Source: a virus (taxonomy: Duplodnaviria; Caudoviricetes). From it: a stretch of 59,242 nt of DNA. Numbering within the stretch: position 1 is the first letter of the stretch; every line of letters begins with the position of its first letter. Shown here one piece after another: positions 1 to 59,242 of this stretch. The notes under the pieces were generated by a model, which searched no databases, was not told the DNA's origin, and worked only from the letters and a program-made list of their open reading frames with translations. A program made the position numbers and the translations under genes. The stretch is taken from positions 1-59,242 of IMG/VR virus record IMGVR_UViG_3300036398_002697. The stretch is one strand, 5' to 3'.

Positions 1-2
1 TT

Positions 3-638
3 GATACTATTCTTGACGGAGATTCCGAAAAGAAAAGTTTAGGATCAATGGCAAATGTTTGGAAATCTTTGCTTGAGATTGATTCAACATTAAACATTGG
101 ACTTTCTCCGATTGATGTTGGTCAAGCACTTGTCTATGTTGATAAACCAGCAGCGCGAAGATATTCGAAAGCAAACTTGAATCTTGTGCAGCACAAAGCA
201 AAGATTTTTGAATCAAAAGTTCATCATCTCATCTATCTAAATGAGATGTCTATTCATGATTTTATTCCAGCACTAGATGGTATTATCACTGCGGATATAT
301 GTCCTGGGAAATCAGTGAATAAAGATTTACTTAAATATGTTGATTATCTCTTTATTTCTGATGAAGATATTGATGATGATTTATCTGATTATGTGAAGGC
401 AACAAAAGGATATGTAGTGCTCCATAGTTCGTCAGGAAGCGTTGTATCAAATGGAGAGAATGAGTTCTTCTATAAACTACCAGAAGAACTTATGCTTAAG
501 GGAGTGAACGTTCTTGGTGCTGGTGACACATTCGCTTCTTGCTTATTATATAAATTACTAAGGAATGTGGGAGACATCCATAACTGGATTGAATTTGCTC
601 ATTTAAAGACAACTGAAATTATTAGGAATTCAATATGA
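3..638 (+). CDS. PfkB/ribokinase-family carbohydrate kinase, 5'-truncated by the window edge
   Basis: C-terminal VNVLGAGDTF matches the PfkB DTxGAGD motif. The frame is open upstream of ATG 48 to the window start (DTILDGDSEKKSLGSMANV). Confidence 0.7.
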   Translation, partial: DTILDGDSEKKSLGSMANVWKSLLEIDSTLNIGLSPIDVGQALVYVDKPAARRYSKANLNLVQHKAKIFESKVHHLIYLNEMSIHDFIPALDGIITADICPGKSVNKDLLKYVDYLFISDEDIDDDLSDYVKATKGYVVLHSSSGSVVSNGENEFFYKLPEELMLKGVNVLGAGDTFASCLLYKLLRNVGDIHNWIEFAHLKTTEIIRNSI

Positions 639-1792
639 AACCAAATGTTCTTGTTCCGATGGCGGGACTTGGTAGTAGATTTATTAAAGAAGGATTTAAA
701 GTACCGAAGCAACTTATCAATATTAAAGATAAGCATCTCATTGATATTTCTCTTGATTGTCTTAATTACGAAGATTGTAACTTAATCTTTGTAGTTAGAG
801 ACGAAACTGTCTATAATTTTCATATTGATGAACTACTAAAGAAAAAGTTTGGTGATGATATCAAGATTGTGATTCTTGATAAACTTACTGATGGATCTGT
901 ATGTAGTTGTTTATATGCTGAAGATTATATTGATAACGATGCACCTCTTGTGATTCATACTTTGGATATTGAATTCCGCCCAGTATTTGATCCTCATACA
1001 ATCAATGATTTGGATGCAGATGGACTTCTTTTGACATTCAAATCAAACTCTGCAAACTATAGTTATGCTGATGTTGATGAATCTGGATATGTGAAGAGAA
1101 CTGCTGAGAAAAAAGCAATCAGTTCTAATGCATGTGTTGGAATCTATGGATTCAAAAAAGGTTCTGACTTCTGCAGTTATGCACGAGAAATGATTGCAAA
1201 GGATATCAGAACTAAAAACGAGTTCTATATTGCACCTTTGTACAATCTTCTCATTGATGATGGTAAGAAGATTGTTACTTCAGATGTAGATAAGATGCAT
1301 GTCTTTGGAACTCCTGATGAGTTTCACTTCTATAAGGAGAATGTAATCCGTAAGATTGGTGATAAACCTATTGCAATTTGCTCAGATCATTCTGGATTTG
1401 AAGCAAAGGAAGAGTTCAAACATATTCTTGAAAAGCATAATCTTGAATATATTGATTTTGGAACTATTCTTAATAAGGATTGTGACTATAGTGACTACAT
1501 TGCACAAGCAGTTAAAGCAATTGCTGAGCGTGATTGTGATTATGGATTTGGTTTCTGTCGCACGGGACAGGGTGTAAACATCTGCGCGAACAAATACAAA
1601 GGTATTCGTTCGGCACTTATCTATGATGACTTCTCTATGGAAATGGCCATTCGTCATAATTGTGCAAACTTCTTTGCTATTCCTGCGAAGGATTATACTG
1701 TTGAGAAGTTAGACAAGTACCTAGAACTATGCTCAACTCATAGTTTTGATGGTGGTCGGCATCAAGTTCGCATTCAGGAGTTAGAAAAGTGA
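635..1792 (+). CDS. Sugar nucleotidyltransferase fused to ribose-5-phosphate isomerase B
   Basis: The N-terminal PMAGLGSRF..PKQL is an NTP-transferase motif. The C-terminal SDHSG, DFGT, CRTGQGVNICANK.KGIRSAL, HNCAN and FDGGRH are RpiB/LacAB signatures. Confidence 0.85.
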   Translation: MKPNVLVPMAGLGSRFIKEGFKVPKQLINIKDKHLIDISLDCLNYEDCNLIFVVRDETVYNFHIDELLKKKFGDDIKIVILDKLTDGSVCSCLYAEDYIDNDAPLVIHTLDIEFRPVFDPHTINDLDADGLLLTFKSNSANYSYADVDESGYVKRTAEKKAISSNACVGIYGFKKGSDFCSYAREMIAKDIRTKNEFYIAPLYNLLIDDGKKIVTSDVDKMHVFGTPDEFHFYKENVIRKIGDKPIAICSDHSGFEAKEEFKHILEKHNLEYIDFGTILNKDCDYSDYIAQAVKAIAERDCDYGFGFCRTGQGVNICANKYKGIRSALIYDDFSMEMAIRHNCANFFAIPAKDYTVEKLDKYLELCSTHSFDGGRHQVRIQELEK

Positions 1793-2109
1793 TTCAAGCA
1801 AATATTACTGACTTTAAAGCAGGATGGTTTGTTGGTGATTTTGAACCATCTATTTTTAAGAATCCATTCTTTGAAGTAGCACATCATAAGCATAAAAAGG
1901 GATGCAAAACTTTTCCTCATACTCATAAGGTTACCAATGAGTTAAACTACATTGTCTCTGGTGATCTTAAAGTTAATGGTAAATTTATGTCTACAGGTGA
2001 TATGTGGATTTATGAACCAAATGAAGTATCAGATGTGGAGTTTCTTGAAGATTCTGAATTGATCATTGTTAGATGGCCATCTATTCCTTCAGATAAGTAC
2101 ATGGTATGA
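1789..2109 (+). CDS. Cupin-domain protein
   Basis: HTHKVTNELNYIVSG cupin metal motif. The GTG start overlaps the upstream stop. Confidence 0.7.
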   Translation: MIQANITDFKAGWFVGDFEPSIFKNPFFEVAHHKHKKGCKTFPHTHKVTNELNYIVSGDLKVNGKFMSTGDMWIYEPNEVSDVEFLEDSELIIVRWPSIPSDKYMV

Positions 2110-2558
2110 AACTGATAGCACATAGAGGTAATACCACAGGACCTAATCCTTTAGAGGAAAATAAACCAGAATATATTGAGAGTGCAATCTCAGAAGGTTA
2201 TGATTCTGAGATTGATTTGTGGTATAAAGACAATTCTTTCTACCTAGGACATGATGAACCTCAGTATGAAATTAGTGCTCTATGGTTATACAAAAATAAA
2301 GAATCTTTATGGATTCATTGTAAAAACTACGACGCTCTTGAAAAAATATCAAACTCACCTGTAGATTATAATTTCTTCTGGCACGAAACAGATAAGTTTA
2401 CTCTCACAAGTAAAGGATATATCTGGACTTATCCTGGACAATCAGTAGGATGCAATTCTGTAGTAGTGATGCCAGAAACTACTAAAGATGGTATAATAAA
2501 TGTAAGTAACTATGAATGCTATGCTGTTTGTAGTGATTATGTGAGAGAAATAAAATGA
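2106..2558 (+). CDS. Short GDPD/PI-PLC-like phosphodiesterase
   Basis: LIAHRGN, EN, EIDLW, LGHD and WIHCKN motifs. Confidence 0.7.
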   Translation: MKLIAHRGNTTGPNPLEENKPEYIESAISEGYDSEIDLWYKDNSFYLGHDEPQYEISALWLYKNKESLWIHCKNYDALEKISNSPVDYNFFWHETDKFTLTSKGYIWTYPGQSVGCNSVVVMPETTKDGIINVSNYECYAVCSDYVREIK

Positions 2559-3295
2559 AAGTAGCATTATGTTTATCTGGTCAACCTAGAGTTGTTGATG
2601 TTGGATTTCATAAATTAAATCAGGCAATTCTTCAACACAACGATGTTGATGTATTCATTCATACTTGGTTTGATTCAGAAAATCTCAGCACTAATTCAGT
2701 TATACCTGGAAGAGAATCTCATAGATTAGATCCTCAAGCAATTGATAAACTTGTTCATTATTATCAACCAAAAAGAATAATGGTTGAGAAACCGAAGAAA
2801 TGGACAAGAAGATATGAATTTCCTGATAAGGTATTCACTCATTCTCATACATGGGCACTTGAAGTTCCTTCTGGATTAGAAGTAGCAAAGGATTATATTT
2901 GCGATACTACGAATAGTATGTTCTATAGTATTATGATTGCAAACCTTTTGAAAGAGCAGTATTCAGTAGAAACTGGCACTGAATATGATTTAGTAATTAG
3001 AAATAGAATTGACTACTCACCTCATGTAGTGTTAAAATTGGATGAGGTATCTGTAAATGATGATACATTAATATATCAAGATCTATACCAACCTGATGGT
3101 ATGATTAGTGATTGGTTTGGTATGGGTTCAACAAATACAATGAATGTATTCTGTGGTGTCTATAATCAAATAGGACAACTCATTCGACAATCAAATGAGA
3201 TTGATGGATATTGGTGTAATGAACTTCTTCTAAAACACCATATTGCAAATAACAAAATCAAAACAAATCCCGTAGATTATCAAGTTCATTACTAA
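2555..3295 (+). CDS. Putative glycosyltransferase (ALCLSGQPR family)
   Basis: [28 protein letters not shown] pattern typical of polysaccharide loci; gene context. Confidence 0.55.
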
Positions 3296-3296
3296 T

Positions 3297-4322
3297 ATGA
3301 AAAAAGCACTTATCACTGGTATTACTGGGCAAGATGGATCTTATCTTGCGGATCTCCTTTTAGGTAAAGGATATGAAGTTCATGGAATCATTCGTAGGAA
3401 TTCTACATCTGATTGTACAGATAGAATTAACTATCTTCTAGGAAATCCTAAGATTACATTGCATTATGGAGATCTAACTGACTTCTCTAACATCACCTCT
3501 ATCATTCAAGAAACACGTCCTGATGAGATTTATAATCTTGCAGCACAAAGTCATGTAAAAGTATCCTTCTCAAATGCACTCTATACTGCTGATGTAGATG
3601 CTCTTGGGGTGTGTCGCATTCTTGAAGCAATTAGAATTCTTGGATTGATTAATACAACTAAGTTTTATCAAGCAAGCACATCAGAAATGTATGGACTTGT
3701 TCAAGCAATTCCTCAAAGAGAAGATACAAAGTTTCATCCACGCTCTCCTTATGGCGTAGCAAAACTATATGCACACTGGATCACGAAAAACTATCGTGAA
3801 GCATATGGTTTATTTGGATGCAGTGGTATTCTTTTTAATCATGAAAGTCCTCGTCGTGGAGAAACTTTTGTGACGCGCAAGATTACCAAAACTCTTGCAG
3901 AGATTAAAAACGGTAAGCGCACTGCTCCACTTGAACTTGGTAATATGGATGCAAAACGTGATTGGGGTCATGCAAAGGACTATGTTGAAGCAATGTGGTT
4001 AATGCTTCAGAACGAAGAACCTGATGATTATGTCGTTGCCATGGGCGAGCAGCACTCTGTCCGCGAGTTTGTAAATATTGCATGTAATCATTTTGGATTT
4101 GATATTGAATGGTCTGGTAAGGGCGTAGAAGAAGTCGCAACTATCAAAGATACTGGCGAAGTTTTGGTTAAGGTTAATCCTGAATTTTATCGTCCTGCGG
4201 AAGTAGATTCTCTAGTTGGAGATCCTACTTATACTAGAGAAAGAATTGGATGGAAACCTAAGTATTCTTTTGCGGATCTTGTAAAAGAAATGTGTGATAG
4301 TGATCTGGAGGCAACAAAGTGA
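3297..4322 (+). CDS. gmd: GDP-mannose 4,6-dehydratase
   Basis: [49 protein letters not shown] and RDWGHAKDY motifs. Confidence 0.97.
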
Positions 4323-5254
4323 AAAATAAGATTGTATTTTGGGTAGAGAATAAACCATATCAAACCTTTTCTTACATCTATGCTGGAATGAAGAAAGCAT
4401 TTGAAAGGTTGGGATGTGAAGTTTATTGGTTTAGTGATCAATCTTTTCCTTCACAATCTGAATTTGATTATTCAAACTGCATTTTCTTTGTAGATAATCA
4501 AGGACCTCTTGATTATAATGTGCCTATTGTTAATACTGGAATCTATTTTGCATATGATAAATTTACCAATGTTAACAAATATCTTGATAAAGTTAGATGT
4601 TTGGTAAATTATCGAGTCGCAGAGTTTAAGAAACCTATTCCAGATGATGATCGTTATGTTGAGATTGAAAAGGGCGTAACTTTTGATACTCAAGCACCAG
4701 AACCTTATAACGTTGTTTACTTTAGTTGGGCAACAAATTTAATGCCTGAAGAAATTGATTTGGACTGGGTAAACAAAGAACGCAATAATGAATATAACTT
4801 CGTAGGAACTATTCATGCTCCTAGATCAAATGCAGAACCACTTCATCAACAATTCATTGAGATTGTAAAGAATAAAGGTATTCCATTTAATCATTATGAT
4901 CCAAATATAAATCCTGCAACAGATGAAGAGCATGTGAATATTCTGCAGAGATCAATGTTTGTTCCTGACTTCAGACCACAAGAACAAAAAGACAATTGGT
5001 ATCTTCCTTGCAGAGTTCTAAAAGCAATTAGTTATGGATGTCTTGCAGTTTCTGATGCACCATACCTAAAGCACTTTATTGATGACAGCATTCTTACTTC
5101 AGAAAATGCTCAGGAAATTTTTGATCTTGGTATGGAAAATCAAAACAATAAAGAACTCATCCTTCATCAAATGGAAATTGTAAAGAGAGATCATACATAT
5201 TTGAATCGTTGTAGAGGTATTCTTAAAATCGTAGAACAGGTTAGATGTCAATGA
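4319..5254 (+). CDS. Putative glycosyltransferase (GT-B, CgeB-like)
   Basis: [17 protein letters not shown] and C-terminal HTYLNR motifs; island context. Confidence 0.55.
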
Positions 5255-6186
5255 TATTTGTAACTGGTGGCGCTGGATTTATTGGAAGTAACTTTGTTCA
5301 TTTTTTAACAGAAAGAACGGATGAAGAAATAGTTGTTGTTGATAGGTTTAGTTATGCAGCAGACATGATGAATTTATATCCACTTTCACAACATAATATT
5401 GCAAGAGTGGATATTAGTAATCTAGAAAATCTTAGAGATCTGTTTGAAAGATATAAACCTTCAAAAATTTTTCATTTTGCTGCAGAAAGTCATGTTGATA
5501 ACTCAATTAAAGATGTTACACCTTTCATTGAATCAAACGTTATTGGAACAGTAAATCTTCTTCGTCTTTCTGTTGATTATGGAGTGGAGATGTTTCATCA
5601 CATTTCTACAGACGAAGTTTATGGATCACTTGGATATGATGATTCTTCTTTCACAGAAAAAACACCATATGATCCACAAAATCCATACTCTGCATCAAAA
5701 GCAGCAAGTGATCATTTTGTGATGGCATTTCACAACACATATGGACTTCCAGTTAAGATTACAAACTGCTCCAATAACTATGGTCCAAGACAAAACGTAG
5801 AGAAACTTATTCCTAAGACAATCACAAATATTTTGAAAGGAAATAGAATTCCTGTTTATGGTAAAGGAGAAAATATTCGTGATTGGATTTATGTTGAGGA
5901 TCATTGTGAAGCAATTTACGAAGTTTTTAATCATGGAAGAGTAGGTGAAAAGTATAATATTGGCGGAGAGTGTGAAGTCAAAAATATTGATCTAGTTAAA
6001 ACACTTTTAAATCTTCTTAATGCATCAGAAGAATTGATTGAATATGTTCAAGATCGTCCAGGACATGACTTGCGATATTCGATTGACAATGCTAAGATAC
6101 AATCAGAACTAGGTTGGACACCAAAGTATTCGCTGGAAAGTGGATTAGAAAAAACTATTAAATGGTATAGGAATGATAGGTTTTAA
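5245..6186 (+). CDS. rfbB: dTDP-glucose 4,6-dehydratase
   Basis: VTGGAGFIGSNF, FAAESHVD, ISTDEVYG, PYSASKA, SNNYGP, RDWIYVEDH and DRPGHDLRY motifs. Confidence 0.95.
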   Translation: MSMIFVTGGAGFIGSNFVHFLTERTDEEIVVVDRFSYAADMMNLYPLSQHNIARVDISNLENLRDLFERYKPSKIFHFAAESHVDNSIKDVTPFIESNVIGTVNLLRLSVDYGVEMFHHISTDEVYGSLGYDDSSFTEKTPYDPQNPYSASKAASDHFVMAFHNTYGLPVKITNCSNNYGPRQNVEKLIPKTITNILKGNRIPVYGKGENIRDWIYVEDHCEAIYEVFNHGRVGEKYNIGGECEVKNIDLVKTLLNLLNASEELIEYVQDRPGHDLRYSIDNAKIQSELGWTPKYSLESGLEKTIKWYRNDRF

Positions 6187-6994
6187 TTATCTTGGTAAAA
6201 TGGGTCAACTGGGAAATCAAATGTTCCAGTATGCATCTCTTCGTGGAATTGCAAAAAATCTTGGGTATAATTTCTGCATTCCATATCACAATGAAGTAGT
6301 TTCTGATGGACTAGGTAATAAATTGAGGATTGAATTATTCGATCCTTTTGTAATGTCAAATGTTACTCAACTCAATATTCAAACCATTGACCAAGACAGA
6401 CCGACTGTTGTAGAAGAAGGATTTGCCTTTGATAAAAATATCTTTGATGAATGTCCAGATTGGGTAAATCTTCAAGGATATTTTCAAACTGAAAAATATT
6501 TTAAAAATATTGAAGATGAAATTCGTCAGGACTTCACCTTTAAAAATGAAATCTCTCTTCTTTGTAAACATAAAATGAGTGAAGTTGATAGACCTGTTGC
6601 ACTTCATATTCGTCGTGGTGATTTTCTAATCAACTCTGCAAATCATAATAATCTTGGACTTGATTATTATGAGGCATCTTTGGAAAAGTTTGATAGCAAT
6701 AGAACAGTCATAATCTTTTCCGATGATCCTGAATGGTGCAAAGAACAATCTCTATTTGAAGATGATAGGTTCTTGGTTTCAGAAGGAAATGATAGTTATA
6801 CTGATCTATGTCTAATGAGTTTGTGTGCAGATTTTATTATTGCTAACTCAACTTTCTCTTGGTGGGGCGCATGGTTATCTAAGAGCGTAAACAAGGTAGT
6901 GTGTGCTCCTGATCCAAAGAAATGGTTTGGTTCTAACAATGCACATCTCGACACAAGTGATTTGATTCCTGAGGAATGGACTATCGTTAAATGA
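6173..6994 (+). CDS. Alpha-1,2-fucosyltransferase, GT11 family
   Basis: GQLGNQMFQYA, GYFQ, HIRRGDF, FSDDPEWC and IIANSTFSWWGAWL motifs. Confidence 0.92.
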   Translation: MIGFNYLGKMGQLGNQMFQYASLRGIAKNLGYNFCIPYHNEVVSDGLGNKLRIELFDPFVMSNVTQLNIQTIDQDRPTVVEEGFAFDKNIFDECPDWVNLQGYFQTEKYFKNIEDEIRQDFTFKNEISLLCKHKMSEVDRPVALHIRRGDFLINSANHNNLGLDYYEASLEKFDSNRTVIIFSDDPEWCKEQSLFEDDRFLVSEGNDSYTDLCLMSLCADFIIANSTFSWWGAWLSKSVNKVVCAPDPKKWFGSNNAHLDTSDLIPEEWTIVK

Positions 6995-7776
6995 TTTACG
7001 TTACAGGTGCTAATGGATTAATCGGATCAAGATTTTTAGAAATTTATGATGGAGAAGTCACTACAATTTCTTACAGAGATGAAGTTGTTGATGTCTTTGA
7101 ATCTCATGAAAATTCTTGCTTGATTCATCTTGCATGGTCTTCTACAACTAGAAATACCTATGATGAATTTAAAAAAGTTATTAAAAATGATGTAACTAAT
7201 AGCAAAACTTTATTTGACTACTATGTAAAGAAGAATCCAAATGGAAAGGTTATATTCATTTCCTCTGCTGGAGATTTGCATCTTGGCCACAATAGAACTG
7301 TTTGGGAACAGCATGAACCATCACCACACTCTTTATATGGAGAGTGTAAACTTCATGTAGAAAATATGCTAAAGGAACTTTCATGTAAAACCGTTGTGCT
7401 TAGAACTTCTAATGTTTGGGGAGCAAATGTTAGTGACAGCAGAGTAAATGGTTTAGTTGATAAACTTATTAATTCATTGAACACTGATAGAGTAATTGAA
7501 ATTTTTGCAGATCTAAAAACAAGAGTAGATTTAATTCATATTGATGACTTTGTTGATCTACTCATCAAAGTTGTTGATAAAAATTTAGAAAACCAACACG
7601 AATTGTTTCTGGTTGGAAGACAATCTTTGTCAATATGTGATATAATAGATATAGTATCAAAACGTGGATCTTTAAATCTTAGAATCAATCAAAAAGCAGA
7701 AAAGACGTATTTGCATATTGAAAATTCTAAAGTTAGAAGAACTTTTGATTGGCAACCAAATCATATTTTAAAATGA
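6991..7776 (+). CDS. NAD-dependent epimerase/reductase (extended SDR)
   Basis: VTGANGLIG Rossmann motif, YGECK (YxxxK) and DLIHIDD. Confidence 0.8.
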   Translation: MIYVTGANGLIGSRFLEIYDGEVTTISYRDEVVDVFESHENSCLIHLAWSSTTRNTYDEFKKVIKNDVTNSKTLFDYYVKKNPNGKVIFISSAGDLHLGHNRTVWEQHEPSPHSLYGECKLHVENMLKELSCKTVVLRTSNVWGANVSDSRVNGLVDKLINSLNTDRVIEIFADLKTRVDLIHIDDFVDLLIKVVDKNLENQHELFLVGRQSLSICDIIDIVSKRGSLNLRINQKAEKTYLHIENSKVRRTFDWQPNHILK

Positions 7777-8504
7777 AAATTGCAGTTACATTTTGGGGAA
7801 CTCAAAAATATATTGAGTTTCTTCCTCAGTGGTATGAAAGATTGGAAAAGTATTTTATTCCTGAAGTAGAAAAAAAATACTTTGTTTTTACTGATGGAGA
7901 TCTTGAAGGATCTCCAGATAATATTGTGAAGATGAAAATTCCTCACTATGGATTTCCAACAACTTATCATAAGACATTTGAAGAAATGTTAAAATTGAAG
8001 CATAAAGTTTCTGATTGTGATTGGTTGATATCTGTTGATGCTGATCTTTATGCATGGGAAGAAATTGAATATTCCGATTTCTTTGATGATGCTAAGAAGT
8101 ACATTGGTGTCCATCATCCTTGCCACAAAATTGGATTTCAACCACACAATCAATATCCAGGATCATACGACATAAATCCATTGTCAAATGCTTGCATTGA
8201 TGATAGTATTATGGATATGTCCGTGTATTATCAAGGATGTTTATGGGGAGGAAAAGTTCCTTTTATCTTTGACATGATAGAACAAATTGATCTTTGGACT
8301 AAAAAGGATGTTGATAATAATGTCTCTGCAAGATATTATGAAGAGAGTTATATGAACAAGTGGTTTCTAACTCATCGTGATGAAACACATACACTTGCTC
8401 CTGACTATGCTTTTCCAGAAATGTTCGAACAGTATTGTGAATTCCCCAAGAAAATGGTTCACCTTGCAAAAGATAATAAAGCATTAGAAAATAATCAGTG
8501 GTAA
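7773..8504 (+). CDS. GT6-family glycosyltransferase (ABO-like)
   Basis: YFVFTD, DAD, HHP, YYQGCLWGG and EESYMNKWF motifs. The start is reassigned to ATG 7773 (ATGA overlap with the upstream stop). Confidence 0.85.
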   Translation: MKIAVTFWGTQKYIEFLPQWYERLEKYFIPEVEKKYFVFTDGDLEGSPDNIVKMKIPHYGFPTTYHKTFEEMLKLKHKVSDCDWLISVDADLYAWEEIEYSDFFDDAKKYIGVHHPCHKIGFQPHNQYPGSYDINPLSNACIDDSIMDMSVYYQGCLWGGKVPFIFDMIEQIDLWTKKDVDNNVSARYYEESYMNKWFLTHRDETHTLAPDYAFPEMFEQYCEFPKKMVHLAKDNKALENNQW

Positions 8505-8508
8505 TTTT

Positions 8509-9273
8509 ATGAGAGTAAATGTTTACTATCACATTTGGTCTCCTGCAGATACTGATCTGTGGAAGATCATGGTTGATGAACAAATTAAAAGATTATATCG
8601 TTCAGGACTTACTGAAGTAGCAACTGTGAAGTGTGCTATTAATGGAGCACAAGCATCTAGAATCAAAGAGTTTGTTTCTCTCTATGATTGGATTAATATT
8701 GTGGATTGTAGAGATAGTGATGAAGAGTATGAAGGTTTTACTCTTAAACATCTCTACGAAGATTGCGTAAATGAACGAGCACACAAAGTGATGTACTTTC
8801 ATACAAAAGGAATTAGTCATTTTTGTGGTGTGAGAGACGTTTATTCTGATCGTAGAGTGCGAGCAATAAATAGTTGGAGACACCTCATGGAATGGGGTTG
8901 TATTGATAAATGGAAAGAAAATCTTGATAGGTTAGATACCTATCAGGTTACAGGAGTTAATTACTGTTTAGATCCATGGCCACATATGAGTGGTAATTTT
9001 TGGTGGGCGAGAGCAGATTATATTTCAACTCTTCAACATCCAACTAAACAAGCATTCAATCGTGAAAAAGAAGATTTTGGTCCTATTGAAAGAATGAATT
9101 TTGAAAAGTGGGTCGGTATGAAAGATCCATCAGTATTCAGTTTTTATAATCCTCCATTTAGTTACGACTTTAAGGATATGGTGCCTGATGTGCAACCTAC
9201 TCCTCCAGGTGAACCACATTGGTTCTGGTTATATCGTGACGACATTCATCCACACTATCTGAAAGAATCATGA
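8509..9273 (+). CDS. Putative glycosyltransferase-like protein
   Basis: YEGFTL, YFHTKG and SGNFWWA motifs recur in glycan-locus proteins; context. Confidence 0.5.
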   Translation: MRVNVYYHIWSPADTDLWKIMVDEQIKRLYRSGLTEVATVKCAINGAQASRIKEFVSLYDWINIVDCRDSDEEYEGFTLKHLYEDCVNERAHKVMYFHTKGISHFCGVRDVYSDRRVRAINSWRHLMEWGCIDKWKENLDRLDTYQVTGVNYCLDPWPHMSGNFWWARADYISTLQHPTKQAFNREKEDFGPIERMNFEKWVGMKDPSVFSFYNPPFSYDFKDMVPDVQPTPPGEPHWFWLYRDDIHPHYLKES

Positions 9274-9998
9274 CTGTAAAATTTGGATGTTTTCATACCG
9301 TATATGAAAACAAAAAAGCAACTGAGTTTGTACTACAAGAATTTAGAAAGTATCATCCAGATGCACCATACACTATCTGTTGTGATGGTGGTGTGGATTA
9401 TTCTGACTTGTGTGAAAAATATAACGTCAACTATGTTCATTCTTATATGAGAATTGGGCGTAGAAATTCTGGTCATCCATCAGGAGTATATGGATTCACT
9501 AAGGATGAGAGTTTACATTGGATTCATATGTTTAGAGAGGCTGCTAGACATGTGAAAGCAAATGGTGGAACTCACATGATTATGATGGAGGACGATGTTC
9601 TCACTCAGGGTGAAGTAAAGATCAATCCTATCTGGGAGTGTGCGGGATTTGAAGTTCCTGGAAATACAATAGCACCAGCACTTTTAGATTTCATTCGTGA
9701 TAAGTACGGTGCAAATCCAAATGTAGATTGGTATGGAGCGGGTGGGGGTAGCATTTATAATATTGAGACCTTCCTTAATAATTACCACAAAATCTATGAC
9801 TTTATTGATTTTGATTTTGAGAATATTCTAAGCAATATGGATTATCGATTTGGATGGTTAGATCTTTACATGCAGATTGCATATTTTGTAATCGGCAAGC
9901 ATTATTCAATTAATACTAATCTCACTGAAGTATGGAAAACACCTAATTTCCGCGAAAGTGATTTCACTCTTGTTCATGCATATAAGGAATTGTACTGA
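9270..9998 (+). CDS. Putative GT-A-fold glycosyltransferase
   Basis: CDGG and MMEDDV motifs; coupled to neighbouring genes. Confidence 0.5.
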   Translation: MTVKFGCFHTVYENKKATEFVLQEFRKYHPDAPYTICCDGGVDYSDLCEKYNVNYVHSYMRIGRRNSGHPSGVYGFTKDESLHWIHMFREAARHVKANGGTHMIMMEDDVLTQGEVKINPIWECAGFEVPGNTIAPALLDFIRDKYGANPNVDWYGAGGGSIYNIETFLNNYHKIYDFIDFDFENILSNMDYRFGWLDLYMQIAYFVIGKHYSINTNLTEVWKTPNFRESDFTLVHAYKELY

Positions 9999-10969
9999 TG
10001 AAAATTGGATTTATTGGACCTGGTATTATGCCCATTCCGCCTGATGGATGGGGTGCTGTTGAATCTCTAATTTGGGAGATTGCTTGTGAACTTGGTGAGA
10101 AAGGTCATGAAGGAATGATCATTAATGTTCCTGATCTCAATGAAATTGTAAAGACCGTTCAAGAAAATGACTTTGATTTTATTCATCTCTTCTATGATGT
10201 TTTTCATCCAGTGATGGATGCTATTAAACAAGTATCACCAAAATCTGTAACTGCGATTAGTAGTGCATATCCTTATGTTGATCAGTTTGAATTTCATCAG
10301 AGAGACGGATATACTGCTACTTACAACTGGTTAGTGAATCAGAAGGATCACTATAATTTCTGTCTCTCTGATAAAGATCTTGAAACTTATAAGAATGGTG
10401 GTGCTGATACTTCTAAACTTCTTCGCTTAGGTCTTGGTGCTCAGCACAAGAACTTCAAGTTCAATGTTGAATGTGAGAAACCAGATAAAACTCTGTACAT
10501 GGCAAAGATTGAAGTCAGAAAGCGTCAGTGGATTTATCAATCAATTGATAGTATTGAATTCGTTGGTCGTTATTCTCCAACTACCACGTTTGATCGTCTT
10601 CATAAGAGTTATATTGGTGAATGGACCACTGAAGAAAAGCATGAAAATGTAACCAAATATGCAAACTTAATGCTTCTCTCCGATGGCGAAAATGGAACAC
10701 CACTGGTAATCAAAGAGGCATTAGTTTCTGGTATTGGTATTGTGTGCTCCAAGTATGCTGCATATGATCTTGATGTTTCTCTTCCTTTCATTACTATCAT
10801 TCCTGACGATAAACTGAATGATCTTGAATATGTAGAGAATGCAATCAAAGAAAATAGAGAAGTTTCTGTTGGTATGCGCGAAGAAATTCGTGAGTATGGT
10901 GTAAAGAATTTCTCATGGGAGAATATCGTCAATCAATATGAAAAGGACATTCTTGAAATTCTAAAATGA
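9998..10969 (+). CDS. GT4-like glycosyltransferase
   Basis: PIPPDGWGAVES N-terminus; EX7E motif ENGTPLVIKE. Confidence 0.75.
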   Translation: MKIGFIGPGIMPIPPDGWGAVESLIWEIACELGEKGHEGMIINVPDLNEIVKTVQENDFDFIHLFYDVFHPVMDAIKQVSPKSVTAISSAYPYVDQFEFHQRDGYTATYNWLVNQKDHYNFCLSDKDLETYKNGGADTSKLLRLGLGAQHKNFKFNVECEKPDKTLYMAKIEVRKRQWIYQSIDSIEFVGRYSPTTTFDRLHKSYIGEWTTEEKHENVTKYANLMLLSDGENGTPLVIKEALVSGIGIVCSKYAAYDLDVSLPFITIIPDDKLNDLEYVENAIKENREVSVGMREEIREYGVKNFSWENIVNQYEKDILEILK

Positions 10970-11916
10970 GAATATCAATTATTGGACCAGCACTTCCAAT
11001 TCCACCAAAAGGTTGGGGTGCTGTTGAATCTTTAATTTGGGATATGAAATTATCCTTGAACAAACTTGGACACGAAGTTCAGATCGTAAATGTTGGTGAT
11101 CCTTATCAGATTATCAATATGATTAATCAGTTTCGTCCAGATTTTGTTCATATTAATTATGACGACTGGATTGGTTTATATCCTTATATTCAATATCCTT
11201 GTGCAGTTACAACACACTTTGCATATATTGAACGTCCAGAACTGATGGGTGGATATAGACAAAGAGTATTTGATCAGTTTACTAACATTAAACCAAACGT
11301 TTTTGGTTTATCGGATGGTATTAATAATATCTACAATACACTTGCAGAGATTCCAGAAGATAAACTTTATCTGAATCCAAATGGTGTAATGATGGAAAAC
11401 TTTAGATTTTCAGAGAGTCCTGAGTTTCCTAATAGATCAATCTATCTTGCAAAAGTAGATCATAGAAAGCGTCAGTTCTTATTTCAAAGTATTGATTCTC
11501 TTTGGTATGCTGGTAATATTGCAGAAGATAGATTTGATCAATCTAAAAACTACCTTGGCGAGTGGCAAAAAGAAGTTCTTTACCAAAACTTAACGGATTA
11601 TGGTAACTTAGTTCTTCTTTCTGATGGAGAAGCACATCCTCTTGTTTGTATGGAAGCATTTGCTGCTGGACTTGGTGTAGTTGTAAGTGAATGGGCTACT
11701 GCAAATCTTGATCTTGATAGAGAATTTATTTCTGTAATTCCTGAAAATAAAATTGAAGATTCTTCATTTGTTGAAGAAGTAATTGTAAAAAATAGAGAGT
11801 ATTCTATTCAACACCGACAAGAAATTTTGGACTATGCAAAAGAGTTTGAATGGTGTACAATACTTAAAAAGCATTATCTACCAAATATAGAAAAGATTGT
11901 CAATGGATATCATTAG
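10966..11916 (+). CDS. GT4-like glycosyltransferase, paralogue of the upstream gene
   Basis: PIPPKGWGAVES and SDGEAHPLVCMEA; clear similarity to 9998..10969. Confidence 0.75.
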   Translation: MRISIIGPALPIPPKGWGAVESLIWDMKLSLNKLGHEVQIVNVGDPYQIINMINQFRPDFVHINYDDWIGLYPYIQYPCAVTTHFAYIERPELMGGYRQRVFDQFTNIKPNVFGLSDGINNIYNTLAEIPEDKLYLNPNGVMMENFRFSESPEFPNRSIYLAKVDHRKRQFLFQSIDSLWYAGNIAEDRFDQSKNYLGEWQKEVLYQNLTDYGNLVLLSDGEAHPLVCMEAFAAGLGVVVSEWATANLDLDREFISVIPENKIEDSSFVEEVIVKNREYSIQHRQEILDYAKEFEWCTILKKHYLPNIEKIVNGYH

Positions 11917-12715
11917 AGACAAAAATAAATCTGCACATAAACTCAAAAACTTTGGTCCAATCTATCTGATCAATTTAGATGGACAACCAGAGCGTTGGGA
12001 GTATATGAAAGAACAGTTTGACTACTGGGAACTCACTGATTATCATCGTGTATCTGCATATGATGGTAGAGAAGATGATTTGAGTGATATTATCAAAGGT
12101 AGGTATCCGGAAAATATGACTTCTGGTGAAGTTGGTTGTGTTACCTCTCATCTAAAAGCAATTAAGTATTGGTATGAAACTTCTGATAGTCCATATGCAA
12201 TTATCATGGAAGATGATTGTAACTTAGATCTTGTCCAATATTGGAACTTTACTTGGCAAGATGCTATTGCAAGAGTTCCTTATGATTGGGATGTAGTTCA
12301 ACTTGCTATTATTTGTACTGGCGATATTCATGTAAAAATTCACAAAAGATTTGTGAATGAATTCTCTACAGCATGTTATGTGATTACAAGACACCATGCA
12401 CAAAAACTGATCAATTTACATTGTAGAGGTGACAAGTTTAAACTTGATAATGGAGTTCGTCCTCGTCCAGTTGCTGATGATTTGATTTACAATTCGGGCA
12501 ATACTTATTCAATTCCAATCTTACTTTACAAAATTGAGTTGGGATCTAGCATTCATCCAGATCATATTGATACTTTCCATAGGGGTAATCATCAAGCAAT
12601 TTCTAACTTCTGGGTCACCTCTGGTTCAAACTATCCTATTGATGAATTGATGGATTACAATCCATATCTTGGAAGAGTGACAGAAAGTTCAGCGGTACAA
12701 CAACAAAACTCTTGA
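11897..12715 (+). CDS. GT25-family glycosyltransferase
   Basis: YLINLD..ERW, RVSAYDG, GEVGCVTSH and IIMEDD motifs. Confidence 0.88.
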   Translation: MSMDIIRDKNKSAHKLKNFGPIYLINLDGQPERWEYMKEQFDYWELTDYHRVSAYDGREDDLSDIIKGRYPENMTSGEVGCVTSHLKAIKYWYETSDSPYAIIMEDDCNLDLVQYWNFTWQDAIARVPYDWDVVQLAIICTGDIHVKIHKRFVNEFSTACYVITRHHAQKLINLHCRGDKFKLDNGVRPRPVADDLIYNSGNTYSIPILLYKIELGSSIHPDHIDTFHRGNHQAISNFWVTSGSNYPIDELMDYNPYLGRVTESSAVQQQNS

Positions 12716-12740
12716 CAAGGTTAAAGGTTCGTACTAAACT
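12712..12740 (+). promoter_or_regulatory. Sigma70-type promoter for the porin gene
   Basis: TTGACA-17 nt-TAAACT, followed by a CTAAATA late-promoter-like element. Confidence 0.6.
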
Positions 12741-12809
12741 AAATAAGTACTTAAGAATTCTGTTGTAATTCTTAATAATCTAAATGTCGTTTAGTACTAA
12801 AACACTTTT

Positions 12810-14276
12810 ATGAAACTCAAACAACTGATGCTCGCACCTGTTGCTCTGGGTATGGTTGCTCCTGTTGCTGCGAATGCCGCAGATCTTAATATGGTAGCAG
12901 TCAACCAATACTCCTCTGAGCAGGTCACAAGCGTCACTCAATTTTCTGATGTGCAACCTACCGATTGGGCATATCAAGCACTCTCGCAACTGGTAGAGCG
13001 TTACGGTTGCGTTGCTGGTTATCCTAACGGCACTTTCCGTGGTGTTCGTGCCATGACTCGTTATGAGGCAGCAGCACTTCTGAATGCTTGTCTTGACCGT
13101 GTGACTGAAGTTACCGATGAACTCAAGAAGCTTCTTGCAGAATTCGGTGCTGAACTCGCTGTTCTGAAAGGTCGTGTTGATGGTCTAGAAACCAAAGTTG
13201 GTGTTCTGGAAGCACAACAGTTCTCCACCACCACCAAACTGCGTGGTGAAGCAAACTTTGTTCTTGGTGGTGTAGATAACTACCAAACCAAAAGTGGTGA
13301 CATCACTCGTACTGCATTCAACTATGATCTGCGTCTGAACCTGGACACTTCATTCACCGGACAAGATCTTCTGAAAACCCGTCTGCGTTCTGCTAACTTT
13401 AGCAGCAATCCTTTCGGTTCCAGTTCTTCGATCTTCAAACTGGATAAGGCAGATAACACCTCTGGTGAAAACGGTAACAACGTAGTTATCGACCGTCTGT
13501 ATTACCAGTTCCCTGTATTCAACGGTAGCACTACTCTTACTGCTGGTGCTCTAGTTCGTAACACAGAGATTGCCTGGGTTCCTACTGCTTATAAGTCGGG
13601 TATTCTTGACTTCTTTGCTGTTGCTGGTGCTCCTGGTGTATATAACAAAGCAGTTGGTTCTGGTTTCGGTATCCAGTATGGTAAGAAAGGTCTTGTTGCT
13701 GGTGTAAACTATGTGGCACAGAATGGTGCTGATAGTTCTAAGGGTGAGTTTGATCGTTCTGGTGCTCTGAACACTCTGGCACAGATTGGTTATCGTGGTA
13801 CTAACTGGGGTGCTGCTTTCGGTTATCGTTATGGCACCGAAGGCACCCGTGTTCGTACCTACAACGGTCTGAACGGTGCTTCTGGCACTCTGGTTCCAGG
13901 TCAAACCTCTAATGGTTATGCCCTGAATGCTTACTGGCAACCTACTCAATCTGGTTGGGTTCCCTCCATCTCTGGTGGTTACGGTTGGAATACTGTAAGT
14001 GGCACTCAAAGTGCTGCTACCAACAGCCAGTCCTGGTTTGCTGGTCTGACTTGGGAAGATGTGTTTGTTGATGGTAACTCTGCTGGTGTTGCTATCGGTC
14101 AAGCACCTACAGGCGAGAACCTTGAGAAGTCCACGATGCTTGAAATCTTCTACAAGTATCAAGTGTCTGATAACATCAGCGTCACTCCTGCTATCATCTA
14201 CGGAAGTGACAATCAGCGCCTTGCTGGTAACTCTTCTAACTGGGGTGGTGTGATTCAGACGACCTTCAAGTTCTGA
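12810..14276 (+). CDS. Cyanobacterial outer-membrane porin (SLH domain + OprB-type barrel, Som/iron-uptake-porin family)
   Basis: Signal peptide; QFSDVQPTDWAYQAL..LVERYGC..GYP SLH motif; QFSTTTKLRGE; terminal TTFKF. Confidence 0.93.
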   Translation: MKLKQLMLAPVALGMVAPVAANAADLNMVAVNQYSSEQVTSVTQFSDVQPTDWAYQALSQLVERYGCVAGYPNGTFRGVRAMTRYEAAALLNACLDRVTEVTDELKKLLAEFGAELAVLKGRVDGLETKVGVLEAQQFSTTTKLRGEANFVLGGVDNYQTKSGDITRTAFNYDLRLNLDTSFTGQDLLKTRLRSANFSSNPFGSSSSIFKLDKADNTSGENGNNVVIDRLYYQFPVFNGSTTLTAGALVRNTEIAWVPTAYKSGILDFFAVAGAPGVYNKAVGSGFGIQYGKKGLVAGVNYVAQNGADSSKGEFDRSGALNTLAQIGYRGTNWGAAFGYRYGTEGTRVRTYNGLNGASGTLVPGQTSNGYALNAYWQPTQSGWVPSISGGYGWNTVSGTQSAATNSQSWFAGLTWEDVFVDGNSAGVAIGQAPTGENLEKSTMLEIFYKYQVSDNISVTPAIIYGSDNQRLAGNSSNWGGVIQTTFKF

Positions 14277-14298
14277 TAAACTACTCATAATCTGAGTG

Positions 14299-14327
14299 AA
14301 GGCACCCCTCTCTGGGGTGCTTTTTTT
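14299..14327 (+). terminator. Rho-independent terminator after the porin
   Basis: GGCACCCC-tctct-GGGGTGCT stem followed by a T-run. Confidence 0.8.
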
Positions 14328-14348
14328 ATGACTTCCTGACAGAGGGGC

Positions 14349-14377
14349 TTGACATCTCTTAAGATTTCCTATATACT
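14349..14377 (+). promoter_or_regulatory. Sigma70-type promoter for the hli-petF operon
   Basis: TTGACA-17 nt-TATACT. Confidence 0.7.
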
Positions 14378-14403
14378 TGTGTTGTAAATCTTTACAAAAG
14401 ATA

Positions 14404-14613
14404 ATGACCGTTACAAAAAACGAGTTTGGGCAAATGAATATGTTTGCTAAAGAACCTGCGATGTATATGACCAAGGAAGACCTTGAGCGTTATGGCATCG
14501 AACCCTATGCCGAAAAGGCGGAGAAAATGAATGGACGCTGGGCTATGGTCGGTATTGTTGCTGGGCTTATTTCTTATACTTTCACTCACAAGTTTTTCTT
14601 CGGGGTCCTCTGA
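14404..14613 (+). CDS. hli: High-light-inducible protein
   Basis: AEKMNGRWAMVG chlorophyll-binding motif; NMFAKEP N-terminus. The start is taken at ATG 14404. Confidence 0.9.
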   Translation: MTVTKNEFGQMNMFAKEPAMYMTKEDLERYGIEPYAEKAEKMNGRWAMVGIVAGLISYTFTHKFFFGVL

Positions 14614-14622
14614 GGGTTGACA

Positions 14623-14709
14623 ATGACTTCACTCTTGTTTACAATAACATCAGTTGCCTTCTTCGTATTGTTGGCAGCATCTGTAGAAAAACTTTGTGAC
14701 ACTTACTAA
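14623..14709 (+). CDS. 28-aa single-TM peptide, not in the ORF track
   Basis: [28 protein letters not shown]; GAGGG RBS upstream; TAATG coupling to petF. Confidence 0.55.
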
Positions 14710-15002
14710 TGACTGTTTTTAACATTACTCTTCAATCTCCTGATGGCACCGAAACTACTATTGAGTGTCAAGATGATCAATACATTCTTGAAGCTGCTGA
14801 AGAAGCAGGAGTAGATCTTAATTATTCTTGTCGTGCAGGTGCTTGTTCTTCTTGTGCTGGAAAACTTATTTCTGGTACTGTAGATAACGAGGAGCAATCG
14901 TTCCTTGATGATGAGCAAATCGCAGAAGGATTTATTCTTACTTGCGTTGCTTATCCTACAAGTGATTGTGTTGTTCTGACTGAACAGGAAGAGAACCTGT
15001 GA
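14709..15002 (+). CDS. petF: Plant-type [2Fe-2S] ferredoxin
   Basis: [14 protein letters not shown]...LTC motif. Confidence 0.96.
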
Positions 15003-15277
15003 GCACTGGAGATATGCTTGGGCAGTTTGCAATTGCCCTTGAGAAACTTGGGTGGGATGCTGATGATGAAATCTCTGTTGAGATTGGTGGAGTAGCAGTA
15101 ACAGGAACTGCAACTCATCCAGATGCAAATCCAAAATGGGCAAAACCGTTTGGGACAGTATCCTATCAAAATGATGCATTTATTGTCATCAAAAACAAGT
15201 CAAGGAACCCAGTTGTTCCTTCACAACCAAATCCCGAACTTAAACAAAAACACCCCTATCAAGGAGAAAACAAATGA
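14999..15277 (+). CDS. Hypothetical cyanophage protein
   Basis: GTGA overlap with the petF stop and ATGA overlap with the next gene. Confidence 0.6.
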
Positions 15278-15381
15278 ACGAACGTGCAGAACGTATTAAT
15301 GGTTGGGCAGCGATGATTGGTATCGTTGCCGCTATGGGTTCCTATGCCCTGACTGGACAAATCATTCCTGGAATTTGGTGA
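15274..15381 (+). CDS. hli: 35-aa high-light-inducible protein, not in the ORF track
   Basis: [35 protein letters not shown]; AAGGAG RBS. Confidence 0.93.
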   Translation: MNERAERINGWAAMIGIVAAMGSYALTGQIIPGIW

Positions 15382-15382
15382 G

Positions 15383-15526
15383 ATGAAGTGTAAAGTGCAG
15401 TTGTATGTGGCAGGTAAAGTTTTCTACGAAACCTTAGAGGCAAGAGATTATAAAGATGCAAGAGAAACTGCACTTGCACGAAATCCGAATGCTAAAGTTG
15501 TAGGAGTTACTGCTGTCTTTGATTAA
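15383..15526 (+). CDS. 47-aa hypothetical protein, not in the ORF track
   Basis: MKCKVQLYVAGKVFYETLEARDYKDARETALARNPNAKVVGVTAVFD fills the gap exactly. Confidence 0.65.
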   Translation: MKCKVQLYVAGKVFYETLEARDYKDARETALARNPNAKVVGVTAVFD

Positions 15527-15531
15527 TACTT

Positions 15532-16104
15532 ATGTTTAATATTTTTAAAAAGAATGAAATGACTATAGAGGTTACTATGCGTAGAGAAGGTTATCAAGTT
15601 CCTCAAGTGGAACTTGCTTTCCGTGAGAACGGAGAATTTGTATATCGTACATCCAAAGAACTTTTCGATAAGAAGCGTGTGGTCATTTTTAGCCTGCCTG
15701 GTGCTTTCACTCCTACTTGCAGTGCCTATCAGTTACCTGGATTCGAAGAGAAATTTAACGACTTTATTGGTAGCGGCATCGACGCTATTTACTGCATCTC
15801 TGTTAATGATGGGTTTGTGATGAATGCATGGGCCCAAGATCAAAATATCAAGAATGTTCAACTCATTCCTGATGGAAATGCATACTTCACTCGTGGCATG
15901 GGTCAATTGGTAATGAAGTCCAATCTTGGTTTTGGTGAGCGTTCTTGGCGTTATGCCGCAGTTGTTGATAATGGTATCATTGAGAAACTGTTTGAAGAAC
16001 CTGGAAAGAGTGATAATGCAATTAATGATCCTTATGTTGAAACCACACCAGAGAAAGTTCTGGAATATGTAAAATCTACAGTAAAAGAAGCAGTCGCTGC
16101 TTGA
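15532..16104 (+). CDS. Peroxiredoxin, Prx5/type II
   Basis: SLPGAFTPTCS, SVNDGFVMNAW, PDGN and RSWRYA motifs. The true start may be ATG 15577, which follows a GAGGT RBS. Confidence 0.92.
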   Translation: MFNIFKKNEMTIEVTMRREGYQVPQVELAFRENGEFVYRTSKELFDKKRVVIFSLPGAFTPTCSAYQLPGFEEKFNDFIGSGIDAIYCISVNDGFVMNAWAQDQNIKNVQLIPDGNAYFTRGMGQLVMKSNLGFGERSWRYAAVVDNGIIEKLFEEPGKSDNAINDPYVETTPEKVLEYVKSTVKEAVAA

Positions 16105-16106
16105 TT

Positions 16107-16134
16107 GAAGGAGGGGTAAAACCCTCCTTTTTTC
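16107..16134 (+). terminator. Rho-independent terminator after the peroxiredoxin
   Basis: AAGGAGGG-gtaaaa-CCCTCCTT followed by a T-run, then an ATAAATA late promoter (16135-16141). Confidence 0.8.
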
Positions 16135-16164
16135 ATAAATATAGTGCAGGGTTTAGATACAATA

Positions 16165-16863
16165 ATGCTCATAGATCTCCATAATTTTTTCAAGCACTAC
16201 GACGAAAAAAATCCAAAGCACGTTGCTGCTGTTGAGCAACTAGAAAAAGATTTGCAACTGAAAGCCCAAGATTTAATGCAAGATGATGCAAATTGGGTGA
16301 GAATTTATAGATCTAAAGAAGACAAACCTCAAACTTCAATTTTACAAGTTCCTTTTTATCCACAGACAGACAACTATAGAGATGCAAATAGAACTTGCAA
16401 CTCTTCTGCTTGTGCAATGTGCCTTGAGTATTTCAAACCCGGTACACTAAAAGGACCTAAAGGCGATGACGCCTATGTACAAAAAGTTTTCTCAATCGGT
16501 GACACAACTGACCACTTGGTTCAGACCAAAGTTCTTGCGTCATACGGTATTAAGTCCAGTTTCAGTTATAGCCTTTCTTTTGCTGATCTTGATAGAGAGC
16601 TTGCCTCTGGTAGACCTGTTGTTATTGGTATTCTTCATCGCGGTCCTCTATCGCGTCCCACAGGCGGACACATGGTAGTTGTGATTGGCAAGACCCCTTC
16701 AGGTGATTATGTGGTCAATGATCCATACGGTTCACTAAATGATGGATACACTGGTTCAGTTAATAATGGTAAGGGTGCTGTTTATAAGAGAAGCGAACTT
16801 TCTCGCAGATGGTGTCCAGGTGGTAATGATGGTTGGGGTAGATTATTTGATGCAAAAAAGTAG
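16165..16863 (+). CDS. C39-like cysteine peptidase, probable endolysin N-terminal part
   Basis: FYPQTDN..RTCNSSACAM, GGHMVVVIG and VNDPYG give the Cys-His-Asp triad. It lies downstream of a late promoter; ATG 16165 is preferred as the start. Confidence 0.8.
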   Translation: MLIDLHNFFKHYDEKNPKHVAAVEQLEKDLQLKAQDLMQDDANWVRIYRSKEDKPQTSILQVPFYPQTDNYRDANRTCNSSACAMCLEYFKPGTLKGPKGDDAYVQKVFSIGDTTDHLVQTKVLASYGIKSSFSYSLSFADLDRELASGRPVVIGILHRGPLSRPTGGHMVVVIGKTPSGDYVVNDPYGSLNDGYTGSVNNGKGAVYKRSELSRRWCPGGNDGWGRLFDAKK

Positions 16864-16895
16864 AAACGCCAACTAATAATGTTTCGTTAGTTGGC
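16854..16895 (+). promoter_or_regulatory. Candidate -1 programmed ribosomal frameshift cassette
   Basis: A_AAA_AAG (16854-16860), a 7-nt spacer, then a perfect 9-bp hairpin GCCAACTAA/TTAGTTGGC (16868-16895). Confidence 0.75.
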
Positions 16896-17339
16896 ATTAA
16901 ATTGATAAAAGAATTTGAAGGATGTCATCTGAATGCTTATCCTGATCCATTAACAGGTGGACTTCCAATCACTATTGGTTGGGGAAGCACTAAAGATTTT
17001 AATGGCGATTTCTTCAAACTTGGTAGAAAGATTACTCAAGAGTATGCTGATAAACTTTTGATATTTGATATTGAGCAAAGGTTTCTCCCTTCGCTACAAA
17101 AAATTCCATATTGGAATGAGATGAATGAAAACCAACAAGGTGCTCTACTATCTTTTGCTTATAATCTTGGTGCTCTCTTTTACGGGTCTTCTGGTTTCAA
17201 TACAATAACTAGAGTTCTTAAGAATAAAGAATGGAATAAAGTACCTGATGCTCTTTATCTTTATCGCAATCCAGGAACTAAAGTTGAAAAGGGATTAGCA
17301 AGAAGAAGAAAAGCAGAAGGTGATTTGTGGTCTTCTTAA
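16860..17339 (+). CDS. GH24 lysozyme domain, probably reached by -1 frameshift from the upstream peptidase
   Basis: VSLVGIKLIKEFEGCHLNAYPD..TIGWG, ALLSFAYNLG and GLARRRKAEG. Homology extends upstream of the annotated TTG 16902, which has no RBS. Confidence 0.85.
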   Translation, partial: VETPTNNVSLVGIKLIKEFEGCHLNAYPDPLTGGLPITIGWGSTKDFNGDFFKLGRKITQEYADKLLIFDIEQRFLPSLQKIPYWNEMNENQQGALLSFAYNLGALFYGSSGFNTITRVLKNKEWNKVPDALYLYRNPGTKVEKGLARRRKAEGDLWSS

Positions 17340-17662
17340 TCTTCTTCTACTTTTGTTCTTAACGCGATTACAGTAGTCAATATAGTTAATAAAGTTTCAT
17401 ATCCTCTTCTTTCAGATTCTTTACAATCTAAAGGAGGAGGATTTTTTAATTCTCCTTTTACATTTGCTTTATTGATTGTTCCTGGAACCATAAAGTTACA
17501 AGCAACAAAGTTAACGCCAACAAATCCAATAATAGAACAGCAAACAATAAAGATAAGTTTATTTAAAATAGAACCCTTTCTTCTTACCTCTTTTTGCTGG
17601 TCTTCTGATGAACCTGATGACTTCTGCTGGTTGTCTTTTTGGTTGAGGTCTTCTTCCTTCAT
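17336..17662 (-). CDS. Small membrane protein with two hydrophobic segments
   Basis: Hydrophobic stretches LIFIVCCSIIGFVGVNFVAC and LLTILTTVIAL; GAGG-type RBS upstream on the minus strand. Confidence 0.55.
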   Translation of the reverse strand: MKEEDLNQKDNQQKSSGSSEDQQKEVRRKGSILNKLIFIVCCSIIGFVGVNFVACNFMVPGTINKANVKGELKNPPPLDCKESERRGYETLLTILTTVIALRTKVEED

Positions 17663-17722
17663 TAAATACTCCCTCGTTTGTTATCAATCTTATTGCCAAC
17701 AATCCAACCAGAAATATTTTTT

Positions 17723-17914
17723 TCATCTCCCCTCTGTTTTATGTATCCATGTCTTAAGTTCTGTAAGATAGTTTCTCAACATATCCGCTTTTTCTAAATG
17801 CCATTTGTCACCACTCTTGAAGTATTCTTGAGTGTGATTATCTATTGCTTTGAGTGTATTATGTATAGGTGCGTTCCAAGGCTCTCTGACAGGAGTATTC
17901 CATTCCCTTGGCAT
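17723..17914 (-). CDS. Hypothetical protein
   Basis: 63-aa ORF preceded by minus-strand CTAAATA and TATAAATA late-promoter motifs (about 17935-17963). Confidence 0.6.
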   Translation of the reverse strand: MPREWNTPVREPWNAPIHNTLKAIDNHTQEYFKSGDKWHLEKADMLRNYLTELKTWIHKTEGR

Positions 17915-17990
17915 TGGTGGGAAAGCAGTTTTAATTATTTAGATTTTTTGTGTCCGTATTTATAAGTGACCACCTTGAGAACTGGACCTA

Positions 17991-18024
17991 TTGACAGCGT
18001 TTCAAAACAATGCTATGATAAATA
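17991..18024 (+). promoter_or_regulatory. psbA promoter: sigma70 with an overlapping late promoter
   Basis: TTGACA-17 nt-TATGAT with an extended TG; ATAAATA overlaps the -10 box. Confidence 0.8.
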
Positions 18025-18067
18025 GGTAAACAAATGTTACGGACCTCTCATAATTCGTAACATTGCA

Positions 18068-18173
18068 ACTCCCATTAACCGAGACCTATGGGGAGTATAA
18101 AGTACGTCTCTCATATCCCGCCTGAGGGTGGCGGGAGCATAGTAACTCCACCATTTCCCTGATGGTCTTACTA
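18068..18173 (+). ncRNA. Structured psbA 5' leader, PhotoRC-II-like motif
   Basis: Stem ACTCCCAT/ATGGGGAGT whose loop GAGAC can pair with downstream GTCTC (pseudoknot); hairpin CCCGCC/GGCGGG; stem TAGTAA/TTACTA. The position matches the PhotoRC motifs known upstream of cyanophage psbA. Confidence 0.7.
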
Positions 18174-18186
18174 ACTGTTTAAAACA

Positions 18187-19266
18187 ATGACTGCTACACT
18201 TTCACAACAACGACAATCAAATACTTGGGAACAATTCTGCCAGTGGATTACATCAACCGATAACCGACTCTATGTTGGTTGGTTCGGTACTCTGATGATT
18301 CCTACTCTGCTCGCAGCAGCAATCTGCTTCATCGTTGCGTTCATCGCAGCACCCCCCGTCGATATCGATGGTATTCGTGAACCTGTTGCTGGTTCTCTAA
18401 TGTATGGAAACAACATCATCTCTGGTGCTGTGATTCCTTCGTCCAATGCTATTGGACTGCACTTTTACCCAATCTGGGAAGCCGCTTCACTTGATGAGTG
18501 GCTTTACAACGGTGGTCCTTTCCAACTCGTTGTCTTCCACTTCCTGATTGGTATCTATGCTTACATGGGTCGTGAGTGGGAACTCTCTTACCGCCTAGGT
18601 ATGCGTCCTTGGATCTGCGTTGCATACTCTGCACCTGTTGCTGCTGCTTCTGCGGTGTTCCTGGTTTATCCTTTTGGTCAAGGTTCTTTCTCTGATGCGA
18701 TGCCCCTGGGTATCTCTGGTACTTTCAACTACATGCTTGTGTTTCAGGCAGAGCACAACATCCTGATGCACCCTTTCCACATGCTTGGAGTTGCTGGTGT
18801 GTTCGGTGGTTCTCTGTTCAGTGCAATGCACGGTTCTCTGGTTACTTCCTCACTGGTTCGTGAAACCACTGAGAACGAGTCACAGAACTATGGTTACAAG
18901 TTCGGTCAAGAAGAAGAGACCTACAACATCGTTGCTGCTCACGGTTATTTCGGACGCCTTATCTTCCAATATGCTTCCTTTAATAACTCACGTTCACTAC
19001 ACTTCTTCCTTGCTGCCTGGCCCGTTGTAGGCATCTGGTTCACCGCTCTTGGTGTATCCACGATGGCATTCAACCTCAACGGTTTCAACTTCAACCAGTC
19101 CATCATTGACTCACAAGGTCGTGTGCTCAATACCTGGGCCGACGTTCTGAACCGTGCAGGTCTGGGCATGGAAGTGATGCACGAGCGCAACGCTCACAAC
19201 TTCCCTCTTGACCTTGCTGCTGCTGAGAACACTCCTGTTGCTCTCACTGCACCTGCAATCGGTTGA
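18187..19266 (+). CDS. psbA: Photosystem II D1 protein
   Basis: Full-length, uninterrupted D1 ([24 protein letters not shown]). GREWELS gives Glu130, the high-light type. Confidence 0.99.
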
Positions 19267-19285
19267 TACGGGTTACAATCTAATC

Positions 19286-19312
19286 TAGGGGTCTTCGGAC
19301 CCCTTTTCTTTT
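19286..19312 (+). terminator. Rho-independent terminator after psbA
   Basis: AGGGGTC-TTCG-GACCCCT followed by a T-rich tail. Confidence 0.88.
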
Positions 19313-19335
19313 CCACATTAATGTAAAGTTTTATT

Positions 19336-19518
19336 ATGCCCGACCTTATTGAACTGCTGACTTATTATGTTATTGTTGCCGTGCTCTTCATCGGAGCACC
19401 TGCAGTATTTTTCACAATCGTCTTTATGCCAGCACTGATGAATACTAAAGGTGCTGTAGTTGGTTATAAAATTCACCGCGACTATGGTGATACTACAATC
19501 TACGATAAGGTAAAGTAA
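19336..19518 (+). CDS. Small membrane protein
   Basis: 60 aa with a long hydrophobic segment. Confidence 0.6.
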   Translation: MPDLIELLTYYVIVAVLFIGAPAVFFTIVFMPALMNTKGAVVGYKIHRDYGDTTIYDKVK

Positions 19519-19568
19519 ACTAACAAAATGGATAAATAATAATATAAGTTTTTATCCAAAATAATAAG

Positions 19569-20018
19569 ATGAATACTAAAGTTTGCTCTCAATGCTCAAA
19601 GGAAAAAGTCGTAACTGAATTTTATAAAAGAAAGAATAGACCATCTGGTTATCTTTCCGAGTGTAAAGAATGTACCAAACAAAGAAACTTGAATAGGTAC
19701 AAAGATAATCCAGATAAAATAAACGACATGCGAGCAGCAAAAACATATGGAATACCATATGATGATGTTGTAAAAATGAGAGAGGAAGCAAATGGTATTT
19801 GTAAGATATGTGGCAGAGAAGGTGTGAAGCACCATTCACGATTAGTAATTGATCATTGCCACAAAACTGGAAAGGTTAGAGGATTGATTTGCAGTAAATG
19901 TAATACAATACTTGGTTATTGTAATGATGATCCATCTATCTTGAATAAATTGTCCACTTACTTAGAAAAAAATGGTAGCATCAACATTAACACAACAACA
20001 AACACGGGGGTGGTTTGA
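19569..20018 (+). CDS. Endonuclease VII-type (F-CphI-like) free-standing homing endonuclease
   Basis: N-terminal CxxC..CxxC; [26 protein letters not shown] (DHHRN/EndoVII motif); AT-rich; sits between psbA and psbD. Confidence 0.85.
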
Positions 20019-21030
20019 TGTCCTGGATGATTGGGTTAAACGAGATCGTTTCATATTTGTTGGCTGGTCTGGACTTCTTCTTTTTCCCACAGCTTATCTT
20101 GCTCTTGGTGGTTGGCTTACTGGGACAACTTTCGTTACGAGTTGGTACACTCATGGCCTTGCATCCTCCTATCTTGAGGGTGCAAACTTTCTTACTGCGG
20201 CAGTTAGTACTCCAGCAGATTCTATGGGTCATTCTCTTCTTCTTCTCTGGGGCCCTGAGGCTCAAGGGGACATCGTTAGATGGTTCCAACTTGGGGGACT
20301 CTGGACTTTTGTGGCATTACACGGATCTTTCGCTTTAATTGGTTTCATGCTTCGCCAGTTTGAGATTGCCCGTCTTGTAGGTATTCGTCCTTATAACGCA
20401 ATCGCATTCTCTGGTCCTATCGCTGTGTTCGTCAGCGTGTTCCTGATGTATCCCCTGGGTCAATCCAGTTGGTTCTTTGCTCCATCGTTTGGTGTGGCAG
20501 CAATCTTCAGGTTCCTTCTGTTCCTACAAGGTTTCCACAACTGGACCCTGAACCCCTTCCACATGATGGGCGTGGCAGGTATTCTTGGTGGTGCTCTGCT
20601 CTGTGCTATTCATGGTGCTACAGTAGAAAACACGCTCTACGAAGATGGCGAACAAGCAAATACTTTTAAGGCTTTTGAACCCACGCAAGAGGAGGAAACT
20701 TATAGTATGGTCACTGCGAACAGATATTGGTCTCAAATCTTCGGTATTGCTTTTAGCAATAAGCGTTGGCTACATTTCTTTATGCTCTTTGTTCCCGTCA
20801 TGGGTTTATGGACATCTTCTATCGGGATTATCGGATTGGGATTAAACCTGAGGGCTTATGATTTTGTAAGTCAGGAGATTCGTGCTGCTGAAGACCCGGA
20901 ATGGGAAACTTTTTACACGAAGAACATATTATTAAACGAAGGGCTTCGTGCGTGGTTAGCACCAGTAGACCAACCACACGAAAATTTTGTATTTCCAGAG
21001 GAAGTTCTTCCTCGCGGAAATGCTCTTTGA
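19972..21030 (+). CDS. psbD: Photosystem II D2 protein
   Basis: Full-length D2 ([37 protein letters not shown]). Confidence 0.99.
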
Positions 21031-21048
21031 TAATCATCTTTAATAATC

Positions 21049-21070
21049 AAGACCCGAAAGGGTCTTTTTT
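21049..21070 (+). terminator. Rho-independent terminator after psbD
   Basis: AAGACCC-GAAA-GGGTCTT followed by a T-run. Confidence 0.85.
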
Positions 21071-21133
21071 ATTGACTACTTTTCCAAACTATGATAATAT
21101 AAATAATATAAGTTATTCATAGTTTGGAAAGTT

Positions 21134-21634
21134 ATGTTGTGTATTTTAGATATAAAGTCCGCACCAAAAGGTAGAATAGCAAAATGTCTTTGTGAATGTG
21201 GGGTTGAGAAAAATATATTTTTATATTCTATAAAACCTGGTGGTAAAGTTAGAAGTTGTGGATGTTATAGGAAGAAAGAGCGGGCAAGAAGAAATGTGAT
21301 AGAAAAACCTGTAGAAGAAAGGAAGTGTGATGATAGAAGATATAAGATGTTTCATAATGCTCAACACAGAGCAAAAATAAAAGGTATTCCTTTTAGTATA
21401 ATTATAGATGATATTATTATTCCAGAAACTTGTCCTTTGCTTGGAATACCTTTGGTTTCTACTAATAATAAGAGAGACCCAAGAAACCCTAGTTTAGATC
21501 AAAAAGTTCCTGGTAAAGGATATACCCCAGATAATATTTGGGTTGTGTCTTCACGAGCAAACTGGATAAAGTGTGACGCATCCCTACAAGAACTAGAACT
21601 CCTAGTAGAAAATCTCAAATGTCACTCATTCTAA
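21134..21634 (+). CDS. HNH-like free-standing homing endonuclease
   Basis: CLCECG..SCGC N-terminal module; CP..PSLDQKVPGKGYTPDNIWVVSSRANWIK catalytic region; AT-rich. Confidence 0.78.
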   Translation: MLCILDIKSAPKGRIAKCLCECGVEKNIFLYSIKPGGKVRSCGCYRKKERARRNVIEKPVEERKCDDRRYKMFHNAQHRAKIKGIPFSIIIDDIIIPETCPLLGIPLVSTNNKRDPRNPSLDQKVPGKGYTPDNIWVVSSRANWIKCDASLQELELLVENLKCHSF

Positions 21635-21699
21635 TATTCTTCATATTATTTGGCATATTCATGGTTGTGCTATCACTCACAGACCATTATCATTATTAA
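21619..21699 (+). CDS. 26-aa hydrophobic peptide, not in the ORF track
   Basis: MSLILIFFILFGIFMVVLSLTDHYHY. Confidence 0.35.
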   Translation: MSLILIFFILFGIFMVVLSLTDHYHY

Positions 21700-21730
21700 T
21701 AAAATAAATACTCATAAGTCGCAAGCACTT

Positions 21731-22102
21731 ATGGGACCTCTCCAATCGCCCGAAGAATACTTGTTCAATCTACAAGCAACAAGTCAATCAGAAGCAAAAC
21801 GATTATGGAGAAAACAAATAAAAGAAAGTTGGGATCATAAATGTGCTTATTGTGGTTCAGAAGAAGATTTAACTCTTGACCATGTTATTCCACAATCAAA
21901 AGGTGGATTGGATATTACAAGGAACGTTGTATGTTGCTGCAAATCTTGCAATCAATCCAAAGGACATGACCATTGGAAATTGTGGTATGTTCAGCAAGAT
22001 TTTTATTGTGAAGGTAAATTTAACTTGATAGAGGAATGGATGGAACCACCAAAACCAACCAACCTCTATGCATATCGTCCAAGGAAAAATATTAGATATT
22101 AA
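21731..22102 (+). CDS. HNH endonuclease
   Basis: CAYCG..LTLDHVIPQSKGG..NVVCCCKSCNQSKG. The start is taken at ATG 21731, downstream of ATAAATA. Confidence 0.85.
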   Translation: MGPLQSPEEYLFNLQATSQSEAKRLWRKQIKESWDHKCAYCGSEEDLTLDHVIPQSKGGLDITRNVVCCCKSCNQSKGHDHWKLWYVQQDFYCEGKFNLIEEWMEPPKPTNLYAYRPRKNIRY

Positions 22103-22136
22103 ACCCTTAATACATAAGAAGGTTGCTTTTATACTA

Positions 22137-22298
22137 ATGAAAACCTTATCACTTTCAGAAGACCAGATTAAACTTCTGGCAGATGCTCTTTGGATGCGTC
22201 AGAGGTGCTTTATTGCAGGAGATAGAAGATTTAAAGAATATGGTATAATGTTGGATGAACTACTTGAAGGAATGGAGTATACTCCCAGTAGATATTGA
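22137..22298 (+). CDS. Hypothetical protein
   Basis: MKTLSLSEDQ.. ORF; start reassigned to ATG 22137. Confidence 0.55.
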   Translation: MKTLSLSEDQIKLLADALWMRQRCFIAGDRRFKEYGIMLDELLEGMEYTPSRY

Positions 22299-22300
22299 TT

Positions 22301-23005
22301 ATGACTTACGATACAGTTTTCATCTCTGATGTTCATTTAGGAACACCTAGATGTAATACTCAAAAATTTTACAAGTTCCTCAAAGAACTAAAAACAAAAA
22401 AGTTAGTGATGGTGGGTGATATTATTGACATCTACTGTATGGAAAAATATAATACTCGTTGGACAAAGGAACATACAGAGTGTGTTCACCAGATTCTAAA
22501 CCTAGTCAAGAAAGGTACGGAAGTCATTTATATTCTTGGAAATCACGAAGGTCAGATTCGTCGCTATTGTGATTTCAAACATAAGAACTTCCAAATGGTG
22601 GATGAATATGTTCATGAAGATTCGAATGGAAATAAGTTTCTTTGTATTCACGGTGATAAGTATTCTGAGTATTCTTCTGGGTCTTGGAAACAACTTATCT
22701 TCAACAAAGGATATGAGATTATTACGCCTTTGAGTTTGTGGTTAGAACGATTCTTCCGATTTTCTTTGGTTTATGCTTTAAAGAACAGTGTGAGGGGAAA
22801 GAACTATATCAATCAATACGAAACTGATATTGCTTCTTTTTGTGTCCAAAGAGATAAGAAATATGATGGGGTTATTTGTGGACACATTCATTCTGGAAAT
22901 ATTCGTAACTTTGGAAAGATTACTTATATGTGTTGTGGAGATTTTGTAGATACTTGCTCTGCGATTGTGGAGAAGAATGGAATTTATTCACTTGAAAAAT
23001 ACTAA
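22301..23005 (+). CDS. Calcineurin-like metallophosphoesterase, LpxH-like (UDP-2,3-diacylglucosamine hydrolase-like)
   Basis: ISDVHLG, VGDIID, GNHE, HGD, GHIH and GDFV motifs. Confidence 0.8.
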   Translation: MTYDTVFISDVHLGTPRCNTQKFYKFLKELKTKKLVMVGDIIDIYCMEKYNTRWTKEHTECVHQILNLVKKGTEVIYILGNHEGQIRRYCDFKHKNFQMVDEYVHEDSNGNKFLCIHGDKYSEYSSGSWKQLIFNKGYEIITPLSLWLERFFRFSLVYALKNSVRGKNYINQYETDIASFCVQRDKKYDGVICGHIHSGNIRNFGKITYMCCGDFVDTCSAIVEKNGIYSLEKY

Positions 23006-23124
23006 TGATTACAACTGAAACACCATACAAACTCGCAGAAATTATCAGAGATACCTGGCCAAATCTTTACAGACCAGCAAAAGAAACCTATAATACAAAG
23101 AGTAAGACAAAAAAGAATGTATGA
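23005..23124 (+). CDS. 39-aa hypothetical protein, not in the ORF track
   Basis: MITTETPYKLAEIIRDTWPNLYRP..; TAATG coupling upstream and overlap with the next start. Confidence 0.55.
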   Translation: MITTETPYKLAEIIRDTWPNLYRPAKETYNTKSKTKKNV

Positions 23125-23401
23125 TTATTGGGTGGTGATAGATAAAACCACAGGTAGAGTGATTGCTCACTGTGGTGAAGAAAAGGATGCTTTAATGTTA
23201 GTTGGATTTGATAAGGACAAAAGAACTTATCGAAAGCAAAAGTTCATTATGGATCAAGTCATTACAGTAACATCGACAACAGACAAACAACTTCCGGGTC
23301 AACAAGGACTACCTGCCGCGAAAGAAGAACTACCTCCTGTAGATTTTCAACAACAAGTATGGTTGCCTGAAGGACAAGGAATTCCAGTTAATGCTAAATA
23401 A
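23117..23401 (+). CDS. Hypothetical protein
   Basis: Coupled 94-aa ORF. Confidence 0.6.
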   Translation: MYDYWVVIDKTTGRVIAHCGEEKDALMLVGFDKDKRTYRKQKFIMDQVITVTSTTDKQLPGQQGLPAAKEELPPVDFQQQVWLPEGQGIPVNAK

Positions 23402-23421
23402 CTTTCAGTTTATTAAGAATC

Positions 23422-23658
23422 ATGAAGTTTACAGTTTATTCAAAAGACGGTTGCCCATATTGCACAAAAGTCCAACAAGTGTTAGAGTTAGCAGAACTAC
23501 AACATGTAGTTTACAAACTTGGTGTTGATTTTAATCGTGAAGAATTCTATGCAGAATTTGGACAAGGTTCTACTTTCCCCCAAGTTATTGTAAATGATAA
23601 ACATATTGGAGGGTGTACTGATACTGTTCAATACCTTAAGGAGCAAAACTTAGTTTAA
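23422..23658 (+). CDS. Glutaredoxin
   Basis: CPYC, TFPQV and IGG motifs. Confidence 0.93.
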   Translation: MKFTVYSKDGCPYCTKVQQVLELAELQHVVYKLGVDFNREEFYAEFGQGSTFPQVIVNDKHIGGCTDTVQYLKEQNLV

Positions 23659-24017
23659 TGAATAGCAATTTTCACGAAGTTTACAATGATGTTGAGAAAG
23701 CCATTGATTATGCATTCAATGGTCAATTTGTTTTAAAGTTTTATGATTACTTAAAAGTTCGTGGAACTAAAAGAGTAGAAGTTGAAGAGTTTATTGAAAG
23801 TGCAACTGCAAGTGAACTTAATAATCTTGTAATGGATCTTGATGATTATCTTGAGGGTGGTTCTGATGAAATGCACAAACAACTTCGTGAAGGTTACGGA
23901 CACATTCCAAAACCACAAGCAAGAAAAATCAGAAATTACTTGTATGGCATCTTAGAAGATGCATGGAAATATAGTCATGACAAAAGACCAGGGCGACGCA
24001 AAAAGCAAACTAAATAA
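23658..24017 (+). CDS. Conserved hypothetical cyanophage protein
   Basis: TAATG coupling; QLREGYGHIPKPQARKI motif. Confidence 0.7.
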   Translation: MNSNFHEVYNDVEKAIDYAFNGQFVLKFYDYLKVRGTKRVEVEEFIESATASELNNLVMDLDDYLEGGSDEMHKQLREGYGHIPKPQARKIRNYLYGILEDAWKYSHDKRPGRRKKQTK

Positions 24018-24183
24018 ATCAGAACCCCAAATCAACAGGGGTGTTGAGTTATTACTACGCAATAGGAGGAGAAGATCAGAAAGACCCAAAACTTTTCAAG
24101 TGAAGTTTGGTAAAATGATCTCTCTCTTCAAAAGAGAGTTTCATTTCTTTATCGACTTTCATTTCGACATAAGGAAAAAATAG
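23959..24183 (+). CDS. Small basic hypothetical protein, start uncertain
   Basis: INRGVELLLRNRRR; fills the gap between neighbouring genes. Confidence 0.5.
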   Translation: MHGNIVMTKDQGDAKSKLNKSEPQINRGVELLLRNRRRRSERPKTFQVKFGKMISLFKREFHFFIDFHFDIRKK

Positions 24184-24202
24184 AACTCTCTGGAGAAGAC
24201 AA

Positions 24203-24427
24203 ATGCTAGCAGTAACTCTAACCATAGGAACACTAGTTTCAATAATGTTCTTTTTTGTAGGAGGAGTAGTAGGATGGTTGGCGAAAGAACACTTCTACCA
24301 AACTCAACCAGTTTACACCCACCCAGAGATGTTTGATGTTAATGGGAATGTAATACCAGACGAAATTTTAGCAGTGAGATTTGAAAATGACTACGACTAC
24401 GACGAAGACGAAGAAGACGACGACTGA
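24203..24427 (+). CDS. Small membrane protein with an acidic tail
   Basis: GGAG RBS, TM helix, HPEMFD..G..PDEILAVRFE. Confidence 0.7.
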   Translation: MLAVTLTIGTLVSIMFFFVGGVVGWLAKEHFYQTQPVYTHPEMFDVNGNVIPDEILAVRFENDYDYDEDEEDDD

Positions 24428-24962
24428 AAAACCAATCGAAGCTCTTCCTATAAATCCATTCATATATGAAATTTTAGAACTTGCTTCTAAACAAAGAAGC
24501 AACGCTAAAAAAGTGGAAGTTCTAAAAACTTATGAGCATGATTCTCTAAAGACCATTTTTATTTGGAACTTTGATGAATCTGTAATATCTCTTCTTCCTG
24601 AAGGAGATGTTCCTTATGCGAATGCAGAGGAACAATCTGTCTATTCCGGAACTCTATCAGATAATTTGAGAATGGAAGCTGCTGGAGGAGAATCTGCTAC
24701 AGGTCAAGACCTTGATGGTAGAGGAAAAACTTCTCTTCGTAGAGAATATCAAAATCTTTATCATTATGTAAAAGGTGGTAATGCTGGTCTTAACACTATT
24801 CGTCGTGAGATGATGTTTATTAATCTTCTCACAGGTCTTCATCCTAAAGAAGCAGAAGTATTAATTCTTACAAAAGATAAGAAGTTGGCGGATAAATATA
24901 AGATAACATTGGAAAATGTTAAAGAGGCATATCCCGATATTCAATGGGGTGGGCGCTCATGA
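24387..24962 (+). CDS. Conserved hypothetical T4-like cyanophage protein
   Basis: WNFD..LLPEGDVPY and RREMMFINLL.GLHPKEAE motifs. Confidence 0.7.
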   Translation: MTTTTTKTKKTTTEKPIEALPINPFIYEILELASKQRSNAKKVEVLKTYEHDSLKTIFIWNFDESVISLLPEGDVPYANAEEQSVYSGTLSDNLRMEAAGGESATGQDLDGRGKTSLRREYQNLYHYVKGGNAGLNTIRREMMFINLLTGLHPKEAEVLILTKDKKLADKYKITLENVKEAYPDIQWGGRS

Positions 24963-25297
24963 CAGTAATTGTCGGAGAAGATGTAAAAATGGTAGATCAA
25001 TCAGAAAATCAAAAACTTGTTCTGCCGCATGAATATGGATGTGAAATTCTTCTAGAAAAAACAACATTGTCTAAAGCGAAGGATTCTTCATTTCCAAGTG
25101 ATGCATACTTAATTTGGTATATTGCTAATGGCGAAAACCATATTGATTTAACTAGATGTGCGAAGAGAGTAAATCTCTTTGACATGTATTATGATAAGTA
25201 CGGTCCAGGATCAGTGCAAAAAATTGATTTTGGGTATGGTAGAGTGAACCCTAAACTTTGGGGATATAAACAACCTGAGAAAAAGAAAAAGAGATGA
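24959..25297 (+). CDS. Hypothetical protein
   Basis: ATGA coupling; LFDMYYDKYG..GRVNPKLWG. Confidence 0.65.
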   Translation: MTVIVGEDVKMVDQSENQKLVLPHEYGCEILLEKTTLSKAKDSSFPSDAYLIWYIANGENHIDLTRCAKRVNLFDMYYDKYGPGSVQKIDFGYGRVNPKLWGYKQPEKKKKR

Positions 25298-25512
25298 GTG
25301 AAGGTTTTAAAGGTTTTGCTAAATCAGCAGAAGACAAAGAATTTCGTCTTTATATTAAAAACAGAGAAGTAAATAAACTTATCAAAGAATATAAGAAACT
25401 TAAGAAGTATCAAAAATCATCTATTTTTGAAATTGAAAAACTTTCGGGTAACGAAACAAAGATAGATAAACTTATTAACGAATATGGGATAGACCCCGAA
25501 GCAATTGAATAA
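25294..25512 (+). CDS. Hypothetical protein
   Basis: Coupled at both ends. Confidence 0.6.
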   Translation: MSEGFKGFAKSAEDKEFRLYIKNREVNKLIKEYKKLKKYQKSSIFEIEKLSGNETKIDKLINEYGIDPEAIE

Positions 25513-25838
25513 TGGGAAAGCATTATCTTCTTAATTTGTATGGATGCTCGTTTGTCCTTTTGGACGACGAGCGTTGTCTTATTGACCTTCTTGAAAATGC
25601 AGCAGTTGCCAGTGGTGCTACTGTGATTCAAACAATCTCAAAAAAGTTTGAACCACAGGGAGTTACTGTAATCTGTTTACTATCAGAAAGTCATATTAGT
25701 ATTCATACTTGGCCTGAGGAAGGTAAGGCTGCAGTAGATGTTTATACTTGTGGTGATTGCAATCCAAAGATTGGTTGCGATATCATCATTCAACAACTTT
25801 ATGCTACAGAACACACGCTCAGTTATATTGAGCGATAA
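25512..25838 (+). CDS. speD: S-adenosylmethionine decarboxylase proenzyme
   Basis: MGKH, FEPQGVT, LSESHISIHTWPE and DVYTCG motifs. Confidence 0.93.
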   Translation: MGKHYLLNLYGCSFVLLDDERCLIDLLENAAVASGATVIQTISKKFEPQGVTVICLLSESHISIHTWPEEGKAAVDVYTCGDCNPKIGCDIIIQQLYATEHTLSYIER

Positions 25839-25865
25839 CTAAATACACTATATCTGGAGAAGTAT

Positions 25866-26183
25866 ATGCTCTCTACTCAGTATCGCTTGCGCCTTGAAGC
25901 AATTTGTGAACGTATTGCAAAAGGTGAATCAGTAGAGTTAAGTGATATGATTTGGTCAGAAAAACTTGCAAAATCAAATCGCTCTGCTGCAACTATTCTT
26001 AGACAAGCAAGAAGACGTGCAGCAAACCCTGATATGCAGGAAGATAGTCTTGATGGTTTTATGAATGCTTTAGATTTGGGAGATCCAGACCCATCTAATC
26101 ATAGAAATAGATTTGATGGTGCGGATGATATTATTGACTTTTTCACTGGTGACAAACCAGATGACTGGAGACAAAGAGATTAA
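25866..26183 (+). CDS. Conserved hypothetical protein
   Basis: GGAG RBS; MLSTQYRLRLE..DWRQRD. Confidence 0.7.
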   Translation: MLSTQYRLRLEAICERIAKGESVELSDMIWSEKLAKSNRSAATILRQARRRAANPDMQEDSLDGFMNALDLGDPDPSNHRNRFDGADDIIDFFTGDKPDDWRQRD

Positions 26184-26198
26184 GAAATAATAAAATTG

Positions 26199-26249
26199 GT
26201 ATAACACTTTACAAACTTACTTGCATAACTAGATTGATAGGTCTATAAT
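26199..26249 (+). promoter_or_regulatory. NtcA-like box and sigma70 promoter upstream of the riboswitch
   Basis: GTA-TAACACTT-TAC (26199-26212); TTGCAT-17 nt-TATAAT (26221-26249). Confidence 0.6.
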
Positions 26250-26256
26250 GACCTTA

Positions 26257-26349
26257 CGTTCATCCAGTTAACTGGACGCAAGTAGGACGGCGGAACGGGA
26301 CGTTCATTCGCTATTCGCAAATAGCGAACGCAAACCGACTGAAGGAACG
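26257..26349 (+). ncRNA. Tandem glutamine riboswitch aptamers (glnA / Downstream-peptide class)
   Basis: Two units of CGTTCA-hairpin-CGCAA...GGAACG (26257-26297 and 26301-26349; the second has CCGACTGAAGGAACG), directly upstream of a YRGV peptide gene. Confidence 0.8.
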
Positions 26350-26386
26350 GGACCTAAAAATCTCATTTCTTTGGAGTAAAAAAACA

Positions 26387-26524
26387 ATGGCAAAAGTAGT
26401 ATATCGCGGTGTTGAGTATGATACCCAGAAGCGTCTGGAGTATCAGCAACAAATGATGCAACAACCCCAACAATACAACGAAACCTATCGTGGTGTTAAG
26501 TTTGTAAAGGAGGGACATAAGTGA
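26387..26524 (+). CDS. DUF4278-like 45-aa peptide, not in the ORF track
   Basis: MAKVVYRGVEYD..ETYRGVKF with two YRGV motifs; GGAG RBS. Confidence 0.85.
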   Translation: MAKVVYRGVEYDTQKRLEYQQQMMQQPQQYNETYRGVKFVKEGHK

Positions 26525-26622
26525 TGAAAAAACTCAACGTACTTCAACTTATTAAAGAAAAGAAGCAAAAAGAAGAAAGGCTTAAACAAGCATCTCTTGC
26601 TACACTAGTAGCAGCAAAATGA
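26524..26622 (+). CDS. 32-aa basic peptide, not in the ORF track
   Basis: MKKLNVLQLIKEKKQKEERLKQASLATLVAAK; AAGGAGG RBS and TGATG coupling. Confidence 0.65.
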   Translation: MKKLNVLQLIKEKKQKEERLKQASLATLVAAK

Positions 26623-26624
26623 TT

Positions 26625-26655
26625 AAAGAGGGTTCTTGACGAACCCTCTTTTTTT
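26625..26655 (+). terminator. Rho-independent terminator overlapping the next promoter
   Basis: AAAGAGGGTTC-ttgac-GAACCCTCTTT followed by a T-run. Confidence 0.85.
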
Positions 26656-26687
26656 GTGTATAATTACCTTTGTCGAGGTTAATAAAG

Positions 26688-26915
26688 ATGGATAGAGAAA
26701 AGCTTAAGTTAATTGTCAAAAACCTTGAATCTCTAGTAGAATGTCTAAAGTCAGAAGTTTATTCTGATGTAGATTCATATAAGATGAACTACGAAGAGAT
26801 TTCACAACACATTACTGATTACGACGAAGTATTTTATGACGGAGATGATGACTACGATGATGTGAGAATAAATCAGAGATATAAAATTATGAATGATGAT
26901 GGAGATGGAATTTAG
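26688..26915 (+). CDS. Conserved hypothetical protein
   Basis: MDREKLKLIVKNLESLV..LKSEVYSD; GAGGT RBS; start at ATG 26688. Confidence 0.65.
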   Translation: MDREKLKLIVKNLESLVECLKSEVYSDVDSYKMNYEEISQHITDYDEVFYDGDDDYDDVRINQRYKIMNDDGDGI

Positions 26916-26963
26916 AGGTGCTTATTTCTATAAATAATATTATAGTTCAAATAAATACCACTA

Positions 26964-27479
26964 ATGTCTAATTGGAAAATTATAGAAGAACTTGGAATAA
27001 GAGAGTATTGTGGAAGAAACAGACCATATGTTATTGCAATTTGTCCATACTGTAATCAAAAAAAGGAAATGATGTATTATCACACAAGGAATAAATCTTG
27101 TGGTTGCCTTAAAAAAGAAAGTGCTATAAAAAGAGGTCAAAAGCAAAGGACTGAAGATGGTCATATTAATTCATTAATTACTAGATACAAAAAATCAGCA
27201 AAAGTAAGAAATATAGAATGGAACTTGAATTTTGATGATTTTTCTACTATAGTAAAATCAAATTGCTTTTATTGTGGCAAAGAACCCATATTGAGAAAAG
27301 GTAAAACTCAATATGGAAAAGTAATACCAACCAATGGAGTTGATAGAAAAATAAACTCCATTGGATATGTAAAAGAAAATTGTGTTCCTTGTTGTATTAC
27401 TTGTAATAAAATGAAATTGGACCACGATATAGAAAACTTTAAAAATCACATTTCTAAAATATATGAACATTTCAGATAA
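26964..27479 (+). CDS. HNH-like free-standing homing endonuclease upstream of thyX
   Basis: CPYC..KSCGC; CFYCG..NGVDRKINSIGYVKENCVPCCITCNKMK; very AT-rich. Confidence 0.82.
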   Translation: MSNWKIIEELGIREYCGRNRPYVIAICPYCNQKKEMMYYHTRNKSCGCLKKESAIKRGQKQRTEDGHINSLITRYKKSAKVRNIEWNLNFDDFSTIVKSNCFYCGKEPILRKGKTQYGKVIPTNGVDRKINSIGYVKENCVPCCITCNKMKLDHDIENFKNHISKIYEHFR

Positions 27480-27489
27480 ATTTGAATAT

Positions 27490-28179
27490 ATGAAACCAGA
27501 AGTCAAATTTGTATCTGCTACTCCTGATGCAGAAAAACATATGGCTTATTGTGCAAGAGTTTCAAATCCAAGTAATCAGAACTCTGATTCCTTTTCTGGT
27601 CTTTTAAAATACTGCATCAAGCATCAGCATTGGTCAATCTTCGAACAAGCTTTTCTTACCGTAGAGATCAATACTACTCGTGGTATCGCAGCACAAATAC
27701 TCCGGCATAGGAGCTTTACATATCAGGAATTTTCGCAACGTTATGCTGACAGCACTCTTCTTGGTAAATCAATTCCTCTTCCTGAACTTCGTCGTCAGGA
27801 TACAAAGAACCGTCAGAACTCTATTGATGACATTCCTGCATATCTGAACCTAGTTTTGAGTGAGGACATCCGTGTTCATTTTGAGCACTCTCTACGACTC
27901 TACAACCGTCTTCTAGAGAAAGGTGTGGCAAAGGAGTGTGCAAGGTTCGTACTGCCTCTAGCGACCCCTACACGACTCTATATGACCGGTTCTGTGCGTT
28001 CTTGGATCCATTACATTGATCTACGCTCTGCACACGGTACACAGAAGGAGCATATGGAGATTGCTGAGCTGGTACGTTGTATTTTTACTTGTCAGTTCCC
28101 TGCAGTATCTGAAGCACTTGGTTGGACTCGTGAAGGATGTCCTGAATGCACAGACGCTCCTTCTATTACTATTGAATAA
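27490..28179 (+). CDS. thyX: Flavin-dependent thymidylate synthase
   Basis: ARVSNP, HWSIFE, QILRHRSFTYQEFSQRY and KECARFVLP motifs. The start is 27490 or 27463. Confidence 0.96.
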   Translation: MKPEVKFVSATPDAEKHMAYCARVSNPSNQNSDSFSGLLKYCIKHQHWSIFEQAFLTVEINTTRGIAAQILRHRSFTYQEFSQRYADSTLLGKSIPLPELRRQDTKNRQNSIDDIPAYLNLVLSEDIRVHFEHSLRLYNRLLEKGVAKECARFVLPLATPTRLYMTGSVRSWIHYIDLRSAHGTQKEHMEIAELVRCIFTCQFPAVSEALGWTREGCPECTDAPSITIE

Positions 28180-28207
28180 ATATTTGCATACAGAATGGAG
28201 GTTTAAA

Positions 28208-28456
28208 TTGCCAACTTATCCCGTAGTTAATAAAGAGACTGGTGAACAAAAAGAAGTGACAATGAGTGTTCTTGATTGGGACCAATGGAAACAAGACAAT
28301 CCTCAATGGGAAAGAGATTGGTCTGATCCAAGCACTTGTCCTTCATCAGCAGAAGTTGGTGAAGTATATGACCGACTTCGCAAATCACATCCTGGTTGGA
28401 ATGATGTACTTCACAAAGCATCAAAAGCACCAGGTTCTAAAGTAAAACCAGTTTAA
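28208..28456 (+). CDS. Conserved small cyanophage protein (MPTY N-terminus)
   Basis: ATAAATA late promoter, GGAGGT RBS, TTG start at 28208. Confidence 0.65.
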   Translation: MPTYPVVNKETGEQKEVTMSVLDWDQWKQDNPQWERDWSDPSTCPSSAEVGEVYDRLRKSHPGWNDVLHKASKAPGSKVKPV

Positions 28457-28460
28457 TCAT

Positions 28461-29219
28461 ATGCCATCTAAGAAAAGAAACACTCCTCAGAACCCAGTTC
28501 CCTTTGGTATGAGTAATCGACAGATGAAAAGGAAGAAGCCAATTAATCTTGATTTGATTAGAGAGATTGAACCTCTTACAGATAATCAAGAACTATTATT
28601 CCAATCTTATAAAAAAGATCAGAACATCGTTGCATATGGTGCTGCTGGTACTGGTAAGACATTCATTACTCTTTATAATGCATTAAGAGATGTACTTGAA
28701 GAAAAATCACCTTACGAAAAAATTTATATTGTACGTTCCCTTGTGGCAACTCGGGAGATTGGTTTTCTTCCAGGTGATCATGAGGATAAGTCCTCTCTTT
28801 ATCAGATTCCATATAAGAATATGGTAAAGTACATGTTTGAAATGCCAGATGATTCTGCATTTGAAATGTTGTATGGTAATCTCAAAACTCAAGGTACGAT
28901 TAGTTTTTGGAGTACTTCTTTTATTCGTGGTACAACTCTTGATAATTCCATCATTATTGTCGATGAATTTCAAAACTTGAATTTTCATGAACTTGATAGT
29001 ATCATTACTCGTGTAGGAGAAAATTCTAAGATCATGTTCTGTGGTGATGCTACTCAATCTGATCTTGTTAAAACTGCGGAAAAGAATGGTATTATCGATT
29101 TTATGCGAATTATGAATGTTATGCCATCAATCGACGTAATTGAATTTGGTGTCGAAGATATTGTCCGTTCAGGTCTCTGTAAAGAATATCTAATTGCAAA
29201 AGCGGAATTAAATCTATGA
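28461..29219 (+). CDS. phoH: PhoH-family ATPase
   Basis: GAAGTGKT, IGFLPG, RGTTL, DEFQN, TRVG and GD..QSDL motifs. Confidence 0.95.
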   Translation: MPSKKRNTPQNPVPFGMSNRQMKRKKPINLDLIREIEPLTDNQELLFQSYKKDQNIVAYGAAGTGKTFITLYNALRDVLEEKSPYEKIYIVRSLVATREIGFLPGDHEDKSSLYQIPYKNMVKYMFEMPDDSAFEMLYGNLKTQGTISFWSTSFIRGTTLDNSIIIVDEFQNLNFHELDSIITRVGENSKIMFCGDATQSDLVKTAEKNGIIDFMRIMNVMPSIDVIEFGVEDIVRSGLCKEYLIAKAELNL

Positions 29220-29896
29220 CATTTATTCATCATAATTTTTTAGGTGACATTGAACTAGAATGTAAAACAACAGAAAGCATCCGTCTCTATAACATTCCTA
29301 ATGGAGATTGGGTGCCTTCTATTACTTCGGTTACTTCATTTTATAATCGTCAGATCTTTGCAAAGTGGCGTGAGCGTGTTGGTATTGAAGAAGCAAATCG
29401 CATTACAAAAAGAGCAACTGCAAGAGGAACAGATTTTCACCAAGTGTGTCAGGACTACCTTGAAAACAAGGAGTTGAACTGGGATAATTATCAACTCCTG
29501 ACAAAACACATGTTTCATCATGCAAAACCATATCTGGATAAGATAAATAATATTCATGCAATTGAAAGAACTCTATACTCCGAGTATCTTGGACTTGCGG
29601 GTAGAGTAGATTGTATTGCAGAATATGAAGGTGAACTTGCTGTTATTGACTTTAAGACATCAGAAAAAATTAAACCAGAAGCATGGATTGAAAATTACTT
29701 TGTTCAAGAAACATTCTATGCTGCTGCATATTATGAACTGACAGGTAAGGTAGTTAAAAAACTCATTACACTTATGGTTACTCCAGGTGGAGAAGTCAAA
29801 GTATTTGACAAAAGGAACAAAGACGACTATATTAGGTTATTAGTTCGCTACATTAAAGAATTTGTACATCACAATACTGGGTCAAATGGAGAATGA
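29216..29896 (+). CDS. PD-(D/E)XK exonuclease
   Basis: PSITSV, RGTDFH and AGRVDCI..IDFKTS motifs; usual position after phoH. Confidence 0.88.
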   Translation: MTFIHHNFLGDIELECKTTESIRLYNIPNGDWVPSITSVTSFYNRQIFAKWRERVGIEEANRITKRATARGTDFHQVCQDYLENKELNWDNYQLLTKHMFHHAKPYLDKINNIHAIERTLYSEYLGLAGRVDCIAEYEGELAVIDFKTSEKIKPEAWIENYFVQETFYAAAYYELTGKVVKKLITLMVTPGGEVKVFDKRNKDDYIRLLVRYIKEFVHHNTGSNGE

Positions 29897-30143
29897 GTTA
29901 GAGAAAGTATTAGAAAGTAAATTCTTTTGTCCTTCTCGATTCGCACAAGAGATTGAATCTTTAGTGCAAACCAACGAAGAGATGAACTATATTGATGCGA
30001 TTGTTTACTTTTGCGAAAAGAATAACATCGATGTAGAATCTGTTCCTAAACTTATCTCAAAACCTTTGAAAGAAAAGATTAAGTATGAGGCAATGGAACT
30101 TAATTTCTTAAAGAAAACTTCCCGTGCAAAATTAATTTTTTGA
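29886..30143 (+). CDS. Late-transcription coactivator gp33
   Basis: YIDAIVYFCEKNNID..KLISKPLKEKI..EA; synteny. Confidence 0.85.
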   Translation: MENELEKVLESKFFCPSRFAQEIESLVQTNEEMNYIDAIVYFCEKNNIDVESVPKLISKPLKEKIKYEAMELNFLKKTSRAKLIF

Positions 30144-30740
30144 ATGATGCCCTTTGATGCCTATCGTCAATATCTTGCTCTGAAGAATCACTTCACTAAA
30201 GACAGTTATGACTATCACAAGTATTGTGGCAAAAGTCGTGCGACTGTCCAATCTTTCTACAAACGTAAGGATAGATTTTGGTTTGAAAAAGTAGCAAGAC
30301 AAAAAACAGATCAAGAAGTTATTGAATTTTTTGTAGCGAACTTTGTATCTTGTCCTGATCCAGAAACTCTATGGATTGGAGAAATGATTAAAGAAGGAGA
30401 GGAAAGATACATAAATTGGAAGAAAAAAGTTCAATCACTCTCTTATATTTTTAAAGAAGAATCAGAGGAACTCTTCAGTCAAACGAAAGTAGATGAAGTA
30501 TTTCAGTGTTCAAAAGGTCATCCTTTGATTCTTAAAAAGTTCCTGAGCGGTAAAATTAGCTTGGAAACTATGGTCATTTACAATAGAATATTCCTGTTCG
30601 GGAATGACTATGATCAAAAATTACAAGACCCGGTGTGGCAAACCGTCAGTCGTAAAATTAGAAAGTATAATCCCTTTCTAAATATTGATGTATTCCGTTA
30701 TCGTAAAATTCTAAAAGAAATTATTCTAGGAGATGCATGA
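30144..30740 (+). CDS. Helicase loader gp59
   Basis: YLALKNHFT..YDYHKY.GK..FYKRKDR; ISLET. Confidence 0.88.
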   Translation: MMPFDAYRQYLALKNHFTKDSYDYHKYCGKSRATVQSFYKRKDRFWFEKVARQKTDQEVIEFFVANFVSCPDPETLWIGEMIKEGEERYINWKKKVQSLSYIFKEESEELFSQTKVDEVFQCSKGHPLILKKFLSGKISLETMVIYNRIFLFGNDYDQKLQDPVWQTVSRKIRKYNPFLNIDVFRYRKILKEIILGDA

Positions 30741-31081
30741 GTTTCTTTAAATCTGAAGTCGTCCGTGCAGAGATGACTGAAATCTCAGAAATGCAAGAAC
30801 AAATTTATAAAAATGTTTTTGAGTTTCCTCGTATGACTAAAGAGGAAAAGATGTTTCATGTAAATCTTCTTGGACAACTTTTGGAAAAACAAAAGGTGCT
30901 TTATACTCGTCTGAGTTTATCAGATGATCCCGAAGCACAAGAAATGAAAAAACGTATTGCTGAATCCGCGTCAATGATGGGTCTTCCATCAAACGTTGAT
31001 ATGAATGTGATCTTTAACAACATGAGCAAGATGCTTGAAGCAATGCGCGAAAGGATTGACGAAACAGGTTCAGACCTGTAG
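30737..31081 (+). CDS. DUF1825-like protein
   Basis: MSFFKSEVVRAE..LLEKQKVLYTRLSLSDDPEA. Confidence 0.75.
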   Translation: MSFFKSEVVRAEMTEISEMQEQIYKNVFEFPRMTKEEKMFHVNLLGQLLEKQKVLYTRLSLSDDPEAQEMKKRIAESASMMGLPSNVDMNVIFNNMSKMLEAMRERIDETGSDL

Positions 31082-31084
31082 AAT
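31056..31084 (+). promoter_or_regulatory. Sigma70-type promoter for gp32
   Basis: TTGACG-17 nt-TAGAAT; the spacer holds the inverted repeat ACAGGT/ACCTGT. Confidence 0.65.
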
Positions 31085-31131
31085 AACGAAGTACACAAAA
31101 GCCAAATCCGTACAAATACGAGGTAATCCGA

Positions 31132-32070
31132 ATGTCTTTTAACGATCTCAAAAAGCAATCTTCTCTTGGTTCGCTGACTGCGAAACTGGTAAAAGAAGTA
31201 GAGAAGATGAGTACAACTTCTGGTGGTGCTGATGAGCGTCTCTGGAAACCTGAAATGGACAAAACTGGTAACGGTTTTGCAGTGATTCGTTTTCTTCCTG
31301 CACCCGAAGGTGAAGAACTTCCTTGGGCAAAACTGTATACTCATGCATTCCAAGGTCCTGGTGGTTGGTACATTGAAAACTCTCTGACTACTACTGGTCA
31401 GAAAGATCCTGTTTCTGAGTACAACCGCGAACTCTGGAACAGTGGTCATGATTCAGATAAAGAAACTGTTCGTAAGCAAAAGCGTAAACTGTCTTACTAC
31501 AGCAACATCTATGTTGTAAAGGATCCTGCTAATCCTGCAAACGAAGGTAAGGTCTTCCTGTTTAAGTATGGTAAGAAGATCTTTGATAAGATTATGGAAG
31601 CAATGCAACCTGAGTTTGAGGACGAAACTCCGATCAATCCTTTTGATTTCTGGCAGGGTGCTAACTTCAAACTCAAAATCGTAAAGAAAGATGGGTATTG
31701 GAACTACGACAAGTCAGAATTTGACCGCGTTGCACCACTCCTGGATGATGATGATGCTCTTGAAGCCGTCTGGAAGAAGCAATACTCGCTCGCAGCGGTA
31801 ACTGCTCCTGATCAATTTAAGTCCTATGAACAACTTGAAGCACGTCTGAAAATGGTTCTAGGTCAAAAGAGTGCTCGTGCTGCAATTCAAGAACAAGAGG
31901 ATGAGTATGAGTCCTATGTTCAAACTCCTTCTAAAGAAGAGAGTGTGATTGCAGAACTGGAAGAGTCATATGCTCGTTCTAAGTCACCTTCACTTCCTGT
32001 TGTGAATAAGCAAGTTGATGAAGATGAAGATGATGCACTTTCATATTTCCAGCGTCTTGCTGAGGAATGA
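31132..32070 (+). CDS. Single-stranded DNA-binding protein gp32
   Basis: DERLWKP..GNGFAVIRFLP, WYIENSLTT, GANFKLK and an acidic tail. Confidence 0.96.
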   Translation: MSFNDLKKQSSLGSLTAKLVKEVEKMSTTSGGADERLWKPEMDKTGNGFAVIRFLPAPEGEELPWAKLYTHAFQGPGGWYIENSLTTTGQKDPVSEYNRELWNSGHDSDKETVRKQKRKLSYYSNIYVVKDPANPANEGKVFLFKYGKKIFDKIMEAMQPEFEDETPINPFDFWQGANFKLKIVKKDGYWNYDKSEFDRVAPLLDDDDALEAVWKKQYSLAAVTAPDQFKSYEQLEARLKMVLGQKSARAAIQEQEDEYESYVQTPSKEESVIAELEESYARSKSPSLPVVNKQVDEDEDDALSYFQRLAEE

Positions 32071-32739
32071 TTACTGAAATAACCTAATATTATCTCCTTT
32101 CTTCAAGGTAGCATTCACATACTGAGTGCTACCTTTTTTGTATGGCATAATCTGTTCCATATCATTCAGCACAACATTAATATAAGTTGGTTTGAGTATA
32201 AAGATATTTCTCTTATCATTTTGGATCTTTTCTTCATACTCAAGATTGGTTACTTCTTTAGTAATATTATTATTGCTAATTCTTTGTCCAGAATTAACAT
32301 CAAAGTATGAGATATTGTAATCAGATGGAACGGTAAGACCGGCAGGGACTATTGTTGAACCTATAGAATTTTTGACTTGAATTGTTTCATGGTGATGAAC
32401 TTGACCTAAAACTTCTTCAGAACCATACTTATCAATTAAGAAGTTATAAAATGCTTGTTGAGATAGTGGCCATTCTGTTTGAACATTGATGATATTATTT
32501 GCAATCAGAACTAACCAATCAAGAGTTTCATCATCATAAACTTTATATGCAACATTATCTGGTCTTTCGTCACCAATGATTTGATACTTGGTGAAGAATG
32601 AAAGGTCTCCAAAGATATCATCCCGAAGTTTTCCTCTTTTGAAAAGATTTTTTACTCTTGAATAATCGGATATTTTACGACCATCTTTAGTCGTATTGAC
32701 ATATTCAAAATCGGGAACTTGTCGGAAGTAACTTGGCAT
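32071..32739 (-). CDS. Baseplate wedge gp53
   Basis: YF..P, ERPDNVAYKVY..LDWLVL..NNI..EWPL and EE..NDKRNI motifs. Confidence 0.88.
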   Translation of the reverse strand: MPSYFRQVPDFEYVNTTKDGRKISDYSRVKNLFKRGKLRDDIFGDLSFFTKYQIIGDERPDNVAYKVYDDETLDWLVLIANNIINVQTEWPLSQQAFYNFLIDKYGSEEVLGQVHHHETIQVKNSIGSTIVPAGLTVPSDYNISYFDVNSGQRISNNNITKEVTNLEYEEKIQNDKRNIFILKPTYINVVLNDMEQIMPYKKGSTQYVNATLKKGDNIRLFQ

Positions 32740-32740
32740 T

Positions 32741-34123
32741 TTAGTAACCTATTTCGTAATCATTTAAGGGTCTTGAGGAGTCATAATAATCACTTTCATA
32801 TACTGGATCAACTTCACTAAATCTTAAACTTAACTGATACGATGTCATTGTTCTATCTGTATCAGAAAAAGTCATGTAACTTCCATCTGGAGTATAATCC
32901 ACATCACAACCAATTAAAGCACAAGTTTTAATTCTACCAATTGATGGATGTTCATTTAAAGTATCATCAACTAAGTATCTTATGTCAAATAAATTTGGTG
33001 ATTTTAAAAATACATCTGATGCTGAAGTTTTAATTGACATTCCTTGTTTAAAGAAACGAATTATTTGTTTTACATGACTTGCTTCTGTTTTGTCCCTGGG
33101 AGATAATCTAAAGGTAAAGTTAAATGGTCTAAGTTGCGGACCATTAAATAATAGTTCTAGGTTTGGATTTACAACTGCACCTGTTGCTCTAGAAAGTAAA
33201 TTTTGAACAGATGCTGCTTCTCCTGCTAGATATATTTTAAAAAATTCTCCAAAACCATATTCACCACTTTTCAAAGCTCTTGCTATTTCTTGTGCTATTG
33301 GTAAAGCTGAAGAACCAATTTGTTGATCTCCTTGCAATTTCATTGATGATCCTGCAGCAAGAGCTTGTAATGGATTTAAATTTGATCCTCCCCAATCAAC
33401 TGAATTGCTATCTGTAATTGAAGGTTGAACTGCAAGTGTCACTGAACCTTCTATTGTTTGTGTTGGATTTTTTCTGGAAACTAAATCTCCTCTTAATGAT
33501 AAATTAAATTCACTTCCAACATTTCTTTTCATTGTAAATTTAATTCTGTCCTGCTTGTTACTACTTATTTCAAAAGGATAATACCAATTTCCATAGTCAT
33601 CTCTTATTTTTGTGCTGTCTGGTATTTCTCCAGAGACATTTAAATCTGCTTTATCTAATGCTTCTCTTGCTTGATCTGAAGTTGCGGCCCCTTGGTCATC
33701 TTTAGGTGCTAATGGATCTACAACTGGGGCAGTTGCCGTTTGTGCTGGGCCATTTATTAAATTATTTGCTTGTGTTGACCTTTGTTGATAATCAGTAACA
33801 CCCAAATCATATAAAGATTTTTCTGTGGTTATTTTGGCTTGTTCTTTAACGCCTTTGACTATGTTTGGTTGACTAAAATATTGCAATTCTGTAGATGAAG
33901 CTGCAGAACTTCCTGAAAAAGTTTCTCCTCTTGGTATTGTTCCTACTTCTATTATAGAATTTGGATCGTTTGGAACAGAACTATATACTGTTATTTTGCC
34001 TGGTGTTGTTGAATTTTCATCATCAATGACCAATGAATATTGAACACTTTGTAAGTTTTTTCCAAATTTATTATTTTTATCTGCTCTAAAATAATTTGAT
34101 TCTTTAGATCCGTAAGTTGCCAT
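32741..34123 (-). CDS. Baseplate tail-tube cap gp48
   Basis: NPNLELLFNGPQLRPFNFTFRLSPR; CDVDYTPDG..LRFSE. Confidence 0.82.
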   Translation of the reverse strand: MATYGSKESNYFRADKNNKFGKNLQSVQYSLVIDDENSTTPGKITVYSSVPNDPNSIIEVGTIPRGETFSGSSAASSTELQYFSQPNIVKGVKEQAKITTEKSLYDLGVTDYQQRSTQANNLINGPAQTATAPVVDPLAPKDDQGAATSDQAREALDKADLNVSGEIPDSTKIRDDYGNWYYPFEISSNKQDRIKFTMKRNVGSEFNLSLRGDLVSRKNPTQTIEGSVTLAVQPSITDSNSVDWGGSNLNPLQALAAGSSMKLQGDQQIGSSALPIAQEIARALKSGEYGFGEFFKIYLAGEAASVQNLLSRATGAVVNPNLELLFNGPQLRPFNFTFRLSPRDKTEASHVKQIIRFFKQGMSIKTSASDVFLKSPNLFDIRYLVDDTLNEHPSIGRIKTCALIGCDVDYTPDGSYMTFSDTDRTMTSYQLSLRFSEVDPVYESDYYDSSRPLNDYEIGY

Positions 34124-34185
34124 CAGAAATCCTCCCCAACTACAAGAGGATTAAGTATCTCAATTTTTTGTAGAGTATGAGACAT
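34123..34185 (-). CDS. 20-aa peptide coupled to gp48, not in the ORF track
   Basis: MSHTLQKIEILNPLVVGEDF; TGATG overlap with the gp48 start; CTAAATA late promoter upstream. Confidence 0.4.
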   Translation of the reverse strand: MSHTLQKIEILNPLVVGEDF

Positions 34186-34210
34186 TTATAGTTCTTTTTT
34201 ATCTATTTAG

Positions 34211-34594
34211 TTATGGTTTCTTCAAGAACCTAGCATACGGAACAGAACGTAAGTAGTCAATCTCATTGTTTTTTATAATGTGTAATGGTCCAGCAACTTC
34301 TTGCCATGTATAATTTCTTACAGTTCCCCAGTGAAAATTTAATCCTCTAAATCCCCACCTTTGAATATCAATACATGCAATCAATGGGTGAACATCAAAA
34401 GTAATACCTGGTGTTTTTGCAAGATATATGAAAGTGTAATATTTACCAACTTCTGGTATAAATTCAGTTTCACGAAAGATGCTTATGATTTCCATCATAA
34501 TTGAATCCGAATCAGTAAGTCCTCTTATTCTTCTTTTGAGTTGATTTACTCTAGATGAAGAAGACCTAATATCCTTACCGAAACCTTCTGACAT
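34211..34594 (-). CDS. gp2-like DNA end protector, short form
   Basis: GKYYTFIY.AK..D.HPL..GFRGLNFHW resembles the gp2 core; adjacent to gp4. Confidence 0.55.
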   Translation of the reverse strand: MSEGFGKDIRSSSSRVNQLKRRIRGLTDSDSIMMEIISIFRETEFIPEVGKYYTFIYLAKTPGITFDVHPLIACIDIQRWGFRGLNFHWGTVRNYTWQEVAGPLHIIKNNEIDYLRSVPYARFLKKP

Positions 34595-35037
34595 TACCTG
34601 ATACCTAAGTGATCTTCTGTGATAACCTTGAACTCAATTAATCTATCAGCACAAAATTCTTCCGCTGCTTTCCATTTTGCTTGATTGACAGCGTAGGTTT
34701 TCATTTCATATAACCATGACTTTGTTTTTCTTTTTGGAACTTTTGGTTCCATTGTTTGTCTTTTTGGTTTTACTTCAATAACGTAAGTTTTAATGTCACC
34801 ATTCTGTTCTCTAACTTTGATAATAAAATCTGGAAAGTATCTGTGAACTTTATTATCAACTGGAGATCGGTAGGGGATCCAAAATTCTTCGCTTCCCCAT
34901 TCTAATACATTCTCATTGAGATCGCACCAGTGACAGAACTTTCTTTCCCAACTACTTCTGCAAATTATATTGTTTGGATCACCCTTATACTTTTTGGGAA
35001 AGGAAGGTTTATATCTGCTCTTAATACTTTCTCCCAT
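34594..35037 (-). CDS. Head completion nuclease gp4 (TnsA-like)
   Basis: KYKGDP..RSSWER, WGSEE, HRYFPDF, IEVKP and NQAKW motifs. Confidence 0.92.
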   Translation of the reverse strand: MGESIKSRYKPSFPKKYKGDPNNIICRSSWERKFCHWCDLNENVLEWGSEEFWIPYRSPVDNKVHRYFPDFIIKVREQNGDIKTYVIEVKPKRQTMEPKVPKRKTKSWLYEMKTYAVNQAKWKAAEEFCADRLIEFKVITEDHLGIR

Positions 35038-35079
35038 ATCTCTACTACATAATGTATAAGCAAAAATATTTATAGATAC

Positions 35080-35805
35080 ATGGCTGCACCAGCACCATTA
35101 ACAAAAACGGTATCGGATTTAAAAGCGTCTATTCTCAGACCAGCATTAACTTCTAATTTTCAATGTTGGTTTCAACCACCATCAGAAGTTAATGCTTGGT
35201 TGTCGCAAAGAAAAAATGCGGGTCTTGGTAACTATTCATCATCTCAAGATGATCTAATTTCTTTATCATGCTCTGAGGCAACTTTGCCAGGTTCATCTTT
35301 AGCAACTCATGAAATTAATAATGACTATAGTGGTGTAACAGAAAGACATGCATATAGAAGACAATATGATGATAGAGCTTCATTTACTTTCTATGTTGAT
35401 AGTAATTATGAAATACTTTATTTTTTTGAAAATTGGATCGCATACATTGTAAATGAACAAAGAACTGATTCAAATGCATTTGGACCAGGAATGGATAAAC
35501 CAAATTTTTCTTATAGAGTTAATTTTCCAAAAGATTATCAACAAACAATTTATATTACTAAATTTGAGAAAGATTATACGGGAAGATCTTTAGTATATAA
35601 TTTTATTCAAGCATATCCAATCAGCATTGATTCTATGCCTGTATCATATGATTCATCTCAATTGCTAAAATGCACTGTGTCATTCACTTATTCTAGATAT
35701 ATTATTAATTCTGAAACTATACCAACTTCAAGTTTAACTGAAGATTTAAGTTTGGGTCTTAATGATTTAATAACGAGTCCAACTTCAACATCTCCAGTCG
35801 CTTAA
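35080..35805 (+). CDS. Tail-tube-related protein (gp19/gp54-like)
   Basis: LSCSEATLPG, TFYVD..FFENW and AYPISI..V.FTY motifs. Confidence 0.7.
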   Translation: MAAPAPLTKTVSDLKASILRPALTSNFQCWFQPPSEVNAWLSQRKNAGLGNYSSSQDDLISLSCSEATLPGSSLATHEINNDYSGVTERHAYRRQYDDRASFTFYVDSNYEILYFFENWIAYIVNEQRTDSNAFGPGMDKPNFSYRVNFPKDYQQTIYITKFEKDYTGRSLVYNFIQAYPISIDSMPVSYDSSQLLKCTVSFTYSRYIINSETIPTSSLTEDLSLGLNDLITSPTSTSPVA

Positions 35806-35838
35806 TAAATAATCACACTGAAACATCTATAGGATATT

Positions 35839-36558
35839 ATGCCTTTACCAAAGATCTCTACGCCAACATATGAGTTGGAATTGCCTTCAACTGGTCAAAC
35901 AATTCAGTACAGACCATTTTTAGTTAAAGAAGAAAAACTTTTAGTATTAGCACTTGAAAGTGAAAATACAAAAGAGATTACAACAGCAATCAAAAATGTA
36001 ATTAAATCTTGTATTCATACGAAAGGAATCAAAGTAGAATCTCTTCCAACGTTTGATATTGAGTATCTCTTTTTAAACATTAGAGGCAAATCTGTTGGAG
36101 AAGAAATTGAAGTTAATATCATCTGTCCTGATGATGGGGATACTTTTGTTCCTGTGAAGATTAATATTGATGATATTAAAGTTCAAAAGCAAGAAGAACA
36201 TACAAACAAAATTAAGGTTGATGATTCAATCGTAATGGAAATGAAGTATCCATCTCTTGATCAATTCATTAAGAGTAATTTTGATTTTAGTTCTGATACT
36301 TCTATGGATCAATCATTTGATCTCGTTGCTGCATGTATTGATAAAATTTATAATGATGAAGAAGTTTGGACTGCATCTGATTGCACCAAGAAAGAACTTG
36401 TAGATTTCCTTGAGCAAATGAATTCATCTCAGTTTAAAGAAATTGAGAAGTTTTTTGAAACAATGCCAAAACTATCTCATGAAGTTAAAGTTAAAAATCC
36501 AAAAACTGAAGTTGAAAGTACGGTAGTACTGGAGGGACTCTCAAGTTTTTTCGCATAG
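35839..36558 (+). CDS. Baseplate hub assembly protein gp26
   Basis: MPLPKI.TPTYELELPS..RPFLVKEEK, FDIEYLFLNIRGKSVGE and FFETMP motifs. Confidence 0.92.
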   Translation: MPLPKISTPTYELELPSTGQTIQYRPFLVKEEKLLVLALESENTKEITTAIKNVIKSCIHTKGIKVESLPTFDIEYLFLNIRGKSVGEEIEVNIICPDDGDTFVPVKINIDDIKVQKQEEHTNKIKVDDSIVMEMKYPSLDQFIKSNFDFSSDTSMDQSFDLVAACIDKIYNDEEVWTASDCTKKELVDFLEQMNSSQFKEIEKFFETMPKLSHEVKVKNPKTEVESTVVLEGLSSFFA

Positions 36559-36576
36559 CACTGGTCCACATGGACC
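36531..36576 (+). promoter_or_regulatory. Candidate -1 frameshift cassette between gp26 and gp51
   Basis: GGAGGG (36531-36536), T_TTT_TTC (36546-36552), hairpin GGTCC-acat-GGACC (36563-36576). The -1 frame is open into gp51. Confidence 0.65.
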
Positions 36577-36737
36577 TTGAGAGTTACTTTAAACTTAATT
36601 TCTCCTTGATGCAGTACCATAAATATTCATTAACTGAGATTGAAAATATGATCCCTTGGGAAAGGGACATCTATGTTGAATTGTTAAAAGCGCACTTAGA
36701 AGAAGAAAAAGCAAAGCAACAACAAAATGGGACCTGA
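36570..36737 (+). CDS. Baseplate hub assembly catalyst gp51-like, 55 aa, not in the ORF track
   Basis: MDLESYFKLNFSLMQYHKYSLTEIENMIPWERDIYV. Confidence 0.85.
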   Translation: MDLESYFKLNFSLMQYHKYSLTEIENMIPWERDIYVELLKAHLEEEKAKQQQNGT

Positions 36738-38751
36738 CGAACTGGATGACCTACTGGCAAGTATAAGAGCGGAGGGTAAAAAAGAATCCGCTCTTGCTTT
36801 GTATGAGGGAACCAGAGAGGAAGATCTTGTTAATGAAGATGTAGATGAAAGAATATTAAGAATACTTGGACTCGATGAAGTTTTTGATATTGATTATGGA
36901 ACCTACCTAACTCTTCTTCGTGAGAAGTTAGCAGAAGCAAGAATGGTTGATAGAAAAATATCAACTGAAGAGAGTATGCTTCTGACTGATGAATTCAAAA
37001 GAGTCAGGGGGAATGTAGGTAGATTTAGAATTAGAAGAAAGAAAATAACCTCTGAGAACTTAGGAGTAACTGGACCTATCCGAGTATCCACTGAGAAGTT
37101 TTATCTAACTTCAAAGGCAGTTATTCCACAACCAGCAACGCCTGTCACAGAATCTTCTGAGGATATCAAAGATATTAGTGAAGCGATAGACAAAATACTG
37201 AAGAGCTTAACTGATCAAAATAAACTCACAAAGAAAAAAGCAGACGAAGAAAGAAAATCCGACGAACAAAGAAGAAGAACTAAAAGAGAAGCAGAGTTAG
37301 AAAAACCAATTCAAAAAGCAGCAGCACTTGTTAAAAAGATAGTTGCTCCATTCCAAAGTATTCTGGATAGAATCATGAGATTCATTCAGTTTACTTTGCT
37401 TGGTTATTTTGTTGATAAGATTTTAAAATGGTTCGCTGATCCAGAGAATGAAAGGAAAATTAAAGTCCTTGGAAGATTTTTAAAGGATTGGTGGCCTGCA
37501 TTACTTACTGCATATGGATTGTTTGCAACTCCTTTTGGTTTGTTTGTTCGTAGCACTTTGAAAATGCTGCGAGGATTTATTCCTACAATGGCAAGATTTA
37601 TTGCTGCTAATCCTTGGATGGCACCAGCTACCTTGGCAACAATTGGAGCAGCGACAAAGATAAAAGAATCCGAAAGGATGAAACCACTGACAGAAAAATC
37701 TCAAGAAGATATTAATAAAACACTACAAAGTAAAGAATCTCCTTGGTATCAAAAACTTGGAGCATCTTTTGCTGGACAAAGTTTGAATGCTCCTGGAGGG
37801 CCTAAAAATCCAATTGGATTGCCAATGTCAGGGAGTATGTATAATGGTGGTGGTAAAATTAGAAAGGATAATTTTGTAGACGTTAATGATATAGCATTTG
37901 ATGGTGGTGGTGGAATTGATAATGATAGTGGTTTGAGAATTACTGGTGCTGGCCCTGATACTCAATTGATTGCAGCGCAACCTGGTGAAATAATGATATC
38001 TAAAAAAGCAGTTGATAAGTATGGAGCAAACTTCTTCCTTGGATTGAATAAGAGGGCAGGTGGAACTAACATTCCAAGAATGGTGAATAATATTCAACTT
38101 GCTCAAGGTGGTGGAATGGTTGGTGGATTTGGTAGAGTCATGGCACCACAAACTGGAGGTCAAACTCAATGGGCTAAAAAAGGTGCAAGAAGTGTTTTCC
38201 AGATGTTCGGAATGAATGTTCCTGGAACAGAAAGACCTGCAACTTATAGTTCTTCTGATGTCAATAGATATAACCGATTGAATCCAAAGAGATCTATACA
38301 AATGGGACAATCTTATACACCATTGTCTGGTGGCGGTTTCGGTGTTGCACCTACTATCCGAACTATATTAAAAAATGCTGCTACTCAATCTGGTAGTTTT
38401 GTTCGTGATTCTTTTAGAAACTTTGGATCAAATGTTCAAACTATAAAAGGTGCTGCTCAAAGACAAGAAAAAATGATGCGTGAAATGGGTGTCCAACCTT
38501 CTGGATATGTAAATCTTCGCGGACAACCAATCAATCTTGGACCACAATCAAGATCAATGGCACCAGGAACACCTGTGATCAGTAGCAAAACACAGATGAT
38601 TGTTCTTCCACCAACAACTTCCGTTGCACAAAAACCAGCAACACCAACGATATCTGGTACTCAAATACCAGAGTTTAGTATTGTTGCAAATACTGGACAT
38701 AGATCTATGATTTCTGATGCTCTTGGCATTGCAGATCTTGTAGGAGCATAA
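36727..38751 (+). CDS. Virion/baseplate-hub protein, tape-measure-like
   Basis: Coiled-coil and hydrophobic helical regions; GAGPDT..AQPGE..V..YG motif; position after gp51. Confidence 0.55.
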   Translation: MGPDELDDLLASIRAEGKKESALALYEGTREEDLVNEDVDERILRILGLDEVFDIDYGTYLTLLREKLAEARMVDRKISTEESMLLTDEFKRVRGNVGRFRIRRKKITSENLGVTGPIRVSTEKFYLTSKAVIPQPATPVTESSEDIKDISEAIDKILKSLTDQNKLTKKKADEERKSDEQRRRTKREAELEKPIQKAAALVKKIVAPFQSILDRIMRFIQFTLLGYFVDKILKWFADPENERKIKVLGRFLKDWWPALLTAYGLFATPFGLFVRSTLKMLRGFIPTMARFIAANPWMAPATLATIGAATKIKESERMKPLTEKSQEDINKTLQSKESPWYQKLGASFAGQSLNAPGGPKNPIGLPMSGSMYNGGGKIRKDNFVDVNDIAFDGGGGIDNDSGLRITGAGPDTQLIAAQPGEIMISKKAVDKYGANFFLGLNKRAGGTNIPRMVNNIQLAQGGGMVGGFGRVMAPQTGGQTQWAKKGARSVFQMFGMNVPGTERPATYSSSDVNRYNRLNPKRSIQMGQSYTPLSGGGFGVAPTIRTILKNAATQSGSFVRDSFRNFGSNVQTIKGAAQRQEKMMREMGVQPSGYVNLRGQPINLGPQSRSMAPGTPVISSKTQMIVLPPTTSVAQKPATPTISGTQIPEFSIVANTGHRSMISDALGIADLVGA

Positions 38752-38752
38752 T

Positions 38753-41617
38753 ATGGCAACTATAGATTCCAGAAAACTTTTACCAGCAGGAAGACCAGGT
38801 GGTGCAATAACTGAATCGCAGAAACCTCTTTTGGTTCCTGTAAATAATGTCTTTTATAAAAAAGATGTTAAGATATCACAGAAACTTTTAAAACCAGTAG
38901 ATCAAGAAAGAGAATCCGTTGGTAGTTTAGTTGTAATAAAGAAAAAGATTACAAAGATAAGTGATGTTATAGAAAGCACTTATCTGATTGAACAGAGTGA
39001 AAATAATCGTAAAAGAAAAGAAAGAGAAAGACAAAAATCTGAAGAAAGAGAAAAGCAATTAGAAACAAGAAAACCAATTAAGGTTAATGAAAGGAACTTA
39101 GCAAAGGTATCAATACCCGGAAGAAGTATTCTTGATACAATTAATAGATTTATTGGTTTTACTTTACTTGGTTATTTGTTTGACAAGTATAATCAGTTCC
39201 TACCTAAACTTGCAGAATTTTCTAAACTGATAACTCCTGTTGCACAATTTATTGAAGCATTTGGAAAGAATGTAATCAATAGAGTAATTGATTTTATTGA
39301 TGTTGGATATCAAGCATATGATAAAGTTCGTGCAGAAATTAAAAACATTGGTGGTGAAGGGGCACAAAAAACATTTGATGAGTTTTCCACTAACTTAAAC
39401 AAAATTCTAAATGGCGCAATTGGTGCTGCAATGCTGATTGCAAGCACTGCTCCACGATCTCCAAAGGGAGTTTCTGGTGCTATTGGTGCCGGTATGGGTG
39501 TGGGTAGAGGATATGGATACACTCCAGAACCTTTAACTCCTGGAGTAAAACCAGGAACTACTGAAGGAAGAGCAATTACAAAAGCTCAAAGAGATGCGGC
39601 AAGAAACGCTGCTAAAGCAACTAGAAGAAATGCTGGTGCGGCAATAAGAAGAGGAATTGCGGGAGAGACAACAGAACAAGCAGCAAAACAACTAGCATCA
39701 CAAGGTGCAAAGCAATCTTTAAAATCATTAGTCGGGGTTCCTGTTATTGGTTCTTTAATTGGTTTTATTATCGATACCGTTGTTTTCAGAGAGAAACCAA
39801 CAAGAGCTGCTGCAGGAGCAGTTGGAAGTGCTCTTGGTCAAGGTATTGGAATTTTTCTTGCGGGTTCAACTACATTTGGACTTGGGGCTGGAATTGGTAT
39901 GTTTGTTGGTGGTTTTGTTGGTGATATGTTGGGCAAAACAATATATGATAGTTTGACTGGATTTAAACCAGAACCAATACCTGCTAAAGCACAGGGAGGT
40001 CAAGTTTCTGGAGGTCAGTCGAGAGTTGCTACTTCTAGAAGAATTAAAACTACTCCAAGAAGAACAAGAAGAAGTTATATTCCACAAAAAACACAACCAG
40101 GAAAAGATATTGGTGGAAAGCAAAAGATTGAACAATTATATGGTAAGGATGAACCCGGAAAGAGAAGCGCACTAAGAGCACTTAGAAAGAGTTCAGAAGA
40201 CCTTAAGAAGATGAGGTCACTGAATGGTGTTGCTGGTGCTATGTTTGGTGCTGGTATTGATATGTCACTGGGACAGAAACCAGACAGAAAACTTGCAGCA
40301 TCTCTTGGAAATACCTTCGGTTCTGTGATTCAAGCTGCTGTTGATGCTGAACTTGATTCTTCATTCAATGATATTTCAAGAACTATTGCAATGGCAAATG
40401 GTGGAGTAGTTCCATCAAGAGAAATTAAAGGTGGTATGAGTATTGGTGAGAAGATTGGTAGATATATTTCTAATGCATTTTCAATTGCGTTGGAAAGTTC
40501 TGCTGCTAAAGTACTGCAGAACTTAAATCAAGAGTTTAATTTAAAAGGTGGTGCTCCTGGCACAATTCCAAGTGGTGGTTTTGATGATGGATCTCCTCCA
40601 GGAGATTTTTCAGGTGATGTTAAAGCGATGAAAGCTTTTAATTACTTTAAGAGTCAGGGATATACGGATTTCCAATCTGCAGCTATTGTTGGTAATTTGC
40701 TACAAGAAAATAGAGCAATGAATCCTAGATTGATGAATAGTATTGGTATGAAAGGTATCGCACAATGGGATGCTAATAGATGGTCTAATTTGGAAAAATT
40801 TGCTGCCAATAAAAAAATAGATCCATATTCTTTTGAAACACAACTTCAATTTATTCAACACGAACTGAGAACAGGTGATGGTGGACTAAGTGCATCTGTA
40901 TTTAAAGGTACAAAGAATCTGGAAGAAGCCACTGTTATGTTTAGAAAAAAATATGAAAGACCTGGGGAAGCAGAAGCAAATGATGCTGCTAGAATAAAAT
41001 ATGCAAAAGGTGTATTGCAATCTACCAAATTTGAGTATGTTGCTCCTGGAAAAGTTTCTCCAGTTGTCACTGGTAGATTTGGTGAAACAAGAAGCACTGG
41101 AAGTCATGGTGGAAGTGATCTTGCGGTGCCTGCAGGGACTCCATTAAGAGCAATTTCCGATGGTAAAATAGTAGAATCTGATTATGAATCTGGATGGGGC
41201 AACTATACCGTTTTCGTAGACAAAAGCGGAATTTATCATCTCTATGGTCACATGAGTGCCAGAGGAAGAGGTAAAGGAAATATTAAAAAAGGTGATATTA
41301 TTGGGTATGTTGGTATGACAGGAAGAACTTCTGGTCCACATTTACATTGGGAAACTGGAACTGGATGGAATGGAACGATCACAGGTGCATTTGATCCATT
41401 AAAGAGATATAGTGTAAATGCACCTTTCAACACACAAAAAGAATCTTCCAAAAAAACAGATAAAAATAAACCATCAGAAATTTTTAATTGGAATAATCAG
41501 TCATCATTAGCACCATCTCAACAAACAAGAGAGGTTGCATCATTACAACAAAGTCCATCATATGCATTAGTTGAAAATAACACCATCCTTTATCAGAAGG
41601 AATTTGTTCTTACTTAA
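38753..41617 (+). CDS. Virion-associated peptidoglycan hydrolase: tape-measure-like region + tail-lysozyme domain + M23 peptidase
   Basis: AAIVGNLLQE..GIAQW..QLQFI.HEL (phage tail lysozyme); HGGSD..YGHM..GMTGRTSGPHLHWE (M23). Confidence 0.82.
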   Translation: MATIDSRKLLPAGRPGGAITESQKPLLVPVNNVFYKKDVKISQKLLKPVDQERESVGSLVVIKKKITKISDVIESTYLIEQSENNRKRKERERQKSEEREKQLETRKPIKVNERNLAKVSIPGRSILDTINRFIGFTLLGYLFDKYNQFLPKLAEFSKLITPVAQFIEAFGKNVINRVIDFIDVGYQAYDKVRAEIKNIGGEGAQKTFDEFSTNLNKILNGAIGAAMLIASTAPRSPKGVSGAIGAGMGVGRGYGYTPEPLTPGVKPGTTEGRAITKAQRDAARNAAKATRRNAGAAIRRGIAGETTEQAAKQLASQGAKQSLKSLVGVPVIGSLIGFIIDTVVFREKPTRAAAGAVGSALGQGIGIFLAGSTTFGLGAGIGMFVGGFVGDMLGKTIYDSLTGFKPEPIPAKAQGGQVSGGQSRVATSRRIKTTPRRTRRSYIPQKTQPGKDIGGKQKIEQLYGKDEPGKRSALRALRKSSEDLKKMRSLNGVAGAMFGAGIDMSLGQKPDRKLAASLGNTFGSVIQAAVDAELDSSFNDISRTIAMANGGVVPSREIKGGMSIGEKIGRYISNAFSIALESSAAKVLQNLNQEFNLKGGAPGTIPSGGFDDGSPPGDFSGDVKAMKAFNYFKSQGYTDFQSAAIVGNLLQENRAMNPRLMNSIGMKGIAQWDANRWSNLEKFAANKKIDPYSFETQLQFIQHELRTGDGGLSASVFKGTKNLEEATVMFRKKYERPGEAEANDAARIKYAKGVLQSTKFEYVAPGKVSPVVTGRFGETRSTGSHGGSDLAVPAGTPLRAISDGKIVESDYESGWGNYTVFVDKSGIYHLYGHMSARGRGKGNIKKGDIIGYVGMTGRTSGPHLHWETGTGWNGTITGAFDPLKRYSVNAPFNTQKESSKKTDKNKPSEIFNWNNQSSLAPSQQTREVASLQQSPSYALVENNTILYQKEFVLT

Positions 41618-41633
41618 ATAGTAATAAAAAGAT

Positions 41634-42983
41634 ATGGGAAGCAAGGAGTCATTACAATTTAATAAGTTTGAAGTTTTTTCAAACAAAAATAAAAAATCAG
41701 TAGACATGAGATCTATTCCAAGAATAGAGTATCGTGAAAGTGTTTTGTCTCCTTTTGTAATGATAACAGCACAGATTGTTGAAACAGGAAGCACAATGTC
41801 TGCAGATGATGGATCTGGTGCTACAATATCTGCACTTGAAGGACTTAATCTTCAGGGAACTGAGAAAGTTTTATTTGAAATTGAAGATGCAAATGGAAAT
41901 AAAATAAAACTTACTGATAATAATGATTTGAGAATTGCTACTGTATCAAGAGTTGCTCAATCATTTAAAAATATCTCATATCAATTGAATATTGTTTCTA
42001 AAGAAGCATATGACAATACTCTTCTTGATACAAGAGTCAGAACTAAATTTGATGGAAAAATATCTGATAGTGTTCGTAGAATACTGACTCAGTTTTTGAA
42101 AACTCAAAAAGATATTGAAGTTGACGAGACAATCAATACTTATGAAAAGTGGGGTATAGATGACTATCCATTTGATAAAATATTAGAACTACAGCAGATT
42201 GGTATTCCAAATATTAAAGATGCTCTCGGAAAAACTTGTGGATATCTTTTCTGGGAAACTTCTGAAGGATATAAGTTTAAGTCAATAGATAATCTTTTCA
42301 AAGTAACTGGATCATTCCCCAATTATAAGGACAGTAGAGGAAGAATAATTAAAAACTATATTGAGAATAAAAAAGTTGATCGAACATCTATTCCTCAAGG
42401 ATTTGATGACAAAATACTTCACTCTAAAATTGATAGAACAATAGATGCACTTGGTCAATTTGAATCTGGTGCATATGGAACTGTTCTTGAATTTTTTGAT
42501 GAGGTCAATAAAACATACACTAAAAAAGATCCATTTATTCCACCACCAGATGGTAATGGTGAAATTGCAGGAAAAGAACTACCACAATTTAATGAAGAAT
42601 ATAGTGGAAAAGCAACTGTTAGAGTAGTCGCCCAAAGAGATGTTGGTCAAACTTTTAGTTCTGGTGATTCTATAGAAAAACAAGTAGAACAGAATACAAA
42701 AGAGGGTGTTGTGATTGAGGATGTTTTACAACAATCTCAGCAAAATTATAGACAAAAGTTTAATATGTCAGCAGAGATTATAATAGCTGCTGACTTTAGT
42801 TTACATGCAGGTGATTTAATTTATTGTGAGTTTCCTGAACTATCTACAAAAAGTACTCTCACAAAAACTCCTAAAGATAGTGGCATATATATGATATCGG
42901 ATCTATGCCATTATGGTGATAAGTCACAAACTTACACGGGACTGCGACTGGTAAGAGATTCTTTCGGAGTAAAGGTAACCTAA
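41634..42983 (+). CDS. Baseplate hub / tail protein, possibly gp27-like
   Basis: YRES..SP, YLFWET..GYKFKSID and L.AGD..SGIYMI..LCH..LVRDS motifs; synteny. Confidence 0.6.
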   Translation: MGSKESLQFNKFEVFSNKNKKSVDMRSIPRIEYRESVLSPFVMITAQIVETGSTMSADDGSGATISALEGLNLQGTEKVLFEIEDANGNKIKLTDNNDLRIATVSRVAQSFKNISYQLNIVSKEAYDNTLLDTRVRTKFDGKISDSVRRILTQFLKTQKDIEVDETINTYEKWGIDDYPFDKILELQQIGIPNIKDALGKTCGYLFWETSEGYKFKSIDNLFKVTGSFPNYKDSRGRIIKNYIENKKVDRTSIPQGFDDKILHSKIDRTIDALGQFESGAYGTVLEFFDEVNKTYTKKDPFIPPPDGNGEIAGKELPQFNEEYSGKATVRVVAQRDVGQTFSSGDSIEKQVEQNTKEGVVIEDVLQQSQQNYRQKFNMSAEIIIAADFSLHAGDLIYCEFPELSTKSTLTKTPKDSGIYMISDLCHYGDKSQTYTGLRLVRDSFGVKVT

Positions 42984-42984
42984 C

Positions 42985-43200
42985 ATGGAAAGAAGTATTC
43001 AACAACACATTAATGATGATAGAGATGAACTAGATAATCCACAACTTTCTTCTCAGCGCCGCCGTCACTTAGAAGGTGAACTTAATTCTTTAGAGAAATA
43101 TCAAGCAAACCATCCTGATGAAGATCATGATCCAACTCCCTTAGAATTATTTTGTGATGAAAATCCAGATGCATCTGAATGCAGAATTTATGAGGATTAA
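42985..43200 (+). CDS. cp12: CP12 Calvin-cycle regulator
   Basis: SSQRRRH.E.EL..L..Y and DPTPLELFCDENPDASECRIYED. Confidence 0.9.
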   Translation: MERSIQQHINDDRDELDNPQLSSQRRRHLEGELNSLEKYQANHPDEDHDPTPLELFCDENPDASECRIYED

Positions 43201-45443
43201 TGTCAGAATCAGCACAAAATAGATATTTTAGAAAGCAACTAGAGAAACGACTTGGCAAATCCATTATTGGAATAGGTCAAGTTGTTTCGGAGGAGTTTGA
43301 AGTTGCACAAAGAACAAAAGAAAAATTTAAATCTTATAAGCAAACTGGTATTCTCCTTAAAAAATATAAGGTCAGAATTTGTTCTGCAACAAATGACACT
43401 GATAGAGTTGATGATTTAATAGATGCTTTTGGTCAAGCATCTACCTCTGGATTGAGAGGTGAAATGTCTTTGACTCCATCTTATCCAGTAAATACCTATG
43501 TAACAATATTTCAAGATCCTTTAACCGAACTTTATTATATTGAACATGTACACATAAACACAAAGATAGATCTTGCAAAGATAAAGGAATTTGCTGGTTG
43601 TGGTGCCGCAAGTGGATTTATTCCTGGATCTGTAGAGTTCAAAGTTTCAGATGCTTGCACTGATTATGATGGAACTAAAGTTGCTCCAGGATCTGAGATT
43701 CCTGCAAACCCAGTTCCATGTAAAGCAGATAAAAAACAAAATACTCATAATGAAAGTATAGAAATACCAAGTCCTTGTATTCCAGTTGATACTGCTGCAA
43801 TCAATAAAGAACTTGAAGGACTTATTAAGTTTGTAGAGGAACTTAGAACAGGAGTTTTAGGTGAAGATAGTTTTCTTCAAACAAGTCAAGAATTTTTAGG
43901 TGAAGTTCAATCAAAAGTAAATGATGCATCGCAAGCAATTGCAAATGCTATTACTTGGTTGATTAATGAAATAAGAAAAGAAGTTATTAGAAGAGTTAAT
44001 TCGATTGTTAACAATACAATCGGAAATCTCTATTTAAATGCAAGATATGCTGCGCTCGAAGCAAATGACGAAGCACTGAGTTTAATATCTTGTCTATTTT
44101 TAAAAATTTTAAATAATCTTGCAAACGTCATTGCTGATTTTTTAAACTCTTTTATCGACACTTTTTTAAATACTGGTCTTTGTGTAATAGAATCACTTCT
44201 GTCAACTCTTCTTGGAAATATTATATCTCAAATCATAGGTGCAGTTAATCAAATTTTAGGAGCACTTTCTAATTTGTTAGGAATTGCTGTGAATCTTACT
44301 AATGACATTTTAGGATTCCTTGAATCTCTCATTGATCTTCTTTCTTGTGATATTGAGCAACTCTGTCCTGTTACCAATGAATGGAATTTCCTTGAAGGTG
44401 GAGTAGATTCATCTCAATTCTCTTTATCTACCTTTGATTTTAGGGGCATCTTTGAAAACGCAAAGTCAATTGCAGAAACAGCAATTGCACTTGGTGAGAT
44501 CCCAGGAAATCTTTTGGAGGACGTTTTTGCTGTTGATCTTCAGTCAGCTATTGATTTGGCACTAGATTGTGTTGGACTTTTCCAATGCGGTGTTCCTACA
44601 GTATCTTTCTGGGGTGCTGATGGTTCTGGTACAACTGGTAATGCTGTTGTTAGTGCCGCAGGAGAAATTCTTGGTATCAACATTGTGACACCAGGAACAG
44701 GGTATTCTATTCCACCAGTTGTTTCGATTGATGATGCTTGCGGAACAGGAACTGGTGCATATGGAACTGCAGTAATTGGTGATTATGAATATACAGATCC
44801 AGAAACAGGAGAAATCAGCACACAAACTGGAGTTCTTAATGTTATCATGAATAGTTCTGGTTATGGATATCTACCATCTCCTGACGGAAGTGTTGGTGGT
44901 ATGGGTAGAACCATTGCAAATCGTTGTCAGAGTTTGATTCGAAGAGGTGATACAAAGAAATGGGAAGGTCCATTTGATTCTGGTGAAGTGATTGATATTC
45001 GAGTTGGAGACATTGTTCGACTTGCTGGAGTTCCAGAATATATCTCAGAAGAAAATACTTCTATCACTGCTCCACCTTGTCCAGATCTTGTTTCTTCATC
45101 CTCTCCATCTTCATCATATCCTGTTGCAATTTCTATTGGAGATGTTTACATTGAAGATCCTGGATTTGGATTTAGTAATGGAGACACTATTACTATCACG
45201 CCAGATAATGGTGCAGAACTTGTTCCTGTAATAGGTGGTAATGGTAGAATTATTGATGTTAATATTGTTAAACCTGGTATTGGATTTACAGGAACACCCG
45301 TACTCAAACTAAATACCAGTACTGGATACAACGCTACTTTAATTCCAATTCTGTCATTTAAGAGAATTGGTGAAGATGATGCATTTAGTGTTCCTACTGG
45401 AACTCAGTTGGTTCAAGTTATTGATTGTGTAGGTAAGAACTGA
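43200..45443 (+). CDS. Baseplate hub/spike-related structural protein (gp5-like region)
   Basis: KVRI N-terminal region, helical middle, and repeated I..PG.GY...P.V units ending in VIDCV. Confidence 0.55.
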   Translation: MSESAQNRYFRKQLEKRLGKSIIGIGQVVSEEFEVAQRTKEKFKSYKQTGILLKKYKVRICSATNDTDRVDDLIDAFGQASTSGLRGEMSLTPSYPVNTYVTIFQDPLTELYYIEHVHINTKIDLAKIKEFAGCGAASGFIPGSVEFKVSDACTDYDGTKVAPGSEIPANPVPCKADKKQNTHNESIEIPSPCIPVDTAAINKELEGLIKFVEELRTGVLGEDSFLQTSQEFLGEVQSKVNDASQAIANAITWLINEIRKEVIRRVNSIVNNTIGNLYLNARYAALEANDEALSLISCLFLKILNNLANVIADFLNSFIDTFLNTGLCVIESLLSTLLGNIISQIIGAVNQILGALSNLLGIAVNLTNDILGFLESLIDLLSCDIEQLCPVTNEWNFLEGGVDSSQFSLSTFDFRGIFENAKSIAETAIALGEIPGNLLEDVFAVDLQSAIDLALDCVGLFQCGVPTVSFWGADGSGTTGNAVVSAAGEILGINIVTPGTGYSIPPVVSIDDACGTGTGAYGTAVIGDYEYTDPETGEISTQTGVLNVIMNSSGYGYLPSPDGSVGGMGRTIANRCQSLIRRGDTKKWEGPFDSGEVIDIRVGDIVRLAGVPEYISEENTSITAPPCPDLVSSSSPSSSYPVAISIGDVYIEDPGFGFSNGDTITITPDNGAELVPVIGGNGRIIDVNIVKPGIGFTGTPVLKLNTSTGYNATLIPILSFKRIGEDDAFSVPTGTQLVQVIDCVGKN

Positions 45444-46060
45444 TGGCAGAAGAAAAGGTTTATTCTTTTAATAATATAGGAACTACCGAAGGTGAAGTTC
45501 GTTTTGGTGATGTGATGAAGAATAATGCCAAAATGGCAGTTATTGTTCGCAATATATTTCCAAGTTCTTTCAGAAGATCGCATTATATGGGTCTTCAAAT
45601 GACAGGTAAACTTGCAGGATCTACTATTAATAGTGCTCCTGCTTGCTATCAAATCTTGTGCGGAGAACAACCAGTTGATGGCGTCTCATTTGTTGCATAT
45701 GCAGAGAATGGTGACATGATTATTGGAGCACCAAAAGGAAGAATTCGAATGTTTGCTCAGGACATTGATATTATTGCTTCTGGTAATGGAACTGATACTG
45801 GTTGGGTTAATGTATTATCAAATGCAAAAGTAAATGTTGAATCTGGAACAATTCAGATGCAATCTTCCGATGCTTTAAGTTTGGGTACGGAAAGAAATCT
45901 AAACTTAAATGTTCCAGGTAGATATAAAATTACTTGTGGATCAATGAAAGTCGTTGAGGGTGCTGATGTTTCACCAGTTACTAGTCCTCTTGGAAGTGGA
46001 GTAAATACTGTTAAACAGCAGTTAGAAGGTCTTAAAAAGTTGATTGAGAGTATAGCGTAA
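45443..46060 (+). CDS. Baseplate spike-like beta-helical protein
   Basis: AENGD.II.AP.GRIRM.A..I repeats; coupled to the upstream gene. Confidence 0.5.
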   Translation: MAEEKVYSFNNIGTTEGEVRFGDVMKNNAKMAVIVRNIFPSSFRRSHYMGLQMTGKLAGSTINSAPACYQILCGEQPVDGVSFVAYAENGDMIIGAPKGRIRMFAQDIDIIASGNGTDTGWVNVLSNAKVNVESGTIQMQSSDALSLGTERNLNLNVPGRYKITCGSMKVVEGADVSPVTSPLGSGVNTVKQQLEGLKKLIESIA

Positions 46061-46061
46061 T

Positions 46062-47012
46062 ATGGAAGTCGGAGATCTACACGTTGGTAAACAATTACAA
46101 GTTGTTTCTAATCTTCCTGGAGGGGTTCCTGGTCCACCTAACGTTGCTCATGGTGTAGGACCTACTGCAGTTCCTGGTGCTGTTTGGGCAGATGGAGGAC
46201 TTCATGTGGGTTCTCCAATTTTTGCTCTAGCAGAAACCTGTGTTGGTTTTACAAGACCACCAGTTACTAATACTAAAGCAGCAATAGTAAAATCAATTCT
46301 ATCAATTACTAGTAGAGGATTTACTCCAACACCTATCGATGTTGTTGTTGGTGATCCTAGTGGTCCTGTTGGAGTAAGTGTCAATTCTATTCTTATCAAT
46401 ATTATATCTCCAATTACAAATGGAATTGGTCTTTTAAATTGGACTGGAGCAAAAACTTTTGTTGGTGTTAAACAACAAACAGGTTTGGAATTAAGAGCTG
46501 GTGCTGTTGCTGACGTTGGTAAAGAATCAACAATAGGAAATGTAGTTGAAAGTGGTTCAAGAGTTATTAATGGATCTCTTTTAGTTAATGGTGCAACGCA
46601 CATTAATGGATTCTTATCTTTTAATAGTTCCATTGTAGGAACTACAAAGAAATTTGATATACCACATCCAACTAAAGAAAATCACCGACTTGCTCATGCA
46701 TGTATTGAAGGACCTGAAAATGGAGTTTACTATAGAGGTAGATTAGTTGATGCAAATGTGATACAATTACCTGAATATTGGAAAGGTTTAGTTGATCCAG
46801 AAACAATTACTGTAAATCTCACTCCACATGGAGTTTATCAGGAGTTGTTTGTGAAAAGCATTGAATGGGGAACTAAAATTAATGTCTTAAATAACTCTGG
46901 TGGTCCAATTAATTGTAGTTATACTGTTTATGCCAAGAGAAAAGATGTTGCTGATTTGGTTGTTGAGTATGAAGGAAATGAAGCAAAACACTGGGATTTG
47001 AAGGGGAAATAA
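46062..47012 (+). CDS. Tail structural protein with a C-terminal K.FDIPHP/EGPE domain
   Basis: KKFDIPHPTK..RL.HACIEGPE.GVYYRG..LPEYW..RKD. Confidence 0.65.
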   Translation: MEVGDLHVGKQLQVVSNLPGGVPGPPNVAHGVGPTAVPGAVWADGGLHVGSPIFALAETCVGFTRPPVTNTKAAIVKSILSITSRGFTPTPIDVVVGDPSGPVGVSVNSILINIISPITNGIGLLNWTGAKTFVGVKQQTGLELRAGAVADVGKESTIGNVVESGSRVINGSLLVNGATHINGFLSFNSSIVGTTKKFDIPHPTKENHRLAHACIEGPENGVYYRGRLVDANVIQLPEYWKGLVDPETITVNLTPHGVYQELFVKSIEWGTKINVLNNSGGPINCSYTVYAKRKDVADLVVEYEGNEAKHWDLKGK

Positions 47013-47015
47013 AAA

Positions 47016-48476
47016 ATGGGAATCGCGTCGGATATTATCTCAGAATTAAGTGAAAAGAAACAACAAGCATATGAAGGAATTGAGTTTCTTCAGAAAAATA
47101 TTCTTCTTAAGGATAGTGAAAAAGAAAAATATGATGCTGCAATTGTAAGTATCGATGCAGATCTTTTTGCTGAAATAGAAAATGTTAATGATAAACTTCA
47201 AGATACAAAAGATGCATATCAGGCAAGAGTGAATGTTGGATGTAGAACAGATATATTTTGGAGAGTTGCTGGAATAAGCACTAGTCCTGTAGTTTATTAC
47301 TTAGTAGCAACTAAACTATCTCTTGTGGGATATTCTACTGTAGGTTTAGGAACTATTAGTGGAGTTGGTCTTGGTACTGACGGTAGTGTTGCATTTTTAA
47401 ATCCTAGTGGAGGTATTACTACATATCCTCCTAGAAGTTTATTTGGATTTGAAGAAAAAAATCTTTATGGTCTTAAGTATTATGATGAACCGTCACAAAA
47501 AGATATTGGTGATACATTTGTGACAAGTTTTATTGGAACTATTAGTATTGGATCTAGTATCCTAACTGTTATGTCTCCAATTGGATCTGGAGTAACGATT
47601 GGAATTGAACCAGGTCAGTTTGTAAGTGCATCTAAAACTGGAATATTTCCTTTAGGTTATGGTGAGGTTGTTGGTCTCGGAACAACATTTGCAGATCTAA
47701 GTGTCTTGTCTGGAGTTGGAAATACGGTTGGTGTTGGAACTACTTCCGAATTGGTTAGCATTATAACTTTAAGTTCTTCTGTTTCTGTAGGTGCTTCTGC
47801 TCCAGAACAAGATGGTTCTTATGTAACTTTTACAGTTTTCCAAAGTCCCGCAGGAATAGGAACAACAGCAATCAGTTATTTTAGATTACCTTTTACTTCC
47901 AATCCTTTTAGTCCAGAAAGAATTGGAATCATGACAGGTGGGCAATATGGTATTGGAAAATCAATTTTTTATGATAACTCTGGATTTAATCCAAACACAC
48001 AATCATGGAGACCAGAGTTTGCTCATGATCAAATAAATTTAGGAGATGGAGATAAAGTTGCAGCGATCAAAGAACCAAATGTAGGTGCAGGAAAGATTTA
48101 TTATACTGTTGGATTTGCAGATTATCCTATAAATCCATTTACTTTACAGAGAGCAGTTGAGGGAGAAACTGCATCATCTCTCTTTATTGGACTTGGAAAT
48201 TTATATCAAACTTCAACTCCATGTCCAACTCAAGAAACAAATCTGACAAATGCGATTAATGCTGCAAATACTGCAGAGTCAAACATTCAATCAGATCTAG
48301 GTGATTTTAATTACAAAATAGATGCAGTAAATGCAATTAGAGATTTAAGAACTGATATTCAATTAGAGATCTGGGGGAATCGTCAAGCAATTGGTGGTCT
48401 GGCAGATGATATAGATAAGTATGATACTGCTATTGAGTATCTTGGAGTCACAACTATTACATCACTATTACCATGA
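47016..48476 (+). CDS. Virion structural protein
   Basis: Coiled-coil ends; G[IVL]GT repeats shared with the fibre genes. Confidence 0.6.
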   Translation: MGIASDIISELSEKKQQAYEGIEFLQKNILLKDSEKEKYDAAIVSIDADLFAEIENVNDKLQDTKDAYQARVNVGCRTDIFWRVAGISTSPVVYYLVATKLSLVGYSTVGLGTISGVGLGTDGSVAFLNPSGGITTYPPRSLFGFEEKNLYGLKYYDEPSQKDIGDTFVTSFIGTISIGSSILTVMSPIGSGVTIGIEPGQFVSASKTGIFPLGYGEVVGLGTTFADLSVLSGVGNTVGVGTTSELVSIITLSSSVSVGASAPEQDGSYVTFTVFQSPAGIGTTAISYFRLPFTSNPFSPERIGIMTGGQYGIGKSIFYDNSGFNPNTQSWRPEFAHDQINLGDGDKVAAIKEPNVGAGKIYYTVGFADYPINPFTLQRAVEGETASSLFIGLGNLYQTSTPCPTQETNLTNAINAANTAESNIQSDLGDFNYKIDAVNAIRDLRTDIQLEIWGNRQAIGGLADDIDKYDTAIEYLGVTTITSLLP

Positions 48477-48811
48477 TTACTATCGGTCATCCATCAGTTA
48501 AAGATTATAACTTAAACCTTGAAAGTTTACTTGGTCCAGAAAATGCAGTATTCTTTAGAGGTAGAGTTACAAGTAAAAATGAAATTACTCTTCCAAATTA
48601 TTGGCAAGAGTTTGTTGAGCAAACATCAATCTCAGTTCACCTAACTCCCATTGGTGCTCATCAAAATGTGTTTGTAAAAAGAATTGGAGAAAATAAAGTG
48701 TTCCTTCAAGCACAAGGAGGAATGCCCGTGGACTGCTATTACTTAATCATCGGTGAGCGCAAGGATGTGCCACGTCTCAAAGCGGAACAGAGGGTTGCCA
48801 CAGAGGACTGA
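48473..48811 (+). CDS. Stand-alone paralogue of the 46062..47012 C-terminal domain
   Basis: I.HP..L.GPE.AVFFRG..LP.YW..V.LTP.G..Q..ERKD. Confidence 0.7.
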   Translation: MITIGHPSVKDYNLNLESLLGPENAVFFRGRVTSKNEITLPNYWQEFVEQTSISVHLTPIGAHQNVFVKRIGENKVFLQAQGGMPVDCYYLIIGERKDVPRLKAEQRVATED

Positions 48812-48849
48812 GGGGTGCTATACTACTAAGGTAATCAAAGGACGACCGA

Positions 48850-49032
48850 ATGCAAGACGAGTACCTCTCACGCTGCGTGGTGGACCCTGTAAAGCGTACA
48901 GTGTATCTGTACTCCAACGAAGGGTCGGAAAAAGAAGTAACCTGTGAGACCGTGGAAGAGTTTATGAACGTGCTTGATTTCGTTCGTGCCACAGTGGATG
49001 CGGAGACACTCTCATACGCAAATCCTCTATGA
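48850..49032 (+). CDS. Hypothetical protein
   Basis: Preceded by TTGCCA-18 nt-TATACT (48795-48824) and an AAGGA RBS. Confidence 0.65.
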   Translation: MQDEYLSRCVVDPVKRTVYLYSNEGSEKEVTCETVEEFMNVLDFVRATVDAETLSYANPL

Positions 49033-49235
49033 ATCCTTATCGCATTAACTACAAAGCACTGAAAGAAGAACCAGTGAAAACAACTCCAGAAAATGTGAAA
49101 GAGGCAAATGAAAATCTGTTTCGTGCTAAATGGAATCTTCCTCAAGCAGCAAAACACTGCGGAATGTCGCAAAAAGAAATGAAGTTGACATTCTGGGAGT
49201 TTCTCAAGTATAATCCTAGTACTTACCAAGCGTAA
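49029..49235 (+). CDS. Small hypothetical protein, possible HTH
   Basis: WNLPQAAKHCGMSQKEMK; ATGA coupling. Confidence 0.6.
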   Translation: MNPYRINYKALKEEPVKTTPENVKEANENLFRAKWNLPQAAKHCGMSQKEMKLTFWEFLKYNPSTYQA

Positions 49236-49241
49236 GTTTTT

Positions 49242-49315
49242 GCCCGTGTGACCCAGCGGAATGAGGTTCTCGACTTAAAATCGAGCAGTCGGCGGTTCGA
49301 ATCCGCCCACGGGTA
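49242..49315 (+). tRNA. tRNA-Leu(UAA) with a short variable region
   Basis: Acceptor GCCCGTG/CACGGGT, anticodon arm CTCGA-CTTAAAA-TCGAG, T arm GGCGG-TTCGAAT-CCGCC; no encoded CCA. Confidence 0.88.
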
Positions 49316-49359
49316 TTAGAGTTCTACTCTAAATATTCAAAAGTAATAGGAATATTACT

Positions 49360-49629
49360 ATGAAGTACAGAATTGATGCCGCTTATGTTTGGTACAATCG
49401 TGGAAGACAAATTGTTTTAATGTACTTTATAAATTCAATCCCATTTACTTTCGATGAGTTACCAGATGAATCTATATTCGATTTGGAACTTATCAAATTA
49501 GCAGACAATGAAAGACGCTTTGAACCTGAGGACTTGTATCAATCTTCTTACTATCTTATGTTAGAAGAATGTCATCCTTTGCTTTATGAGTTGGATTTAG
49601 AAAATCCAGAAATGTTGCCTGTTGATTAA
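49360..49629 (+). CDS. Hypothetical protein between the tRNAs
   Basis: CTAAATA late promoter and AGGA RBS; 89 aa. Confidence 0.65.
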   Translation: MKYRIDAAYVWYNRGRQIVLMYFINSIPFTFDELPDESIFDLELIKLADNERRFEPEDLYQSSYYLMLEECHPLLYELDLENPEMLPVD

Positions 49630-49630
49630 T

Positions 49631-49704
49631 GCCCTTGTAGCTCAGTTGGATAGAGCAGGAATTTTGTAAATTTCAGGTCACCCGTTCAAGTCGGGTCAGG
49701 GGCT
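49631..49704 (+). tRNA. tRNA-Thr(UGU)
   Basis: Acceptor GCCCTTG/CAGGGGC, D arm GCTC/GAGC, anticodon arm GGAAT-TTTGTAA-ATTTC, T arm ACCCG-TTCAAGT-CGGGT. Confidence 0.9.
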
Positions 49705-49724
49705 CTGAGTTCTTTATAACTCCA

Positions 49725-49880
49725 ATGTCACTTATTTCACAACAAGACCGTCAAATGGTCATTGAAGCACTTGAATATTATGTTCAAAAACTTAAGGACG
49801 ATAATTGTACAGATGCTTCCATCACGGCATTTCAAACCCTCCTTAACTGGGTCGAACTTGAGCATTTCAAGCATGAATAA
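49725..49880 (+). CDS. 51-aa hypothetical protein, not in the ORF track
   Basis: MSLISQQDRQMVIEALEYY..FQTLLNWVELEHFKHE. Confidence 0.65.
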   Translation: MSLISQQDRQMVIEALEYYVQKLKDDNCTDASITAFQTLLNWVELEHFKHE

Positions 49881-49972
49881 ATACCATTACCTGTGACCGG
49901 CAAACTTACAGGAGGAGGGTGAAAGTCCCTCCATTTTAATATAAATAATAATGCCGGTTACAGAGTAGAATT

Positions 49973-50515
49973 ATGTCAAAGTATAATTTTCTTCATCAAC
50001 TTGAAGATGGTGAGGAGTGTAAAGAAATAAAAGATTATCCTGGTTATTTTATTACAACAAAAGGAAGAGTTTGGAGTAGTATAAAAGGAAAAGGTAGATG
50101 GTTAAGTTCATATAGACAGAGAGAATATTATTGGGGAGTTATGATTGGTGGAAGAAGTGGTGGAAATAAACTAATTCACCAATTAGTTGGAAGAAATTTT
50201 CTAAAAGAATATAAAAATGGAATGTATATTCTTCATAAAGACGAAACATTAAATTATCCTAATGTGAATTTCCTAGACAATCTTTACATTGGCACACAGC
50301 AAGATAATATTATTGATAAAAATATAAAAAATAGAGGAAGACACGGAGGCAAATCTCATTTAACTATTGAACAGGTTGACGAAATAAAATCTCTATGGAA
50401 TAATAGTAGTGGTGAAACAATTAACAAATTTTCCACAAGAATATGTGGTCTTTACAATGTAAGTAGAACTACTATCTCTTGCATTATAAAAGAAAAAACT
50501 TGGAATTATGTTTAG
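49973..50515 (+). CDS. NUMOD4-HNH (I-HmuI-like) free-standing homing endonuclease
   Basis: IKDYPGYFITTKGRVWS (NUMOD4); IHQLV..F..ILHKD..NL..GT..DN; C-terminal HTH; AT-rich. Confidence 0.85.
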   Translation: MSKYNFLHQLEDGEECKEIKDYPGYFITTKGRVWSSIKGKGRWLSSYRQREYYWGVMIGGRSGGNKLIHQLVGRNFLKEYKNGMYILHKDETLNYPNVNFLDNLYIGTQQDNIIDKNIKNRGRHGGKSHLTIEQVDEIKSLWNNSSGETINKFSTRICGLYNVSRTTISCIIKEKTWNYV

Positions 50516-50530
50516 TAAGGAGGTAAAACC

Positions 50531-50704
50531 ATTAATATAAAACTTTGGTATTGTGAAGGTATGAATCAGTGGCGTTGGACTTTGACAGATAGTTCAAGAC
50601 CTATTCGCAAACAAGAATCTGGTCAACAACCATTTCTTCGTGATGCTATGAATGATGTAGCAAACACTGTAGAATATATGTTAGAATGCAAACAAATTGA
50701 GTAA
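50531..50704 (+). CDS. 57-aa hypothetical protein with a probable ATT start, not in the ORF track
   Basis: A perfect SD TAAGGAGGT (50516-50524) lies 6 nt before ATT; product (M)NIKLWYCEGMNQWRWTLTD..AMNDVANTVEYML. Confidence 0.6.
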   Translation: MNIKLWYCEGMNQWRWTLTDSSRPIRKQESGQQPFLRDAMNDVANTVEYMLECKQIE

Positions 50705-50713
50705 AAATACTTA

Positions 50714-51334
50714 ATGAAATCAGATTTTTACATAGATAGAGTAGGTAAAGAAGAAATCAAAGAACTTCTTTATACTTACCATTATCTAAAAGACGAATCC
50801 AAAGATTTTAAATCTGGTTTCAATTATGGACTATATCGTAAATCTTTCACAGACATCCTTAGGGTTGGCAGTTGCCTTGGTGCTTGCATTTTTACTGGTC
50901 TCCCAGTTCCAGAAATAGCAGTTGGTGCTTTTGGTTTAGAAAGAAATCAACAAGAAGGAATATATGAACTCTCACGTTTGTGTATTCATCCAGATTTACA
51001 AAAAGAAGAGTATAATATCACATCTTGGTTCGTCAGTCGTTGTATAAGGAGATTTAAAAAAGATGCCCGCGTTTCTTGTATTCTTAGCTACGCTGATGCT
51101 AATCACCACTCTGGAACTATATACAGAGCTTGTAATTTTGGTTACTATGGCTTAACTGACAAGAAATCTGATTTCTGGATTAAGCAATCTGATGGTTCAT
51201 ACATAAAACATTCAAGAGGACCAACAAAAGGTGTGGAGGGTGAATGGAGAGAGCGTAGTCGTAAACATAGATACTTAATGATATTTGATAAAGAACTTAA
51301 AAAACGCTTGACATGGGAAGAGGAGAAGTGGTAA
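50714..51334 (+). CDS. Mom-like (GNAT-fold) DNA modification protein
   Basis: HYL, YELSRLC, SWFVSR and ILSYAD..HSGTIYRACNF.YYG motifs. Confidence 0.75.
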   Translation: MKSDFYIDRVGKEEIKELLYTYHYLKDESKDFKSGFNYGLYRKSFTDILRVGSCLGACIFTGLPVPEIAVGAFGLERNQQEGIYELSRLCIHPDLQKEEYNITSWFVSRCIRRFKKDARVSCILSYADANHHSGTIYRACNFGYYGLTDKKSDFWIKQSDGSYIKHSRGPTKGVEGEWRERSRKHRYLMIFDKELKKRLTWEEEKW

Positions 51335-51374
51335 AATAATATGGTGTGAAGGAAGGCGCACTTAATGTGTAGAC

Positions 51375-51403
51375 AAGCATCCAGGTAACTGGGTGCTTTT
51401 TTC
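51375..51403 (+). terminator. Rho-independent terminator
   Basis: AAGCATCCAG-gtaa-CTGGGTGCTT followed by a T-run; an ATAAATA late promoter follows. Confidence 0.75.
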
Positions 51404-51445
51404 TTGTGATAAATAATCTATAACAGAACTTATCGTGCAAGTAAA

Positions 51446-54400
51446 ATGCCACTTAGTCGTCTAGATAATTTCCTGAAGAATGCGCGTGGAAATATCTTAT
51501 ATGTCAATCCAAATGATTTAGATGCAACAGATAGTATTGAAAACCAGGGCAACTCTCTCACACGCCCATTCAAAACTATTCAACGTGCTTTGGTTGAAGC
51601 ATCAAGATTTTCATATCAGCGTGGATTAGATAACGATAGATTTGGTCAAACAACAATTCTTGTTTATCCTGGTGACCATTTAATTGATAACCGTCCTGGT
51701 TGGATTCCTGATGGTGCAAGTAGTTTCAAACTTAGAAATGGAACTACTTCTAGTGATTTTTCGCAGTTTGATTTATCCACTAACTTTGATCTTACGACTG
51801 ATGGCAATGCTCTTTATAAACTGAATAGTATATACGGTGGTGTTATTATTCCAAGAGGTACATCACTTGTTGGATTGGATCTTCGTAAGACAAAAATTCG
51901 TCCAAAATATATTCCAAATCCTGAGAATGATAATATTGAAAGATCTGCTATTTTCCGCGTAACTGGTGCATGTTACTTCTGGCAGTTTTCAATTCTTGAT
52001 GGAGATCCAAGCAGCGTAGTATATAAAGATTATACAACTAACACTTTTGTCCCCAACTTCTCTCACCATAAACTCACTTGTTTTGAGTATGCTGATGGTA
52101 GAAATGCTGTAGATATTGATGACGCTTTCTTAACCTATAGTACAACCAGAACTGATCTGGATATGTACTATGAGAAAGTTGGTCTTGCATATGGACCTTC
52201 TTCTGGTCGTGAGATTGAACCCGATTATCCATCATCCTCACTTGACATTCAACCTAAGATTGATGAGTTTCGTATTGTTGGACCAACTGGCGGAGAAGTT
52301 GGTATTAGTAGTATTAAGGCAGGTGATGGTGTAACTTCATCTACAGTAATTACTGTAACAACAACGGATGTATTTGAACAACTTGCCGTTGATACTGCAA
52401 TTCAAATTAATGGTATTACTGCAACGGGATATGATGGTCAATATGTTGTAACTGACGTTGTAAGTGCAAATGAATTTAAGTATCAAGTATCTTCCGCACC
52501 TTTAAATCCTCTTCCTACACCTACTGGAGCAACAGTAAATCTCTCTGTTGATACTGTTGGATCTGCATCACCATATATCTTTAACGTATCATTGAGATCC
52601 GTCTATGGTGTTTGTGGTCTTCATGCTGATGGAGACAAAGCAGATGGATTTAAGTCAATGGTTGTGGCCCAATTCACTGGAATTGGTCTGCAAAAAGATG
52701 ATAATGCTTTTGTAAAGTATGATCCAAATAGCGGAGCATATAAGGATGCAACTTTTGCTGGAAATGAAAATATCCACACAGATTCGTTAGCAGTATACAA
52801 ACCAACATACGAAAATTATCATATTAAGTGTTCTAATAATTCTTTCCTACAAATTGTTTCTGTATTTGCGATTGGATTTGCTCAGCACTTTGTTGCAGAA
52901 ACTGGTGGCGACCAATCAATTACAAATTCCAACTCTAACTTTGGTGCAAAGTCACTGATTGCATCTGGATTTAGAAAAGAAGCATTCCCTAGAGATGATG
53001 TTGGTTACATCACTCATATTATTCCACCAAAAGAACTCACAACATCAACTACAAATATTGAATTTGATGCAATTGACGTTGCAACAACTGTAGGTGTTGC
53101 ATCTACAAACCGTTTATATCTCTACAATAGAACGAACCAAGATATTTCTCCAGACAATGTAATTGAGGGATATCGTATCGGTGCAAAAGAAAATGATACT
53201 CTTAAGTGTTTAATTTCTCAGGGAGGATCCCCTGTAGAATATTCTGCAAGAATTATCATTCCAAATACACAATTTACTTCTAATGAAGCGACTTCTGAGA
53301 AGAAGTTTACAATTGGAAGGTCTGTAGGAATTAATAGCATCTCTTCAAATGTTATTACCCTTACATCACCTCATAGTTTTATTGAGGGTGAATCAATTCG
53401 TTTCCTAAGTGACACTGGGCAACTTCCAGATGGTCTTGAAAATAATAGAATTTATTACTCAATTACTTCTGGTATTGGTACAAATCAAATTAAAGTTGCA
53501 AAAACTCTTAATGATGCACTGAATGGAGAAGAACTTACAATTAATGATAAGGGTGGTAGAATTAGTGTAGTTTCCAGAGTTTCTGATAAGAATTCTGGTG
53601 ATATTGGTCACCCAATTCAGTATGATACTACTCAAGGACAGTGGTATATTAATGTTGCAACTGCATCAACTGATAATAATCTATATTCAACTATTGTATC
53701 TCTTGGTTCTTCAGTTCTTGGTGCTGCTACTCCAAGAACTTACTTCACAAGACAACCAGATACAAGAAACCTTGCAGATACAATTTACAAGCTCAGATAT
53801 GTAATTCCTTCAGGGTCTGGTATTACTTCTGCAAGACCACCTATTGATGGTTTTGTAATTCAGGAATCTGGTGATACAACTGGTCAGACAAACGCTGAAG
53901 TTCAAACATACTTTAGTCCAACAACAGTATCTCTAAGTAATGTAAGTGAGCAGAGAAACTTCAAGTTTATTTCGAATGCAACTTGGGATGGAACTTTTGC
54001 ATATTATCAAACAGAACTTCCACATAATCTTTCAGTAGGATCTGCCGTTGAAGTTTTAAATGTAACCAGTACAAATAATACTAGTGGTATTGCAAGTGCT
54101 GGATTTAACAATACATTTAATGTTGTTGGTGTCAGCAGTGCTAAGTCATTCCAGGTTGCTCTTGGAGAAGATCCTGGAACGTTTACAAACGACTTATCGA
54201 ATAGAACAACTGTACTTCCAAGATTTAATCGTAAGAGATTTAATGATACTTATTACATCTATCGTTCTCAGGAAATTCAGAAGTATGTTCCTGGAGAGCA
54301 AGATGGTGTTTATCACTTAGTTATTCTTAATGCATCTAACAAACCAACAGTAACGCCATTTTCTGGACAGAACTTCTCACAGCCTGTTCAGAATCTATAT

Positions 54401-57280
54401 CCACAAACTAACAGAGATAATCCTGCGTCTGATCCAAAGGAATCTGTATCTTATTCTGTAGCAACTCCAATTGGTCAGGTTGTAATTGATGATCCAAAAC
54501 ACAGTATCACAAAAGAAACTGTTAATAAAACCTTAGATGATATTAATGTTGGATTCGGAATTACAAATATCATCTCAAATGTGGCAGGAACTTCACATAC
54601 AATCTTCACGAGTATTGACCATGGTTTGAATAGAATCACCTCTGTAAGTATCGCAAGCAGTGGTGCTGGTTATGGTAGTGGATCTGCAGTGTCTCTTTAT
54701 AATGCACGCCTTGTAGGATTTGCTGGTTCAACAACTGGTGATTATGCAACTGCAAGAATTACCGTTGATGGTATTGGTGGAATTACTGCTGTCAAGATTA
54801 TGGACGGTGGTTCTGCCTATGGTATTGGTAATACTCTTGCAGTTGTTGGTGTTGCTACCACTGCAGGATTTGTTCAAGGTTATGTTACCGTAACAGATAT
54901 CTATGATAACAGTGGAGATGTAGTCCGAATTACTGGAGTATCTTCAGAATCACTAACACATTATAATCAACTTTATAGAATTACATCAGTTCCAGTTGGT
55001 TCTACAAAAGAACTTATTGTTGCCTCTGCGTCAACTGTTGGAAATGCAAATACAACTGGAGTTGGAGCTGATTTCACAACAGATGCATTTGGTTATCTGA
55101 CTGGTGAAGCACTGAATGTAACTTCTCTGGTTTATGATAATGTATCTGGTCTTGCAACCGTAACAACATCGCAAAGACACGGACTAAGAGTTGATAATAA
55201 AGTCCGTATTGCTGGTGCAGATAGTGAATTCTATAACAGAGATTTCATTGTTACCAGAAATACTGACCTGAACAACTTTGTAATAAACGTTGGTGTTGGA
55301 ACAATCGCTCCTTCAACTTCAGGAACCATTTATGTTTATAGAAATGGTGTTACCTCTAATGAAGGTAACGTAACGATTGAAAATGAGAACATCGGTGGCC
55401 GCCAAGTTGTTGAGTATGCAGGTATCACTACAACTCTATCTGCTGTAATTTCAAGTGCAACTACTTCTGATATTGAAATTCAGGATATTGCAACTCTTGA
55501 TATTAACATTGGTGACTATCTATTAATTGATGATGAGATTGTAAGAGTTAAGACAACTGTAACTGCAAACCCAATCTCAGTATTCAGAGGTGTCCTTGGA
55601 ACAAGAGCAACAACACATGTCATTAATAGTGTTGTTAGGAGAATTCGTGTAAATCCAGTTGAGTTTAGAAGAAACTCAATTCTTCGTGCATCAGGACATA
55701 CTTTTGAATATCTTGGTTATGGTCCAGGCAACTATTCAACTGCACTTCCAGAACGTCAAGATCGTCAACTTTCTCAAGCAGAAGAATTCTTATCACAATC
55801 AATTAAGTATGATGGTGGTATTGTTGTTTATACTGGTATGAACAGTGATGGTGACTTTTATATTGGTAATAAGAAAGTTAGCTCTGCAACTGGTCAGGAA
55901 GAAGTATTTGATGCACCAATTCCTACAGTTACTGGTGAAGATATTGCACCATCTGGAGTAAGTGTTGGATTTGACGTTCTCTCACCACTTGAGGTATCAA
56001 TCAGTCGCTCACTCAGAGTTGAAGGTGGTCCAGATAACAACATCATTTCTGAATTTGATGGACCTGTTATTCTGAACAACAAACTAACTTCCACATCTGA
56101 TAAAGGTATGGAAGCAGCATCAATCTTCCTACAGGGTGATGCTACAGTTTCTAGAAAGTTCACTGTTGGCATCGCAACTCCTTCACTATCGGGCAACCCA
56201 GGAGACGTTGTTTATAATGCAGGACCAGACAAAGGTGGATATCTTGGATGGGTTTATACTAATCAGAATGACTGGTATCGCTTTGGTAATGTAAGCTTGT
56301 CTCAGAGTAGCAACATCGCACTCTTTGACCAAGTAGGAATTGGAACCACTGCTGTTGGTGATTTAACACTCAAAGTTGGTTCTGGTTCTTCTGAGTTCTT
56401 TGTAAATGGGTCAGGACAAGTTGGTGTCGGCACTGACGATACTCAAGGATATAAGATGTATATCAATGGTCCTGTATTTGGTGAGTTTGTTGGAAACGGT
56501 GCAGGATTAACCAACCTTGATAGTATCTGGGTTGAAGATTACACATCTAATTGGATTTTCACAAGAGAAAATGCAGACCTTAAAGTTGGTATTGGTACAA
56601 CTATTGGAGTTACTGCACAACTTCAAGTTGCTGGAACTGCTGCTACATCACTTTATGTCAGAAATGGTTCTAGATTTATTTCTACTGCAACATTTGAATC
56701 TGAAGTTTCAATTGGTGGAACATTAAGTGCAACTAAGTTTAATCTAAATGGACCATCTCAAGGATTTATCAATGCTGGTGTTACGACATCAAATATTATT
56801 CATGTAGGAATTGCTGGAACGGTACTTAATGTAGATGTATCAACTGCAAATGTTGGTATTGGAACATCTGTAGTAAGATCTAAACTTGATGTTGAAGGTA
56901 GAGTTCGACTGAAGACATACTATGAGCACGTTCATGCCATCACAAGTTCATCCAATGTTGTGACAATTGATCTTGCTGAAGCACAAAACTTTACTCTGAC
57001 TGCGACAGAAGATATCAACCAATTCACAATCATTAATATTCCATCAGAGTCGAGTGCATTTACACTTAAGATAACTCAGGATTCTACTGGAAATCATGCA
57101 GTTGGAATTGATACCTTTAAAACTGCTGGTGGTGTTGATATTCCTGTTTACTGGCCAGGTGGTGGAGTTCTTCCAATTGTAACACCAACTGCAGATAGGT
57201 CAGACATCTATTCATTCAAGACATTTGATGGTGGTGCAACATTCTATGGTGTCGTTGGCGGTCAAAATTTCCTTAACTGA
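51446..57280 (+). CDS. Large tail-fibre/baseplate virion protein, 1944 aa
   Basis: MPLSRLDNFLKN..ILYV.P.D.DATDSIEN.G.S..RPFKTIQRA N-terminus; many beta-rich repeats, VGIGT repeats and a WPGG..P..T..DIY.F C-terminus. Confidence 0.85.
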   Translation: MPLSRLDNFLKNARGNILYVNPNDLDATDSIENQGNSLTRPFKTIQRALVEASRFSYQRGLDNDRFGQTTILVYPGDHLIDNRPGWIPDGASSFKLRNGTTSSDFSQFDLSTNFDLTTDGNALYKLNSIYGGVIIPRGTSLVGLDLRKTKIRPKYIPNPENDNIERSAIFRVTGACYFWQFSILDGDPSSVVYKDYTTNTFVPNFSHHKLTCFEYADGRNAVDIDDAFLTYSTTRTDLDMYYEKVGLAYGPSSGREIEPDYPSSSLDIQPKIDEFRIVGPTGGEVGISSIKAGDGVTSSTVITVTTTDVFEQLAVDTAIQINGITATGYDGQYVVTDVVSANEFKYQVSSAPLNPLPTPTGATVNLSVDTVGSASPYIFNVSLRSVYGVCGLHADGDKADGFKSMVVAQFTGIGLQKDDNAFVKYDPNSGAYKDATFAGNENIHTDSLAVYKPTYENYHIKCSNNSFLQIVSVFAIGFAQHFVAETGGDQSITNSNSNFGAKSLIASGFRKEAFPRDDVGYITHIIPPKELTTSTTNIEFDAIDVATTVGVASTNRLYLYNRTNQDISPDNVIEGYRIGAKENDTLKCLISQGGSPVEYSARIIIPNTQFTSNEATSEKKFTIGRSVGINSISSNVITLTSPHSFIEGESIRFLSDTGQLPDGLENNRIYYSITSGIGTNQIKVAKTLNDALNGEELTINDKGGRISVVSRVSDKNSGDIGHPIQYDTTQGQWYINVATASTDNNLYSTIVSLGSSVLGAATPRTYFTRQPDTRNLADTIYKLRYVIPSGSGITSARPPIDGFVIQESGDTTGQTNAEVQTYFSPTTVSLSNVSEQRNFKFISNATWDGTFAYYQTELPHNLSVGSAVEVLNVTSTNNTSGIASAGFNNTFNVVGVSSAKSFQVALGEDPGTFTNDLSNRTTVLPRFNRKRFNDTYYIYRSQEIQKYVPGEQDGVYHLVILNASNKPTVTPFSGQNFSQPVQNLYPQTNRDNPASDPKESVSYSVATPIGQVVIDDPKHSITKETVNKTLDDINVGFGITNIISNVAGTSHTIFTSIDHGLNRITSVSIASSGAGYGSGSAVSLYNARLVGFAGSTTGDYATARITVDGIGGITAVKIMDGGSAYGIGNTLAVVGVATTAGFVQGYVTVTDIYDNSGDVVRITGVSSESLTHYNQLYRITSVPVGSTKELIVASASTVGNANTTGVGADFTTDAFGYLTGEALNVTSLVYDNVSGLATVTTSQRHGLRVDNKVRIAGADSEFYNRDFIVTRNTDLNNFVINVGVGTIAPSTSGTIYVYRNGVTSNEGNVTIENENIGGRQVVEYAGITTTLSAVISSATTSDIEIQDIATLDINIGDYLLIDDEIVRVKTTVTANPISVFRGVLGTRATTHVINSVVRRIRVNPVEFRRNSILRASGHTFEYLGYGPGNYSTALPERQDRQLSQAEEFLSQSIKYDGGIVVYTGMNSDGDFYIGNKKVSSATGQEEVFDAPIPTVTGEDIAPSGVSVGFDVLSPLEVSISRSLRVEGGPDNNIISEFDGPVILNNKLTSTSDKGMEAASIFLQGDATVSRKFTVGIATPSLSGNPGDVVYNAGPDKGGYLGWVYTNQNDWYRFGNVSLSQSSNIALFDQVGIGTTAVGDLTLKVGSGSSEFFVNGSGQVGVGTDDTQGYKMYINGPVFGEFVGNGAGLTNLDSIWVEDYTSNWIFTRENADLKVGIGTTIGVTAQLQVAGTAATSLYVRNGSRFISTATFESEVSIGGTLSATKFNLNGPSQGFINAGVTTSNIIHVGIAGTVLNVDVSTANVGIGTSVVRSKLDVEGRVRLKTYYEHVHAITSSSNVVTIDLAEAQNFTLTATEDINQFTIINIPSESSAFTLKITQDSTGNHAVGIDTFKTAGGVDIPVYWPGGGVLPIVTPTADRSDIYSFKTFDGGATFYGVVGGQNFLN

Positions 57281-57291
57281 GGAGATAACTA

Positions 57292-59223
57292 ATGCTTAAC
57301 TTTAGCAACAGACAAACAACACTGGACCTCAATGGTCCAGTTCTATCAATCGTTCAGCAACCAACATCAGTTTCAATTTGTAATGCAGGAGTTGCCACTT
57401 TTGTTGGACTTGCTACAGTCACTTTTCCAACTCAGACACCAGCAAATAATCCAACAAACACAGGTATCCTAACTCAAAGATGGTATGTTGATGGATATGG
57501 ACCACTTACTGATGGATCTATTGTAGCATTAGGAATTACTGTAGTTGGTTCTGCGACAACAACTCTTACTATTTCTGGTGCAATCAGTCCAACGGCAAAT
57601 GGTCTTGGTTTCTTCATGAGACCAGATTATATTCCATCCGCATATTCACAACCTGTTGGTTCTGCAGTCGTTGCTGGAACTGCAAGGTCAACTGGAAATG
57701 GAAATAATGAACCATACGATTCAAGTGTTGCAACTCTTACAGTATTTCCAACGATGGAAATTATTGATCAACCTCAAAATAGTACGGTTGCTCAAGGTAG
57801 ATTTGCTTCTTTTTTTGTAAATACAGAAATATCTGATACTTCTCAAGGTAATTTATCTTACCAATGGACATATAATGGAAATAATTTGATTGATAGTTCA
57901 AATGTTTTTGGGTCAAATTCTCAAAATTTATTAATATCGTCTGATAATATTGGTGTAGGAACTGTACAATGTATCATATCCCATCCAACTTCATGCGATA
58001 GTCCTTTATATTCAAACGTTGCAACTTGGGAAGTAATTCCATCCAGACAAATAGTTACTTTTGAAAATATATATTCTTCATCTAGTGTCGTAATTACGGA
58101 TAAAAATTTATTTGATGTACCACAAGTTATTATAGGTGTTGATATCCCAAGATCTCTTCTTTCTTTTTATGCCTCCGAAAATGATTTAGATGTTGAAATG
58201 GAATTGCATGGTTCATGGGGTTCTTCTTTTGGATCAAACCGTGGAGGTATTGGTGGATATTCTAAAATTCGATTTACTATGAAAAAAGATGAAGAGTATG
58301 TGATTGCTGGTTTGGGCGCATTTACTGGTCAATCTGTTTTCCTTTATAGAAAATCTAAATTAATTGCAAATGCGGCAAATGGTGGCGATGCTTCTTCTTC
58401 TGGTAGAGGTGGGGATGGTGGTGGAGTTAATGTTGCTGGAGAACGAGGTGGTGGACGTGGTGGTGGAAATGGTGGAAGATTATTTTCTGCAGGGACCCTT
58501 CCTTCTTCTTTTGGTATTTTTGGTTCTCAAACTCAAGGACTTGTTCCTCCAGTTGGGGCCGATAGTGTTGCACCAATTCCTCTTGGTGGACAAGCTATTG
58601 CATGTCCAAGAGGAAACCAAACAGTTTCTCCTTGCACTGATCTTGGTTTAACTCAATTTTTATGGGGACAAAGAACACCAATACCTGGAACAGGAAGAAT
58701 TAATAGGGGATTTAAACAGGGTTATGGTATTCGTAATACTCCAGGTCTTGGCAGTGGTGGTGGAAATGGTGGTGGTGGAACTACTGGTGGTGATGGAGGA
58801 ACCTCTGGTGGTGGCGGAGGTGGAGGTGGAGGTTATACTGATGGTTCTGTTGAAGTCATTGAAACTACATTGGGTGGAAGTCAGTATCAATCTGCGGTAG
58901 CGATATTAAGGTTGGTTTCTCCATCAGTTACTTTTGTTACCACTAGAGAAGCTGCCTTTGAAAATACAATGACATTCGCAAAGGTAAGTGGAACTGGTGT
59001 TGGTGGAATGTCATTCGGGCCCAACTATTCAGTTCAGACATTTGATATTCAACCTGGAGCAGTTTATCGCTTAACAAGTGCTACTGGAAGAATTAGATTG
59101 TTTGGAACTCAAAGAATTGGTCTTGATGATAGTGCTGGTGATAATGATTTCAATGATATTGCAGTTTCTTGTGATGTTGGATCTTTCTATGAAAGTGGCG
59201 GATCAGTTTTCTATACAAGATGA
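57292..59223 (+). CDS. Tail-fibre/adhesin-like protein with Ig-like and glycine-rich domains
   Basis: QQPTSV..QRWY and QPQNSTV..LSYQW Ig-like units; Gly-rich domain; C-terminal DDSAGDNDFND. Confidence 0.75.
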   Translation: MLNFSNRQTTLDLNGPVLSIVQQPTSVSICNAGVATFVGLATVTFPTQTPANNPTNTGILTQRWYVDGYGPLTDGSIVALGITVVGSATTTLTISGAISPTANGLGFFMRPDYIPSAYSQPVGSAVVAGTARSTGNGNNEPYDSSVATLTVFPTMEIIDQPQNSTVAQGRFASFFVNTEISDTSQGNLSYQWTYNGNNLIDSSNVFGSNSQNLLISSDNIGVGTVQCIISHPTSCDSPLYSNVATWEVIPSRQIVTFENIYSSSSVVITDKNLFDVPQVIIGVDIPRSLLSFYASENDLDVEMELHGSWGSSFGSNRGGIGGYSKIRFTMKKDEEYVIAGLGAFTGQSVFLYRKSKLIANAANGGDASSSGRGGDGGGVNVAGERGGGRGGGNGGRLFSAGTLPSSFGIFGSQTQGLVPPVGADSVAPIPLGGQAIACPRGNQTVSPCTDLGLTQFLWGQRTPIPGTGRINRGFKQGYGIRNTPGLGSGGGNGGGGTTGGDGGTSGGGGGGGGGYTDGSVEVIETTLGGSQYQSAVAILRLVSPSVTFVTTREAAFENTMTFAKVSGTGVGGMSFGPNYSVQTFDIQPGAVYRLTSATGRIRLFGTQRIGLDDSAGDNDFNDIAVSCDVGSFYESGGSVFYTR

Positions 59224-59242
59224 TATAAATAATTAAAATCTT

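Follow-up and report, generated by a model that had tools for sequence, protein, structure and literature searches.

A conserved candidate -1 ribosomal frameshift site between peptidase and lysozyme in a cyanomyovirus peptidoglycan-hydrolase gene

The viral DNA analysed here, IMG/VR virus record IMGVR_UViG_3300036398_002697 (Duplodnaviria; Caudoviricetes; 59,242 nucleotides, hereafter the window), carries on its plus strand an open reading frame for a 232-aa peptidase (16165..16863, ending with the TAG at 16861-16863) and, in the -1 frame relative to it, a second open reading frame of 159 codons (16860..17339) that encodes a linker and a GH24 lysozyme but has no usable start; if this second frame is read after a -1 slip, a fusion of 391 aa results. 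A terminator-like hairpin with a T-run (16113..16133, plus strand; stem at 16113-16125, then CCTTTTTT), located 3' of an upstream peroxiredoxin gene, is the boundary between the lysin gene and the upstream unit. The late-promoter-like element CATAAATA (16134..16141, plus strand) was read from the sequence, with no scoring tool for this promoter type, and is likened here to the T4-type late promoter, the consensus of which we take to be TATAAATA.

The 0-frame product consists of an N-terminal helical module of about 58 aa and a C39-like cysteine peptidase; residues 60-188 match PF13529 (Peptidase_C39_2) over profile positions 1-143 of 143 (E 5.3e-14; 53.4 bits vs. a cut-off of 24), and the open reading frame aligns with positions 1-235 of the 405 positions of phrog_3617. 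The Cys of a TCNSSxCAM motif and the His of a GGH motif are invariant across nine fusions and are inferred to be the catalytic pair of the peptidase. A sequence search of the PDB (E up to 1) returned no match to the peptidase, i.e., no solved relative, and residues 1-58 gave no usable match in the ESM Atlas. An AlphaFold2 model of a natural in-frame fusion (locus L082; nine-row alignment) reached a mean pLDDT of only 60.1 and a pTM of 0.41, not good enough to search for related folds, and the N-terminal module thus remains without assignment.

The lysozyme encoded in the -1 frame matches PF00959 over all 125 profile positions (E 2.3e-22; 80.1 bits vs. a cut-off of 22.3) and aligns with positions 248-405 of phrog_3617, collinear with the peptidase open reading frame. 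Its EFEG motif aligns with the GFEG of the solved lysozyme 9kbq, and the Glu of this motif is presumably catalytic. While phrog_10051 and phrog_7 are labelled endolysin, this label rests on family names only and no holin was identified, so that a role in host lysis is inferred and remains putative. The first-pass annotation of this DNA had described the only candidate start of the lysozyme as a TTG within a conserved helix, which is exact: the sole ATG, GTG or TTG before the catalytic motif in this frame is the TTG at 16902..16904 (plus strand), which supplies the 15th residue (residue 15) in the -1 read, lies in the first helix, 6 nt before the catalytic motif, and is not conserved in homologues. 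As solved lysozymes align from residue 8, a start at this TTG would cut the first helix.

At the junction, the peptidase ends with GAT GCA AAA AAG TAG, and the heptamer A_AAA_AAG (16854..16860, plus strand), which meets the X_XXY_YYZ pattern in the 0 frame and is a putative site for a tandem -1 slip of tRNA-Lys, directly adjoins the stop codon. The -1 frame is closed by a TGA (16848..16850, plus strand) and open only 3' of it, from 16851 to 17336, so that its opening precedes the 0-frame stop by 10 nt; read from 16860 it begins VETPTNNVSLVGIKLIKEFEG and stays open until the TAA at 17337-17339. These positions agree throughout with the first-pass annotation, which had placed the heptamer immediately 5' of the stop and had the -1 frame open just before the heptamer and run into the lysozyme. 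AAAAAAG is found 34 times in the window against an expectation of 33.8; the heptamer alone thus occurs at chance frequency, and the case rests on comparison. The combination of correct frame, immediate stop, start-less but conserved -1 open reading frame and hairpin is non-random only by virtue of its conservation in homologues.

An extra A in the reads would have reduced the layout to a single open reading frame broken in assembly, but contigs from three lake-water metagenome runs belonging to three studies showed A6 only, with no other letter, no gap and no indel listed across 16846-16875. One of the three runs is possibly the window's own source, and contigs lose rare variants; the A6 run of the window is nevertheless not an assembly slip. 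Coverage in a metatranscriptome run (X15) was limited to 16500-16642, short of the junction, and gives no information on the junction or on expression. The GGGGT at 16835..16839 (plus strand), 14 nt 5' of the heptamer, does lie where it had been proposed as a possible internal SD-like stimulator; its proposed role, by contrast, cannot be separated from coding constraint, as GGGG (16835-16838) forms the conserved Trp-Gly codons of a GWGR motif and is equally present in loci without the frameshift layout, which makes it uninformative either way. Upstream SD-like stimulators are present in dnaX and IS911 and are not obligatory.

For comparison, 88 loci were classified, i.e., the window, seven phage records and, out of at least 598 IMG/VR matches, the 80 best. 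These loci are related and were picked because they matched the peptidase of the window best, and the counts below hence do not represent independent events. The lysozyme lies in the -1 frame and overlaps the end of the peptidase in 61 of the 88 loci, 56 of which carry an in-frame slippery heptamer (A_AAA_AAG in 55). No NTG overlaps the stop in 44 of the 56 heptamer loci, and the full layout (heptamer, stop, -1 lysozyme, no ATG) is found in 44 of the 88 loci, including the model phage S-PM2, the A6 of which is identical in two records. Among the 44 start-less loci, the stop directly adjoins the heptamer in 41, no ATG precedes the catalytic motif in the lysozyme frame of any, and 28 have no ATG, GTG or TTG whatever in that interval. 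The heptamer is also kept in 12 loci in which an ATG, GTG or TTG overlaps the stop and is thus not exclusive to start-less genes; neither a Lys-Lys tail nor the heptamer was found in any of 27 loci without the layout. The layout persists across peptidases down to 53-58% identity. The alignment of homologues that had been called for thus favours the frameshift claim, the full layout being kept in half of the loci rather than homologues being exclusively in-frame fusions or separate genes.

All 44 start-less lysozyme frames are open over 156-172 codons, with a median pairwise dN/dS of 0.165 over 832 pairs, values by which the start-less frame is under purifying selection and not a dead gene. The residue before Lys-Lys varies (Val, Ala, Glu or Thr), yet the third base of its codon is invariably A in the 43 start-less loci that carry the A-heptamer; Val is encoded by GTA in 24 of 24 cases and Ala by GCA in 15 of 15, against a background in these genes of 26% GTA among Val codons and 41% GCA among Ala codons. 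Judged by this codon choice, the heptamer is under constraint at the nucleotide level above what coding would need.

A putative stimulatory hairpin (16868..16895, plus strand) follows the heptamer after a 7-nt spacer, within the distance of about 5-9 nt at which such RNA structures are expected. The 9-bp stem previously reported at this position, with arms GCCAACTAA/TTAGTTGGC, was recovered exactly by in silico folding, and ViennaRNA adds a tenth pair (U-G), leaving a loop of 8 nt; the fold has an energy of -13.9 kcal/mol (z -4.08), and none of 200 dinucleotide shuffles folds equally well. The 3' arm of this hairpin doubles as the codons for L-V-G in the conserved first helix of the lysozyme, and the stem is thus partly kept by the protein. 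An Rfam scan of 16700-17000 (E up to 1) gave no matches. At least four unrelated stem sequence families occupy the same junction position in the homologues, and stems were assessed by per-sequence folding with shuffles and by per-family alignments; a single consensus structure for the 38 unique start-less junctions was dropped, as the stems lie in different alignment registers. These 38 junctions have a mean MFE of -16.5 kcal/mol and a median z of -3.8 against dinucleotide shuffles and a modest -2.2 against synonymous shuffles, whereas the 10 unique junctions with their own NTG start have a mean MFE of -7.6 kcal/mol and z values of -1.2 and -0.5, respectively. Stems are hence strong where the lysozyme lacks a start and weak where a start is present. 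The stem covariation that would be expected was found in the largest stem family, with compensatory double changes at 4 of 14 pairs, but not in the window's own family, which has such changes at 0 of 10 pairs and only one-sided G-U changes; because registers differ between families, no one covariation test covers all of them.

Relatives of the window show other states of the same junction. In-frame fusions are found in ACG-2014f (405 aa) and in eight IMG/VR loci. In S-CAM7, A_AAA_AAG is replaced by T_TTT_TTT (T8, the same in two isolates). Two contigs, whose peptidases are 98% and 88% identical, have T_TTT_TTT as well, and all three combine it with a lysozyme in the -1 frame and, 5 nt further downstream, a hairpin; together they form a T-run clade (support 100) that is nested within the in-frame fusions. 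Three of the in-frame loci (L073, L074 and L082) carry A7 in place of A6, and their product is exactly the one predicted for the trans-frame read; the A7 could reflect variation in run length at the DNA level. Other relatives have ATGA or GTGA overlaps or fully separate genes and show that the peptidase and the lysozyme can function as separate proteins. S-CREM1 encodes an in-frame peptidase-lysozyme protein in which the order is reversed. As to origin, the site likely goes back to an in-frame fusion in which one homopolymer base was lost in the A-run clade and altered in the T-run clade, and which was then retained for recoding.

Taken on comparative sequence data alone, with no protein or RNA evidence, we consider it probable that this cyanomyovirus peptidoglycan-hydrolase gene contains a conserved programmed -1 ribosomal frameshift of the dnaX/IS3 type that yields the 232-aa peptidase and the 391-aa fusion. 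That one gene gives both a 232-aa peptidase and a peptidase-muramidase of about 390 aa by a -1 slip, as first proposed from the window alone, is favoured by the layout in 44 of 88 loci, the constraint on the heptamer, the rebuilt stems, the T8 lineage and the in-frame fusions in relatives; the slippage itself, its efficiency, the fixed product ratio and the lysis-enzyme dosage proposed along with it, and the function of the products as phage lysis enzymes are inferred. Under the proposed mechanism, ribosomes translating the peptidase would reach A_AAA_AAG with the hairpin at the mRNA entrance, and most would stop at the adjoining TAG and release the N-terminal module with the C39-like peptidase. 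In a fraction of ribosomes, both tRNA-Lys would slip back by one base, so that translation would go on in the -1 frame and produce a protein composed of N-terminal module, peptidase, linker and GH24 muramidase. Lacking a start of its own, the lysozyme domain is proposed to be produced only within this fusion. In E. coli, A_AAA_AAG owes its shiftiness to decoding by tRNA-Lys(UUU) alone, and in two picocyanobacterial genomes (psbA 92-93% identical to that of the window, the true host of which is unknown) the only tRNA-Lys found has the anticodon UUU.

Three other explanations need to be weighed. An A (or T) added to the run by transcriptional slippage or by length variation in the DNA would give the in-frame fusion without any shift of the ribosome, as the three A7 contigs illustrate, and the T8 of S-CAM7 is near the length range known for RNA polymerase slippage; A6, however, is short for efficient polymerase slippage, only A6 was seen in the contigs of three metagenome runs (where rare variants would be hidden), and neither the hairpin 5-8 nt downstream nor the restriction of strong stems to loci in which the lysozyme lacks a start is accounted for, so that we regard this explanation as improbable. 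We give only a slim chance to the production of two separate proteins, with the lysozyme made by termination-reinitiation at the TAG or close to it, or else from a weak or non-canonical start, for instance the TTG at 16902. Relatives with ATGA/GTGA overlaps or separate genes, and the position of that TTG just ahead of the catalytic motif, are compatible with this explanation, but the absence of ATG from all start-less loci and of any NTG from 28 of them, the loss of a first helix that solved lysozymes possess and the invariant third-position A before Lys-Lys speak against it, and initiation would be impeded, not promoted, by a stable hairpin lying across the site of restart. Finally, homopolymers are hot spots of mutation and error and in-frame relatives are one A apart, but a decaying, indel-broken fusion with an unexpressed lysozyme, or a miscalled A6, is very improbable and contradicted by the selection data, given 44 of 44 intact downstream frames, a layout held to 53-58% peptidase identity, agreement between the two S-PM2 records and between the two S-CAM7 isolates, and the lack of indels in three metagenome runs.

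The frameshift favoured here resembles several known systems. E. coli dnaX (tau/gamma) shares with the window A_AAA_AAG, a stem-loop a few nt downstream, a G-rich stretch upstream and, as in the two picocyanobacterial genomes, decoding by tRNA-Lys(UUU) only; in dnaX, however, the shifted ribosome stops almost immediately and the product is shorter, whereas the shifted product of the window is longer and gains an enzyme domain, and the window's upstream SD-like element is inseparable from coding constraint. OrfA/OrfAB of the IS3 family (IS911, IS150, IS3) likewise combine A_AAA_AAG, placed where the upstream frame is about to end, a 3' structure and a start-less overlapping -1 frame, giving a short product and a fusion with a catalytic downstream domain, but encode a transposase and not, as in this virulent phage, a lytic enzyme, and no pseudoknot is evident in the window. 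The G/GT tail assembly chaperones of dsDNA phages also have a conserved -1 slip, the position of which is kept across very divergent sequences, and give a short and a C-terminally extended protein, but these are structural assembly chaperones with other slippery motifs and not peptidoglycan hydrolases. In-frame cyanophage fusions (ACG-2014f, PHROG 3617) share all three modules and their order with the window and need no recoding, so that only one product is possible where the window would have two. For genes 39/40 of Alteromonas virus vB_AspP-H4/4, a passage of the source paper (PMC5658483) predicts, in one sentence, a -1 slip that also begins in a gene annotated as endolysin; in that podovirus, the slip leads into an internal virion protein gene instead of a second hydrolase domain and is predicted there without comparative or experimental support.

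This Alteromonas podovirus prediction was all that a literature search turned up, with no description of a frameshift-joined lysin in cyanophages, in agreement with the first-pass annotation, which knew of none. The terms lysin, lysozyme, frameshift and lysis are all absent from the main text (supplements excluded) of Sullivan et al. 2010 (PMC3037559), and endolysin, lysozyme and cyanophage are absent from the part considered of a 2016 recoding review (PMC5009743). A frameshift-joined peptidase-lysozyme layout thus appears to be undescribed in cyanophages.

In both oceans and lakes, one of the major routes by which carbon is released is the lysis of picocyanobacteria by T4-like cyanophages, and to our knowledge the lysis genes of these phages are poorly characterised. 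As a speculation that we think doubtful, the slip site might be more than a repaired indel and act as a tunable lysis valve that sets the ratio of free peptidase to bifunctional peptidase-muramidase, with at least two origins from in-frame fusions (A-run and T-run) and an efficiency that may track the translational state of the host; because the slip would depend on a single tRNA-Lys(UUU) or on tRNA-Phe, its efficiency may follow tRNA charging or modification and nutrient or light status. If so, the most abundant phototroph-phage systems of marine and fresh waters would have the strength or timing of lysis coupled to the physiology of the host. The frameshift itself is testable in culture with S-PM2 on Synechococcus WH7803. 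If it is real, the lysin of S-PM2 and many uncultured relatives is mis-annotated as a hypothetical protein and a truncated "lysin" of 72-90 aa, and gene callers and PHROG-type clustering would gain from its recognition; the family phrog_10457 (95 positions) seems to have been assembled from such truncated calls. The genuine muramidase of S-PM2 and its relatives would then be produced through recoding only, and these phages would provide a new, widely conserved family of phage frameshifts beyond structural genes and transposases as well as a natural series for the gain and loss of recoding, from in-frame fusions through A6/T8 slip sites to ATGA-coupled and separate genes.

The peptidase gene runs on the forward strand from an ATG at 16165 to a TAG at 16861-16863 (16165-16863, 232 residues, ending GAT GCA AAA AAG TAG), and sequence comparison showed that this start is common to S-PM2, ACG-2014f and nine IMG/VR homologues. 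Residues 60-188 match the Pfam family Peptidase_C39_2 (E 5.3e-14); no Pfam family matched residues 1 to ~58. The slippery heptamer A_AAA_AAG (16854-16860, + strand) lies in the peptidase frame, and the -1 frame on the same strand contains a TGA (16848-16850), beyond which it stays open until a TAA at 17337-17339. Read from 16860, this frame specifies 159 residues with a full-profile match to PF00959 Phage_lysozyme (E 2.3e-22), the only PF00959 match in the whole 59,242-base window. Its sole ATG, GTG or TTG before the catalytic EFEG motif is a TTG at 16902 (+ strand; residue 15 of the read); since the alignment of solved GH24 lysozymes with the read begins at residue 8, a start at this TTG would truncate the first helix. 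Both ORFs match a single 405-position PHROG family collinearly, at positions 1-235 and 248-405. The ORF ends, heptamer, -1 TGA and lone TTG from which the first-pass annotation had proposed a -1 frameshift joining the two enzymes were all confirmed in the sequence. Under the proposed mechanism, which is that of dnaX, IS3-family OrfAB and the phage tail-chaperone G/GT sites, a late transcript would yield a 232-aa N-module-peptidase, and some ribosomes would slip at the heptamer to produce a 391-aa N-module-peptidase-linker-muramidase, with the muramidase present only as a fusion. The bare heptamer occurs in the window at chance level (34 copies vs 33.8 expected), and the strength of the frameshift case, as judged by sequence comparison, derives from the relatives and not from the bare heptamer.

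We surveyed 88 loci, comprising the window, seven phage loci and the best 80 of at least 598 IMG/VR matches to the window's peptidase (77-94% identity); as these mutually related loci were picked for their similarity to the window, the counts describe one clade, not independent events. A -1-frame lysozyme overlapping the peptidase end was found in 61 of the 88, a peptidase without lysozyme within the flank in 19, an in-frame fusion in four, separate genes in two and a reversed fusion in one, and one locus ran off its contig. An in-frame slippery heptamer was present in 56 of the 61 overlapping loci (A_AAA_AAG in 55, T_TTT_TTT in S-CAM7); all five without a heptamer have an ATG start. Twelve heptamer-bearing loci have an overlapping NTGA (8 ATGA, 3 GTGA, 1 TTGA), and 44 have no NTG overlapping the stop. 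Among these 44 start-less loci, the stop (TAG in 38, TAA in 6) directly follows the heptamer in 41, none has an ATG ahead of the motif in the lysozyme frame, and 28 have no ATG, GTG or TTG there at all. All 27 loci not assigned to a heptamer-bearing class lack both the Lys-Lys tail and the heptamer. Heptamer and -1 offset, for which a check in homologues had been suggested, thus recur across the start-less class, i.e., in 44 of 88 related loci.

The window's hairpin (16868-16895, + strand) begins 7 nt past the heptamer (-13.9 kcal/mol, z -4.08), and none of 200 shuffles folded equally well. When each junction was folded, almost every start-less locus was predicted to form a stem a few nt 3' of the heptamer, and these stems represent at least four unrelated sequence families: that of the window (GCCAACTAA / TTAGTTGGC), a second family (AATCAACACCACA / TGTGGTGTTGATT), one that includes S-PM2 (AACTCTACTCC / GGAGTAGAGTT) and one in S-CAM7 (GTAGAACC / GGTTCTAC). 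In every family the 3' arm falls within the codons for the first lysozyme helix, and the 5' arm, situated in the variable linker, is the complement of whichever 3' arm its family has. Mean MFE was -16.5 kcal/mol for 38 unique start-less junctions (median z -3.8 with dinucleotide and -2.2 with synonymous shuffles) and -7.6 kcal/mol for 10 unique junctions with their own NTG start (median z -1.2 and -0.5, respectively); for 21 of the 38 without a start, all 200 shuffles folded less well, and L063 and L051, both with their own start, resemble the start-less type. Because stem registers differ between families, no single alignment-wide structure could be counted. Stem covariation, also proposed initially as a check, was partly upheld, with compensatory double changes at 4 of 14 pairs in the largest family and at none of 10 pairs in the window's own family, which has eight one-sided changes that preserve pairing; the inferred covariation inside families is therefore modest, and replacement of stems between families and the association of stems with the lack of a start are the stronger arguments.

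Among phage genomes, blastn matched 61 records, all Synechococcus kyanoviruses, and tblastn matched 105; seven phage loci were inspected by eye. S-PM2 has GAT GCA AAA AAG as in the window, followed by TAA, a start-less -1 lysozyme and a downstream stem of other sequence, and a second, re-sequenced record is concordant. In S-CAM7 the peptidase ends GTT TTT TTT CCA CAG TAG, the -1 lysozyme frame opens just 5' of the T8 run and a stem begins 5 nt past it; a second isolate is concordant. S-SRM01 has the heptamer plus an ATG overlapping the stop (ATGA), ACG-2014f encodes a single in-frame protein of 405 aa, S-CREM1 an in-frame fusion with reversed domain order, and DSL-LC02 and DSL-LC03 separate peptidase and lysozyme genes, between which DSL-LC02 carries a 129-aa ORF with a signal-peptide-like N-terminus (L004 1947-2336) that is missing in DSL-LC03. 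A joined or slipped CDS is absent from the annotation of every record examined; the 'lysin' of the S-PM2 and S-CAM7 GenBank records is a C-terminal lysozyme piece of 72-90 aa from an internal ATG (L002 2457-2675, L005 2244-2516 and L088 1699-1917). PHROG 10457 (phrog_10457; 95 positions, 'endolysin') matches only this C-terminal piece and may derive from truncated calls of this kind.

Querying with the S-CAM7 peptidase yielded 25 loci. L091 (98%) and L092 (88%) retain the T8 run, the -1 lysozyme and the hairpin, the stem of L092 having a single G-U change. In-frame fusions account for eight loci, at 66-70% identity; A_AAA_AAG, TAG and a hairpin occur in six loci that are more distant, and nine could not be classified (two off contig ends, seven with partial or no match). 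A phylogeny of 103 peptidases, computed from sequences truncated ahead of the columns that carry the trait, placed the T8 group in one clade (support 100) nested inside in-frame fusions (99, 96). The T8 run is a predicted second, independent slip site. The A-heptamer layout is dispersed across the other large clade, with 16 changes on the tree, at least six of them forced by well-supported branches, and peptidase-only, ATG-coupled and separate forms arise inside this clade. Three IMG/VR contigs with in-frame fusions (L073, L074 and L082) have A7 where frameshift-type neighbours have A6 (junction about 2190-2200), and encode exactly the product expected from a -1 slip with the downstream hairpin still kept; L073 and L074 fall in a clade with frameshift-type loci (support 99) and L082 is basal. 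Their A7 is either true variation or an assembly homopolymer error. Variation in run length, at the DNA level or in transcription, could likewise join the frames and is not excluded, especially for T8; it leaves the stems unexplained. For ribosomal slippage, the simplest history would be that an in-frame fusion lost a homopolymer base, was rescued by slippage and was then kept, with stems evolved or retained that raise slip efficiency. The direction of change remains an inference, as the tree was built by a quick method and midpoint-rooted.

The codon 5' of Lys-Lys always ends in A although the residue is V, A, E or T (GTA 24, GCA 15, GAA 2, ACA 2), the sole exception being S-CAM7 with its T-run; background usage in these genes is 26% GTA among Val codons and 41% GCA among Ala codons. 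The heptamer thus appears constrained beyond coding needs, and its last position doubly so, since its G also opens a conserved -1-frame Val codon. Independent initiation of the lysozyme is contradicted both by this third-base A constraint and by the absence of starts in the lysozyme frame.

Lysozyme frames are open for 156-172 codons in all 44 start-less loci, with a median pairwise dN/dS of 0.165 (95th percentile 0.269; 832 pairs with usable dS), which on these estimates is a frame that is alive, not a dead gene. Contigs from three lake-water metagenome runs (three studies) span 16846-16875 with no differences and no gaps, in agreement with the A6 run as first read; contigs were used rather than raw reads and hide rare variants, and one run is possibly the source sample. 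Selection on the lysozyme frame and concordant independent sequencing contradict a pseudogene or sequencing error.

A single tRNA-Lys(UUU) reads AAG in E. coli, which is what makes A_AAA_AAG highly shifty there. Decoding was checked in a complete Synechococcus chromosome and a Cyanobium draft, plausible relatives of the host and not a known host, with 44 and 39 tRNA-model matches, respectively; those of class-I length (35 and 29) were analysed and those of 82-89 nt (9 and 10) omitted. Among class-I-length matches, ARAGORN identified one tRNA-Lys(UUU), one tRNA-Phe(GAA) and no tRNA-Lys(CUU) in each genome. The window's own tRNA genes, Leu(TAA) and Thr(TGT) at 49241-49316 and 49631-49705, include no tRNA-Lys. 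Its psbA (18187-19266) is 93-94% identical to psbA of Cyanobium and Synechococcus genomes (92-93% for the two genomes used for the tRNA check), and the sequencing runs that match the window best are metagenomes of lake water, which makes a freshwater picocyanobacterium the probable host. The neighbours of the lysin (ferredoxin, hli, peroxiredoxin and psbA) point to a T4-like cyanophage, for which the 59,242-base IMG/VR record has an estimated completeness of 29%. A terminator-like hairpin (16113-16125) lies 3' of the upstream peroxiredoxin gene, followed by CATAAATA at 16134-16141, which we take to resemble a T4-type late promoter. On the minus strand, a convergent 108-aa ORF (17336-17662) shares a 4-nt overlap with the lysozyme stop. 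This ORF contains a single hydrophobic, membrane-span-like stretch, matches no PHROG family and is conserved in S-PM2 (110 aa, L002 2672-3004, minus strand). Because it adjoins the lysin, it is a candidate for a membrane protein associated with lysis.

A lysis role for the peptidase and the fusion is inferred from family labels only. The N-terminal module (16165-16338, ~50-60 aa) begins I-D-L-H-N-F-F-K and has no Pfam, PDB or Atlas match; an AlphaFold model was of too poor quality for use. Lysozymes encoded separately often come with a further copy of the module or a distant variant (DSL-LC02/03, at L004 2340-2560 and L007 2083-2300, and the lysozyme N-termini of L064, L076 and L078), and the module is duplicated ahead of every lysozyme that has a long gene to itself; in L001 and L043 the lysozymes are short, ATG-started and lack it. 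The module is a possible reason for the fusion and may be needed by both enzymes. The peptidases of ten peptidase-only loci (L030-L035, L042, L044, L052 and L058) end GWGRVFQP or a close variant, and a conserved TATAAATA-containing stretch just 3' of the stop looks like a T4-type late promoter serving the gene that follows.

In line with the initial remark that no such description was known, full-text searches of the literature yielded no description of frameshifting in a cyanophage lysin (supplements and the S-PM2 genome paper were outside the scope). The nearest item in these searches is a one-sentence prediction in the genome announcement of an Alteromonas podovirus (PMC5658483), in which the predicted slip starts in an endolysin gene and leads into the gene of an internal virion protein; endolysin, lysozyme and cyanophage are unmentioned in the portion of a 2016 recoding review (PMC5009743) covered here. 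A frameshift in the cyanophage lysin is well supported by comparison, with no experimental data, and this reading is directly testable in S-PM2.
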